Positions 1 through 64,000 of a stretch of DNA of 64,000 bases are shown here, piece by piece. The translations under genes were made by a program, and so were the position numbers. The notes beneath the pieces are model-generated. The model worked only from the letters and a program-made list of their open reading frames with translations, made no database searches and was not told the DNA's origin. Numbering within the stretch: position 1 is the first letter of the stretch; each line of letters begins with the position of its first letter. Source of the stretch: Diplonema japonicum (taxonomy: Eukaryota; Protista; Euglenozoa: Diplonemea); NCBI GenBank assembly GCA_964019335.1, contig OZ025726.1, forward strand, positions 1 through 64,000, in the 5' to 3' direction.

Positions 1-3000
1 CCCGACCTTAGCGGCGCGTTGGGCCGACTGGGTCTCGTGGGAAGGTACCCTTTTTCTGGCGACCTTTTCCCCGCCCTCTACCCGGACATCGGGGTTGGAG
101 GTTTCTGGGGTACTGACCTCCGGAGAGAGGCGCCCCCCGCCTTCAGCCCCCAGCACGGGAGACTGCGACGGACGAGCGGGCGAAGGCTCTCTGTCCACAC
201 CGGAGGGGGCCGAATGTGCCTCCATCCCGTCCGACTCGCACAGGTCCGCGGCCATGGACACCACGGGCGCCTCCGGGAACCTCGCCTCTGGAGAGTAGAG
301 CCCTGCACCGCTCGCCCCCGGAATGGGAGATTGCGCCGTTTCGCCTTCCTCCTGCGGCGGCCTGCTACCCACGGCCAAGGGGGTCAGGGAAGGGGGCGGA
401 ACCGCTCCGAACAGCACGCGCATGCCAGCGGCCAGGCTCGATTCTCTTACGTCCAGCTGGCCGCGACCCTTCTTCACTTTTGGGGTCCGCTGGGCGGACT
501 GAGCCTCATTCGAGGGCACCCTCTTCCTCGCCAGACCCCTGTTCCCACTGACCTCCGGCGAATCAATCTCGAGGGGCTCGGGCGCGGTCCCGTCCTCCAC
601 CGCCGCTCCCGTCTGGATGGGGGGCTCATTAGCTTCACCTTCCGCCTGGGCAGGGGACTCCCCTCCTTCCTCCTGGATGTGGGACTCATCACCCTCCGAC
701 TGAGTAGGGGATTCGCTATCCTCCACCTGGATGCTGGATCCACTGCCCTCCGTCTGAGTGGGGGACTCACCCACCTCCGCCTGGGTGGGAGACCCAGCCT
801 CCTCCTCCTGGGCGGGGAGCTCCCGGACATGGGACTCACCACCCTCCGCCTGGATAGGGGGTTCGACGCCTTCCGACTGGATGGGGGACTCCTCCTCCCC
901 GTCCGCCTCGAAGAGAACCCGCGCCACGTAAACTTCGTCTGACTCTAGTTGGACTGGGAACCAGGGGCGGACCGCAGGCCCCCTGACGTCCAGCAACGCT
1001 GGGTGCCTCTGTACCTTGGGATCCCTCTGGGCGGACAGGGCCTCGTTGGACGGGACCCTCTTCCTCACCAGGCTTTCCCCGATGGCTCCCACAAGCGTCA
1101 CGGACGGTGTGTTCCCCGTGCTCCTGGCCTCCGGAGAGCCTGACTCACGGTCTCCCCCAAGCCTTGCCCTGTCCCCCTCCGACGAAGGGGGGCCTCGGGC
1201 AGCCCCTTCCAACACCGCCGCCACAATGGGGGAGTCGCACCCTCCTCCGAGCACCGACTGGGAGGCCCTTGGGGTTAGCACCGCCGCTCCCTGTGAGGGT
1301 TGTGTCGTCCCCAGGCCGCTTTCTCCCGCGGGTACAGGAGAGAAGACATCCGCCTCCAGGATCGCCATGATCTGCTCCCTAGAGAACGCGCCCAGCCCGG
1401 TCCGCTCCACCTCCTGGCTCACCGCCGCTGGCGGGCCTCCGGCTTCTGCCGCTTCCAGATCGGGGCTCCCTTCGTCCTCCCTCATCGGGCTGGCCGACCC
1501 GGGTGACTCCGAACCTCCCTCCCCTCCGGCGCTCTGCAACTCTGCGTCCCCTTCTCCGACCCCGGGGCCTTCGCTGCTGGACTCTGGGGCGGACGAGAGG
1601 ACTTCCTCCATCGAAGATGACGGTGAGGGCCCCCCCTCCCCTTCCTGCGGCCCCTGCCACGACATCTGGTCGTCCTCCCTTCCCGAGGGGGACGGAGAGA
1701 GGGGAAACTGGTGGTTGCTCGGTTCTCCACTTACCTCAGCCCGTCCCTCGAGCAGGAGTGGCCCCATAGGCTCATCCCCCTCTGATGCCTGTGGCGGGGT
1801 TAGGCCCCCCTCAACCTCCGTCTGGACCGTCCCCTGCGAGCCCTCCTCCTCCATTCCTTCGGGCAATACGGCTTGGATGGTGTTTTCTGTGCCAGTGTTC
1901 CCCTCTGATGCCTGCGGCGGAGTCAGGCCCCCCTCAACCTCCATCCGGTCCGTTCCCTGCGCGTCCTCCTCCTCCATTCCTTCAGGCAATGCGGCTTGGA
2001 TGGTGTTTTCTGTGCCAGTGTTGCCCTCCGAGGAGGAGTCGGAGGCGTCCGACTGAGACGTCCCCTCCATGGGTTCCCCACCCTCTATCGAATCACTCTT
2101 CTCCTCCTCCTCCTCCACGGACATGTCGGTCGGGCCCACCTCCTCCGCCGGGGTGGAGGTGTATCCCAGCGACGTCCCTCCGCCCTGCCCATCCCCGCTC
2201 TCTTCCGTGTCCTCCTCCATCAAGCCGGGCTCCTCCTCCTGAGGACTTCCCTCCCCCATGGACAAGTCGGCTGTTTCGTTTTCTTTAGAACCTGAGATGT
2301 CCACCCGCGGGGCAGCGGGGCCTGCCTGCGGGACCCACCCTTCTGCGAGCGAGCTCCCTGCCGTATCATCCTCCATCGCGTCGGGGCTGGAGACGTCTGG
2401 TAGCGGCACTGCCTCCCAGGGCTCCCTCACCTCCGTCGCGTCAGGGGTCCCCCCCTCCCCCGCGGGGGCCAAGTCCGTCCCTCCGACGACCGGGGGGGCG
2501 GCGGGGATGTCCGCCTGCGGAGCACCGCCCTCCAGCCCGTCCTCGCTTTCCACCTCCATCAAGCCGAAGTCCTCCCCCTGCAATGAGAGAGGGCCTGTCT
2601 GCAACTCCGCCTGCTCCTCTGGCATGTCCTCTGCCGGGTCCTCCTCCATCGCGCTGGGGCCATCCTGCGTCGTGCACACTTCCTCCTCTCCAGCGGGCAT
2701 GTCGGCTGATTCGGTTTTTGTCGTGCCTGACGCGTCCTCCGTCGAGGGTGGGGGGGCGCCCGCTGCCTGGGCTTCCTCGTCTCCTGGGCCATCGGGGGGG
2801 ATGTCTGGGGCCGGGGGTGGGTCGGGCGGTGCTTGTGTCTCTTTGATCGGGTGCCTCCTCCTCGTCTCCACTGCCACCTCTCTCATGAGGGCTACGCTCA
2901 GTTCCTCTGTCATGGTCCTATAGACCTCCGTCGCGTCCCGCTGCCTCTTCTTCGCCACCTCCGCCGCGATCCTCTTCAGCACCCTCCTGGCGTCGGTCCC

Positions 3001-6000
3001 GAACCCGCCAAACGTCTCCAGAGCACAGGGGGTGAACCGTATCCGGGCTCTCTCGCAGTCGCTCGCGTACTTCGCCCGCTTCGACTCCGCCTGTTTCTCC
3101 GCAGCCGCCCCCGGAACCGCCATTGCCGCCGCCAGGTGGGCGCTCGCACACGGGTGGACCACCGTCACGTCGATGGCCAGAGGGCCCTCGCCTTCCACCC
3201 CCATCGGGAGGTAAACGTCAGCAGGCTTCCTCCCGTCACCCAGGAGGCCTTGTTGCTCCTTCACCGCTTGCAACCCGCCGCTGTAGCAGTGCTTCACCAA
3301 CATGTCCCTCACCCTGTCGTGCCTCTTCGTCATGACCGCACCTCTCTTGCAAACCATGGCATGGTCGCCTAGTGCGTCGTTGTCCTCACCGCACATCGGG
3401 CACTTCCCCTCGGACCCGACTGCGGTGCCAAGGAGCCAGCTGGTCAGCGTCCTGAACTCATCGTTCTTTAGTTCGTTATTCAAGCCCGTGATCGCCGTCA
3501 GCCAAGCCCCTGCTTTGTGAACCTTCAGCGAGTTCAACCTGGCCTTGTCCCTACCACCCGGGGAGCTCCCGAACAGCGCACCCCAGGACTTCTCCTCGAG
3601 GATCTGCGACATCTTCCTCTGAGGGTACAGCCTCGGGGTGTTTCGCAGCAGGTCCACGGAGAGCCTATCAGGATCGTCGGCTGCGAGGTGGCCGTTGAAC
3701 CACTCGACCCCCCACTCCCAGCCACCCGCCAGTGAAGCGTCCCAGTCGTACCCCCCCAGGATCTCCGACGCCAGCTCCTGGGTCGCCGCCAGCGAGGCCA
3801 TGTTCGCCACTAGGGCGTGTTCGCTGCAGCTGCGAAGGCCCATCCCTCCCCTCCTCGTCGCAAGCTTCGCCTGGCTCCACTCCCTCTCCCCGAGCTCCCG
3901 GGCAAGAAGGTGCTCCATCGCCCCCTTCACCAGGCCGTCGAATTCCGTCAAGGGGCCCGCTAGCTGCGTGTGCGGTACCGTGCGCATGAGGTGGACCATC
4001 TTGCTGTACGAGCTGCAGTTCTTCACCAAGGCGTAGCCCGACTGGGTCCTCATCTTCTTCTGCATCTCGAAGGTCTTGCCCAGGGCCTCGAGCTTCTTTG
4101 CCAAGAAGGCCTTCGTGTACTCCGCGTCCCCTATGGGGGTCCCCAGGAGCTCGAAGTTCCCATCCGAGCTCATTTTCTCCTTGGAGAAACCGGAGAAGCC
4201 CCACTCTTCTGGGTCGGTCGGCTTCTCACCAGACACCCAGATCAACTCGCACTTCTGCGGCTTCACCTTCAGGCCTCGCTTCGCCGACTCCTCTACCACG
4301 ATGCGGTAGGCCTTCTCCACCTGTCCCCTCTCTCCGGCCAGGAACCCGTCATCGAGGTAGAAGAACTGGAGGTCCAGACTTGTATCCGCCCTTATCTTCT
4401 CCAGTACTGGCTGCAGCGCGAGGGAGAACAGCAACGGACCCACCGGGTCGCCCTGCTGGACCCCCTCCCTCGAGAGTAGCTCCGTCCCCTCGTGGAACAG
4501 CTTGGATGGGTGTCTGTAGCAAGATTCGGCCCACTTGTACCCCTTGGGAACCTTCGCGCACGCCTCCTTTAGCATCTCGTACCTGCTGATTGTGTTGAAG
4601 GCGTTTGCGTAGTCTATCTTGATCGCCACTCGGGATACGTCGTCCTGTTTCGCCTTCTCCACGTACTGCCTTGTCGCGTGGACAGCCGCCTCCATCCCCG
4701 CGGGGACCGCCACCCCGATCTGGCCCCCCTTCCTCAGGTAGGACTTGGCCACTTCCGCCCCTTCCTTGTCAAGGATTGCCTTCCCTACAAGTCGTCTCAG
4801 GCTCTCTCCTACGGCGATCGGACGGACTCCCCTGTCCGGTTTCCGCAGCGGAATCAAGCTCGCCCCTAGTAGCACCGGTGCCACCTCAGCCGGAGTCTGA
4901 CCTCTGGCCATGATATTGCACACCTCGGTGAGAGCCGCCAGGGCCCCTACTTCCGTCACCACGCCGTCCACCCCGTCCTTCAGGTGTTGGGCGCTCAACC
5001 CAGTCGGCCCAGCCGCTTTCCCCTTGTCAAAGTCCCGGACCATGCTCAGAACGTCGACGGCCGTGACGTCCTCGAAGGAGTCAGCCGGATTCAGTTCTAG
5101 CCCCGAGGGGTCAACCGATGCCTCAGGGTGGAGGCCCAGGAGCTTCTCGAAGGTCTCGGTGGAGTCCTCCGCCAACCCTCCCGCAGTTAGCGCTGCGTTG
5201 GCTCTGGAGAAGCGCCCATCCCTGCACAGCGTCTCCCCTCTCTTCAGCCTGGATTCGTCGTCTGGATCCTTCGAGACTCTCTTCTCCGATAGGGGGACTC
5301 CGTTCCACACCTGCTGGTACTCCCCTCTGATCCAGGCCTCCAACTTCTGCTTGGCGCTGCTCTCCCCGGACTTCCGACGTGCCTTTCCACCCCTGCGTCT
5401 GCCCAGGCAAGCCTTCGGAAGCATCAGGAGCAGCACCCACGACAGGTAGGAGTTCTCCTGCTTCACCCTCACCAGTGCCGTCTTCAGCGCCAGACTCCAC
5501 AACCCTTGGAGCGGGACGGGGATGTGCTTCATGAGGCCCACTTTCCGGGTGGCCACCTCCTCCAGAGAAGGAAGTGCGTCCCGGCTAGGGGCCGCCTTCA
5601 CATCCACGGGACCCCCAGGAGCGCTGTACCTGGCGATGCACCTGACGTGAGCCGCCTCCCGTTCGCCCACCACCGACCCACACACGCAGGTCTTGAGGCC
5701 AAGCTTCTTCAGCTCCTGCGGGAGTACCTCCTCGTCCAGCAGGTGGTCGTTCAAGTGGGACTTCAGCAGTTCCCACCCCAAGATCGCCGGGCCTCCCATG
5801 TGGGACGACCTCTCGCACCCCCTCACCGGGCACTGGAAACTCCTGACCTTGCTGTCCAGTCGTGGGGCATCCTTCATGTGGTGTCCGTTGGGCCTGATGG
5901 AGGACTCCGGCATCAGGAGGTGGGCGAGGTCCAGGATGGCGGGCCTGGTCCCCGAGGGGGCTAGCCTCGCCTCCACCGCCCAATCCACCAGGGTGGACTT

Positions 6001-8891
6001 TCCGCCCTCCGAGACCAACACAGGCCTGTAGTGGGATCCCGTGAAGCCAAGCACCACCGTATCCTCCGGTTCCCTTGCCTCCCCGAGCTTCAAGACCTGG
6101 GCGTCACCCCCGGTCACGACCACGACCGTCTTTTGCCAGACCTCCACCGCCGCCTGCAGACAAAGGTGGTCCCCCCACTCCCCTTGCTTTGCCATGTAGT
6201 GGATGTAGGCCTCAAAACCGATCGGATCCACAAAGCTCTCGAACCTGCCCCTGTTGTCCCTTATGTGGTTGACCACCCGACTCCTCACCTCTCCGTGTCG
6301 TTCCTTCTCCCCCAGCAGCACCACCGCCAGAGAGCGGAACAAGCAATCCCCTCCGCCCCCAGCATCCTCCTCCTTGGCACCCACCTCGTGCAGGATCGAC
6401 TCCCTGGTGACAGACGAGCCCGATATCCCACGGACGAGGCGGGAGGGCTCCTTCTCGGGCTTGGGCCGGCAATTCACGCACCGCTCCTTGTTCCCCGCCG
6501 TGAACAGCACGCTGCACCCTCCGCAGATCGCGAAACCCATCGCCTTCGCGTTCTCTGGCGTGAGCTCTCCGGCGTGGGTCTTCGACAGGTGGTACTGCAA
6601 GCCCGCCTTCGACGAGTGCTCTTTCTTACCCTTCTCACACAGCAGGCACTCCCACACTCCGTCGGTCCTTCGGGAAGCCCCGGCCGTGCTCCTACTGGTG
6701 GCGGGGGGGCCTCCGGCTGCGCCTGGGGGCGGAGGCGGGGGTGGGGGTTGGGAAAGCGTTGCTCCGCCTTTGAGCGAGGAGGCTTCTAAGGGGAGGGGGG
6801 GCACGGGGCTCCGATAGACCACCCTGGTATAGGGCCCCCAACGTCTCCTGGCCACCCACCTCTTCCTCGCAAGGTGTTTCCCGGCCCTCGACCTGATGGC
6901 CCTCCTGGCCATCGCAGCCCTCTCCTCCGCTTCCGCTATCCCGATGAGCCGGGCTGCAACAGCTGGAGGGGCGGGACCGCACCCCTTCTTCTTGCAGGCT
7001 TCCCTTTCCCTCCTCTTCTCGACCCTTCTCTGGCGGTGCAGCCTCCTCCGCTCCCTGTCAGCGATTTCCCTAGCCTTCTCCCTGGCCTGGGCCCTCTCCT
7101 CGCGGCGCCTTTGGAGGGTGGCCTCGCTACGGTGTCTCCTCCTCCGGCCCTTCGTCACCGTCTGCCTCGTCTTCCGGGGTCCCGGGGCCAACCAGGGTAC
7201 TCCCCCTCCATTCCTCCCCTGCGGGGCGCGCTCCGGCTTCCATCTTTCCTCCTGGGCCACCGCCCCCACCACCCCCTGGAGGGTGGTGGAAACGGGGGCC
7301 AGGACCCCCCTCCTGTTAGTGAGTGTGGGTGTGTTTTTTTGTTTATTTTCCACCCTCAAAAAAAGTCCCGGACCCATTCGGATCCGGGTGTAAAGGGGGG
7401 GTGACAATGGGGGGGCCGAAGGGGCGCTAACCTCTCTAGGGAGAGCACCCTTCTCTTTTTTCTTCTTATCCTCCTTCTGGGAGGAAACAAAGGGGGGGGA
7501 ATCCACTTGGGGGGGGTTTGCAAGGGGGGGATTTACAAGAGGGGGGACAGATAAACCATAAATAGAAGAAGCAGAGGAAGGGGCGCTACCCTCTCTCGGG
7601 AGTGCACCCTTCCCTTTTTTTTTTTTCTTATCCTCCTCCTGGGAGGGAACAAAGGGGGGGGGATCTACAAGGGGGGGGTTTACAAGGGGGGAATTTACAA
7701 GAGGGGGGACAGATAAACAAGAGAAAGAAGAAAAAGAAGAAGCGGAGGAAGGGGGGGAGTTTACAAGAGGGGAGACAGATAATCCAGAGATAGAAGAAGC
7801 AGAGGAAGGGGCGCTACCCTCTCTCGGGAGTGCACCCTTACCTATTTTTTTCTTGTCCTCCCCCTGGGAAGAAACAAAGGGGGGGGAATCTACAATGGGG
7901 GGGTTTACAAGGGGGGAATTTACAAGAGGGGGGACAGATAAACAAGAGAAAGAAGAACAAGAAGAAGCGGAGGAAGGGGGGGAAGGGGCGCCTCCCTCTC
8001 TCGGGGACACCTCCTTCGCACTCTCTTTCCTTCTCCCCACAAACACAGTTTTTTTTTTTTCTATTTCCTCCACAGAGGACACAGAGGGGGAGGGGAGGGG
8101 CACGGGGCAGCCAACCGTCCGCAGGGTGATCGACACCCTGGAGCCCGAAGAACACCCTTCGGGGATGTGGTGGGTCCATTCGTAGCGGGCCTACCCTCCA
8201 GAATGGCCCAGGTGAAGGGAGGCACCAGGTACTTCGATACCCTGGACCCCTTCTTCAGGACCATCGTGGTCTCTGCGCCGTACGAGAGGATGAGGACCAC
8301 TGGTCCCAACCTCACGTCGTCGGTGTGGTGGGCGATTCCACACCCAGGCTCGTATCGATTTACGAGCACCTGGTCTGGGGTGATCCCCAGCCCCGCTGCG
8401 GTGGCCACCTCCGCCACCCAACCCCTGGCCCCCTCTGGGATCGGGGTGGTGCGGCGCACTTTGGCACGGGCACCCACCCACCTGAAACCAAATTGGAGGG
8501 TTTCCCTCCCTTTGTTCCCCGAAATGGACTCCCACCCCCCCGAGAGCAAGGTCTCTGGGTGGGTGGGAGCTGGGCCTGTTCTTAAGCCCGGGGGGTGGTC
8601 CCCTCCCGTGAGCACCCACCCTCCTTCTTTCTTTTTTTCCCCCCTCTCAGTCTTCAGGCGGGTGGCGGTGGCGGCTGCGGAATCGGGAGCGGGCGCGCTG
8701 GCTGCGGGTGGTTCTATTTTTTTATGTTTTTTATTATTTTTTACGACATCTAGAGGGGATCTAAGGGGAGGGGAGGGGTCATACTGCCCGGCCAGATTTC
8801 GGTCTGGTCGGGTGGTCGGCTTGGTCGGCGTCTCTCGTAGGCGTTCCTCCTGCGGGCGGCGGTCTCCGACGACGTTTCGTCTAGGGTCCAT
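1..8891 (-). CDS. Retrotransposon polyprotein: AlkB - S/P repeats - C2H2/C4 zinc fingers - OTU protease - C2H2 - RT - CCHC/RLE - acidic tail (one frameshift near 8190; no stop inside the window)
   Basis: ATG at 8891 (track ORF 8061..8891) encodes the AlkB N-half. The adjacent frame is open from 8190 down to position 1: I translated much of it by hand, and the ORF track lists no terminated ORF in this frame. It carries the AlkB C-half, OTU, RT and RLE in one frame. Confidence 0.85.
600..900 (-). repeat. ~27-bp coding tandem repeat (ESP[I/T]Q[A/S]EG-like, about 11 copies)
   Basis: Recurrent ctccgcctggatgggggactc-like units, in frame with the polyprotein. Confidence 0.75.
1777..2027 (-). repeat. 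123-bp tandem duplication in the polyprotein tail
   Basis: cccctctgatgcctg..ggatggtgttttctgtgccagtgtt occurs twice with a 41-codon period. Confidence 0.85.
6015..6360 (-). CDS. OTU-family cysteine protease/deubiquitinase domain within the polyprotein
   Basis: GGGDCLFRSLAVVL (catalytic Cys codon 6343-6345), YIHYMAKQGEWGDHLCLQAA, and LGFTGSHYRPVL (catalytic His). Same frame as YLDD. Confidence 0.9.
7418..8010 (-). repeat. ~160-230-bp coding tandem repeats (about 3.2 units)
   Basis: Unit anchor gaaggggcgct(a)ccctctctcggga at ~7418, 7576, 7804 and 7981. It translates in frame as PREGSAPSSASS..LSVPPLVNxPLVNPPxVDSPPFVSSQxEDKKKK. Confidence 0.85.
8118..8510 (-). CDS. AlkB-like 2OG-Fe(II) dioxygenase domain within the polyprotein
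   Basis: RETLQFG...PDQVLVNRYEPGCGIAHHTD (HxD)...ILSYG...LEG/ARYEWTHHI (distal His)...RVSITLR (RxxxxxR). All canonical AlkB metal and 2OG ligands are present once the frameshift is bridged. Confidence 0.88.
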
Positions 8892-9032
8892 TTTTATTTT
8901 TTTTTTTTTTGTGTTGAGGGGGGAGGGGATCCTTTGCTAAACGGCAGGCGGGCCGGGCCGAAACAACCCCCCCAGACGACGACGAACGGACACCGAGCGG
9001 ACGCAGCAGGCACCAACAAAAACACAGACGAC

Positions 9033-9071
9033 CAATAAAGTACAGAAACTGTAGCTTTAGAATCGTTGGTT
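9033..9071 (-). ncRNA. SL: Spliced-leader (mini-exon) sequence, 39 nt, diplonemid-type
   Basis: Minus strand reads AACCAACGATTCTAAAGCTACAGTTTCTGTACTTTATTG followed by GT. The 3' part CAGTTTCTGTACTTTATTG is the conserved kinetoplastid/diplonemid SL end, and an AACC start is the Diplonema type. Confidence 0.93.
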
Positions 9072-9076
9072 TTTTT

Positions 9077-9290
9077 TAAAAAGGGGGACTTGAGAATGTT
9101 TTTTTTTTTTTTTTTCTTCAAAAGACACACAAGGCACGATAAATCTTAAGAGAAAATAAAAATATTCCAAAACAGACAATCAAGTTCCAACCTGGGAGGA
9201 AGGCATGGGTTTCTCTTTTTCTTTATGGGAGGGAGAGGGGAAGAAGAAGAAGCAACTCCAAATGATAAAAATTCAAAAATAAAAATCTCA
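9077..9290. repeat. ~212-bp direct repeat, copy 1
   Basis: Nearly identical to 10759-10969; differs in T-run length and one G/C substitution. Confidence 0.95.
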
Positions 9291-9791
9291 AAAAAGGCTT
9301 AAAAGAAGAAGAGGCAAATTCAAAAACATACTAGGGAGGAATGAGTGGGGCAGGGGGTAAAATTTAGGAGGGGGAAAGAGGGAGAATCAAAAAAGGGGAA
9401 AGGGGCAGAGTGGCCAATGTCCATGCGAAAAAGCATAGAGCGGGGGAAGAAGAAAATCAAAAACAGGAAAAACACATCACCACAAAAGAAAAAAGAAAAA
9501 AAAAAAAAAAAAAAAAAAAAACGTCGACCGAGATGGTTCCACTTCAAAAAGAAAAAGAAAAAGAAAAACAGAAAAATAAAAAAAAAAAAAAAAAAAAGGA
9601 AAAACAAAAAGAAAAAAAAAAAAAGGAAAAAAAAAAAAAAATCTAAGTGGTTCTATCTAGCCTGGCCGTTGTAGCACCTGTTCCCTATTCTTTTATTTTT
9701 CCCTTTTTTTTTTTTCTCAGAAAAAAAAAAAAAAGTTTCACATCTTCCTATGGCGGGGGGGGGGAGAACAGCCCCCCACACCCCCGCTGGC

Positions 9792-10748
9792 CTATCTGGC
9801 CAGCGAGCCTTTGGACCTCTTCTTGTGGGGTATGGGCCCCACCCGTGCCCTCCCCGACTCGAGCTGCAGCCAAGCCACCGCACTGTTCACCGGGGCCCAG
9901 TTCTCCTTGTTGCGCACCTTGACCGTGTCCCGCACCAGGTCGTCGCTCCCCAGCTCTTCCATCAACCTGTGCTCCGCCAAGAACTTGAACTGGGGCCCGG
10001 TCATCCCCTTGAGCTCACCCCTGCATATGTTGGCTTCGACCACGGTGCCATCCGCCCCCGTACCCTTCAGATAGATGTAGCCACCCTCCACACAATCCGA
10101 GTCAGTACTGGCCGATCGGGCCCGGGCCCGCTTCTTGTCCTTCTTGCTCCACTTCAGCTCTTCCAGGGTGGGGAGATCCGTGGCAACCACCTCAGGCCGC
10201 CTCTCCCTGTCTTCCTCCTTCTTCCGGGCCAACAGCCCAAGGTACCTCTCAAAGGAGACGTCCTCGAACAACCCCGGGACCGTCACCACCGCTGACTGCA
10301 GGTCGACCTCTTCAACACCCATCTTCCGCAGATGGTCCTGGACAGTGCGCCTCGTCTCCTTCTCGCAGGGCCCCCTCCCCTCGTAGACGTCGAGGGTGAC
10401 CTTCCTTCCATCCCTCACCCACGCCTTCACTTTGATCAGGTCCTTGACCTTTCCCACTGGGGCCCTTATCCTTGCGTCGCACCTCTCCAAGAACTCACGT
10501 AGTGTCACCTTGGTAGCGCCGGCTCCCGCCGCAATGCCCACTACCCCTTCCTTCCCCGGTGTCGGGTGGTGTCTGCACCCCCGGGTCTGCAACTTGACCA
10601 CCCTCCATGCCGTTTCCAGAGTCCCCTTGAGCACGCCACCCTTGAAACGAACAGGTTGCACCGCCGAACACCCACACGCGTACGTGATCTGGAAATCCTG
10701 GACCGTCCTCGGGAACTCGAACTCGCGGTATGTTTCCGACTTCTGCTG
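9792..10748 (-). CDS. Orphan GC-rich ORF lacking a 5' ATG (~320 codons); possibly a fragment of the retroelement
   Basis: Track ORF 9792..10661 extends upstream in frame (QQKSETYREFEFPRTVQDF...) to a tttattttctcag site next to the repeat. Composition resembles the element. Confidence 0.55.
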   Translation of the reverse strand, partial: QQKSETYREFEFPRTVQDFQITYACGCSAVQPVRFKGGVLKGTLETAWRVVKLQTRGCRHHPTPGKEGVVGIAAGAGATKVTLREFLERCDARIRAPVGKVKDLIKVKAWVRDGRKVTLDVYEGRGPCEKETRRTVQDHLRKMGVEEVDLQSAVVTVPGLFEDVSFERYLGLLARKKEEDRERRPEVVATDLPTLEELKWSKKDKKRARARSASTDSDCVEGGYIYLKGTGADGTVVEANICRGELKGMTGPQFKFLAEHRLMEELGSDDLVRDTVKVRNKENWAPVNSAVAWLQLESGRARVGPIPHKKRSKGSLAR

Positions 10749-10758
10749 AGAAAATAAA

Positions 10759-10969
10759 TAAAAAGGGGGACTTGAGAATGTTTTTTTTTTTTTTCTTCAA
10801 AAGACACACAAGGCACGATAAATCTTAAGAGAAAATAAAAATATTCCAAAACAGACAATCAAGTTCCAACCTGCGAGGAAGGCATGGGTTTCTCTTTTTC
10901 TTTATGGGAGGGAGAGGGGAAGAAGAAGAAGCAACTCCAAATGATAAAAATTCAAAAATAAAAATCTCA
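10759..10969. repeat. ~212-bp direct repeat, copy 2
   Basis: taaaaagggggacttgagaatg...aataaaaatctca, matching 9077-9290. Confidence 0.95.
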
Positions 10970-11009
10970 GAGGTTTGCGGGTTTGCGGGTTTGCGGGAAG
11001 ATGAAACTA

Positions 11010-11820
11010 TTAGATTTGTGACAGTACAGTGTGAATGTAGTTTGCACGTTTGTGAGTGCGGCGTGTGAATGTTACACGCTTCAGATGGTGCTGCCCCTGA
11101 GACTCATCGTCAGGGACATGCTGAAAAGACATCATTCTTCTAGTAAACATGGCATAGCACTTCCAAGTCTCCATGTCTGAATATTTATATGTATCCCCGG
11201 TACCACACAATATTAAAACATTTTGGCCTGTCCTATAATCCAGGCCATGCCTTTCAGCACCTTGTCTTGAGGCTATAATATGGACACGCGAGAGGTTTTT
11301 TATTGAACCGCAGACTTCGCATTCAGTTAGCTCGATGTCCTTCCAGATGTCATTTGCTTTTTCCGTTGCTGAGCTGCTTTCATGAAACACGGTGGGATCA
11401 AGACCTAGCAGTATGCTGAGGTAGATCTCCTGCTCCTCCTCCAGCTCAGCCAGCTCCTCCTTGGCTCTTTGCAAGTCTTCGCCAGCATAGATCGCTGCTA
11501 TTTTCTTCTCAGCATCAGAAGGGTGCATTATGTGATCCACCTTTGCGACTCTTGCATTCACCAGCAGCCCCTCGATCTTTGTTCCGATCTCGTCGATCTT
11601 CTTGGTGATCTTGATCTTTTCAGCTTTTCCTTGGCTCTTCGCAGGTCTTCGCCAGCATAGATCGCTGCTCCTTTCTTCTCAGCATCAGAAGGGTGCTCTT
11701 CGTGATCCTCCACTGCGACTCTTGCACTCACCGGCAGCCCCTCGATCTTTTTGGTGACCTCGTCGATCTTCTTGGTGCCACGACATATTCTCTCTCACTC
11801 TCGGTGAGGTGTCTACTCAT
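11010..11820 (-). pseudogene. Degenerate coiled-coil plus HNH-like protein
   Basis: CEVCG..SRVHII..NVLILC..C resembles an HNH fold. A ~170-bp internal duplication (11460-11610 vs 11630-11776) and frameshifts lie upstream. Confidence 0.45.
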
Positions 11821-12763
11821 ATTTCTTTTTTTTTTTAAATCTAACTCTTAAATGAGTCGCTTTGTTGCTCTTGGGACGCTTCTAAGACCTGTGCCTCACA
11901 CGTATGTAGGTGTCCCCTGCTGCTTCGTTTCCCACAGGCTTTTAATTGATTTTGTCTTGCGTGTGTGTTCTTAAAATGAAACCCTGTTGTATAAATATAA
12001 GAAATGAATGTAAAGTGTGATGTTAAATGTGCAAAAAGTGCGCATTTTGAAATCTCATCCGTATCCAAGGCGAATCTACGTCATCTCGCCAAAACCCTTC
12101 CGATACTTTATCTCTGGTCCCCTGTCATCTATAAAGATGAACTCGTAACACTTCAGCTTAGCAAACATGTTTTGAAACTCTTCCTTTTTTTTGTTCCTCA
12201 TTGGGTGGCTTTTGTTGTCCTTGCTTTTCGAACCCTTGTATTTAAAGAGCATTTCTTGTGACAATGAGTCCGAGTTCGGCGATGTATTAAATCAACCTGT
12301 TTGGAACCGGGCCGTCGATGTCCGACTAGGGCCCGCAAGCTGCGGCACTGCACATGAATTGGACTATCTTGAAGCAACGGAGAAGAAGACGGTAAAGGTC
12401 ATGTGAGAGGCTTCTTTTTATTTAGTGCTTCGAAAAGCTTTTTGAATAGAGTTTCCTTCGTGTAAAATCAAGCCTTTTCAACACATCCGCGACCGTATTT
12501 GCGAGCTTGGTTCGCCATAGCAATAACCTAATCACAACTGATTAGCGTCCACACCTGGTGACTGCACGTCTTTGTACTTCGCAGCTGCTCTTTAACCACT
12601 AGTTTCCTTCCACGGCGCAATGTGAACAGTTGCTCCACCATCATATCATTCGAAATTCTCCATGCTGTAGTTTTCAGTTACTAAAGAACGTCTTCAGCCT
12701 AGCGACAACATCATATCATAATCATTAATAAGGGTGCCTGCAAATGGATGCAATCCGAAAGGC

Positions 12764-14086
12764 TCAGACGTAATAAAAGGCACCTAACTGGCTGGCTTTC
12801 TCGAGATGCACACCAGTTACGCATCCTAGAAGGTAGACGAGGACAAGAGACAAGAAGAAATTCTGTTTCGTAACTGGCACGTTACAGAACCTCAATGTTC
12901 TAGCCAAGAGAGACTTGTCGATGGGCTCTGGTGCCTTGAGGTCGTCGAAGTTGAGGTAGGTGTGGTAGGCCTCCACCTCAAGAAAAGCACGCTCGGCAAA
13001 CAATTCTGGCAGTTGCACGCCTTGCTGCCAGTCATGATCTCTGACAGCAGCTAGGCTTAGGCGATCCGAAGGATCGGTCTTCAGTAGCCCTGATATGACC
13101 TGCTTGCCAAGTGCGCTGATGTTCGCGGGGATAGCATATGACAGGGCTAGGATATTTTTCCTGATAACATCATCGTCATCATCGAAAGAAAAGGGATAAT
13201 CCCCCACCAAAAGTCTGTATGCCAAAACCCCCAAAGACCAGTTATCAACTTGTTTATTGAAGCCAGGTGCTTCTGACATCATCTCCGGCGGCTGCATGTC
13301 GACGGTCCCTGTCACGTTCCTCAGCAACTTCCTATCCCCAGCAGCCCAGTGCGACGCTCCAAAGTCGGTAAGCTTCAGGTGCCCTTCAGCATCCAGCATT
13401 ATGTTTGTTGTTTTCAGGTCAGCGTACACAACGCCCAACCCGTGCAGGTAGTTCAGGGACTCAAGCACCTGCCGCACTGTGTACGCAGCCACGCTCTCTG
13501 TCACACCCCCCTCATCTGGTAGCACATCGTAGAGCGAGCCTCCCGCACAGAACTCCAGAACAATAAAATACGAACCCCGAATTTCGTCATAGAAATTCGT
13601 GTAGAAGCGAGTCAGCAAGGGGTGCTCTAGGGTGGCGTGGATGAGGATCTCCCTCTCGGAGTCGGAGTAGAGCTCTTTCAAGGCGCAGGGTACTTTATGT
13701 TCCCTTTCGACGGCAAACCACACAACACCATCGCCACCTGAGCCCAGCTGCACCGCACCCTCGTCTTCCCCCCACTTCGGAAGCGCGAAGTCAGACAGAG
13801 TCCAGTCTCTCGCAGCAAAGTAATCAGTTGCCCATGTGATTGAACGCTCCTTAGCCCAGTGCAACAACCACCTTTTGCAGTCCGTGCTTGGGTCAGGTGC
13901 CGTGGGTCTGCTTGACTTGGAGTGACCCCTAGGGCTCACAGCCGCCCCGTCGAACAATGTCCTTCCACTCCTGGCAACCTTGTCTTCCTTCCTCACATTC
14001 GCAGGTACAACACCTGCACGCTTATCTCCTTCCCTTCCCTTCCTCACTGGAGCGCTGTATGTGCGCCTCCGCGTCTCATCGTGCAT
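12764..14086 (-). CDS. Ser/Thr protein kinase (Aurora/AGC/CAMK-like) with C-terminal hydrophobic segment
   Basis: GSGGDG, ALK, YADLKTTN, DFG, PPE and DNWSLG motifs. Confidence 0.92.
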   Translation of the reverse strand: MHDETRRRTYSAPVRKGREGDKRAGVVPANVRKEDKVARSGRTLFDGAAVSPRGHSKSSRPTAPDPSTDCKRWLLHWAKERSITWATDYFAARDWTLSDFALPKWGEDEGAVQLGSGGDGVVWFAVEREHKVPCALKELYSDSEREILIHATLEHPLLTRFYTNFYDEIRGSYFIVLEFCAGGSLYDVLPDEGGVTESVAAYTVRQVLESLNYLHGLGVVYADLKTTNIMLDAEGHLKLTDFGASHWAAGDRKLLRNVTGTVDMQPPEMMSEAPGFNKQVDNWSLGVLAYRLLVGDYPFSFDDDDDVIRKNILALSYAIPANISALGKQVISGLLKTDPSDRLSLAAVRDHDWQQGVQLPELFAERAFLEVEAYHTYLNFDDLKAPEPIDKSLLARTLRFCNVPVTKQNFFLSLVLVYLLGCVTGVHLEKASQLGAFYYV

Positions 14087-14223
14087 CGCCTGCGTACAGT
14101 GTGAAATAGGCGGAAACTAGAAAGCTTTACGGAAGAACAAAGGTGGTGATACATTCGGAAGAAAAAAAAAGCGAGTAGGTGTCCGCCGCTGTTAAAACTG
14201 CCAGAGGAAGTTGTAAATTCTAT

Positions 14224-15396
14224 CTATTTCAACCCCTCTTTCTCGAAATCTTTTTGCATCTGAGAATCTTTGCTGCGTTCTTGGCACCACTCGCAAGCAC
14301 CTCTGTTGCCGCACCATTTGCAGTGCATGGCTCTGATTAGGTAAGGCATGGTGGGGTGTCTCTCAATACCACCCACGAGGCCGTAAGAGTCCTCGATGAG
14401 GCTATCGACACAGGGCACCATGCTGGTGGGATTATAGTCGGGAAGGGACTCGAGGAGCACCAGGAGAGGAGGGTATTTCTTTAGCTTCGCGATAGGAACC
14501 CACGTTTTGAAGGGACTAATAGCATCATATATCACAATTGCCGCATCGTAGGCCACCCATGCGTGCTCGATAGACGAAAACGAGTGTTCCTTCGCCTCCC
14601 GTCTGCTCGCTGCGCTTTCCTTACGTCTTCGCTTCGCAACGTGTTTGTAACTACAACCGTCGCAAGCAGGAAGCTGGCATGTGTCCAAAAAATTTGACAG
14701 CTGCACAAAACCGTTCCAGTCTTTCTTCTTGAAGACGGCAATCGATGACGCCATCGTGCCTTCTATCATCCCCACGCCTGTCACCTGCACGTTCCATCCA
14801 TATTTTTTGCTTGCGTCTCTGGCCCAGAGTTTGAACTCCCTTCCAGTCCACTCGAATCTGTGGTCGTCGTGACGCATGGTTCCCGGAGTCATCCCCATCA
14901 AGCTGTTTGCGTCCCTGTTGGGTGTTGTCACCACCACCAGCCGGAAGTTGAACACAGCCTGGGACAGCAGCAGCTCTGTAAACCTGCCAACGTCATCCAC
15001 ATGTTCGACGACCTCGATGCTCACGCAGCTGTCCACCTTGTTCTCCTCTAGGTACTTCCCCAAGGCTGCCAGATCGCTGTTCAGGAAATCCCCCTCCCAC
15101 AGTGACACATGCAGCGGAAGGTAAGGGTTCCCTGAATGGCCTTTCTCAGCTATCGCTTTTGCATTTGCCCCTTCATGTTCCAAATCCATGTCGAGCCCGA
15201 CACCAAAGGTGAACCTGCACGGGACGCCCCCCCACCGCACAGGGCTGCGCAGCCTCATCACTTCCGCCATTCCATTCCCATTCCCGCAGCCTATATCTGC
15301 AAACCTCTCAACATGATTGGCTGCAAGAATGTCAGCTACCTTTCTGTACCGCTGAACAGAAAGCGGAGGGTCGAAGATCTTCGGCTTTTCCTTCAT
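14224..15396 (-). CDS. HEN1: Small RNA 2'-O-methyltransferase HEN1-like
   Basis: FDPPLSVQRY (FxPP), DIGCGNG, EVVEHV, TTPN and RHDDHRFEWT are HEN1 signatures. The probable ATG is MKEKPK at 15396. Confidence 0.9.
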   Translation of the reverse strand: MKEKPKIFDPPLSVQRYRKVADILAANHVERFADIGCGNGNGMAEVMRLRSPVRWGGVPCRFTFGVGLDMDLEHEGANAKAIAEKGHSGNPYLPLHVSLWEGDFLNSDLAALGKYLEENKVDSCVSIEVVEHVDDVGRFTELLLSQAVFNFRLVVVTTPNRDANSLMGMTPGTMRHDDHRFEWTGREFKLWARDASKKYGWNVQVTGVGMIEGTMASSIAVFKKKDWNGFVQLSNFLDTCQLPACDGCSYKHVAKRRRKESAASRREAKEHSFSSIEHAWVAYDAAIVIYDAISPFKTWVPIAKLKKYPPLLVLLESLPDYNPTSMVPCVDSLIEDSYGLVGGIERHPTMPYLIRAMHCKWCGNRGACEWCQERSKDSQMQKDFEKEGLK

Positions 15397-16671
15397 TGTG
15401 TGGCTCTCCCCTCCTAGTGTATTTAGGCGAGAGAAGGTAAACTCAAAAAATATCAGCAAATATAATGGTGATCACTATGAAGCCATATGTAGACCACGGG
15501 CATGAAAGCCAAAAGGCGCCGTTGTGTAGATACGGTGGAGCAACTACACAACATGCCAAAGGGGGGGCAAGGGAGGATTAATAAAAAGTGTGGTTTTCTT
15601 TTTTTTCTGTTTTTCTTTTCAAAGCAATTCGACCTAAAAAAAAAAGCTTCCCGGTTACGTAAAACTCTTCTTTTTTTTTTTGCGGTTGCCACAAAGTTGA
15701 CACATACCGGTGACGAACAAGGTACTTGATCTCATATAATAATAATAATATTCCTCAAGATTCCTATTTCGGCCCATGGAAGCAAAAAAGGAACAATCTC
15801 TGCTTCCAGAGGACCAAATAGCCCATTATCTCCATCACTAGCGCACACACACAATTCTTCACAAAAAAGACAAAACGTCCTGGTTGCTACTCGCTAACTC
15901 GAAAAAGTATTTAAATGGACCAGCTTCTCTCTTTTTTCCTTTCTTTTCTTTTATTCTTGAACAAGAGGAAACCTACCAGACACACCACAACAAAAAAAAA
16001 AAAGAGATGAGATAAAGGAGGTTCCTGTTTTGGAACGTCCCCCTTGTCTCTAAAAAAAAATAAATCGCAGACAAACTGGAACGAGGAGAGGGATGGAAAA
16101 AACAGAGAAAATAAAAAGAAAAGAAAGTGTGGAACAAAGGAACAATAATAAAAAAGAAGATCTTTTGCGGTACCCACCGTGGACTGAGGATCCCACTGGG
16201 ATCCTACTTGGATGGCATCTGCGAGAAGAAATAAAGAGCGTTTGGTTAGACGAGAACAACCCCAGGCCACTCAGGGAGTGTACTCTGGTCTTCCTTTCTT
16301 CCAGAAAGGCGCTGTTTTTGCCATGTCTGCACTCTTTTGAGGGTGTACCACAGGGCTGCACCGCGTGGCTTTTCTCTCAAACAGTCGCTCACCCATGTTC
16401 CCGTTACTCCTACGGAACATCTGCTCCATCGGTACCGGCATCTTAAGGAGTATATTGGATGAAGCCATCAATGTATAAAAAATATTAAGGGTAACTAGGC
16501 GTAAGGTACCACAGCCTTGCAGCCAGTACACCTTCTTCGGCTGTCGCTCCATCTCCCGTCGGTACCGGGCATCTTAAAAGAAAAGGGGGAAATAGAAAAG
16601 CTTAAACCGTTTGACGCAGAGCCCGGAAAGGGTCCACAAAGACATGGACGAAGCCATCAATGTAATAAACA

Positions 16672-19206
16672 TCAAGGGTAACTAGGCGTCTGAGGTAAAG
16701 CAGTATATAACACAGGTACGTGTGAGCACTCATCAGTGTGAGGCTGCGGCATTGAACGCGGCCACCAATTGAGCTTATCAGCTTTGATCATCAATGCAGG
16801 AACGAACACAGTCCGTATCACGAAGGTGTCGAGCAACACGGAGACGGTGAGTATCAGCCCGAACTGATTCAGCATGGTTTCGCTGCTAGAAAGCAGACCC
16901 CCAAAAGCTATACTCATTATAACCCCTGCCCCACTGATAGTGGGCCCCGTTGTTGCTGTCCCCATGATTACGGCGGCATCGTTAGGCATCCCTTGTGCAC
17001 GGTACTCCGCAATGCGAGTGATGAGGAAGATATCATAATCGAGCCCCAACGCAATGCAAACAGGAATCACCACAGCGGGCACCGTGTAAGACAAACCCTC
17101 GTTGTCGAAGTCTTCAAGGTAAGGGAACAACCACCAGAACGTCTTTGTCTGGTACACCACCACCGCCACGCCCAATGTAATGAACACAGTATACGCCAAG
17201 GCAAAGGCTAGTCTCAGAGGCAAGAAGACTGATCGGAAGACTGCCCCCACAATGACAGTCACGCTGCACACAATACATATCAAAATCATTGGCATCTTCT
17301 CCTCCACAAGGTCAGAGGAGTCGATGTCACCCGCACTTGGCGCTGCCACATGCGCCGTGTATTCATCTCCCCATTTCTCGTTAAACTTATCAATAACCTT
17401 CCGCACCTTGCGCAGCCACGGCGCTGCTTTAGGGCCGCAAGACGGGAAGGTTGTGTACACTTGCGTCAGGGTCACATTGCCATCTTCCGAAACCATCCTC
17501 TCAAGCAAGGCTTCGTAAGGCTGGCTTAAGGTGCTGTTGCTATGAAGCAACGATAACGCCGCAGTATAGTTGAGCTCTTGCCCCCATGCAAACGAAGGTC
17601 CCTGGAGCATGTCTGGTCTCACAACAGATGCGGTTTCCTTAAGCGAGTCCAGTACGGCATGACCCAGCTCCACCAGTGCCTTGTACCCCTCTGAGGACAT
17701 CATGTCGTTACCATTCACAATGAGGTTCACAGGCCCAGATCTTGCCGTTTCCATGCCCTTCACTTCCATCTCGCGCATGACTTCCAAGCTCTCTGCACCG
17801 CGAGGACGTGTCTGCGACCTGTCAGCGCTGACGGACATCTTTGGCACTTGTATGAGCAACGGGATTCCCATCAAAAGCACAATTATGATCACACACCCAG
17901 CATGCTTCTTAACAAGTAGAGCAAGCCGCATCCACAGACCTGAGGCCTTTGTCTTCGGTTTCGTGATTGGTTCCTCATCTGACTCATCACCGTTGCAGAT
18001 GTACAGCTGTGGTTCTGCCGTCCTACCGTCGTCTACGCTTAGCGTCTTGCCTGGCATTCCTTTGAGCCTGAACTTCAGCGTGTCCCAGAGCAACAGAACA
18101 GGAGTAGACAGAGGGTAGGTTAAGGCCTTTCCAAAGCACACTAACAAAGCAGGTATCAATGTGATGTCAATGAGGACAGTGCTGAGCGCGGTGATGCCTG
18201 TGCAAGCACCAGCAGACCTTATAGTCTGAATTGGCATCAGTAGGCCGGAGAAAAATGCTAGAGATATTAACAACCCACTCACGCAGATGGTGTGTCCTGT
18301 GTGGATCACCATGTCTACAATAGATTGCCACATGGATAGGCCGTTGCCAACGCCTTCCAGGAATCTTGTGAGGAGGAAGAGAGAGTAGTCGATGGAGAGA
18401 GCAGCCGCACAGGATACCATAACCTCTGGTGTCTCGCTCGATACGCCACCCCATCTCCTTGCTATGGGCAATGCAAGGGTGAAGGCAGTACCCAGTGATA
18501 GCGACATACAGACCAGGGGCACAACAAGTAGCTGGATGTGTTGCAGAAAATAGGCGAGCACAAGAAATGCGAATGGCAGCACCGTAAGCTCCATGTTTCG
18601 GAGACTAGCCTCCGCCTTTCCCTGCACCTCCTTGTCCAAAACGATGGACCCGACAAGGTTAATAGTGTAGGTGGCATTGTCGGAAGGGATTCTTGATGGG
18701 ATTGTGATGTTCTCAGTGAGGTAGTCCACAAAGTCGAAGGCGTGTTGTTGGCTGCCGGTACTTTTTGTGGCTTGAAGAGCCAAGACAGTGGTGCTGTTGT
18801 CATCTGAAAGCATCCATGTGACAGGACCACCGTCAAGAGACGGTAAATAATACCCACCTACAAGCAAACCATAGTCCTTTTGCCAAACTGACTGTTGTAA
18901 CGTGTTTCGCACCCATTGTGAGTACTCTGTGACCCCACTGTTTGTAACATTGGACGGTGAACTTATCACAATTAAGATGAGGTCTCCAGCGTCTGGGAGC
19001 TTTTCTTTGAAGTACGTCGAGTACATCTCTTCCGCGACCGCACTCCGTGACCCTTTTGGCGGGTCAAGGCTTGCTCCCGTGCTGTCCATGAATGCAGGTG
19101 CAGTGTAAACAAAAGCAGCACCTGACAGCACCCACGCAAGCAAAATGCTCCAACTCGCGATCAGTGCTGACCTCGGTATGGAGTCGTCCCATGGCTTAAG
19201 AGACAT
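16672..19206 (-). CDS. MMPL/RND-family membrane transporter
   Basis: Two repeats of hydrophobic TM clusters with ALSIDYSLFLLTRF and ALGLDYDIFLITRIAE; also TGPTISGAGVIM and LLDTFVIRTVFVPALM..NWWP. Confidence 0.9.
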   Translation of the reverse strand: MSLKPWDDSIPRSALIASWSILLAWVLSGAAFVYTAPAFMDSTGASLDPPKGSRSAVAEEMYSTYFKEKLPDAGDLILIVISSPSNVTNSGVTEYSQWVRNTLQQSVWQKDYGLLVGGYYLPSLDGGPVTWMLSDDNSTTVLALQATKSTGSQQHAFDFVDYLTENITIPSRIPSDNATYTINLVGSIVLDKEVQGKAEASLRNMELTVLPFAFLVLAYFLQHIQLLVVPLVCMSLSLGTAFTLALPIARRWGGVSSETPEVMVSCAAALSIDYSLFLLTRFLEGVGNGLSMWQSIVDMVIHTGHTICVSGLLISLAFFSGLLMPIQTIRSAGACTGITALSTVLIDITLIPALLVCFGKALTYPLSTPVLLLWDTLKFRLKGMPGKTLSVDDGRTAEPQLYICNGDESDEEPITKPKTKASGLWMRLALLVKKHAGCVIIIVLLMGIPLLIQVPKMSVSADRSQTRPRGAESLEVMREMEVKGMETARSGPVNLIVNGNDMMSSEGYKALVELGHAVLDSLKETASVVRPDMLQGPSFAWGQELNYTAALSLLHSNSTLSQPYEALLERMVSEDGNVTLTQVYTTFPSCGPKAAPWLRKVRKVIDKFNEKWGDEYTAHVAAPSAGDIDSSDLVEEKMPMILICIVCSVTVIVGAVFRSVFLPLRLAFALAYTVFITLGVAVVVYQTKTFWWLFPYLEDFDNEGLSYTVPAVVIPVCIALGLDYDIFLITRIAEYRAQGMPNDAAVIMGTATTGPTISGAGVIMSIAFGGLLSSSETMLNQFGLILTVSVLLDTFVIRTVFVPALMIKADKLNWWPRSMPQPHTDECSHVPVLYTALPQTPSYP

Positions 19207-19284
19207 TGCCTGTAGTAGTATGAAGGACAGCAAGAAAAACTAATAAAACCAATCTACAATGGCCTCTATGGCCTACTTTACAAT

Positions 19285-29745: not shown

Positions 29746-32700
29746 CTAATGCTGGTCAGCTTGGATGCTGGGCCCAGCGGGTTTTGGGGAAGTGGGGGTT
29801 CCCGGGACATCTGATAGTGAAGGAGATTGGGTTCTTACACCAGTTGAGATGTTCAGCATGGACTGCGCACGTGTCGTGGGCGTGTTGTAACCGAAATTAC
29901 CGGACCCTCGGCGATTCCCGTAGCTGTCAGTAGGTCCTAGCTTCAGGGAGTCAATGCCGCTCGGGGCATAGTGGTGGGTATGCAGAGGGCTCCCGAAGAC
30001 TAACTTGTGGTCGTCGCTCGTCAGCCCGCTCCCCACGTTTCCCTCAATGGTGTGCTTCAGGATGTTGTGCGCAACAAGGTCCTTCCGCGTGATGATACCC
30101 AGTACGCTGTTCATGTTGTTCACTACAACCAAATGCCTTAGCCCCATCCCCCTGAACAGCGTGTACGTTGCGGAAACAGCAAAAGTCTCGGGGACACAGA
30201 AGCCTGATGTGTTTGTCAGGGGTAGCAAGTCGATGATTTTCTCAGAGATATCGGTGGGCAGGCCCTCCTTGAACGGTAGGCCATCCAGCCGCTCCCAGAA
30301 AATCTTTTCTCGGATAGCAGTCATCGTGTCGTAATCCTGTAAGAGGTACAACAAAACAAAAACAAACAAAAAAAAAACACGGGTGTTTTCATACCAGCTT
30401 GGGTGTTGCGTCTCTGTTGGTACTTTCCACATTTTCGACAAACCACAGGAGTTGCTCAAGTTGGCTACGCAGCACGGTACCTTTATAAATACCTGCGCCC
30501 TCCGCATCTGATGGAATCGGTGCCACAACAGGGAACGCGTTGTGAGGGGTATCATGGAGGCAATGCATAATGTGGCCGATGCTTTCCTATAAGAGTTATA
30601 ATTTCTTTTTTTTCTCGATATGGCAATGAAGCAAACCTTTATCTGCAAGCAGACAGGACGTGTAGGGTTTGACTTGATGAGGTCCCTCGCCGTGTAGCAG
30701 TCAAGGTATGGAAGATGGATGTCCTGCAGTGGGAGTGAGATGAGAAGTACGAGAGAACATACAAAGTCGAGGAAAGGAACGCATTTTAGCTCAAGAAGCG
30801 CGTGGTACAAAGCGTGTGTGAAGGAGTCAGCTACTGTTTTCGCAACCATGACACACAGCATGATATTTGGAAGGTGCGGCAGGTCTCCCCTGTGAAGAAT
30901 AATGGTGGGTGTTGAATACATACGTGATCTCAAGCATAATGACGCACAGGGAAAACGTGAGGCGCGAGACTCCGGCGAAGAAGCCTGCAGCACCGAACAA
31001 CGCAAACACACCGGGGTCCACCCACCCATCCACACCATTACAGTCCTCGCCTGCTAGGTTTTGCATCAAGTCAACAACGGCAAGCCCATATATGCGCCCC
31101 ATGGTGGAGCCAATGATGAGCATGGGGACTACAAGCCCGCATGCTAAGTACGTACCCGCAGACCAGCAAGCAAAGATAGCATACAGCAGAAACCACAAGG
31201 CAAGGTCATCGTAATCAAATATCTTGCTGCCCTCCAGCGGCCCGCCCTTCGTCCTGTCAGTCGGGTCGCCCCTACGAAGCAGCAGCCTCACGCAATCGTC
31301 AGCAGAAGCGAAGGCAAGTGTTCCCAACGGGTGGTACTCCTTGTCAGGGTTGCTGCAAATGGCGTCGAAAAATTTCAGCTCACCAGTCCCATTGGTGCCG
31401 TAGTTAAGGTCGAAGGGGCCGCCGGGCTTCGTCTTGCATGGCAAGGAGTAAACAAATACAAAACTAAGAGTGACGAACGCAAGGATAATCACCAAAGGCT
31501 CCAGCATCCGTGTGGTGGTGCTTTTGTTAATCTTGTGCATCCTGTATCTCACCACCTTGATATTGAAGAACGTGAAAAGCGCGCCGGCGAGCCCGCAGAA
31601 GATGCCCAGAACCAATGTAAACGGAACGCTAAGCAGGTTCACATTCTCCAGCACATTGGCTTTGAAGAGAATTGTGAATTGAGCATTCCAGGAAAGGCTC
31701 TCGCTACACCTGTTGGAGAGATCGTCGCGCAGCTCGTATCCACTAAACTTTGAGTTGAGCGTGTTGGCCGTGATGATGGCCATCAAGGACGAGAAGAACG
31801 CCATCCACATGGCTTTTTTGGAGAAGAAAGAGGACATCTCTTCTACAACGAAAAGCAGGCCGCCAATTGGAGCGCTGAAAGCACACGCCACACCTGCACA
31901 AGCACCACCTGTGATAAAGTCGCGGTGGTCACGGGGGTTACGGTACTTTCCGAAAAACTCAGAGCTCTTGCCCAGTGTACGGGACCTGCCTGTTCCAAGC
32001 CCAGCACCCACTAGCGCACCGATGTGGATCATGGGTCCTTCGGGACCGACCGGCAGACCGCCGGCAACGGCCAGAGAGCACGATATGATCTTTCCTATCA
32101 AAGTACGTAAGTTGAACACCTTTGGGAACATGACACCATTCAAGTACGCCATCACATCAGGCACACCAGACCCTGCTGCGTAGGGCCACAATCCGCACAG
32201 CCCTGTGCTGACCGCAATACACACGACACTAAAGGCGGCCCACAAGCTAAAGGCGACCCATTTATCAGAATCAGACTTCCAGTCCTTCAAGGCATCCTGC
32301 AGTATAGTGCGTCTTTTGTCCGAGAGGAACTCAATAGTGTTCATCAGGATAAAGGAGAGCAGACCGACTGTGAGACCAATGAGAGCGTAGACGATCCACT
32401 TGGTGCCTCGGCCTTCTTTCTTCATCTTTTCTAAGTTGTCTCTGTACAGCCTGTTGTTTGATATCCAATAATCGATGGACTCAAATTTGGCCATGCGTGC
32501 TTCTTCCATGGGGGTGAATCTGTGTGCCATTTTTTTCGACTCCAAGTCTCGGAAAACACCCCGTCTAGGCCTCATAGCTTCGTCTTCGTCGCCGCTATCG
32601 CTCAGCACCTCGTCGTCCCACCCCGTGCCCTGCCACATGTAGTAGTCGTGTTCGTCGTCTGTCGGCACCACCACATAACCAGTAGGGTCTGTTCCAGACC

Positions 32701-32788
32701 TTCTTCTCGGGACCCCGAAGTCACCACTTCCTCCACTCCCTCCCAAGCCTACCATTGTCGGCTGCATGGACCATCGCTTTTGAGACAT
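29746..32788 (-). CDS. CLC: CLC-family chloride channel/transporter (CLC-6/7-like) with CBS domains, multi-exon
   Basis: GSGVP, GPEGPMIH, FSAPIGG, GLVVP and RLTFSL motifs; CBS segment FRGMGLRHLVVV..GIITRKDL; short introns in the 3' half. Confidence 0.95.
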
Positions 32789-32959
32789 AACCTGTGTGAT
32801 TGAGAAGACGAGAATGAGGGCAAATAAAGATCACAAACGAAAGTCATGTAAATGACATGAGTGTGGAAAGAAGAAAAAAGAAACAATAAAAAAAGGGGGG
32901 GATGAAACTAATTAATATAAGAGAGGCGTGTAATTTTATATACATTTTCTTTTTTCTGT

Positions 32960-34768
32960 TCACGGCATTTTGACACCCACACCAAAGCGCACTCCATATA
33001 TAACACGTAGCTTGCTGTAGCAGTCCGTGTTTGCAGCAACGGGCTTTGCTTCGTCGCAGTATGCCTCGCCGTCGATGGTCCAGGTGTAGCCGTAGTCGCC
33101 CGACTCTAAGTTATGAGTCACAGTGTATTCTTTCCAGACAGGTTTCATTTTGCTGCTGAGAAGGCCTTCTTTTTCTTCTGTTTCCTTCGCTTCAAGCTTC
33201 AGCGTCTGTTTATCATTGGGAGACGCCAAAGACCACACCGTCACAGAGACCTCAGCTTGCTTCTCGTATTGTTCTGAGTTCGAGAAGATATGCTTGAACT
33301 CTACAGGAATGGTCGACTTGGCCTCAATGGTTGGCCTCTTTGTTTTTAACACGTTCTTCATATCTTGCGACGTGGGGCAGGCTACGCGTAGCCCTTTCTG
33401 GTACTGGGGGTACATTGTGTTTATGTCTGCTTGGATCTCCCTTCTGTTCTGCTCGAACATGGCGTCAGACTCCACGAGCTTGTCGTAGCTCTCGAAGTCG
33501 AGTTCCATCATCTTCGGTACGAAGAAGTCCAGATTCTTCACAACCACGTCGAGCTTCACACCCACCGTTCCTAGCGCAGCACTCATTATATTGATTGGCG
33601 CTTTCAATGCCTCGCCTCTCAGCGTCGACTGTATCTTCGGGTCCACGATCTTCTCCTTCGCCACGTGAGACGCTCTTTCCAACGCACCCATCACGTGCTT
33701 TCCATCTATGAAAAGACCAGGTACTTGCACGATGCCGTACCCAATGTCCCATGTGCTCATAGGGATGAGGTCTTCCATGCTGCTAATAGGCTTTTGAAGC
33801 TGCTCAGGGAGGTTCTCGATGTTTCTCTTGTCGGGGGGGAGCGCTTTCCAAGCGTTTCTCACGGTGGGGTAGTTCATGAGCTTCCCTATAAGAGTCGGGG
33901 CCCTTTCTAGGGGCGACAGGTACAGCTCGTCGTCGATCCTCCACCTGGACTGGAAGCCGTTGTAGTTTATGGTGCTCACTTCCGGCGGTTTAATGGTCAG
34001 AGTGGCCTTACCGTTGGGGGCATCGATGACGTGCCAGCTGTCCCCGACACCCTGCCGCCACTCCACCTTGAAGTCTTGAGGGGTTTTGTTCGGTGCCTGA
34101 AGCACTGAACCCCTCCAATTGCTCCCCGACGGGTTGAGGTACTCGCTGAAGGGGGTCGACCAGTCCACCCATTCGAAAACAAGTGTCACCGATCCATCCC
34201 AGTTGGGTGCCACGTCGACGCACGACTTGCATTTGAAGGCGCTCTTGACAGCTTCAGAAGCTTCATTCTTCTCGGCGTCTGTCGTACTCTCCTCTTTCAC
34301 CTCATTTTCATTCAGTTCGACGGTTTCGGCAACGACCTCTTCCTCGATAGGTCCCGGGAGGATGGGGACTTCCGCTATGCCCTTGTCACACAACGGGAGT
34401 ACGTTTTGCAGATCGGCAGCTGTGCCTGTTAAATTGACGGGGACTTCTGTGTAGTCTGTCGATGCATTCACAAGCACAATCTCGACTTTTGGGAAGGTTT
34501 TCTGCAGGGTTTCGATAGTGGTCCTTGAAATCACCACCTGGATGGTGAACTGGGACTTGTTGTCGGTAGGGTTTGTTTCTTTCTCAGGTACAGCGGAGCT
34601 CTTTCTTTTGCCCAATTCCTTCACCTGCTTTTCGAGTTCTGCTACCTGCTTCTTGAGCTTTGCCTTCTCATCCGAGTTGCTGTTCGCTTCGCTTTCGAGT
34701 GTTTTGATCTTTCGATCTCTCTCTGCAACCTCTTCCGGATGGACCTTCGAACTTGCGCCGCATCCCAT
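32960..34768 (-). CDS. Putative dually acylated protein (MGCGASS) with coiled coil and possible C-terminal CBM48/AMPK-beta-like domain
   Basis: N-terminal MGC acylation motif; C-terminal WKEYTVTHNLESGDYGYTWTIDGE. Confidence 0.7.
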   Translation of the reverse strand: MGCGASSKVHPEEVAERDRKIKTLESEANSNSDEKAKLKKQVAELEKQVKELGKRKSSAVPEKETNPTDNKSQFTIQVVISRTTIETLQKTFPKVEIVLVNASTDYTEVPVNLTGTAADLQNVLPLCDKGIAEVPILPGPIEEEVVAETVELNENEVKEESTTDAEKNEASEAVKSAFKCKSCVDVAPNWDGSVTLVFEWVDWSTPFSEYLNPSGSNWRGSVLQAPNKTPQDFKVEWRQGVGDSWHVIDAPNGKATLTIKPPEVSTINYNGFQSRWRIDDELYLSPLERAPTLIGKLMNYPTVRNAWKALPPDKRNIENLPEQLQKPISSMEDLIPMSTWDIGYGIVQVPGLFIDGKHVMGALERASHVAKEKIVDPKIQSTLRGEALKAPINIMSAALGTVGVKLDVVVKNLDFFVPKMMELDFESYDKLVESDAMFEQNRREIQADINTMYPQYQKGLRVACPTSQDMKNVLKTKRPTIEAKSTIPVEFKHIFSNSEQYEKQAEVSVTVWSLASPNDKQTLKLEAKETEEKEGLLSSKMKPVWKEYTVTHNLESGDYGYTWTIDGEAYCDEAKPVAANTDCYSKLRVIYGVRFGVGVKMP

Positions 34769-34900
34769 TTTTACATGTAATTCTGCTGAAATGCCGTGCG
34801 AGAAATAAAAAAGAAAAAACACCAATAAACGGGCAACCCTTAATTAAAACATTACTCACACTAAACACTATAGTGAATTCTAAGACTATTCTTAATGATG

Positions 34901-37720
34901 TTAACGCCTCCTTCTCCTGTCCCTGTCTCTAGCGCTGTCTCTGTAGTCTCTGTCTCTGTATTCTCTGTCTCTGTCCCCGTCGTCCCTTCTCCTGTCCCTG
35001 TAGTCTCTGCTGTCCCTGTTGTCCCTGCTGTCTCTGTGGTCCCTGCTGTCCCTTCCTCTGTCGACTCTCCCATGGTCCCTTTGCCTTTCCCTGGGTTCTT
35101 CTCGTTTGGGTTCTGGTCGCGGCTGGTTCTCAATCCTCAGGGGTTCGTCATCCTCGCTTTCGTCTCTCTTTTTCTCTTTTCGCTTTTTTTTTCTATCCCC
35201 CGAAGACTCGCTGCTGTCCCTCCTCCTCCTTCTTTTCTCCTTGATCCTCTCCAACTCCACCTCACGCTCCTCTACGTTGTCAAAGGCGTCGTACCTCTTC
35301 TTCCTCCCAAACACATACACCATAGAGTTTCTGTACTTCGCAGGTGGGTCAAAGGTAGCATACACAGGCTGGTACCCGGGATACTCATTCCCACGGAAGA
35401 TGAACTTGTTGATTAGCCTGAGCCCCCCATCTGAACGGAGCCCCAGGCGGGTGGTCTGCCAGTCGGAGTACCCGCTGCCTTCACACTGCGTTATGTAAAC
35501 CCTTCCCTTCGAAGTAAGCACCGCTGGGCAGTACTTCAGAATCTTCTTTACAAACTTCTGGTTGTCATCTGTGCCCTGCACGTCAGCGCCCGACTCGCTC
35601 GGCACAGGGTAATTCAAAACGACGGCATCGAACATGGCCTCTGGGGTGGGAAGGTCTGCGTACTCCTCGCTTTTCGTGACATTGAAACCGTACCCGATTT
35701 TTGCCCCAGCATCGACCAGCTCCTTCGCCCTCTCAGCAGCTTCGCTGTACTTCTCGAAGAGCTCTTCCTTCGGAAGCGTTGTTGTCACCACCAGCTTAGC
35801 CCCTGTCCCGATCCTCTTAAGCAGTGATGCAGCAAAGCTCTGAAAATGGTGGTTTTTACATGACTATTGCATACCAAGTTCTTTTCAGCAAGAACAAGGA
35901 TGTTCTGCTCATCTGTGAAAGGGATGGCATTTTGCTCTTTGTACTGTGAAGAGGTAGTTTTGTGTGATGTGTGCATACGTCGCTAAGGTGTTCCGGTTTG
36001 TACTCTTGTTGGAGAAGTGCTTCTTGACGCCTGCAAGCTTCAGCTGCCTTGCGCATCTTAGCCAGAGCATCGAATGTCTTACGTTCCACCCCAAGCTTTA
36101 CCCAGTCTGCTTTGTACCTGTAGTAGCCAGCATTGTCAGTCCGCATCACAAGCTCCACATCTGGCACTGCGTTTCCAGCAGCAGCTTCCTGCGCTAAGCT
36201 GTCGATCAACGCTTGCACATTCTTGTCCACAGGAGGCTTGCTGTTCTTGGGAGGGAGGTTCACAGGTGGCGGACCACCAAAGGTCTCGCACTGCGCAGCG
36301 AGTGTAGTCACAGCACTAACAGCAGTGCTGCCGATGGTGGGCATCTGGGGGACACCTGATGTACTACTGGACGGCGTGGTGCTAGTTGTCTTCCTTGCGT
36401 ACTTTGCGACGGGTGCACCGGGAATGTTCAGGGCGGGAAGCCTCTCCATTGCCTGTGTTTGTGTTTTCTTCTTTTTTTCAATTTGTACTTACCATGATTG
36501 CAGAGCTGACTTCTTTGAAGTTGATAAACGCGTACTTGTCACGTGTTTGGCAGTTGTCGATACCACCGATGGTCGTCTCGAAGATGCGCTTAATCGTCTC
36601 CAGTCTGTGGTGAGGTGTGAGGGGTGGTTTGTGAGGCATACCCAATGTTGTCTAGCTCATCTTTGTCGTTGTACTGCAAGCAGATGTTGGTACTAGGTGC
36701 TAGAGTGGGCACCGGCGACTGACCGTGTGCTGACGGGGGCAGCATGCTCCATTCAACAGTGAGGTTCGTGGCATTCGGGATGTCCAACTTCCCGGAGTCC
36801 CAATCGTCCTTGCACTTCTTAGCGGCCATCTGAGTAGGGAAGATCACATGCGCCACCTTAGAGTCCCCGTCGATCCCGATTGCGATTTTTTCAGGTTCGC
36901 CGACCTCGGGTTTCAGTGCGGCAACGATCTCCTCCTCCATGATCATCGATGACAGCGAGTACTTCATGATCAGCTTCCTTGTCTCCTCTGGAGTGGGCAT
37001 GGCGCTTCCTCCGGTCATGGTCTGCACAGGGGCCTGCGGTGCGACAGCGCCCAGGGGTTCGCCGGGGTGGAACCATTCTATGTACAGATCGCAACCCTTA
37101 ATACTCGGTTGTGCGTTGTAGGCAGCCATAGCGGTGTCGGGGGTGCAGAAGGTCACGATGGCGTAGTTGTGCGAGTCGTCCTGGTGCATGTCGACCTTCT
37201 GCACGTCGCCGAACTGCGCGAAGCAATTCCCGATGTCGTCCTGCAAGATGTCGTTCCTGGCGCCCATGCCCACCCACAGGAAGAGCCCCGGCCTGTCATA
37301 GGCACACCCGGGATCAGGGCGGTTGGCCACGTGGATGATTCTCGAGTGGTTCCCGACCATGATTTGCCCTAACCGTGCAACGCGTGTAGCAGCCCTCATC
37401 GATGAGTAGGTGACGAACACACCATACCGACCGTCGGAAGGCGTCACGTTGATCTTCTCTATCAGTCCATACGGGCAGAAGGCCGTTTGGATGTCAGGCG
37501 GCGACGGCTGCTCATCACCAACATCAACATACACAATCCTACTTCTCTGTTCGTTAGCCCCACCATACCCAGGAGGCATCTGTCCTGGCATGGGTGGCAG
37601 CTGCCCGGGCATCCCTGGCATCTGCCCTACCGGCTGTGTCATTCCCATCATCCCTGCCTGCGGCATCTGGGGTATCACTTGAGGCACCCCCATTCCAGGC
37701 GCATCCTCTGTAGGATTCAT
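34901..37720 (-). CDS. Multi-exon RNA-binding protein: 4xRRM - SURP-like - BMT5/DUF2431-like methyltransferase fold - RD-rich tail
   Basis: Introns at 36605-36641, 36453-36492, 35944-35978 and 35840-35874 restore one frame. RNP-like motifs YGVFVTY, YAIVTF, VAHVIF, YAFINF; ILVLAEKNLSFAASL..FDAVVLNYP..GRVYIT..YSDW..YPGY. Confidence 0.78.
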
Positions 37721-38001
37721 CTTCCTCTGTGAACAAAATGGTTATGTTGGTGTCACGTTATGGAAATAGAACTCGGCGGTTGCTTTGCGTCTGTGCAGCC
37801 GGAAGGGAGAAAAAAAAAAAGGAGGAAAAAAAAAAGGGTATTACTCGAATTGACTCTTCCGACTACCACACGCAAAAACACATTCACATGCCAGATTGGG
37901 TGTCTGCATGCTATGAAATAGAGAAAGAAAGAAAAAAACAGATAAAACGAGAGCTTCAGTTGCGTCGCGGTGGGAAAAAAGAGAGATTTCTTTTATTTGA
38001 T

Positions 38002-38774
38002 TCACAATTTTGCATCAGTCCTGGTTCTCGTGAGATCTATGAGGGGCGTGAAGGATTTCACAAACCAATCGGCGCCATTAAACACCTTCTCACGCACCTG
38101 GTTTTTTTTGTTTTGTTTTTTCTTTTTAATACTTTTTTTTATTTGACAAAACATACCTGCACCCCACCGTACCCGATGAAGAGGTCGGCTGCTCCTGGCT
38201 GCCTGGCCTCAAGGTCGGTAGCCCCGTCACCAATCATAACCATGGTGTTGTATTTGAACTTGTTTTTAAGGTGCTTCAAGCAAGCGGGCTTCCCACCGGT
38301 TTTGCTCGTGAACGCCTTGGTGTCGAAGCCGTCGAAGCCTCCCACGTTGCCCTTCCCTTGGATGTTTTTGAAGAGGAAAGTGTTAGCGTAGACATTGCTG
38401 CGGGGGACTGAAAGGATGTCTGCGATGGGGTGGATCATCTGAGTGAACCCACCGCTCACAAGGTAGACAGTGACGCCCTTTGCCTGCAGTGCCGCAACAA
38501 GCTCCTTGATGCCGGGGCTCAGCTTCGGTGGGTTCTTTGCAAGGAAATCCTGCAAATCCACGTACGACGGCCTCATGATGTTTAGCCTCGCAGACAGCGC
38601 CTCCTGAAACGTCACCCCGCCGCCCATAGCCTTCGTTGTCCATGCTGCCACTTCCTCCTTCTTTCCCAAATACGCCGCAAACTCATCTATCCCCTCATCC
38701 ACACACACAGTGCTGTCAACGTCGAAGCAGACAGCGTCTGCCTTCAGCCATGTCATCTGTACCTTCGTCGCCAT
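38002..38774 (-). CDS. PSPH: Phosphoserine phosphatase (HAD family), 2 exons
   Basis: FDVDSTV, VSGGF, GGK and MIGDGATDLEA motifs. The last exon VREKVFNGADWFV follows an A-rich intron. Confidence 0.93.
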
Positions 38775-39208
38775 GTCGCCCTGCAGGTGGGGTACGAGGG
38801 AAAGAAACAGCAATTTTTTCAATACTGCTACTGAAACACACCAGAAAGAAGAAAAAAGTAAGTTCAAACTGAAAAGGGTAGGGAAGTAAGAAATGTTGTT
38901 TATCAAAGTTCAGGACTTGTCGCAAAGAAAACTATTAGGTATGCGTTTTTGCGCTTACCGAGATAACGTGAGGCAAACATGGGGGGGTAACAAGAACCCC
39001 GAAAAAAAGGGTCGGAGTTTGGGATAACAAGAATCCCCGAAAAAAAGGGGTGGGATAACTTGTATTGTAATCAAACATGCGGGGGAGGGGGGGGGGGGGG
39101 GGGATAACCCCGAAATAAAGGGTGGGATAACTTGTATTTGTAAGAAGGACAGCACATGTGGGGGGGGGGGGGGGGGGTATGATACGTGGGCTGCTTCAAC
39201 TGAAAATT

Positions 39209-39260
<52 letters not shown>

Positions 39261-39315
39261 CATATTTTATGCAAAAAGGGAGGGGGAAGGGGGCGAAGCA
39301 AAAGACCATAGAAGT

Positions 39316-42300
39316 CTAGATGACGGCAAGGAGAACATCTGTTATAACAGGTATCACACCATCTTTGGGAACACTGGAAGGTACCAGTTTGTACACCAAA
39401 GGCAGTGCGATTGTACAAGAGAAAAACAGAACCTCAGCCAGCAGGATGAGGACGCCGTTGACATGCGTGTAGGAGGATGTGGTCGCGAAGATGTGCACGG
39501 AGCACCACAACATAGCAGCTTCGCAAGCTATAAGAGTGGCCGTTACAGATATTTGAGACAACTCAACAGGAAGCACAGTGCCTTCATATGTATGGTGCAG
39601 CCTACCACAGCACACAATGCTTGCCCACACAGGTACGAAGACGTGGTACCTCGTGATGTCATAGAATGACGCCAGTACATCCAAAGTACACGCATGAAGA
39701 GCCACTGCAACCAGCACATACCACAACCCGTGCAGACCCAGCGCGTTGGGCTTTCTGCTGAACATGTACACTGCAGCAAGCCCAGCAACACACATCCCCA
39801 TACCAACACCGCCGACTATGTACCCTTCCCCTTCCAGCGTGTAGTAGTCCCACCCTGCTAGACCCACCACCACAAGGATGCCACTCAGTATTTGCTGCTT
39901 AAACTTCGCAGCCACATACCCTACGTATGCTACAGTCAAAGCGCTTGCTAGAACCATGCTTCGCATTGAAAGGCTGTCGACAGTCCCGTAGGTGTGGCAT
40001 ATCATCCCGATGACGCCCATCTGCAAGACGGCGCCGCCGATCGTGAAGTTCGCCAAGAATGCGCCCACTGAGACCAACGCGATGCTGCCACAGATGCCGA
40101 GCAGCAGGGTGTCGTCTCTTGCTTTGAAATAAGCCACAGCACCCACCTCAAGCAGCACGATTGCAAAGAAAACGGCGTACTTATAAGCTTTCACTTCTGT
40201 ACTTTCCTTTTCTTCGGTTTCTGCGGCTTCATTTTCTTTTTCCGTTATTTCATCTTCTACCACAACGCAGCTCTCGCTTGCGGCCGGGTCGGCAAGGCTG
40301 ACATCTTCCCATGCAATAGGACTGACGGCTTCGTTAAAAGCGCCGATGACTACATTGATGAGTGGTAGGGTGACGATGTCGGTGATGCCGTGGAAAGTGA
40401 TCTCATCACGTGAGTGCGCTGTGAAAGTGGCGATCACAGAGCCCTGTGTTACCTTCAGGTCTGTGACATACGGATCGCACAGCAACAGTTTGTCTTTCAG
40501 TTCCTCCACAAACTGCTCGGAAAAGTCCAGTGGCAGGTCGTCTACGTTGCCCTCCATTGTGAGCTTCACTGGTGTGATTGTCACCGGACTCACATCGGGC
40601 ATGGAGGCTGCACTTGCAGCAAGAATGTCCTGCGTAGGTGCTCGAGATGCTCTGTCGTTGTCTTCGTCAGCGAGTAGGTTCTCCTTGTCGTTCTCGGTCT
40701 CGGGTGTTGTCTCATTATCACCCTTTTCTGAAGTGGTTAACACCTGCACAGGAACGGGTACCGCTTGTCGTTTCAAGGACTCATTTTCTTTTTCGAGCTC
40801 TTTAATTTTGCTCTCCCGCTCCTCCCTCTCCGCATCGAGCATCCTTTGCTTCTCACGTGCCAGCTGCTCTTTTTCTCTTTCGATTTGTTCCTTGTGCATG
40901 TTCTCTCTTTCCTTGCTCAGTTCCTTTTCTCTTTCCCATTCTCGCTCCCTCACATCGTTCCTGAAGCTCTCTTTTTCTCGCTCAAACGCCAGCTCCTTCT
41001 CAGACACCCGCCTGTCCTTATTCTCACTTTCCCTCTCTATAGCACGAGCTTTTTCCATCTCAAGATTCCTCTTCTCCATGTCAATCTTCCACCTTTCGAT
41101 TTCTATTTCGTGTTGGCTTCGCATGTCTTGTTGCGCTTTTTGCAGCATGTTTTCCCAGCGCTTCTCTTGTTCTATAAAGCGCTGTTCTTGTACAAGTTTT
41201 TGTTGCGACACCTGCTCTTTGAGTAGCTCGTTCTCAGCCTGTATCTTGCGAAGGCATTCGTTGGTGTCTTTTGCCTCCTGCTCGTGTTTGTCACGCGACT
41301 TGCTTACACGATCGCGAAGCAGCTGCCGCTCCTGCTCGCGTGTATCATGCACCGCGTCAGGCGGGTACTGCCCAGGCAGCTGGGCATGTGATGGTGGTGG
41401 TACGTTTGGCGGGTAGACCGGAGGGTGAGGTGTAGGAAAGGGGTAGTATTGCTGGGCATGCGCAGATTGCGGGGAGTGCACACCGTAGTGCGGCTGCCCT
41501 GGTGTTTCACGCCAGCCTTCATGTGGCTTGCTGACCTCTGCCCTGCGCTGCCTTGCTCTCAGGCGAGCTGCAACTGCTGATGCTAAGTATTGTCTGTCAT
41601 GCCCTTCGTATCCATATGCAGTCCTTTGCTCTTGGTAGTCTTCAACCACGTCTTCCACGATTGTGTCCTCTTGTGGATCTTTCTCTATTTGCTTTTCCCC
41701 CTCCTGCATCTCAACAGCACTTTTCTGACTCTTTTCGGCTACATCTTCCCCAATGTCACTCCCCTCCATTTCCCTGTCCTCCGACTCCTCAGCGTCGTCC
41801 ACCTCATATGACGGTGTGTTGACGAAGGCAAAAAGGAGCGCCATGGGAACAGTGCCCAGTGCAGCGAGGATTAAACTCAGCGGAAGAAGCTTGATTATGA
41901 GGTAGTCAGCAGAGAGGATGAAATAGTCGAGTGTTGCCACCGAAAACAGCGGCACTATCCATATGATGGCTGCCACGTTGCACAACACGAGAAGGCCGAA
42001 AGACATTATCTGCCTGGAGAGCACGGCTTCCTTCTTTTTGTTGCAAACGAACGTTTCGCTCTTCACAGTGCTTATGAGCTGCTGCTTTGAGGACTCGGTG
42101 CCTTCCTTCAGCATCTCTTGAGAAGCTGCGTCTGCGTCCGTGTCCACCGGAGGGGTAGTATCTGCGTCCCCCGGAGTGGTTTCCTCTACCTTATCCTCCT
42201 GCTCTTCCTGCTCTCCCCCCTTCGCGTCATCCTTTTCCCTTTCACCATCCTGCGATGGGGCCTCCTCTGCACCGTGCTCGTCGTACCCCTGCACAAGCGT

Positions 42301-43089
42301 TTCTTCAACTTTGGCTCCACTCTCACCACCCTCACCAACTTCGTCCGTCCTCGTGTCCCCCTCTACTTGCGGCTCGTTTTCCAGGCTTTCCTCCCGTTCC
42401 TGTGGCTCCTCCTGTTCCTGTGTTTGCTTGTCGCCATCCACACTTACCTCCTTTTCAGGAAGCAACGGGTTTTGAGAACTTGCAAGTGGCTTGCTTTGAA
42501 CCTGCTGCTCACTTGCGTCACCAAAAGTGTGAGCCATGAGGGAGAAGAACGAGATGAGGATGAAGAAGCCTGCAATGCCAATGGCAAGGTAGAACGAGTC
42601 GAATGAAAGGCAAGGTGTGAGCTGGAAGACCTCTGATTGCACAACGGAGAGGGAGCTCGTGAGGAGGGAAATACGATACGCGGTGCAGGGAAGGAGAGAT
42701 GTGAGGTTGAGGCTAGTGTGTGCCACGTGGTAGCCGTGGGACCCAGTGTACGAGATAGAAGTGGTGTTGGAGGGAAGTGAGGTGTACGCAGAAGAAGTCT
42801 CATTGTCAGGAATAGGGTTGGCAGAGACATAGTCAATGTTGGCAGCAGTGCTGCTCACTAGCACAAGGGGCGAGCCCCCCACACCTTCCATCACCTTGGC
42901 GCTCTCTCCAACATTCTCGATTACTAAATAATTAAACTGCCCTAATCCACTAATCGCAATCACCATGTCCTCCTTCCTGAATGTCCCGTGAAGGCCTCCA
43001 GCCTTCTCGTAGTCGGGCGCACCTATGTAACTTATCTCTGCTGCCTGGGCACATGCCAGCAGGCAGAGTGCTGCTGGAGTGATTTTCAT
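39316..43089 (-). CDS. Large multi-pass membrane protein with signal peptide and central coiled coil
   Basis: 1257-aa ORF with an N-terminal signal, several TM clusters and an E/R/K-rich coiled coil. Confidence 0.8.
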   Translation of the reverse strand: MKITPAALCLLACAQAAEISYIGAPDYEKAGGLHGTFRKEDMVIAISGLGQFNYLVIENVGESAKVMEGVGGSPLVLVSSTAANIDYVSANPIPDNETSSAYTSLPSNTTSISYTGSHGYHVAHTSLNLTSLLPCTAYRISLLTSSLSVVQSEVFQLTPCLSFDSFYLAIGIAGFFILISFFSLMAHTFGDASEQQVQSKPLASSQNPLLPEKEVSVDGDKQTQEQEEPQEREESLENEPQVEGDTRTDEVGEGGESGAKVEETLVQGYDEHGAEEAPSQDGEREKDDAKGGEQEEQEDKVEETTPGDADTTPPVDTDADAASQEMLKEGTESSKQQLISTVKSETFVCNKKKEAVLSRQIMSFGLLVLCNVAAIIWIVPLFSVATLDYFILSADYLIIKLLPLSLILAALGTVPMALLFAFVNTPSYEVDDAEESEDREMEGSDIGEDVAEKSQKSAVEMQEGEKQIEKDPQEDTIVEDVVEDYQEQRTAYGYEGHDRQYLASAVAARLRARQRRAEVSKPHEGWRETPGQPHYGVHSPQSAHAQQYYPFPTPHPPVYPPNVPPPSHAQLPGQYPPDAVHDTREQERQLLRDRVSKSRDKHEQEAKDTNECLRKIQAENELLKEQVSQQKLVQEQRFIEQEKRWENMLQKAQQDMRSQHEIEIERWKIDMEKRNLEMEKARAIERESENKDRRVSEKELAFEREKESFRNDVREREWEREKELSKERENMHKEQIEREKEQLAREKQRMLDAEREERESKIKELEKENESLKRQAVPVPVQVLTTSEKGDNETTPETENDKENLLADEDNDRASRAPTQDILAASAASMPDVSPVTITPVKLTMEGNVDDLPLDFSEQFVEELKDKLLLCDPYVTDLKVTQGSVIATFTAHSRDEITFHGITDIVTLPLINVVIGAFNEAVSPIAWEDVSLADPAASESCVVVEDEITEKENEAAETEEKESTEVKAYKYAVFFAIVLLEVGAVAYFKARDDTLLLGICGSIALVSVGAFLANFTIGGAVLQMGVIGMICHTYGTVDSLSMRSMVLASALTVAYVGYVAAKFKQQILSGILVVVGLAGWDYYTLEGEGYIVGGVGMGMCVAGLAAVYMFSRKPNALGLHGLWYVLVAVALHACTLDVLASFYDITRYHVFVPVWASIVCCGRLHHTYEGTVLPVELSQISVTATLIACEAAMLWCSVHIFATTSSYTHVNGVLILLAEVLFFSCTIALPLVYKLVPSSVPKDGVIPVITDVLLAVI

Positions 43090-44242
43090 TTCACTTTATT
43101 ATTTACTTGTTTGTAGTTTCATCCTTTTCGGTTGTAGCCAAGCAGTGAGCATCAACAAACAAAAGAAAGACTTGTGAAACACAAAAGAAAGAAAGCCACA
43201 TGACAGAGAAAGGAGAAGAGAAAAAAAAAAAAGGAAGAAAAGAGGGGCAAGGGGGTGGTAGGGGGGTAAGAAAGAAGGAGGAAAAAAAAAAATGCGAGGG
43301 GACACGAAGGTCTTTTTTTTTTTTTTCTTCTTTTTTTTTTTTCTCTCCCACCTTTTTTTTTTTTTCTTATTTCTTTTTCTTCTTTCTGATGAAATGAAAG
43401 AAATAAGGGGGAATGGGGAATGGGGCGGGCGAGATAAAATAAAATGAAATAAAAAAAACTAAAAATGCAAACAAGGTCTTGTGTGCATTACTGGAGGACT
43501 TGGGGTGGCAGCGGTAAGGGGTAAATTGAAAATTCTTTTTCTTTTTTCCCCACCACCAACCTTCACTCTCACCGTTTTAGCGTACTTTGGATTTCCTCTC
43601 TGGGGTGGGTGAGAAAGGAAAAAAAAAGCGAACACGTCGGGGCACGAAGAGGCAAGGCACTCAGCAAGTTATGGAACAAGGTCCAAGATAAGATATATAA
43701 ACTGCTTGGTGTGAACAAAAGGTTTCCAAAAGCAGCCATCAAAGATTTAACAAAAAAAAAGAAGAAGACCCCTTCCCCCTCATTTTTTTCTTCCTTTATG
43801 TAGTTCAAGATACTTTTATTATTCGTGTTATCTACGCTCCTTTAAAAGAAGATAGATTGTGCACATAAAGAAGAGAAGAAAGAAAAAAAAGAGAACATAA
43901 TGGTTTTTTTTTTTTTTTCTTTTTAAAAAAAAAAATTCCCCTCCCCCTTTCTTCTTATTCTTCTTCTTCTTCCCCTTCTCCCTTTCAAGGGGAGACTGAA
44001 AAGGGTCAAAAAAAAAAAAAAAGTCAAAACATAATATGGGTAGGAGAGGTGGTAATGTCTATTTGAAAGAAAAAAATTTTTTTTTGATTTTCTTTTTTTT
44101 TTTTTTTTAAATTTCTTTTTTTTATGGAAATGAATTCAATCACTTAGCGGTGATGCGAGTTGTGTGGATGCTGCACTGGGGCTGTCTACATTGAGATGTT
44201 GCTCTGAGCGGATTCTCAGGTCTTCTGCGATTTTTTTTTTTT

Positions 44243-45208
44243 TCAAAAAGAATTTTCCCCCCATCCCTTTGACATACCAGTAATCTTATGAGCAAGCCCA
44301 TTGGCACACCAATCCGGCTGCACCGCAGGGTCATAAAGCGACTGGAAAAGCTTCTTCAACTGCTGATACTCCGGCCTCGCCTTAAACTGCAAACCCTTCG
44401 CGTACGACAAATAAGACGCGAAAATAGGTGGGATGCCTTCACACAACGCACGCGACTGCGTGGCCGCCTTAACGTCACATATCATGTCAAGCCGCACCTT
44501 CTTCTCCTGCTTGGTCCCGACACCCTGCCAAGGAAGCTTGCCCTTCAGGAAGTAAATGAGAATGTACCCAATAGACTCCAAATCGTCACGCCTCCCCTGT
44601 TCGTGCCCTCTGTGGGTGTTGATAGAAACGTAACGTGCAGTCCCGATAAAGGACCTGTCTGTCTTGTAAGGCCCGTGTTTGCCGTCAGGGGTGAGATACG
44701 ACTTGGCAAGCCCGAAGTCAATGATGTACACCTTATGGCGGAATCCCTCGTGGCCGATCACGAAATTGTGCGGTTTGATGTCTCTGTGTAAAAACCCGCA
44801 ATTGTGCACATGCTCGATGCAGTCCATGATGGCCGCACCTATCATAGCGGTGGTGTTAACAGAGAAGGTGCCTGTGCCCTTTTTGATAAGAGCGTCAAGG
44901 GAGGGGCCTAAGAGGTCTATTACCATAACGTTTGCCTTGCTGAGTTGGAGGAGGTCCAAGGCACGGGGTGTCAGTGTGGTGTTGTCGGTGCCCAAGGCGG
45001 TTAGGATCTTGAACTCTGCTTCGAGCTTCTTTGATGCTCTTTCCTCGAATTTCATGCAGACTCTTTTCCCCCCCTTTGCCCTGCCTTCGTAGCAGTCTGC
45101 AAAGGTACCGCTGCCCACCTTGCCCCCCACCTTGTAATCCCCTCCCCATATCACCTCACCCGTCCAGTCCACGGACCTCCGTTTCTTCTTCTTGCTGACC
45201 TTCCCCAT
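44243..45208 (-). CDS. CK1: Casein kinase 1
   Basis: LLGPSL, HRDIKPHNF, DFGLAK, GTARYVSIN, EQGRRDDLES and LPWQG motifs. Confidence 0.96.
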   Translation of the reverse strand: MGKVSKKKKRRSVDWTGEVIWGGDYKVGGKVGSGTFADCYEGRAKGGKRVCMKFEERASKKLEAEFKILTALGTDNTTLTPRALDLLQLSKANVMVIDLLGPSLDALIKKGTGTFSVNTTAMIGAAIMDCIEHVHNCGFLHRDIKPHNFVIGHEGFRHKVYIIDFGLAKSYLTPDGKHGPYKTDRSFIGTARYVSINTHRGHEQGRRDDLESIGYILIYFLKGKLPWQGVGTKQEKKVRLDMICDVKAATQSRALCEGIPPIFASYLSYAKGLQFKARPEYQQLKKLFQSLYDPAVQPDWCANGLAHKITGMSKGWGENSF

Positions 45209-46859
45209 GTCACCGCACAGAAACTTCCTGAGACCTATTTTTCTGTCGTAATCTTTTTTTCTCTTTTTCTTTTTTTTTTTCTTTCTTTTTCCCTCGATTT
45301 TCCCCTGATCTATTTTTTTTTTTTTTTAAGTTGGTGGTGGTGTTGGTGGGAAAGAGGGGGAAAAAACATACTATGAAAATTGAAGTTGGGGTAGAGAGAG
45401 AAAAAAAAAAAAGATAAAGGCGTAAAAAGAAAAAAAAAAGAAGAAAAAAAAAGCTTTGTTATGGGGCGCGGGTAGAGAAAGTGGAGATTGGAAAAAAAAA
45501 AAAAAAAAAAAGGAAAATGAAGAAAAGGGTGCGTGGATAATGAAGAAGAACCAGAAATCAAAAAAAAAAAAGCACACTCCTTGCCCTCTGCCCTCCCCTG
45601 TTTTTTTTTTTTTCCTCTTTTTTTTTTGCTGGAATTTTCTGGTTGGTAGACTTAAAACCACGAACAAAAAGTACAAAAAAAAAGATTTTTATAGGATCGC
45701 ATCTAAGGGGGATAATTAAGCTATTTCACCAATTCCAGAAATATTGCACAACGACAATAACAGAAATAAATTTATTTTTTAAGTAAACAGGTAACCCATG
45801 GACCATTGTCACAATCAGTATATGAACCCCATCACAAGAAGCATAAGATACAATCGCCCATCCGTATTTTTTCGGCCTATAAAGAACTTCTTAGCATCTT
45901 TACTGATGGGGAGGGGAGGGAAACTCCTTTCTTTTTTTTTTTCCCTTCTCACTTTTCGGTTTTTTTTTTTTTTTTTTTTCTTTCCTTCGGGTTATGAATC
46001 ATAAACTGCCATGTTCCAGAAGGTGAAGAGAAGCGGAGTGAGGAGAAAGGCGGAAGTAAAAAAAAAAAAAAAAAAAGGTTCTGGAGTTTTCTTTTTCTTT
46101 CTCATTTCTTTTTTTTTTTTTGATGGTTTCTTTTAAATACTCTTCTTATTCTTCTTTTCTTATTTATAAAAAAAATAAAAATAAAATAAAAAAAGGGGGG
46201 AAAGTAAAGTAAAATAAATAAAAAGCCTACCCCCCCCGTATTTCTTTTTTATAAAAAAAAAACAGTTGTTCTTCCTTGTATTGAGAATAAAATAAAAAAC
46301 CAGATATTTCTTGGGGAAAGGGAAGAGAAGAAAAAAAAAGGGGGGGAGTTGTAAAGTGCGCTGAGTTGGTTTCTTGTTTTTTTTTGTCATTTTTTTCTCC
46401 CCCCCTTTTCTGCTATTCTTGCTGCGTGTTTCTTTTTTTTGGGAGGGAGGGGAAAGCAAAATGTGTAGGACAAACGAAAAAAAAAAAAAAAAAAAAAAGG
46501 AGGGGGAAATGTTGCTATACAGAGGAACCAAGGGTTAAGAAAAGAAGAAGAAAAAAAAAACATGCAGTTTCCGCAGAAAAACTTCGGATGGGCTTAGTGA
46601 GAAAGGGAATAGGTGTACAAAAGGCCGTGTAAGGGGGGGAGGGGCGGGGGAGAATATAATTTAAACAGGCCGTGTCATCATAGAACTTTCCATGGGATCG
46701 AAGCTGTACAAAAAAAAAAAATTTCTTTTTCTCCCCTCATTTCCATACTCATCAGTCGACTCCTCAGGAGGGGGACTCACCAACATTTCCGACACTTCTT
46801 GACTGTCTTCAGGTTGTTGACATTTCAGGTAATTACTATTTTTTTTTTTTTTTTTTTTT

Positions 46860-48408
46860 TTATTTGCCATACTTTACAACTGTCGAGGCGAGGGTGATTT
46901 CATTCGCGGTGAGGGCGTCCTTGCAGTCGAAAAACAAAAGCACGCATGTTGTGTTGTCGCAGTAACCAGTTGTCTTCGCTGCAACATGCTCCACCAGGTC
47001 GTCCGCGATGGTTTGATAACTACACTTGAGGAGCTGCTCTGCATGCTCATAGCTCAGCGGGGTGGGCTCGTCGGTGCTGTGGTGTTGGTATTTTTATTTT
47101 TTTTCTGCCATACACAAGCCCAAGCATGTTCAACGTCTCGCTGTCTTCAGGTGTTGTGGAAGCTATCTCAGCACGGAGTGCGGCCAGCTTGGTGTCCTGC
47201 TCTCCCCGCTTCTTGACGACAAAGTCACAAAGTTCTTGGTTCGTCGCCTTATCGTAAAGCCCGTCGCTCCCCAACATCAGGAACTGATCCTTCCCGTAGC
47301 ACACCTCGTATCTTGCGATGTCAGGCGTCTGGCTTATGAGGTCCCTGCATGGTTTGTTCCCCAGCGCCCTCGTCACGCACAGCACGCCGTTCACCCTGTT
47401 CCGTAGGATGGTCCCTCCACGCTCGATGACCGCGTTCACCTCTTCTTCGTTTTTTACATTTTGGTCAGTGGTCAGTTGTTTTGCTATGTACTCGTCGCCT
47501 TCCTTCCTGCACATCACCGCTCTGCTGTCCCCCACATTCCCGCACCACAGAACCCCGTCCCGTAGTACGCAGGTTAGTGCCGTGCAGCCTGCGTTGATGT
47601 CCTCTTTCACTGACGCTTCATAGAAACTCGCGTCAACCCTCTTGTAGCTATCCCGGATCGCGTCCTCGATGTCTCCCGTGTGAACACCTATTTCGTAAAA
47701 TATACGCTCCACCGAGTACTCTGAGCACTGCTGCCCGCCATGCCCGTCGTACACGCCTACTAGGTAGTCCACATCGAATCTTGTTTGGGTTGTTGTGTTG
47801 TTGCAGTCATACTTCCGGTTTGCTCCGCACATATCAGTCAGCCTCCCCACCCTTATAGATCTATCTTCTTGTGTGGCACATGTTCCCAGTGTCGACGAGT
47901 CGAAGCTCTGGTGTGGGGGGGTTTTTAGGGGGGAGGGGACATTTTTTTCTTCTTCTTACCTGGATCTTCCGTTCTTCTGGTTTATCGATTGCAATTTCTA
48001 AATTACTGCTATCTAGTGTTTTGTTACAGGTGGACGCTGCAAGGTGTCGCGCGACTGATTTGGTCCCACTTTGCAGGAGGTTGGTGGCTATCTGTTTGCA
48101 CAACTCGCCCACTTTTTTATATATTTCGGGGCCTAGAAGCGCGTCTGGACGACCTGTTGTTGTTGTTGTAGTTGTTGTTGCTGCTTTTACGTACCATTTT
48201 GTAGCTGATGCAGCGCCAGTGCTGTGATGCCTGTCAGCAGCGAGTCTTCGTTGAAAGTGTTCATCGTTATAAACTCTGTCTTTGTCGGGTCGACGCTCTT
48301 CCTTCGCGACCCAAGCTGTATGTTACAGTCTTGCTCTGGGACCTTGCATTCAAACAGACCCAACGTTCTCTCCCCAAACAGCCCGCCTTGCTCGACTTTC
48401 AACGTCAT
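46860..48408 (-). CDS. Protein phosphatase 2C (PPM), multi-exon; 5' end uncertain
   Basis: GVYDGHGG, GCTA, NVGDSRAV, VTRALG and LGSDGLYD motifs; spliced last exon contains DNTTCVLLFF. Confidence 0.88.
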
Positions 48409-48529
48409 CTTATACCCACCCCCCTGTGTACCTGTGGGTACAGGGACGGAAAAAAACAAAGCAGGTTCATACAGGTCTAGAATTGCATGAATTTTCAAAA
48501 TTCAAAAAAAAAAAAAAAAAGAGAAAGTT

Positions 48530-49386
48530 CTACAGCTCCTCATCCCCTGCCATGTCTTTGGCATTCTGCAGATATTGCCCAGGGTTCTCGAGCATCCCAC
48601 TGTCCTTCATCTGTTTGTAGGTCTCCTCTGCCTCCTCCTCGTCCATCCCTTCCTTCATGAGCTCACTGATGGCCATGTCTTCCATATCGTCACGGGAGTA
48701 CATCTGAAATGCATCCTCTGGCATGTTGGGGAGCTTCTTCATCTCCGCCATCATCTTCTCAGCTTCGAGTTCCTTATCCGACGCTTCTCTGAAGAGTTCA
48801 GCGTGTAGGGACTTGGAGAGGGATGCAGGCATCTTGCGTTTTTTTTTCTTTTTGGAGGCTTTGCACGGACCGGTCTCGCCAGTCTCACCCCCATCAACGC
48901 AAACGTATTTGATCATTGAAGAGGACGGCTTGCCCTGTGGTATTGTTGCGTAGCTGGAGTATGGCATACCGAGTAAAGCATCCCGGAGAGGTCGCTGTCG
49001 CCCAGTAGTACAGTGCTGCATGCATCTCCAAGTGATCTTATTTTCCTGTTCATCTTCCCTGGCGACCCTGTGTCCTTTAGAGTGAAGACACCATCCTTCT
49101 CTTCGATGTCCAAGTACCGCATCCATCTCCCCTCCAACCTCCTCGGGTCACAGCTCCATTCCAACAGCTCTTGCATGTCGTCCTCACGCAACTTTCTCCC
49201 CTTCTCCTCTTGGTGATACTTCACCACCTCCACAATGTTCCTCACCCCCTCCTTACACACATCGCACGAGATGAACGGCACAATACCCGGCAGGGCCGTA
49301 ACCTTTTTTTTCTTCCTCCCTTCTGCTGACTCCAAGCATGCTACCAAAACCAGACCTGCTAACAAAGCTTTCATGTTCCCTCCCAT
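48530..49386 (-). CDS. Secretory-pathway saposin/Canopy-like protein ending DEEL, 2 or more exons
   Basis: Signal peptide, CDVC...C...C cysteine pattern and an ER-retention-like C-terminus GDEEL. Confidence 0.65.
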
Positions 49387-49641
49387 AATCACTGCAATAG
49401 AAAAAATGAAGATTTCTTTTTGGTGTACACTAGAAAGAAACGCAACTTCAGAAAGAAACCGGGAACTAAACGGTTAAGCTAATGAAGCCCAACATTCTCT
49501 CTTCGGACTAATGGAAAAAAATAACTGTGCTTGGCTAGAAACACAAAAGTAACACTTAAACTCGTAGCACGAGCTGCCGGATCGACAGGATGGGATAAGT
49601 GCTTACTAAACTCAACACCATGGTTAGCGGGTGTTGGCCCA

Positions 49642-50988
49642 TCATTTCCTCCCGTGGCTCCACGGATCCTCGCAGTTCTTGGGAAGCTCGACCTGCGAGA
49701 CACCCCTTGACATGACCACTTTACCAGGAAGGAGCTCCTCTCCAGGGGTGTGGGCTTTCTTTGTGTTAGGCTTCTTGGAGGGGGAATGTCCAGGTGAGCC
49801 AGTCTTGCTGTCTGCCTCCGTTCTCTTCTTCTTCTTCTCAGGTGAACCTTTTCTCCTGAATTCAAAAGAGGCGTGCAACCCCACTTTGTGAGGTTCCTTG
49901 AACTCCACTGGTAGTGGGCAGTCGTCTTCTTCGCAGATCTTCCATGGGTTGCCACTGTCGAGGACCGACTTGGCAAAGGACAAAGCCTCGTCGTACTTCT
50001 GTCTCAGCTGTGGTAGGGGTGCAAGGTTCAAGGTTTGGTTCCTAAGTATACCTGATCTTGGTTCTCACTGGTGTCGTGCAGCTTTTTGTCGCCTCGAGCG
50101 TAGTCGGCCTGTGTGTGTGGTACTGTCTGTTTGCTGGCCACATACCCTCACGAGGAACAAGGTGTCGTCAAGGCCTCGTGTCGTCTTGTCGTGCACGGCA
50201 TCGTGGAGCTTGACAGCATCCTCCACAGAGGCACACTCTGCAAAAAACACACACAGCAACACGCTGGAGTGCGATGTCCTGGACCTTGTGGAGCGGTCGT
50301 CTGCCACCATGAGGATGTTGTCGGAGGACCCTGCAGAGACCATCTCCAAGGTGGACAGCATGCCTGCCCACGTCATCTTCGTCACTGCGTTGCTCCACCC
50401 TGACCTCCTTGCATAGATCCTGATGTGCAGAGTCCTGCAAGGTTTGGTGGGTGTCGGTATGCGCAACTGCTTGGATGCATGGTGCACCTTGATGTACTCG
50501 CCGCCTTCAACAGGCACCTCCAGCGGTCCCTCTTCAGTCATTCGTGTGGTCAAGATCGCGAAGGCATGCACGTGGCGTGACTTCTGTGTTCTGATGACTT
50601 CTAGAGACTGTACTTTCGGTACTCCCCTTGGGGGCAGTTCTGCTGTCAGTGCACTTTTGATGGCTGAGTCGGAGAGGTCTGGTGAGATCCTGTCGATGTA
50701 AATGCACTTCCCGAGTGCCACGTCGTCGCCCTGGTAGGGCGGGGTCTCTTCCATGTGTTCCTGTGTTGGTGTGATGTCGTCCTCCTCCATCTCTTGTGTG
50801 TACTCCAGCGACATGGGCACATAGGGAAGCACCTCACTGATGCTCCGCCCCCCTGGGCCTTCGATCTTCCTCTTCTTGGTAGGGGTCTCTTCCTCAAACG
50901 ACTGGTCCAACGTACGCGTCCTTCTCGGCTGGTCCTCGCTGAGTGCCCTCCGCATGTTCAACGCCCTGTCTGCAAGTTCCTCGCTCAT
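49642..50988 (-). CDS. Hypothetical protein with RRM-like segments, probably spliced
   Basis: ORFs 50065..50988 and 49642..50031; CIYIDRI..HAFAIL and CVFFAEC resemble RNP motifs. Confidence 0.55.
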
Positions 50989-51085
50989 TGTGAATTATGG
51001 GTTGGATTATATAACCTGATGTGAGACATAGAAACGAGAGCCATTGAAGGTTCAAGCCACAGTACTCATATACATAAAGGGGTAG

Positions 51086-51703
51086 CTATGTCAGCAGTGC
51101 TTTGCACTTGACTTCATGCAATCTAAATGGGGATTTATAAGGGGCGGGGCGCACCTGGTGCGTGGCACCACATTTGGAACAAGCTATGTAAGTACTTTTG
51201 CAGAGGGAAAGGGCTTCTTTGTTGTGCTGGGAAAGGTCGGCGGTGAAGGGGGTGAGGGGTGGGGGGTAGAGATATTTTTTAGGAGGAAGGAAGGAGGAGA
51301 GAAGTGCTTGCTTGAGGGACCTTCTGCATGATTTCAGGTGTCTTGGATAGGCTGCGGGGGGAATGGACTTCCCGCAGTAGCAGCACAAGGGGGAGGAGAG
51401 AAACAGCGTTGATTTCCACACTGCCCTGAGCAGGACTGAGGCGCGTGCTTGATCGATGTTCATGGCTGGCTTTGTGGGGGCCTCTTGTGGCACCTCGCTG
51501 TTGTATGAGAAGTCACCCTCATCAGTTGGCCGTTCGCCTTTCATTCTATGCTGCATCACGTGCAGTTTCATGAACTTGAAGCTATTAAACTCCATCCCGC
51601 ACCCATTGTACAGGCAAGCAAACTGCTGCCCCACCACCTCTTCCTCCCCGTCCAGCACCCTTCCTGTCTCTCTGTTTGGTTTTCTGTGTTTGTCTTGCTT
51701 CAT
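51086..51703 (-). CDS. Zinc-finger protein (C2H2 plus C2HC)
   Basis: CLYNGC..F..MKLHVMQH; CCYCG..HLKSC; CSKCG..HEVKC. Confidence 0.75.
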   Translation of the reverse strand: MKQDKHRKPNRETGRVLDGEEEVVGQQFACLYNGCGMEFNSFKFMKLHVMQHRMKGERPTDEGDFSYNSEVPQEAPTKPAMNIDQARASVLLRAVWKSTLFLSSPLCCYCGKSIPPAAYPRHLKSCRRSLKQALLSSFLPPKKYLYPPPLTPFTADLSQHNKEALSLCKSTYIACSKCGATHQVRPAPYKSPFRLHEVKCKALLT

Positions 51704-52188
51704 TCTTTTCTCATTATTTTCTTTTCCTTGTCACCTGTAATGGTATTTCTTTTTTTTTTTTTAAATTTTCTAGTCACTGCCTGTTCATCAAGACCTACGA
51801 AAGAAGAAGAAAAAAAGACATAGGGGGAAAAGAAAAACAAAAAGAAACTGAGTTGGGGGGGGGGGGGGGGGGAAAGGCAACACTTGAAGGATGGGGCTGG
51901 GGGAAAACAGTAAATAAAAGAATCCCAAAAAAAAAAACGAAAAAAAACCCAATTACAAGAAAAAGGAGAAGAAAAAAAGTAGAAACGAGGTAGTATTGTG
52001 TGGAAGAAGGAAAAGAAAAAAAAATTACAGAGGAAAAAAAAAAAGAAAAAAAAAATGATAGTCCCCCCTTTTTTTTTTGTGAGAATTTTTTCCCCTTATC
52101 GTTCCATGTTTTTTTCTTTTTGAAAACACTAAAAAAAAAAGGAGAGAAGAAAAAAAAAAAAAAGCTTTTTTTTTTTTTTTCCTCCACT

Positions 52189-52707
52189 CTAGTAGCAGTT
52201 CTCCTCACCAGCCATGAAACCCCATTTTTCTTCCATCTCGTCGTTGGCCATGTTCACGTACGGCTGGAGGTACGCGACATCATCGGCAGGGTGCAGCCAG
52301 TATTCAATAGGAAGGTGGCCGATACCACCTGAGCCCTCAAGAAGGTGCGAAGTCTGGACACGGCGTTCCCTCCACTCCTTCTGGTCACGGGGCAAGCGCC
52401 TCACAGCGATCCTGACAGCCCACATCCACTCAGAAAACAAATCGTCAGCGTACAGCCCAGTCTGGTCTGCCATCATACTGCCCCTGAAGGTCAGGGTCTC
52501 GAACTTCCTCATCTGGCCTGTGGTGCTCTTCGCTTCAGGGGGCTGCTCGTTCTTGAAGTACACCTCCCACGCCTTCTCCAGGTAGTAGGGGTGGGCGGGG
52601 TCGTACACGGGGAGCGCCAACAGCTGCCTCAGGTCCACCTTGTTCTGCTTCACTGCCTGCAGGTTCTTCGCCATCCTCTCCACCCTCTGCGCAGCAGCAG
52701 CAGCCAT
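52189..52707 (-). CDS. QCR7: Cytochrome bc1 complex subunit 7
   Basis: GLYADDL..AVRRLP..RERRV..HLPIEYW..DVAYLQPYV matches the UQCRB/QCR7 pattern. Confidence 0.85.
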   Translation of the reverse strand: MAAAAAQRVERMAKNLQAVKQNKVDLRQLLALPVYDPAHPYYLEKAWEVYFKNEQPPEAKSTTGQMRKFETLTFRGSMMADQTGLYADDLFSEWMWAVRIAVRRLPRDQKEWRERRVQTSHLLEGSGGIGHLPIEYWLHPADDVAYLQPYVNMANDEMEEKWGFMAGEENCY

Positions 52708-53485
52708 GTTCGATCGGAACGACTGTTGGGAATTTTTTTTTTCTTTTTTTGCTCCGTCTTTCAGCATACCATTGGCACAAAGAAGTGGTAGGCAAGGTTT
52801 GCCAGACCCCCGTTCATGGACGACGACATGTTAAGGCTGTCTTTCCCTCCTTCTTAATTCTTCCTGGACGGGGAATCTTTTTTTTTTTTAATCTCAAGCG
52901 GGTGGGACGTCGACAAAATAATGGGTATAAAAAAAGAAAAAAGCTTGAGGGGGGGGGGGGGGGGGGTTAGTGGCAACAACAGTCACAGTGTCAAAAGAAA
53001 AAGAGGCAGGGGCCAGCAGTCCACGGAAGAAAAACTTGGGAAAAAAGGAGCTTGAGGGGGGGGGGGGGACAAAAAAGAAGGAAAAAAACACAAAGAGAGT
53101 GTGAAAGTAGCAACAGTCAGCAATATCATCTTTCTTTTAAAAAGAATAACTCTGGGGGGTTGTGCAAGTTTTCCGGTGAGGAACAAAAAAAGGGGGATAA
53201 ACTCTGGGATGGGGTAGATTGAGGCGTGTTTCTTTTCTTAACACACAACGTAAGTGGGAGAAGTATATCAATGCAAAAAAAAAATTATTTTTTTTTACTT
53301 TTTGTTTATTTATTTTTGAAATGAGAAAAAAAAAAACAAAAAAGTGGGGAGCAAAAAGGTTCATCTTCTTCCCCCCCCCCCCCCCCCATTCCTTCTTAGG
53401 TGGGATCACATTTTACGAAAACTCAATAGTACAATCCCCCCCCCCCTCCCCCCTCCCTTTTTTATTTTTTTATTTTCTTACCGTC

Positions 53486-54919
53486 TTACACTGCGCTCCC
53501 TCCACCACCACCACCACCACCACCCCTGTTGTACGGATTCCCTTGGGGCGGATAAGCACCGCCTTGAGGAGGGTACTGCCCTTGAGGGGGGTACTGACCT
53601 TGAGGAGGGTACTGCCCCTGGGGAGGGTACCCACCACCACCAGCTTGTTGAGGGTAAGGGGCCTTGTAGTTCTGAGGGTTATGCGGAGCATGGTGGGGCT
53701 GCTGGTAGCCTTGCGGCTGCCCGTACATAGGCGCCTGCTGCACAGGCTGCACTGCAGCTTTTTGGATGGGCCCGAACAAACTGAAAGCCGTACTCAAGTC
53801 GATTGGTTTTGACGACGAAAGCTGCGGGACCTGACTGTAGCCCTTCCGCTTCAGCTCTACTCTCATTTGTTCCAGCAAGTCTACGAATCGCATGCCCCCG
53901 TGGCTCTTCAGCAGCACAGATGCAATTGCGTTCGTGCAGGCACCTCCCGCACCCCCCGGCCCCGACCCTGGCGGCAGTCCAAACGACTGCACGTTCGAGA
54001 CATCTGCAGAGGTCTGACTGTCGCTGCACCCTGACAACATCACCACATCTGCCTGGCACTGCTTGTTCCCATCCTTTGTGAAACCAGCAGGTCCGCCGCC
54101 GCCGCCACCTCCGAAGAACCCCTGCAGAAGTTCCATCCCGAGCTTCATCGCCTTCTTCTTGTTCGTCAAAGCCATGGCGAGCTGCGCGGGGTTTGCCATC
54201 GCCTTCGCCATCGCATTCTCGTTGGCCTTGAACAAGTAAGGAAGGTCCATGGCCGTCCCGCTGTGGCAGCAGTCCATCACGGCGGTCATTCTGACGCCGG
54301 CGGGCAAGGGTGCCACAAGCATCGAGAAGATCACATCGTCAGTAATCTGGCCCGCCCTCTGAAAGTCAACAGGGATGATGGTCTCATCGTAGCCGTCGGC
54401 CTCGTCGCCGTTGGTGTCCTTTTGCTGCCCGCCGTGTCCCGAGTAGTGGAAGAACAGCGTGTCGCCAGGTCTGTTATTGCTGGCCAGCCACCTGAAGGCG
54501 TTCAGGATTTCATTTTTGGTAGGGTACTTGGATTTGGGGAAGGACTTGTCGTCCACCAGCACCACTTCTTGGTAGCTTCCCGACGCCAGCCCTTGTTTTC
54601 TAATGAGGTTCTGCATCGTCTTCACGTCGTTGACGCACCCACTGAGCTGCCCTCTCTGTCCGTAGTAGTTGATCCCGATCAACAAGGCTTTTACATTGCC
54701 TCTACCGGGACCTGCCGCGGGCTGCGGCGCGTACTGCGGCTGCTGGTGAGCATATTGTTGCGGAGGTGGTGATCCATACCCACCTTGCTGGCCGGAAGGG
54801 GGCGGTGCGTGGTACCCGCCTTGCTGCTGCTGGGGTTTTGGCTTCGGTTTGCCAACGTGCCCATCGCCGTCCAGGTCGACGCCCAAGGCGGATTCAGCTT
54901 TCTGAAGGAGTTTCTTCAT
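53486..54919 (-). CDS. MCA: Type I metacaspase with Pro/Gln/Tyr-rich termini
   Basis: ALLIGINY, LSGCVND, HYSGHG, DCCHSG and SGCSDSQTSAD motifs; C-terminal YPPQGQ repeats. Confidence 0.96.
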   Translation of the reverse strand: MKKLLQKAESALGVDLDGDGHVGKPKPKPQQQQGGYHAPPPSGQQGGYGSPPPQQYAHQQPQYAPQPAAGPGRGNVKALLIGINYYGQRGQLSGCVNDVKTMQNLIRKQGLASGSYQEVVLVDDKSFPKSKYPTKNEILNAFRWLASNNRPGDTLFFHYSGHGGQQKDTNGDEADGYDETIIPVDFQRAGQITDDVIFSMLVAPLPAGVRMTAVMDCCHSGTAMDLPYLFKANENAMAKAMANPAQLAMALTNKKKAMKLGMELLQGFFGGGGGGGPAGFTKDGNKQCQADVVMLSGCSDSQTSADVSNVQSFGLPPGSGPGGAGGACTNAIASVLLKSHGGMRFVDLLEQMRVELKRKGYSQVPQLSSSKPIDLSTAFSLFGPIQKAAVQPVQQAPMYGQPQGYQQPHHAPHNPQNYKAPYPQQAGGGGYPPQGQYPPQGQYPPQGQYPPQGGAYPPQGNPYNRGGGGGGGGGSAV

Positions 54920-55001
54920 TTCTATCTGGAGGGTGTAGCTGGGGGTGAATCGATAATGAATAAAACACTAAAACTGTGATTGGGTAACGCGCGCACTACA
55001 C

Positions 55002-57844
55002 TTAGTCTTCTGATGACGAGTCGTCGGAGCCGGTGCCGTCGTCGTCGTCGTCATCGTGGTGAGACTCCTCCTCGCCTTCTGATTCCTCCTGTTCTGGGAC
55101 CAGCGTGGCAATGTCGAGCACCTTGTCGTCCAGTCTCGTGAACAGGTTTTCATGTACTTGTGTCCCGCCCACACTTGTGGCAGTGAGGCGTGCCATGATC
55201 TCTTGCTGCATAGGGTCGCTGTCTGCATACAGTATCGACCCACCCTGTGAAAGGTGTCTGGTGAGAGTCCGATGCATACCTTGTGTGGCAAGTGTCGCCT
55301 GCCCCTAACGTCACCCCAACTGAGGAACGTGTTGATGGCAACAGCCGGTGCCTGTGGTGGTGGGTGTCGGTTGGGCTGCATACCTTTGTGAACACTTCCT
55401 CGAAGATCTCGTCGATGAACGGCATCATGAACGGCAAATACCTTCGCCCAATGGCATTCAGGTGGCCCAATGCTGACCTGCACCACACGAAGTTCTTTGC
55501 TGCATGCCTTCGGATTTCCGTCTCGTCGCCTCTCTGGTACAGCGAGCCAGACACCTTGCGGTCTCGGCGGTAGTAAGCTGTGTTGAATTGTGGAACAGAA
55601 CATTTGTTTTTCGAACACACATTTTATCTTCTTCGTGAGACCCTCGAAGAGTGTCTTGAAGCCCGCCCGCAGCTCGTAAAGGTAGCTCTGATGAAGCATC
55701 GTCTCCAGTTTCACAATTTTCTTCTCGACTTGCCGCTTCGCTTTCGCCTTGACATTCTGCGGCTGGTCCATTCCGTCCAGCACCTGGCTGGCACCTTCCA
55801 AGTCAATTAGGTCCTCGTAGCTGCGATACACCTTCTCCACCAAAGTGTCAATAGCCATATAAATCACCTATTAGTTGTTGTGCAGTAGCACAAAGCTTTC
55901 CATACCTCCCAGATGAAGGATCTCTCGTACATTTCGGAGATCTCAAGAGAGAAGCTCCACTTGACGACGTCCAAGAAGGACACTATGTCGAGCTGCAGCA
56001 GGTTCGCTATCGTCATCACGATGTGGTGGGGGTGGCTCTCCCAGAACTGTGCCGCAGCGGAGATGACATTACAGTTGTAGTGGATGACCTGCTTGATGAC
56101 CTGCGCGTACTTGTGGAAGATGATCTTCTCGTGGGCCACTGAATCCGATCCAATGAACAGAAGGCAGTTCACAATGGCATCTGCCTTTTCCTTCTCGGTG
56201 GCGTCCTTCCCGTTCTCGTTCATCGAATTCAGCATCTCCACTACCTCCTCTACGCTGCAGTTGTCTCCTGCCAGCCTCCCCAGCAGCTTGTCGGCATCTT
56301 TCTTGAACTCTACGTCCTTTGCGTATTTGTATCTAGTCACTTGTTCCTCTTTCAGCAGGCCTGCCTTGTCAAAGCTTGGGGGGACTGCCTCGGAAAGCAT
56401 TGCCTATTTTGGGTGGATGACTTGTGGCATAACATACCTTCGAAGCGCTCCTCGTCAATTGGTGCACCAGCTCCATGTTGAACAGCTTCTTGCACGTCCC
56501 AGTACGGTGGTCCGCATCCTTCTCTTGTTGTTCCCACAACCACTTGTAGCCGAATGACGACAAATGCCCGGCAAACATAGTCATCAACCTGATCGACAGC
56601 TCGGGGTCAAGCGTGGGCAGCAGCTCGTTGAGCGTATCGAAGGCCTCCACGGTCGGGAGGAGGAAAGGAGAGGTGTTGTCCTGGCAGAGGCGGGTGAGGA
56701 ATGTGGTGTAGAAAACCAGCGGCAGAGGAGGGTGCGGGAGGGTAAAGGCAGAGTTGAAGACCGACTCAATAACCATGTATGGGAAGGCTTTGATACACAG
56801 AAGGTGCGACAGGGTAGTTTGAAGGAGCTCCACATCGCTGTGGAAGCAGCGAATAGTGGCAACCGTCAGTTCACGAGCCACAACACGCATGGCAAGCGGC
56901 ATGGCATCGCGTTCATCAAATGCTAAAACATCAGCCGGGTTGAAGGTCGTGTCAGCCTCCGAGGCGGGCTTCATGGGTATCCGCACAGGCTTCCCGTCCG
57001 TCCAGCTGTGGTACAGGTTCAGAGACACAGGGATATCTGCGTAGATGACCCTCTCATGGTGCTCTGGGAAGAGAGGGAGTGAGATGTCGCCGCAGCTCCA
57101 GGTGAGCTCCTTGTCGGACCACTTGATTTCCTCAAACAACTCGGGAATATCCATCTCCTCGCCGCACAGCTCTCGGTGCAGCGTCTCCAGCATGTCGGGA
57201 CCAGTCTCGACCACGGTCTTCTGGTCTTGGATGAAGCTGAACTGCTGCACGTGGACGGGCCTGAAGGGGAGAAGCGTTTGGGACTTGACACGCTGCTTGA
57301 AGTACTCAGCCAGCTCAGACTCAAGCTCCTTGAAGGCATCAGCGCCGTACCATGGGAGGGTCGACAGCAGCAGGTAGACCATGGAGCTGGCGCGTGCGGG
57401 GATGACAGCAGACCGTGCCTGGTTGAGGATGGCGAGGAGGGACTCGGTGGGCAGCGCAGTCGTGCCGTACCTGCTGAGGAGCCCGATGAAGCGGTAAATT
57501 GCTGCAACGGCGTGCCACTCGTGTGATGCCGTAGCGGCCTGCAGCCTTTCTTTGATCTTCTGCATGATCCCGCTTGCCACGTCCTCGTCCACCTTGCCCA
57601 TTACTCGTAGGAAGGTTGCATATCCCCTGCACCCCCCAGGCACCCCAATCACACACTTTACAAAACTGTTCTTACCAAGTTCGACATCCTCTTTGCTCGC
57701 CATGCTCATCACGTCAACTGCCGACTCAACCTTCTGCTTTATCTTTTCCACATCGTTGCACCTCACCATCCCAATGTCCGCAATGGCCCTGTGCACATCC
57801 TTCCTCAAGGGCTCTTCCGCTCGTGTACGCTTCCTGAGCACCAT
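55002..57844 (-). CDS. CBP80: Nuclear cap-binding protein subunit 1 (CBP80)-like, multi-exon
   Basis: N-terminal basic NLS (RKRTR); YMVIESVF..LPHPP..FYTTFLTRLC, FAGHLSSFGYKWLW and FWESHPHHIVM..VVKW match NCBP1 MIF4G-like blocks. Confidence 0.8.
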
Positions 57845-58177
57845 CTTGGTCTTGTCCTGAATGGGGATACAACACTCTTGCAGAACAAATACACCAACAA
57901 CAGGGCAAGGGCTTATACAGTACCGTAGAAGGAAATAGTTCCCAAGTTCATAAAATAAAAAGTTAGCAGGGGCGAACTGTTGCCCCTGCTTGGAAGAGAG
58001 AAAAAGAAACAAAGAGTCTATTTCATTGGATTGAAGGATTGCTTCCCAAGTAATCGAAGCTTCTAAGGCCTAACCAGATGGGCCAGACATGTGCAAGGGA
58101 TCTAAGAATTCTAAACAAACATGCGTCACTCTTAGTGTGGTTACATGTATCTGTCACTCGACAGGTCTGCCACTATA

Positions 58178-60492
58178 TTACGGTAGCTCGCCTGTGAATG
58201 TGGTATGAACTGTTATAATCGGGCATACCTGTTGGCTTCTCAACTCTCTCTCAAATTGAGCTTTCAGCTGCTGCGCGAGGTCATCGCCCCCCTGTGTGAG
58301 ATAAATGCTGTGTGTTAAAATGCATACATCAGTGCTAGGTGTAGCGGGTGCCTGCCTCGGCATGTAAGGTGCCGCCATGGGCCTGTTGGTGAGGTTGCTC
58401 AACGGGGATGCCTCTCCTCTAAGCGTCTTGTCTTCCATGCTGGACACGAGTCTGTCCAGTTGCTCAGACCTCCTTTCCATCTCTGCGGCCTGCTGCATCT
58501 CTAAGATGTGGTCCCTCTCCCTCTCCCTCTCGAGATCCAGTTGCCGCTCATCAGACATCACAGAAGGCATGTATCTCTCGATGGGTGGGTCGATAGGTGG
58601 TGGGCTGGTTCTGGGGTCCTGGCTGATCATTCTCTGCTGCGAAGGTTGCTCGTCTAAGAGGGACGGGTGCCTGGCGGGGTCGGTGATAAAGGACAATTCA
58701 CGTCTACTGACCTTCTCTTTCTCCAAGCCGTCAATCTGCTGGTCCACTGAGATGAGCCTGTCGACTAGCTTGTTGAGGACACTGTTCGTGTTCGACAGTG
58801 TTTTTAGCCCAACATCGATCTGCGTTCCGAGGTTGTCGGTCTTCCTCACCACCTCTCCGATCCTGTTGTCTTGCTCGTCCTTGTCGCGTTGCTCCCTCCT
58901 TTGCACCCGGTACCTCGATAGTAGCATGAAGAAGTCTCTTCTAAGTACTTGAGCATTCTTCGTTGCCAATGCCCTCGAGATTGCAGTTCTCTCCAACATC
59001 CGTCTCGATGCAGCCACGCCATCTGCCATTTCTGTTATGTACCTTCGCAACACCAGTTTGTCAGACTTAGCTTCAAGCTCCACGGCCATGCTGTACCTTT
59101 TCCTCTGATACTTCCTCCACATCAGGAATACGGAAAGCTTGTCAAAGTAGCGCTTCGAAATAGTGTCCAGACACATCTTTCCTAAGGAATGGCACAGTTC
59201 AGCCTTCTTGTTGAACTGCACCCTGATGTTCCTTTTCCCTGCGAGCTTGTTGAAGTACCTTTTCATCAGCGATTGCACGGAGATCTCCTCCAGCATGTTC
59301 GCTTTTTGCACATTCTTCTTCATGTGTTCTTCCGATTCCTGAGCAATCATCACGAGGTACCTTTTCAGCTTGCCCCAGCAATGAGCAAGCGTGCTGATGG
59401 ATCGTGTGTAATTGAGCCTTCTGATCGCCTTGCAGTACCTGTCAGCCTTGAGGTGCTGTTTTCTTGCCCAATCAACGAATTTGTTCAGTTTCTCGAAGTA
59501 CCTCCTCAGGGGCTGTCTCCTAGTGTCTGTGAGTGCTAGCATGACCATTGCCTCCTTGCCCTCTTTGGCTTGTCTCACATCGGTGCCCATCCTTAGCCAC
59601 GTCATCCACTTGTTGAAGAACCTTCTGCAGACACCCTTTAGGTTCAGCTCCGCCAGCATCCACCCAGTGACCTTCAACCTTCCGTACTTTCCTCTTCTCG
59701 TAATGGAGCACAGCTTGTTGTGTTGCCCTGCCAGCTCGTCTACAGTCTGCCTCAAGGTCTTCTTTTCAGCGTTGTTAATCAACGCAAGCTGAGCAAGGTC
59801 GTCCTGTATCGCTGTGGCATGGTCCTGCTGCGTGCCCATCTCCTGCAGTTGCATCCCCAGATCGCCTTCGATCTTCGAGAGTCTGTCGGCCATGTTCTGC
59901 AAGTGTGTATATTGTAAAAATTTGTGCTGTCGCATACGTGATTGAGAACCTCTTGTCCTTCCACGAACCTGTCCTGGTGCTTTACCTGCATGTCTTTGAG
60001 CTCTGCGATGTCTTTCACGTTCTTCATGGCCACCTCATTGAGCTTTTCTAGCGCCTGGTGTTGCTGGCTTAGTGTGTCGAACATTCTCCTGAGGAAGTCG
60101 GTCAGAGTGCTCTGTCGAAGTTCCCGCTCAACATTCTCCCACAACGGGGCAGTGGTGCCTCTGATCCCTGAGGTTGTGCGTCGCAGGCCCGCCTGGGCTG
60201 TCGGAAGCTTCCCCATGGTCATCCTGTTCAGGTCCTCGAATGATGCTGCAGCGCCATCAAGCAGCGACTGCGGTGTAGGCGCACGGTCTAGAGGTGAATC
60301 CATCTGTGGCACATTGGGAAGCATCTGACTGGGTTGCGTGGGTGGAATAGGGGGAGTGGGGAACTGCGCTTGCGTGGGTGCCTGAGGCTGCGCCGGGGGA
60401 GGTGCAAGGACACCCTGTGCCTGTGGCTGCGGTGGCTGTGGAAGACCCGCTTCGAGCGGTGGCTCCATCGTGTCCACAAACTCTCCCTCCAT
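58178..60492 (-). CDS. Coiled-coil protein with Sfi1-like (RRYFxKL/W) repeats, spliced; 3' end uncertain
   Basis: ORFs 59779..60492 and 58178..59935 are joined by a short intron; periodic RRFFNKW, RRYFEKL, KRYFNKL and KRYFDKL motifs. Confidence 0.65.
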
Positions 60493-60589
60493 GTAAACCT
60501 ACCTATAATGGGGATGTGATGTTATTCATATAAAAAGGGAGTAAAAACGAAACATATACAACAGCAATACACTGTACAAAAGACTACTA

Positions 60590-63500
60590 CTACCTACCAC
60601 GCTGCATACCCTCTCTGGCTTCGAGGATCGCCTCTTCTAAATCATTGAAGGCAGCACGGTCGAACGTGTGCGACTTGTAGGAGGAAATTTGAGACACAGC
60701 CTGGGTTTGGAGCAGGTTTCGAAGGGAGGTGACTTCATGAGCGAGCTGCTCAGTGAGGTGCAAGGCGGTTTGCTCTGATTTTGTAAGCTGAGATTGGGTG
60801 ATAGCGGCATCAGGGGTGTTGGGAACCAAGGGTTTGACGGTAGAAATGATCCTCATGAGGAGGTTGGTCTGGTGCTCGTCGACCTTCTTCTTCCGCTCAT
60901 TGTAAACGTTCTCCCGCCGCCAGAAGCCGCTTTCCCACCCCACCATCTCAGCTCTGTTGAAAGTCTCTTCCTCTTCTACGGGTTGCCTTGCCTGCCGCTC
61001 GATGTCCTCCACTTTCATGCCGGAAATCTTTAATCGCAACGCTTCCACCACCATCCGCTCTTCATGCAACTCTTGCTTTGTGCGTTCCCATTTCTTCAGT
61101 ATTACGTGCATACTCCACTTGCGCATGTAAATACCCAACACACCAGCAGTGCTTTTCGTTTTCACAGTGATCATGATGTTCGCCCTTCTCTTCTGCAACC
61201 TTCTGAACCCAACCATCTTGTGGTAGTACTTGTATCGCAGCCACTCGGTTTTGGCTTTCCCCAGTTGCCTTGCTTGAGACTGCTTCCGCAATGCAATTAT
61301 CTTCGCGCCCTTCTGGCGTTCCGAGTACAGCCTCAGTTTCCACCAAAAGTCCCCGACAACCAGCTTGAAGCTGCGATCGATGTAAGATCTTTGCAAATGC
61401 TTCAAATTATTCGTAATGTGTTCCTTAACGCTGTCCATCTCTGCTGTTGTTGTTTCGAACTTTTGTTGCTCCTCGCGGATCTTGAGGACCAACTCGGTCT
61501 CCTGCTCTTTAAACTTGATCGAGGTCTGAGAATACAGGGATGTGACGTGCAGGCCCATGTGCAGGGCATCTCGCCAGACTTCAGCAACACAATCAGCCAC
61601 GGTGGTGTACTGCATGCTGATTTCTGCTCTGGCTTCCGCCTCCGCAGTGATTACATCCAAAGACTCTGAGGAATTCTGTATCAGGAGGTACTTAGCTTCT
61701 GCTTCCTGTTGCTCCTCTCCACGTAGTGTTTCTAAATCCTGCAGCCTGCTGTGCAACCTTTCAGGAGGGGCATGGTGACTCACCTCCACTTCGTCGATCA
61801 ACCTCCTCAACCTATCACTAAAGCCACCCGTGTTGGGCGTCTCAGCTGATTCATGTTCTTCATAGCCAGGGTACGCTGCCGAAGCTGCTGTTCTTCTTAC
61901 CACTGAATAGAGCTTCTCACTTGCCATTCGCGCTTCTCTCCGCACCTTAGTCAGGAATGTCTCAGCACTGCTGTCAGCATCCATACACTCAAGGACAACT
62001 TTGCATGACCAGACATGTGATGAGAGGATCTCAATGCTCTTCACACGGTACTGCACGTAAGGGGAGAGTAGGTACTCCGAAGCCTCATAGCAGTGCAAAG
62101 AGCGCAAGTCCAGCACGCACCGATGTTTCAAAATATGGAACAGAACACCACGCATACCCGAAGGAATGGCAGCAACGGCTCCCTGCTCAGAAGCATGACC
62201 CTTTGCCACTGTCCCCCATGCTATCACATCACCCTCTTTGAAAGCCATTTTCATGTTGCCTTCGACACACACCCCTCGGTACAACGCATCAACCTCTGTA
62301 GTGCAACACGCTGCGACTGTTGAATGCCACTTCGGCCATACTGAAGGGCACGCAAGTAAGGAACCGTTCCGGAGTGATCCATCCTTGCACTCCCACAGGA
62401 GGTCGGAGTGCTCGGCAGTGTAGGCTGCCGTATCGTACCCCACTGTGTCCCACCTTACGAAGGCGTCGATATCCACAGGTTGGCACGTGGCCAACATTGC
62501 TGCAAGCAGTTCTGTCATTGACAGTCTGGGATGCATGCACACAACTGCTGAGTTGATACTTAAGGCGTAAGCCACATGAGAGAGTCTCTCTAGTATTTCA
62601 TGTGCCTCCGGGCAGCGTATGTTCTGCGAAAGCTCATCAATCACATCCCCCGTGGTACTTAAAAATACACTAGACATGGCAGTTAGGGCTTCTTCATGTT
62701 GCTGGGGTGTCAGTATATCAGAGAGGATGCCGGGTGACTCAGCGTTGTGCACCTGTACGCGCTTCTGTAGTTCATTTGCAGCGCCTACCACGGCAGGGAT
62801 CCGAGAAGATGCGAGCCGTGCAAAGGCAATCTGTTCCTGTGTCTGGGAAAGTTGCTCGGGGTCCAGACCTTCCGTATCCTCGGCAAGAAGATGGTCAACA
62901 CCGTTTGCTGTATGGACAGGAGGTAGTCGTTCAGATCGCGGTACCGAGTGCACTGAATGCAGAGACTGTAGCTGTTCAGAGTGTGTGGAAGAATCCCTAT
63001 AACTGCGTGTGAGGCCTGTGGTGTCGTTGGGCGACAGAGATGGGATGGACTCCTGCTGGCACATGCTGGAAATGGTGTCCGGTATGGTGGCTGTCCTGGC
63101 AAGTGGTGAGAACGCTTGCTTTCCCCCGAACAACATGTCGATGAGTGCAGTTTCGCTTATGTTGCTTGTAAAGCTGGAACCTCTTGGCATGAGGGGGCGG
63201 TTGAGAGACGCCGACACAGTAGCCTCCATACCCTGTACAAGGGTGATGGTCTTCTTCCATGTCTGTCCATTGCAGGCAGAAGGGTTGAAGCTCATGGTCC
63301 CAGCTCCTAGAACACGTCCGTCTTGTAGGATGAAACTTAGCATGACCTGCACAGTTTGTGCCTCGTCATCTACGTGCAAAATAAAAGGTTTATGCATCTT
63401 GCCGCTCACCAGCCCGCGCCCTCCTGCTGCGATATTAGCTGACATTCTTACGTTGCTGCTACTTTCCATGCCGCTCAACCTCTCCATCATCACCCTCAGA

Positions 63501-63613
63501 ACAGACCCCTTGTCTTCTACACTCCCAACCTCTGATCCCCGCCCATCCATCCCGTTCAAGCGCCGCACCAGCTCCTCCTCCGCGATGCTGCTCTCGCTTA
63601 CCATGCTTGTCAT
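60590..63613 (-). CDS. Large protein with degenerate mono-ADP-ribosyltransferase-like domain and C-terminal coiled coil
   Basis: 1007-aa ORF; LYRGV..FKEGDVIAW..GVLFHI..LDLRSLHCYEASEYLLSPYVQYRV. Confidence 0.65.
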   Translation of the reverse strand: MTSMVSESSIAEEELVRRLNGMDGRGSEVGSVEDKGSVLRVMMERLSGMESSSNVRMSANIAAGGRGLVSGKMHKPFILHVDDEAQTVQVMLSFILQDGRVLGAGTMSFNPSACNGQTWKKTITLVQGMEATVSASLNRPLMPRGSSFTSNISETALIDMLFGGKQAFSPLARTATIPDTISSMCQQESIPSLSPNDTTGLTRSYRDSSTHSEQLQSLHSVHSVPRSERLPPVHTANGVDHLLAEDTEGLDPEQLSQTQEQIAFARLASSRIPAVVGAANELQKRVQVHNAESPGILSDILTPQQHEEALTAMSSVFLSTTGDVIDELSQNIRCPEAHEILERLSHVAYALSINSAVVCMHPRLSMTELLAAMLATCQPVDIDAFVRWDTVGYDTAAYTAEHSDLLWECKDGSLRNGSLLACPSVWPKWHSTVAACCTTEVDALYRGVCVEGNMKMAFKEGDVIAWGTVAKGHASEQGAVAAIPSGMRGVLFHILKHRCVLDLRSLHCYEASEYLLSPYVQYRVKSIEILSSHVWSCKVVLECMDADSSAETFLTKVRREARMASEKLYSVVRRTAASAAYPGYEEHESAETPNTGGFSDRLRRLIDEVEVSHHAPPERLHSRLQDLETLRGEEQQEAEAKYLLIQNSSESLDVITAEAEARAEISMQYTTVADCVAEVWRDALHMGLHVTSLYSQTSIKFKEQETELVLKIREEQQKFETTTAEMDSVKEHITNNLKHLQRSYIDRSFKLVVGDFWWKLRLYSERQKGAKIIALRKQSQARQLGKAKTEWLRYKYYHKMVGFRRLQKRRANIMITVKTKSTAGVLGIYMRKWSMHVILKKWERTKQELHEERMVVEALRLKISGMKVEDIERQARQPVEEEETFNRAEMVGWESGFWRRENVYNERKKKVDEHQTNLLMRIISTVKPLVPNTPDAAITQSQLTKSEQTALHLTEQLAHEVTSLRNLLQTQAVSQISSYKSHTFDRAAFNDLEEAILEAREGMQRGR

Positions 63614-64000
63614 TGCTTGCTAACAACCCTTTCACATATATTATTTGCTCTATTCCTAAATGGTAAAATGCGTATTTGCAGCAATACGAAGCTAAAGGGC
63701 AATAAATCTACAAGGGGGGGGGGGGGGGGGTATTAACGAAGATACTTCTTCTTCGAATATATTCTTTTAAAAAAGTGTTTCTATGTCGGCTAGTTATATG
63801 GTAGTAGGTGGTTCCGCGACACGACACGTGTTCCTGGTAGGGGAGCCCGTGGGGAGGGTGGCTGGATCGTGATGGCAGGCGTGTGGGGGGGTCGGCAAAC
63901 AAGCTTTGGGACGGTAGGGGAAGAGAGAGTGATCATTGCCGGTGGTAGAGATGTCACATATCTGGGACGTGAAACACGTGTTTTAGTACTAGCAAAACGA

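What the first reader, a model, noticed from the sequence alone, without database searches (positions are those of the whole stretch)
1..8891. Giant CRE-clade retrotransposon whose polyprotein carries both an AlkB dioxygenase and an OTU protease
Seen in sequence: apart from one 1-nt shift, a continuous minus-strand frame of more than 2,900 codons encodes AlkB (intact HxD..H..RxxxxxR), zinc fingers, OTU (intact Cys and His), CRE-type RT (QQGDP, YLDD) and an RLE endonuclease. Established: the CRE1/SLACS/CZAR elements I know carry zinc fingers, RT and RLE, while the AlkB+OTU pairing is characteristic of some plant RNA virus replicases (Betaflexiviridae). Inference: the element carries its own counter-defence kit, removing methyl marks or damage from its RNA/cDNA and removing ubiquitin or self-processing. 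I do not know of this architecture in a non-LTR element. The ORF track misses it because the frame has no stop in the window.
Basis: partly seen in the sequence, partly recalled or inferred. Interest (0 to 1): 0.95.

Follow-up and report, generated by a model that had tools for sequence, protein, structure and literature searches.

The report
Chromosome-end retrotransposon carrying AlkB and OTU
This is a real, recently active 10.7-kb jumping gene of a diplonemid protist whose single giant protein joins an AlkB-type nucleic-acid demethylase and an OTU protease to the usual copying and cutting enzymes, a combination I could not find described for this class of element.

Summary
Window 1-9071 (minus strand) is one copy of a 10,659-bp non-LTR retrotransposon. 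The contig end cuts off its last 1,579 bp.

- **The frame shift.** The 1-nt shift is a deletion found in the window copy alone among the copies compared. Intact natural copies encode one 2,990-aa protein.
- **Domain order.** AlkB, Arg-rich linker, zinc finger, OTU, zinc finger, RT, CCHC plus restriction-like endonuclease, then a roughly 900-aa acidic tail.
- **Linkage.** Three diverged families in this genome, and proteins of Diplonema papillatum auto-named "SLACS 132 kDa protein" or ALKBH8-like, keep AlkB, OTU and RT in one frame. The catalytic residues are intact and AlkB is under purifying selection. Chance adjacency is excluded.
- **Life cycle and location.** Copies start at the 5' end of the spliced leader and end in poly(A), so the template is a mature trans-spliced mRNA. 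They crowd contig ends, mostly with the 3' end pointing outward. Some are cut short and capped by (GCAAACCC)n repeats. They do not sit in spliced-leader genes as CRE1, SLACS and CZAR do.

CRE-clade membership could not be tested by phylogeny. What AlkB and OTU do is inferred, not shown. I found no paper describing this architecture in a non-LTR element; AlkB is known in orchid Ty3/Gypsy elements and plant RNA viruses. Earlier notes of this scan on other DNA of this genome had already flagged AlkB-encoding, leader-capped retro-copies.

The parts
1..9071 (-). One copy of the 'family 1' element. It is 3'-truncated by the contig end; the full unit is 10,659 bp.
   Evidence: 99.9% identical over 9,080 bp to head-to-tail units in C24 with a 10,659-bp period.
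9033..9071 (-). Complete spliced-leader exon (ACCAACGATTCTAAAGCTACAGTTTCTGTACTTTATTG) forming the 5' end of the element.
   Evidence: Read. The same exon occurs about 220 times in the genome, followed by many unrelated sequences and preceded by unrelated sequences. It is therefore acquired by trans-splicing, not from a target gene.
8892..9032 (-). 5' UTR.
   Evidence: Lies between the leader exon and the first ATG. It is 77-85% conserved in the other families.
8107..8618 (-). AlkB-type 2OG/Fe(II) dioxygenase domain (aa 92-262 of the intact protein).
   Evidence: Pfam PF13532 scores 39.1 bits against a cut-off of 31.2 in the intact copy. In a 44-sequence alignment N, Y, the HxD motif, the distal H and the first R of RxxxxxR are invariant, and the second R is kept in at least 90%. 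The AlphaFold model has pLDDT 91.9, and the top PDB folds are ALKBH6 and ALKBH8.
8190..8194 (-). Private 1-nt deletion that splits the AlkB domain in this copy only.
6673..8106 (-). Linker: three tandem repeats of about 75 aa rich in Pro and Ser, then an Arg-rich stretch.
   Evidence: The Arg-rich stretch is conserved in family 2.
6574..6648 (-). C2H2-like zinc finger 1 (aa 749-773).
   Evidence: Regular-expression match. The equivalent finger is conserved in family 2 and in Diplonema. There is no Pfam hit.
5998..6387 (-). OTU cysteine protease / deubiquitinase domain (aa 836-965).
   Evidence: Pfam PF02338 scores 42.1 bits against a cut-off of 23.3. PDB OTUD3 matches at 1.4e-7 with the catalytic Cys aligned. 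Cys and His are kept in family 2 and in Diplonema.
5743..5832 (-). C2H2-like zinc finger 2 (aa 1021-1050).
   Evidence: conserved in family 2 and in Diplonema.
4033..4845 (-). Reverse transcriptase core (aa 1350-1620).
   Evidence: Pfam RVT_1 at 1e-18. R2 proteins in the PDB match at 1.6e-8.
3013..3402 (-). CCHC motif and restriction-like (PD-(D/E)xK) endonuclease.
   Evidence: The motif is C-x2-C-x9-H-x3-C-x8-RHD-x19-E-x9-KPAD-x15-D. The H..C, R..RH, E, RP and D of the RPAD block, D and K columns are at least 80% conserved in an alignment with 18 relatives. The SLACS/CRE consensus is quoted in PMC12857005.
1..2652 (-). Acidic, Gly/Ser/Pro-rich C-terminal tail (aa 2081 onward) with internal repeats and three RKRVPS(N/H)E..SAQR motifs. 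It runs off the window.
   Evidence: It aligns poorly with family 2 (28% identity). Diplonema and family 2 also have long tails.
9078..10969 (-). Two stacked 5'-truncated 3' fragments of a 'family 2' element, ending in poly(A) directly upstream of the family 1 leader.
   Evidence: 98% identical to family 2 nt 7586-9252 and 9038-9264.

Best explanation
Window 1-9071 (minus strand) is a copy of an autonomous non-LTR retrotransposon of a diplonemid protist. It is of the type that carries a restriction-like endonuclease (RLE), as the CRE/R2 group does.

Shown here:
- One 2,990-aa polyprotein carries, in order: an AlkB-family dioxygenase, an Arg-rich linker, a zinc finger, an OTU-family cysteine protease/deubiquitinase, a second zinc finger, the reverse transcriptase, a CCHC motif with the RLE, and a long acidic tail.
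- This arrangement is kept in three diverged families of this genome and in Diplonema papillatum.
- The catalytic residues are intact and AlkB is under purifying selection.
- Copies start at the 5' end of the spliced leader and end in poly(A). The retrotransposition template is therefore a mature, trans-spliced, polyadenylated mRNA.
- Copies accumulate in stacks at contig ends. Of the copies that keep the RT, most point their 3' end outward. Some outermost copies are cut short and capped by terminal (GCAAACCC)n repeats.

Inferred:
- Integration is by target-primed reverse transcription from a nick made by the RLE, in or next to terminal repeats and A/T runs of resident copies.
- The AlkB domain acts in cis on the element's own RNA or single-stranded cDNA. 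It removes base methyl groups that would stall the reverse transcriptase or mark the RNA. One specific candidate is the base-methylated cap-proximal nucleotides that spliced leaders carry in kinetoplastids.
- The OTU domain cuts the polyprotein, removes ubiquitin-like marks from it, or both, as OTU-like proteases do in RNA-virus replicases.
For: Architecture and linkage:
- The intact ORF carries PF13532, PF02338 and PF00078.
- Family 2 has the same domains, and tblastn is collinear at 42-45% identity as far as the endonuclease.
- The genome census gives 77 RT matches, all belonging to three families, and 108 AlkB matches. AlkB and RT share one uninterrupted frame in C24 (3,005 codons), C16 (2,967), C9 (2,884), C31 (2,826), C97 (2,700) and, for family 3, C18 (1,951).
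- Diplonema proteins P0272 and P0273 carry all three domains. P0272 is 35% identical over 1,263 aa and 42% identical in AlkB.

Function retained:
- Between families 1 and 2 the AlkB core is 72% identical with dN/dS 0.23, against 55% and 0.25 for the RT.
- AlkB catalytic residues: Asn, Tyr, the His-x-Asp motif, the distal His and the first Arg are invariant, and the second Arg is kept in at least 90% of rows.
- The AlkB fold is confirmed.
- The OTU domain aligns to OTUD3 and OTUD5 with the catalytic Cys in register.

RNA template:
- The leader sits at the exact 5' end and poly(A) at the 3' end.
- The sequence upstream of the leader is unrelated from copy to copy.
- One copy (C8) has the leader plus a second copy of its last 16 nt. 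That is the pattern expected if a parent transcript was re-spliced at the AG inside an integrated leader.

Location:
- Searches place most copies within about 10-15 kb of contig ends.
- About 65 of the 77 RT matches point outward.
- 3'-truncated copies are capped by terminal repeats in C3, C90 and C47.
- 5'-truncated copies are stacked head to tail.

Background for the cap idea: kinetoplastid cap 4 has a dimethylated adenine at position 1 and 3-methyluridine at position 4 (PMC13069679).
Against: - No enzymatic or expression evidence. The one transcriptome-like run (X7) covers the element only in patches, and its kind is not on record.
- The closest solved AlkB relatives are ALKBH6, ALKBH8 and Ofd2, not the classical m1A/m3C repair enzymes. 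The substrate is therefore open.
- Whether diplonemid leaders carry cap-4-type base methylation is not known to me. Position 4 of this leader is C, not U.
- Against family 3, AlkB (52%) is less conserved than the RT (62%). The lower dS in AlkB between families 1 and 2 (0.9 against about 1.5) could reflect exchange between the families.
- No target-site duplication or clean empty site was found, so the integration target is not defined.
- 3'-end fragments occur in both orientations.
Confidence: 0.75

Rival explanations
1. Same element, but AlkB and OTU work against the host rather than on the template. AlkB would erase regulatory methyl marks (m6A on RNA or 6mA on DNA) that silence or destabilise the element or its target chromatin. 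OTU would strip ubiquitin or ubiquitin-like marks that target the protein for destruction.
For: The AlkB fold also matches ALKBH5 and the NMAD-1 / ALKBH4 type enzymes. An orchid Ty3/Gypsy-encoded AlkB is an active m6A RNA demethylase (PMC9289625). The OTU domain is most like cellular deubiquitinases OTUD3, OTUD5 and OTUD1. A related RLE-type protein in the databases carries a UCH deubiquitinase domain (P0106).
Against: Nothing here tells it apart from template repair, and the two readings are not exclusive.
Confidence: 0.3
2. The families are not merely parasites but part of chromosome-end maintenance, like HeT-A/TART/TAHRE in Drosophila. On this reading the arrays buffer the ends and the host tolerates or depends on them.
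For: Three families occupy a large share of contig ends in a mostly uniform orientation. Outermost copies are eroded and re-capped by terminal repeats. Copies are near-identical (99.6-100%).
Against: Long terminal simple-repeat arrays exist, including about 1.4 kb at C110, so a repeat-adding system is present. The element keeps an endonuclease. Many copies are frameshifted or truncated. Accumulation in gene-poor subtelomeres is the usual fate of tolerated transposons.
Confidence: 0.12
3. AlkB and OTU are host genes or assembly artefacts that merely lie next to an RT.
For: None beyond the frameshift in the window copy.
Against: The frameshift is private to the window copy. A single open frame is seen in many copies of three families and in another species. 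The leader-to-poly(A) unit contains all the domains.
Confidence: 0.01

Closest known systems
CRE-group non-LTR retrotransposons (CRE1/CRE2, SLACS, CZAR) and their telomere-associated relatives MoTeR, FoTeR and Cnl1
   Same: One ORF with N-terminal zinc fingers, an RT, then a CCHC motif and a PD-(D/E)xK restriction-like endonuclease whose motif spacing is close to the SLACS/CRE consensus. No LTRs. A euglenozoan host, as for SLACS, CZAR and CRE. Chromosome-end location, as for MoTeR and FoTeR (PMC12857005). The Diplonema homologues are auto-named SLACS. The sense strand is collinear with the C-rich repeat strand, as I infer for MoTeR and FoTeR from their reported 5'-end-to-terminus orientation (PMC12857005) and canonical telomere polarity.
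   Different: It has about 1,250 extra N-terminal residues with AlkB and OTU, plus a tail of about 900 aa, giving 2,990 aa against roughly 1,150-1,200. It is not inserted in spliced-leader genes. It carries a whole leader at its own 5' end instead. It has a poly(A) tail. Full copies point their 3' end to the terminus, whereas FoTeR and MoTeR point their 5' end there. RT-tree membership was not tested.
[quoted passage not shown]
   Same: RLE-type non-LTR elements whose single protein carries a cysteine protease of the ubiquitin-like-modifier world upstream of the RT (PMC4640811).
   Different: The protease family differs (Ulp1/C48 against OTU). They have no dioxygenase and use other targets (nematode leader genes, U2 snRNA genes).
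Orchid Ty3/Gypsy (Ogre/Tat) elements with an AlkB ORF
   Same: A retrotransposon that has fixed an AlkB-family domain. That one was shown in vitro to be an m6A RNA demethylase (PMC9289625).
   Different: It is an LTR element, the AlkB sits in a separate extra ORF, the acquisition is recent and plant-derived, and there is no OTU.
Replicases of Betaflexiviridae and related plant RNA viruses (AlkB followed by OTU/papain-like protease)
   Same: A polyprotein of a replicating RNA element that carries AlkB upstream of an OTU-type protease. The presumed logic is the same: repair or unmark the RNA, then process or deubiquitinate. This comparison rests on my own knowledge of that literature.
   Different: Here the polymerase is an RT with an endonuclease rather than an RdRp with a helicase. 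AlkB and OTU are about 580 aa apart. No specific sequence kinship to the viral domains was found.

Membership tests
Non-LTR retrotransposon, RLE-bearing | RT domain of the non-LTR type in a long ORF | tested here: met
   RVT_1 at 1e-18. R2 proteins are the only PDB hits. There are 272 relatives at 30-35% identity covering RT and endonuclease.
Non-LTR retrotransposon, RLE-bearing | CCHC motif and PD-(D/E)xK endonuclease C-terminal to the RT | tested here: met
   Motifs and spacing. Conserved columns in a 19-sequence alignment. Consensus quoted from PMC12857005. No HMM or fold test was done; a phmmer run on aa 1861-2080, which starts downstream of the CCHC and RHD motifs, found nothing in the PDB.
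Non-LTR retrotransposon, RLE-bearing | No LTRs, a 3' poly(A), 5'-truncated copies | tested here: met
CRE clade (CRE1/2, SLACS, CZAR) | RT groups with CRE-clade references in a phylogeny | not testable with these tools
   No named CRE, SLACS or CZAR sequences could be fetched. The only hint is the automatic name 'SLACS 132 kDa protein' on Diplonema homologues.
CRE clade (CRE1/2, SLACS, CZAR) | Site-specific insertion within the spliced-leader exon of leader RNA genes (from my own knowledge: between nt 11 and 12) | tested here: not met
   Copies carry a whole leader at their 5' end and none at the 3' end. The sequence upstream of the leader is poly(A) of another copy, terminal repeats or unrelated DNA.
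Telomere-associated CRE relatives (MoTeR, FoTeR, Cnl1) | Confined to chromosome ends and joined to telomere repeats in a fixed orientation | tested here: inconclusive
   Strong enrichment at contig ends with a dominant orientation. Some 5' ends abut (GCAAACCC)n directly. However, a few copies are internal, 3' fragments occur in both orientations, and no precise target is defined.
AlkB family (2OG/Fe(II) dioxygenase) | Pfam PF13532 above the gathering score | tested here: met
   39.1 bits (family 1) and 51.9 bits (family 2) against a cut-off of 31.2.
AlkB family (2OG/Fe(II) dioxygenase) | HxD...H iron triad and the 2OG-binding N, Y and RxxxxxR residues | tested here: met
   N178, Y180, H189, D191, H241 and R252 are invariant across 44 sequences, and R258 is kept in at least 90%. 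The iron triad and RxxxxxR are kept in Diplonema.
AlkB family (2OG/Fe(II) dioxygenase) | Double-stranded beta-helix fold matching solved AlkB homologues | tested here: met
   Model pLDDT 91.9. The best Foldseek hits shown are AlkB-family proteins: ALKBH6 at 4e-11, then ALKBH8, Ofd2, NMAD-1, ALKBH5, ALKBH2, ALKBH3 and E. coli AlkB.
AlkB family (2OG/Fe(II) dioxygenase) | Oxidative demethylase activity and its substrate | not testable with these tools
   Needs a biochemical assay.
OTU cysteine protease / deubiquitinase | Pfam PF02338 above the gathering score, with catalytic Cys and His present | tested here: met
   42.1 and 47.6 bits against a cut-off of 23.3. Cys850 aligns with the OTUD3 and OTUD5 catalytic Cys. 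The His in GSHY is conserved in family 2 and in Diplonema.
OTU cysteine protease / deubiquitinase | Isopeptidase or self-cleaving activity | not testable with these tools
   Needs a biochemical assay.
Plant-virus AlkB-OTU replicase module | Specific sequence kinship of AlkB and OTU to the viral domains | tested here: inconclusive
   The best AlkB relatives are unnamed metagenomic proteins of 170-270 aa scoring at most 83 bits. The best solved OTU relatives are cellular. No viral sequence was compared directly.

The most novel reading that the evidence does not exclude
The AlkB domain exists because these elements copy spliced-leader-capped mRNAs. It would strip the base methyl groups of the hypermodified leader cap region, or other Watson-Crick-blocking methyl groups, from its own template so that the RT can reach the very 5' end. 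That would regenerate a leader-bearing DNA copy which can be re-spliced. Together with the OTU domain, this would make a lineage-specific retrotransposition machinery that builds the chromosome ends of diplonemids, next to terminal repeats whose strand polarity is the reverse of canonical telomeres.
Probability: 0.15. Interest if true: 0.9.

Novelty: new variant of a known kind. Interest (0 to 1): 0.68.

Why it matters
Non-LTR retrotransposons are thought to travel light, with an RT, an endonuclease and sometimes an RNA-binding ORF. Here a nucleic-acid dioxygenase and a deubiquitinase-type protease have been kept in the polyprotein across at least two diplonemid species. The dioxygenase is conserved about as well as the RT.

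- **Convergence.** This is a third, independent case, after plant RNA viruses and orchid LTR elements, of a replicating RNA element fixing AlkB. It suggests that base methylation of RNA or cDNA is a general barrier to such elements.
- **A testable system.** The organism's mRNAs all carry a modified spliced leader, and the element demonstrably copies that leader into DNA. This gives a concrete place to test what the dioxygenase does.
- **Annotation.** The 'dozen AlkB homologues' counted in the Diplonema papillatum genome paper (PMC10161547), and proteins named ALKBH8-like methyltransferase or SLACS protein, are at least partly these elements.
- **Chromosome ends.** The elements dominate chromosome ends in a group of very abundant marine protists whose telomere biology is unknown.

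Tried and rejected
- **RT phylogeny against CRE, R2, R4, NeSL and HERO.** Not possible. No named reference sequences were reachable. Homology hits were unnamed metagenome, dinoflagellate and tardigrade proteins, and the ESM Atlas gave only 'hypothetical protein, RVT_1' clusters.
- **Full-length search for the same architecture.** It found only one Diplonema RT-only protein. The architecture was found instead through an exhaustive AlkB profile search followed by cluster look-up.
- **Metagenome scan with the AlkB profile.** 504 pattern matches, none confirmed.
- **Rfam on the window.** No RNA family match.
- **Expression.** All runs offered were contigs of unrecorded kind. Run X7 looks like a transcriptome (leader depth about 89,000 against about 6 on the element body), but this is not proof.
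- **Programmed frameshift or mini-intron at 8190.** Rejected. It is a deletion seen in this copy only.
- **Leader at the 5' end as target-derived or as a leader-gene intron.** Rejected. The flanks are unrelated between copies, and the sequence after the leader differs from the abundant leader-plus-'GTGTCCGACC...' units.
- **PDB sequence search of the stretch downstream of the CCHC and RHD motifs (aa 1861-2080).** Nothing significant.
Full report

Yes. Translating window 8190->1 on the minus strand gives 2,730 codons without a stop. Window 8891->8064 is a 276-aa ORF that starts with ATG. Pfam finds 2OG-FeII_Oxy_2 in the upstream piece, and OTU and RVT_1 in the long frame.

The region is 61-67% GC up to about 7,000, falls to about 57% around 7,000-8,500, and is 42-55% beyond the element. 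A stop-free frame of this length cannot arise by chance.

**2. The frameshift is private to this copy.**

A DNA search of the window's own genome (G000: 62.5 Mb, 132 contigs; the window is C79:1-64000) found at least a dozen copies of the 5' part at 95-100% identity (most at 99-100%). In fifteen copies from C24, C47, C93, C90, C3, C8, C91 and C43, the sequence at the 'shift' reads GGGTGAGG. The window alone reads GGGTAGG. Contigs of three public runs also carry the extra base.

Intact natural copies therefore exist. All later protein work used one of them by reference (L023 = C24:8001-18000, ORF 723-9695 minus, 2,990 aa).

**3. Extent of the element.**

C24 holds head-to-tail units with a period of 10,659 bp, and two of them are 100% identical. 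Aligning the window to them gives these boundaries:
- The 5' end is at about 9071.
- The ORF stops about 75 nt beyond window position 1.
- A 3' UTR of about 1.45 kb, AT-rich with long T and A runs, ends ...TTTTGGGTGCGG(A)n.
- The window copy lacks its last 1,579 bp only because the contig ends there.

**4. Domains of the intact 2,990-aa protein.**

- **AlkB (aa 92-262).** Pfam 1.2e-9.
  - The best solved relative by sequence is ALKBH8 at 4.6e-8.
  - In a 44-sequence alignment N178, Y180, H189, D191, H241 and R252 are invariant, and R258 is kept in at least 90% of rows.
  - An AlphaFold model has mean pLDDT 91.9.
  - Its best PDB matches shown are AlkB-family proteins: ALKBH6 at 4e-11, then ALKBH8, Ofd2, NMAD-1, ALKBH5, ALKBH2, ALKBH3 and E. 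coli AlkB.
- **Linker.** Three tandem Pro/Ser-rich repeats, then an Arg-rich stretch.
- **Two C2H2-like fingers** (aa 749 and aa 1021) flank the OTU domain.
- **OTU (aa 836-965).** Pfam 1.5e-10. OTUD3 matches at 1.4e-7 with the catalytic Cys in register.
- **RT.** RVT_1 at 1e-18. The only solved relatives are R2 proteins.
- **CCHC plus endonuclease.** The motif reads C-x2-C-x9-H-x3-C-x8-RHD-x19-E-x9-KPAD-x15-D.
  - This is close to the SLACS/CRE consensus quoted in PMC12857005.
  - The key columns are conserved in an alignment with 18 relatives.
- **Tail.** About 900 aa rich in Glu, Gly, Ser and Pro, with three RKRVPS(N/H)E..SAQR motifs.

**5. Do AlkB and OTU always travel with the RT?**

Yes, in every lineage I could examine.

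- **Family 2.** A second family in this genome is 42-45% identical at the protein level. It has AlkB (1.4e-13) and OTU (3e-12), followed by RT and endonuclease. The copy I read has a frameshift, but other copies do not.
- **RT census.** The genome holds 77 RT matches. All are at least 50% identical, except one short 86-residue fragment at 37% (C28). All fall into three families.
- **AlkB census.** There are 108 AlkB matches, and only two or three of them look like ordinary host AlkB genes.
- **Single frames.** AlkB and RT lie in one uninterrupted frame of:
  - 3,005 codons (C24, twice)
  - 2,967 codons (C16)
  - 2,884 codons (C9)
  - 2,826 codons (C31)
  - 2,700 codons (C97)
  - 1,951 codons (C18, family 3)
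- **Outside this genome.** An exhaustive profile search of 1.84 billion representative proteins with the AlkB core gave 2,149 hits, none better than 83 bits. Most are stand-alone proteins of 170-230 aa.
- **Diplonema papillatum.** The few long hits are from this species.
  - P0140 (KAJ9446222.1) is named 'tRNA (carboxymethyluridine(34)-5-O)-methyltransferase'.
  - It shares a 90% cluster with P0272 (KAJ9442719.1, 2,635 aa) and P0273, both named 'Retrotransposable element SLACS 132 kDa protein'.
  - P0272 and P0273 carry AlkB, OTU and RVT_1 in the same order.
  - P0272 is 35% identical to family 1 over 1,263 aa and 42% identical in AlkB.
  - A second Diplonema lineage (P0280, P0135) has AlkB and OTU as well.

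The architecture predates the split of these two diplonemids.

**6. Selection.**

Between families 1 and 2:

| Segment | aa identity | dN/dS (NG86) |
|---|---|---|
| AlkB core | 72% | 0.23 |
| RT | 55% | 0.25 |
| OTU | 37% | 0.53 |
| Endonuclease | 36% | 0.57 |

There are two caveats. dS is near saturation. It is also lower in AlkB (0.9) than elsewhere (about 1.3-1.6), so exchange between the families is possible. Against family 3, AlkB (52%) is less conserved than the RT (62%). The safe statement is that AlkB is conserved about as well as the RT.

**7. Host organism and RNA template.**

The first 38-39 nt of the element are a euglenozoan spliced-leader exon. The evidence:
- The exon occurs about 220 times in the genome.
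- It is followed by many unrelated sequences, including leader + short sequence + poly(A) retro-copies.
- It is preceded by unrelated sequences.
- In the elements it is preceded by the poly(A) of another copy, by terminal repeats or by unrelated DNA.

The leader is therefore neither a target flank nor a leader gene. It was added to the element's transcript by trans-splicing and then copied into DNA.

Two variant copies are informative:
- The C8 copy has the leader followed by a second copy of its last 16 nt. That is the pattern expected if a parental integrated leader was re-spliced at its internal AG.
- A C3 copy has the leader joined to element nt 121.

The leader sequence and the Diplonema hits together indicate a diplonemid other than D. 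papillatum.

**8. Genomic location.**

Most hits of the 5' part, the RT and the AlkB domain lie either at coordinates below about 13 kb or near the high end of their contig. About 65 of the 77 RT matches are on the minus strand at low coordinates or on the plus strand at high coordinates. RT-bearing copies therefore mostly point their 3' end outward. Only about 4% of the genome lies within 10 kb of a contig end, so the enrichment is very strong.

The outermost copies in C3, C90 and C47 are 3'-truncated after element nt 2005, 2538 and 4895. Each is capped directly by (GCAAACCC)n at a different repeat phase.

5'-truncated copies are stacked head to tail. In the window, 9078-10969 holds two family 2 3' fragments that end in poly(A) right before the family 1 leader.

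3'-end fragments also occur in the opposite orientation:
- At the C110 left end the order is about 1.4 kb of (GGGTTTGC)n, a 30-nt filler, family 1 nt 9795-10659, then poly(A)70 facing inward.
- In C56 and C45 the family 1 poly(A) abuts an antisense T tract of a family 2 3' UTR.

I could not define a target site or a target-site duplication.

**9. Mechanism.**

*Shown:* a leader-capped, polyadenylated RNA is the template, the protein has every catalytic motif intact, and copies are young and pile up at chromosome ends.

*Inferred:* target-primed reverse transcription from an RLE nick in or near terminal repeats and A/T runs of resident copies.

- **AlkB.** The most economical reading is action in cis on the element's own RNA or cDNA. 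It would remove methyl groups that block base pairing or mark the RNA.
  - The host offers a specific candidate. In kinetoplastids the leader carries 'cap 4', with a dimethylated adenine at position 1 and 3-methyluridine at position 4 (PMC13069679). Both lie on the Watson-Crick face.
  - These elements do copy the leader to within one or two nucleotides of its 5' end.
  - Whether diplonemid leaders are so modified is unknown to me, and position 4 here is C.
  - The alternative, erasing regulatory m6A or 6mA as the orchid Gypsy AlkB may do (PMC9289625), fits the data equally well.
- **OTU.** It most resembles cellular deubiquitinases. By analogy with OTU-type proteases of RNA viruses it may process the 2,990-aa polyprotein, remove ubiquitin-like marks, or both.

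**10. Comparison with known families.**

The backbone of zinc fingers, RT, CCHC and RLE, the euglenozoan host, and the end-of-chromosome habit all fit the CRE group and its telomeric relatives MoTeR, FoTeR and Cnl1 (PMC12857005). However:
- I could not place the RT in a tree.
- The defining behaviour of CRE1, SLACS and CZAR, insertion inside leader genes, is not met.

Cysteine proteases upstream of the RT are known in NeSL and Utopia, but those are Ulp1-like (PMC4640811). One related database protein carries a UCH domain (P0106). AlkB is known in plant RNA viruses and in one LTR-retrotransposon lineage.

Four full-text searches for AlkB together with non-LTR, OTU, SLACS or LINE terms found no description of AlkB in a non-LTR element. 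[quoted passage not shown]

I class this as a new variant of a known kind. Sequences of a sister lineage are public but unrecognised. Earlier first-reader notes of this scan, on other DNA of this genome, had already flagged AlkB-encoding, leader-capped retro-copies linked by telomere-like repeats.

**11. Limits.**

- There are no expression or activity data. The sequencing runs offered were contigs of unrecorded kind.
- Many contig lengths are inferred from contig rank, not read.
- The metagenome scan was blank.

Noticed in passing
G000 contig ends: C1:1-384, C4:1-328, C110:~1-1430 (L030), C3:999806-999969 (L026), C47 end (L022), C90 end (L027): The terminal repeat is an 8-mer. It reads (GGGTTTGC)n on the plus strand at left ends and (GCAAACCC)n on the plus strand at right ends, so the strand that ends 3' at the terminus is the C-rich one. 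That is the reverse of canonical telomere polarity. There is no (TTAGGG)4 anywhere in the genome, and no paper holds the 8-mer in any rotation.
   Followed up: partly
Genome-wide, e.g. G000:C20:670782, C51:127996, C17:633379, C52:245876: The spliced-leader exon is followed by a short sequence and then poly(A), so leader-capped processed retro-copies of other RNAs are scattered through the genome. Several abundant leader-headed repeat families also exist: leader + GTGTCCGACCGTGCCAATAAAG, + GGTGCATGGGGTGCTGGAAAAA, and + GTCGCTCCCCGTGGCTGATAAA. They are usually preceded by a T run.
   Followed up: no
L028 (C8:849397-849450) and L026:3797-3840 (C3:993.8 kb): Two variant 5' ends. One has the leader plus a duplicated last 16 nt (TTTCTGTACTTTATTG twice). 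The other has the leader joined to element nt 121. Both suggest that integrated leaders or downstream sites are re-used as trans-splice acceptors.
   Followed up: partly
L026:2457-2560 (C3:992.4 kb): The leader plus the first 50 nt or so of the family 1 5' UTR is fused to an unrelated sequence of about 1.2 kb. The sequence has an antisense-looking coding composition. It could be a chimeric retro-copy or a template switch.
   Followed up: no
G000:C18:1336-5580, C48:378-4271, C31:612887, C116:127592, C8:844927-849137: A third family of the same architecture. Its RT is 60-62% identical and its AlkB 51-53% identical to family 1, and both lie in one open frame of up to 1,951 codons.
   Followed up: partly
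Protein P0214 (JGI metagenome, 556 aa) and P0200 / P0231: Other AlkB fusions turned up among the profile hits. One has OTU followed by AlkB, the reverse order. One has an mRNA cap guanine-N7 methyltransferase plus AlkB. One has an FtsJ 2'-O-methyltransferase plus a DNA-methylase-like region plus AlkB. These look like virus- or mobile-element-like RNA-modification cassettes.
   Followed up: no
window 9300-9760: The family 2 3' UTR holds several perfect T runs of 15-30 nt. In C56 and C45 a family 1 poly(A) abuts such a run in antisense, so these runs may serve as integration sites.
   Followed up: partly
G000:C79:451342-451848: A family 2 AlkB copy in plus orientation lies far along the window's own contig, at about 451 kb. 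If that is near the contig's other end (its length was not read), both ends carry elements pointing outward.
   Followed up: no
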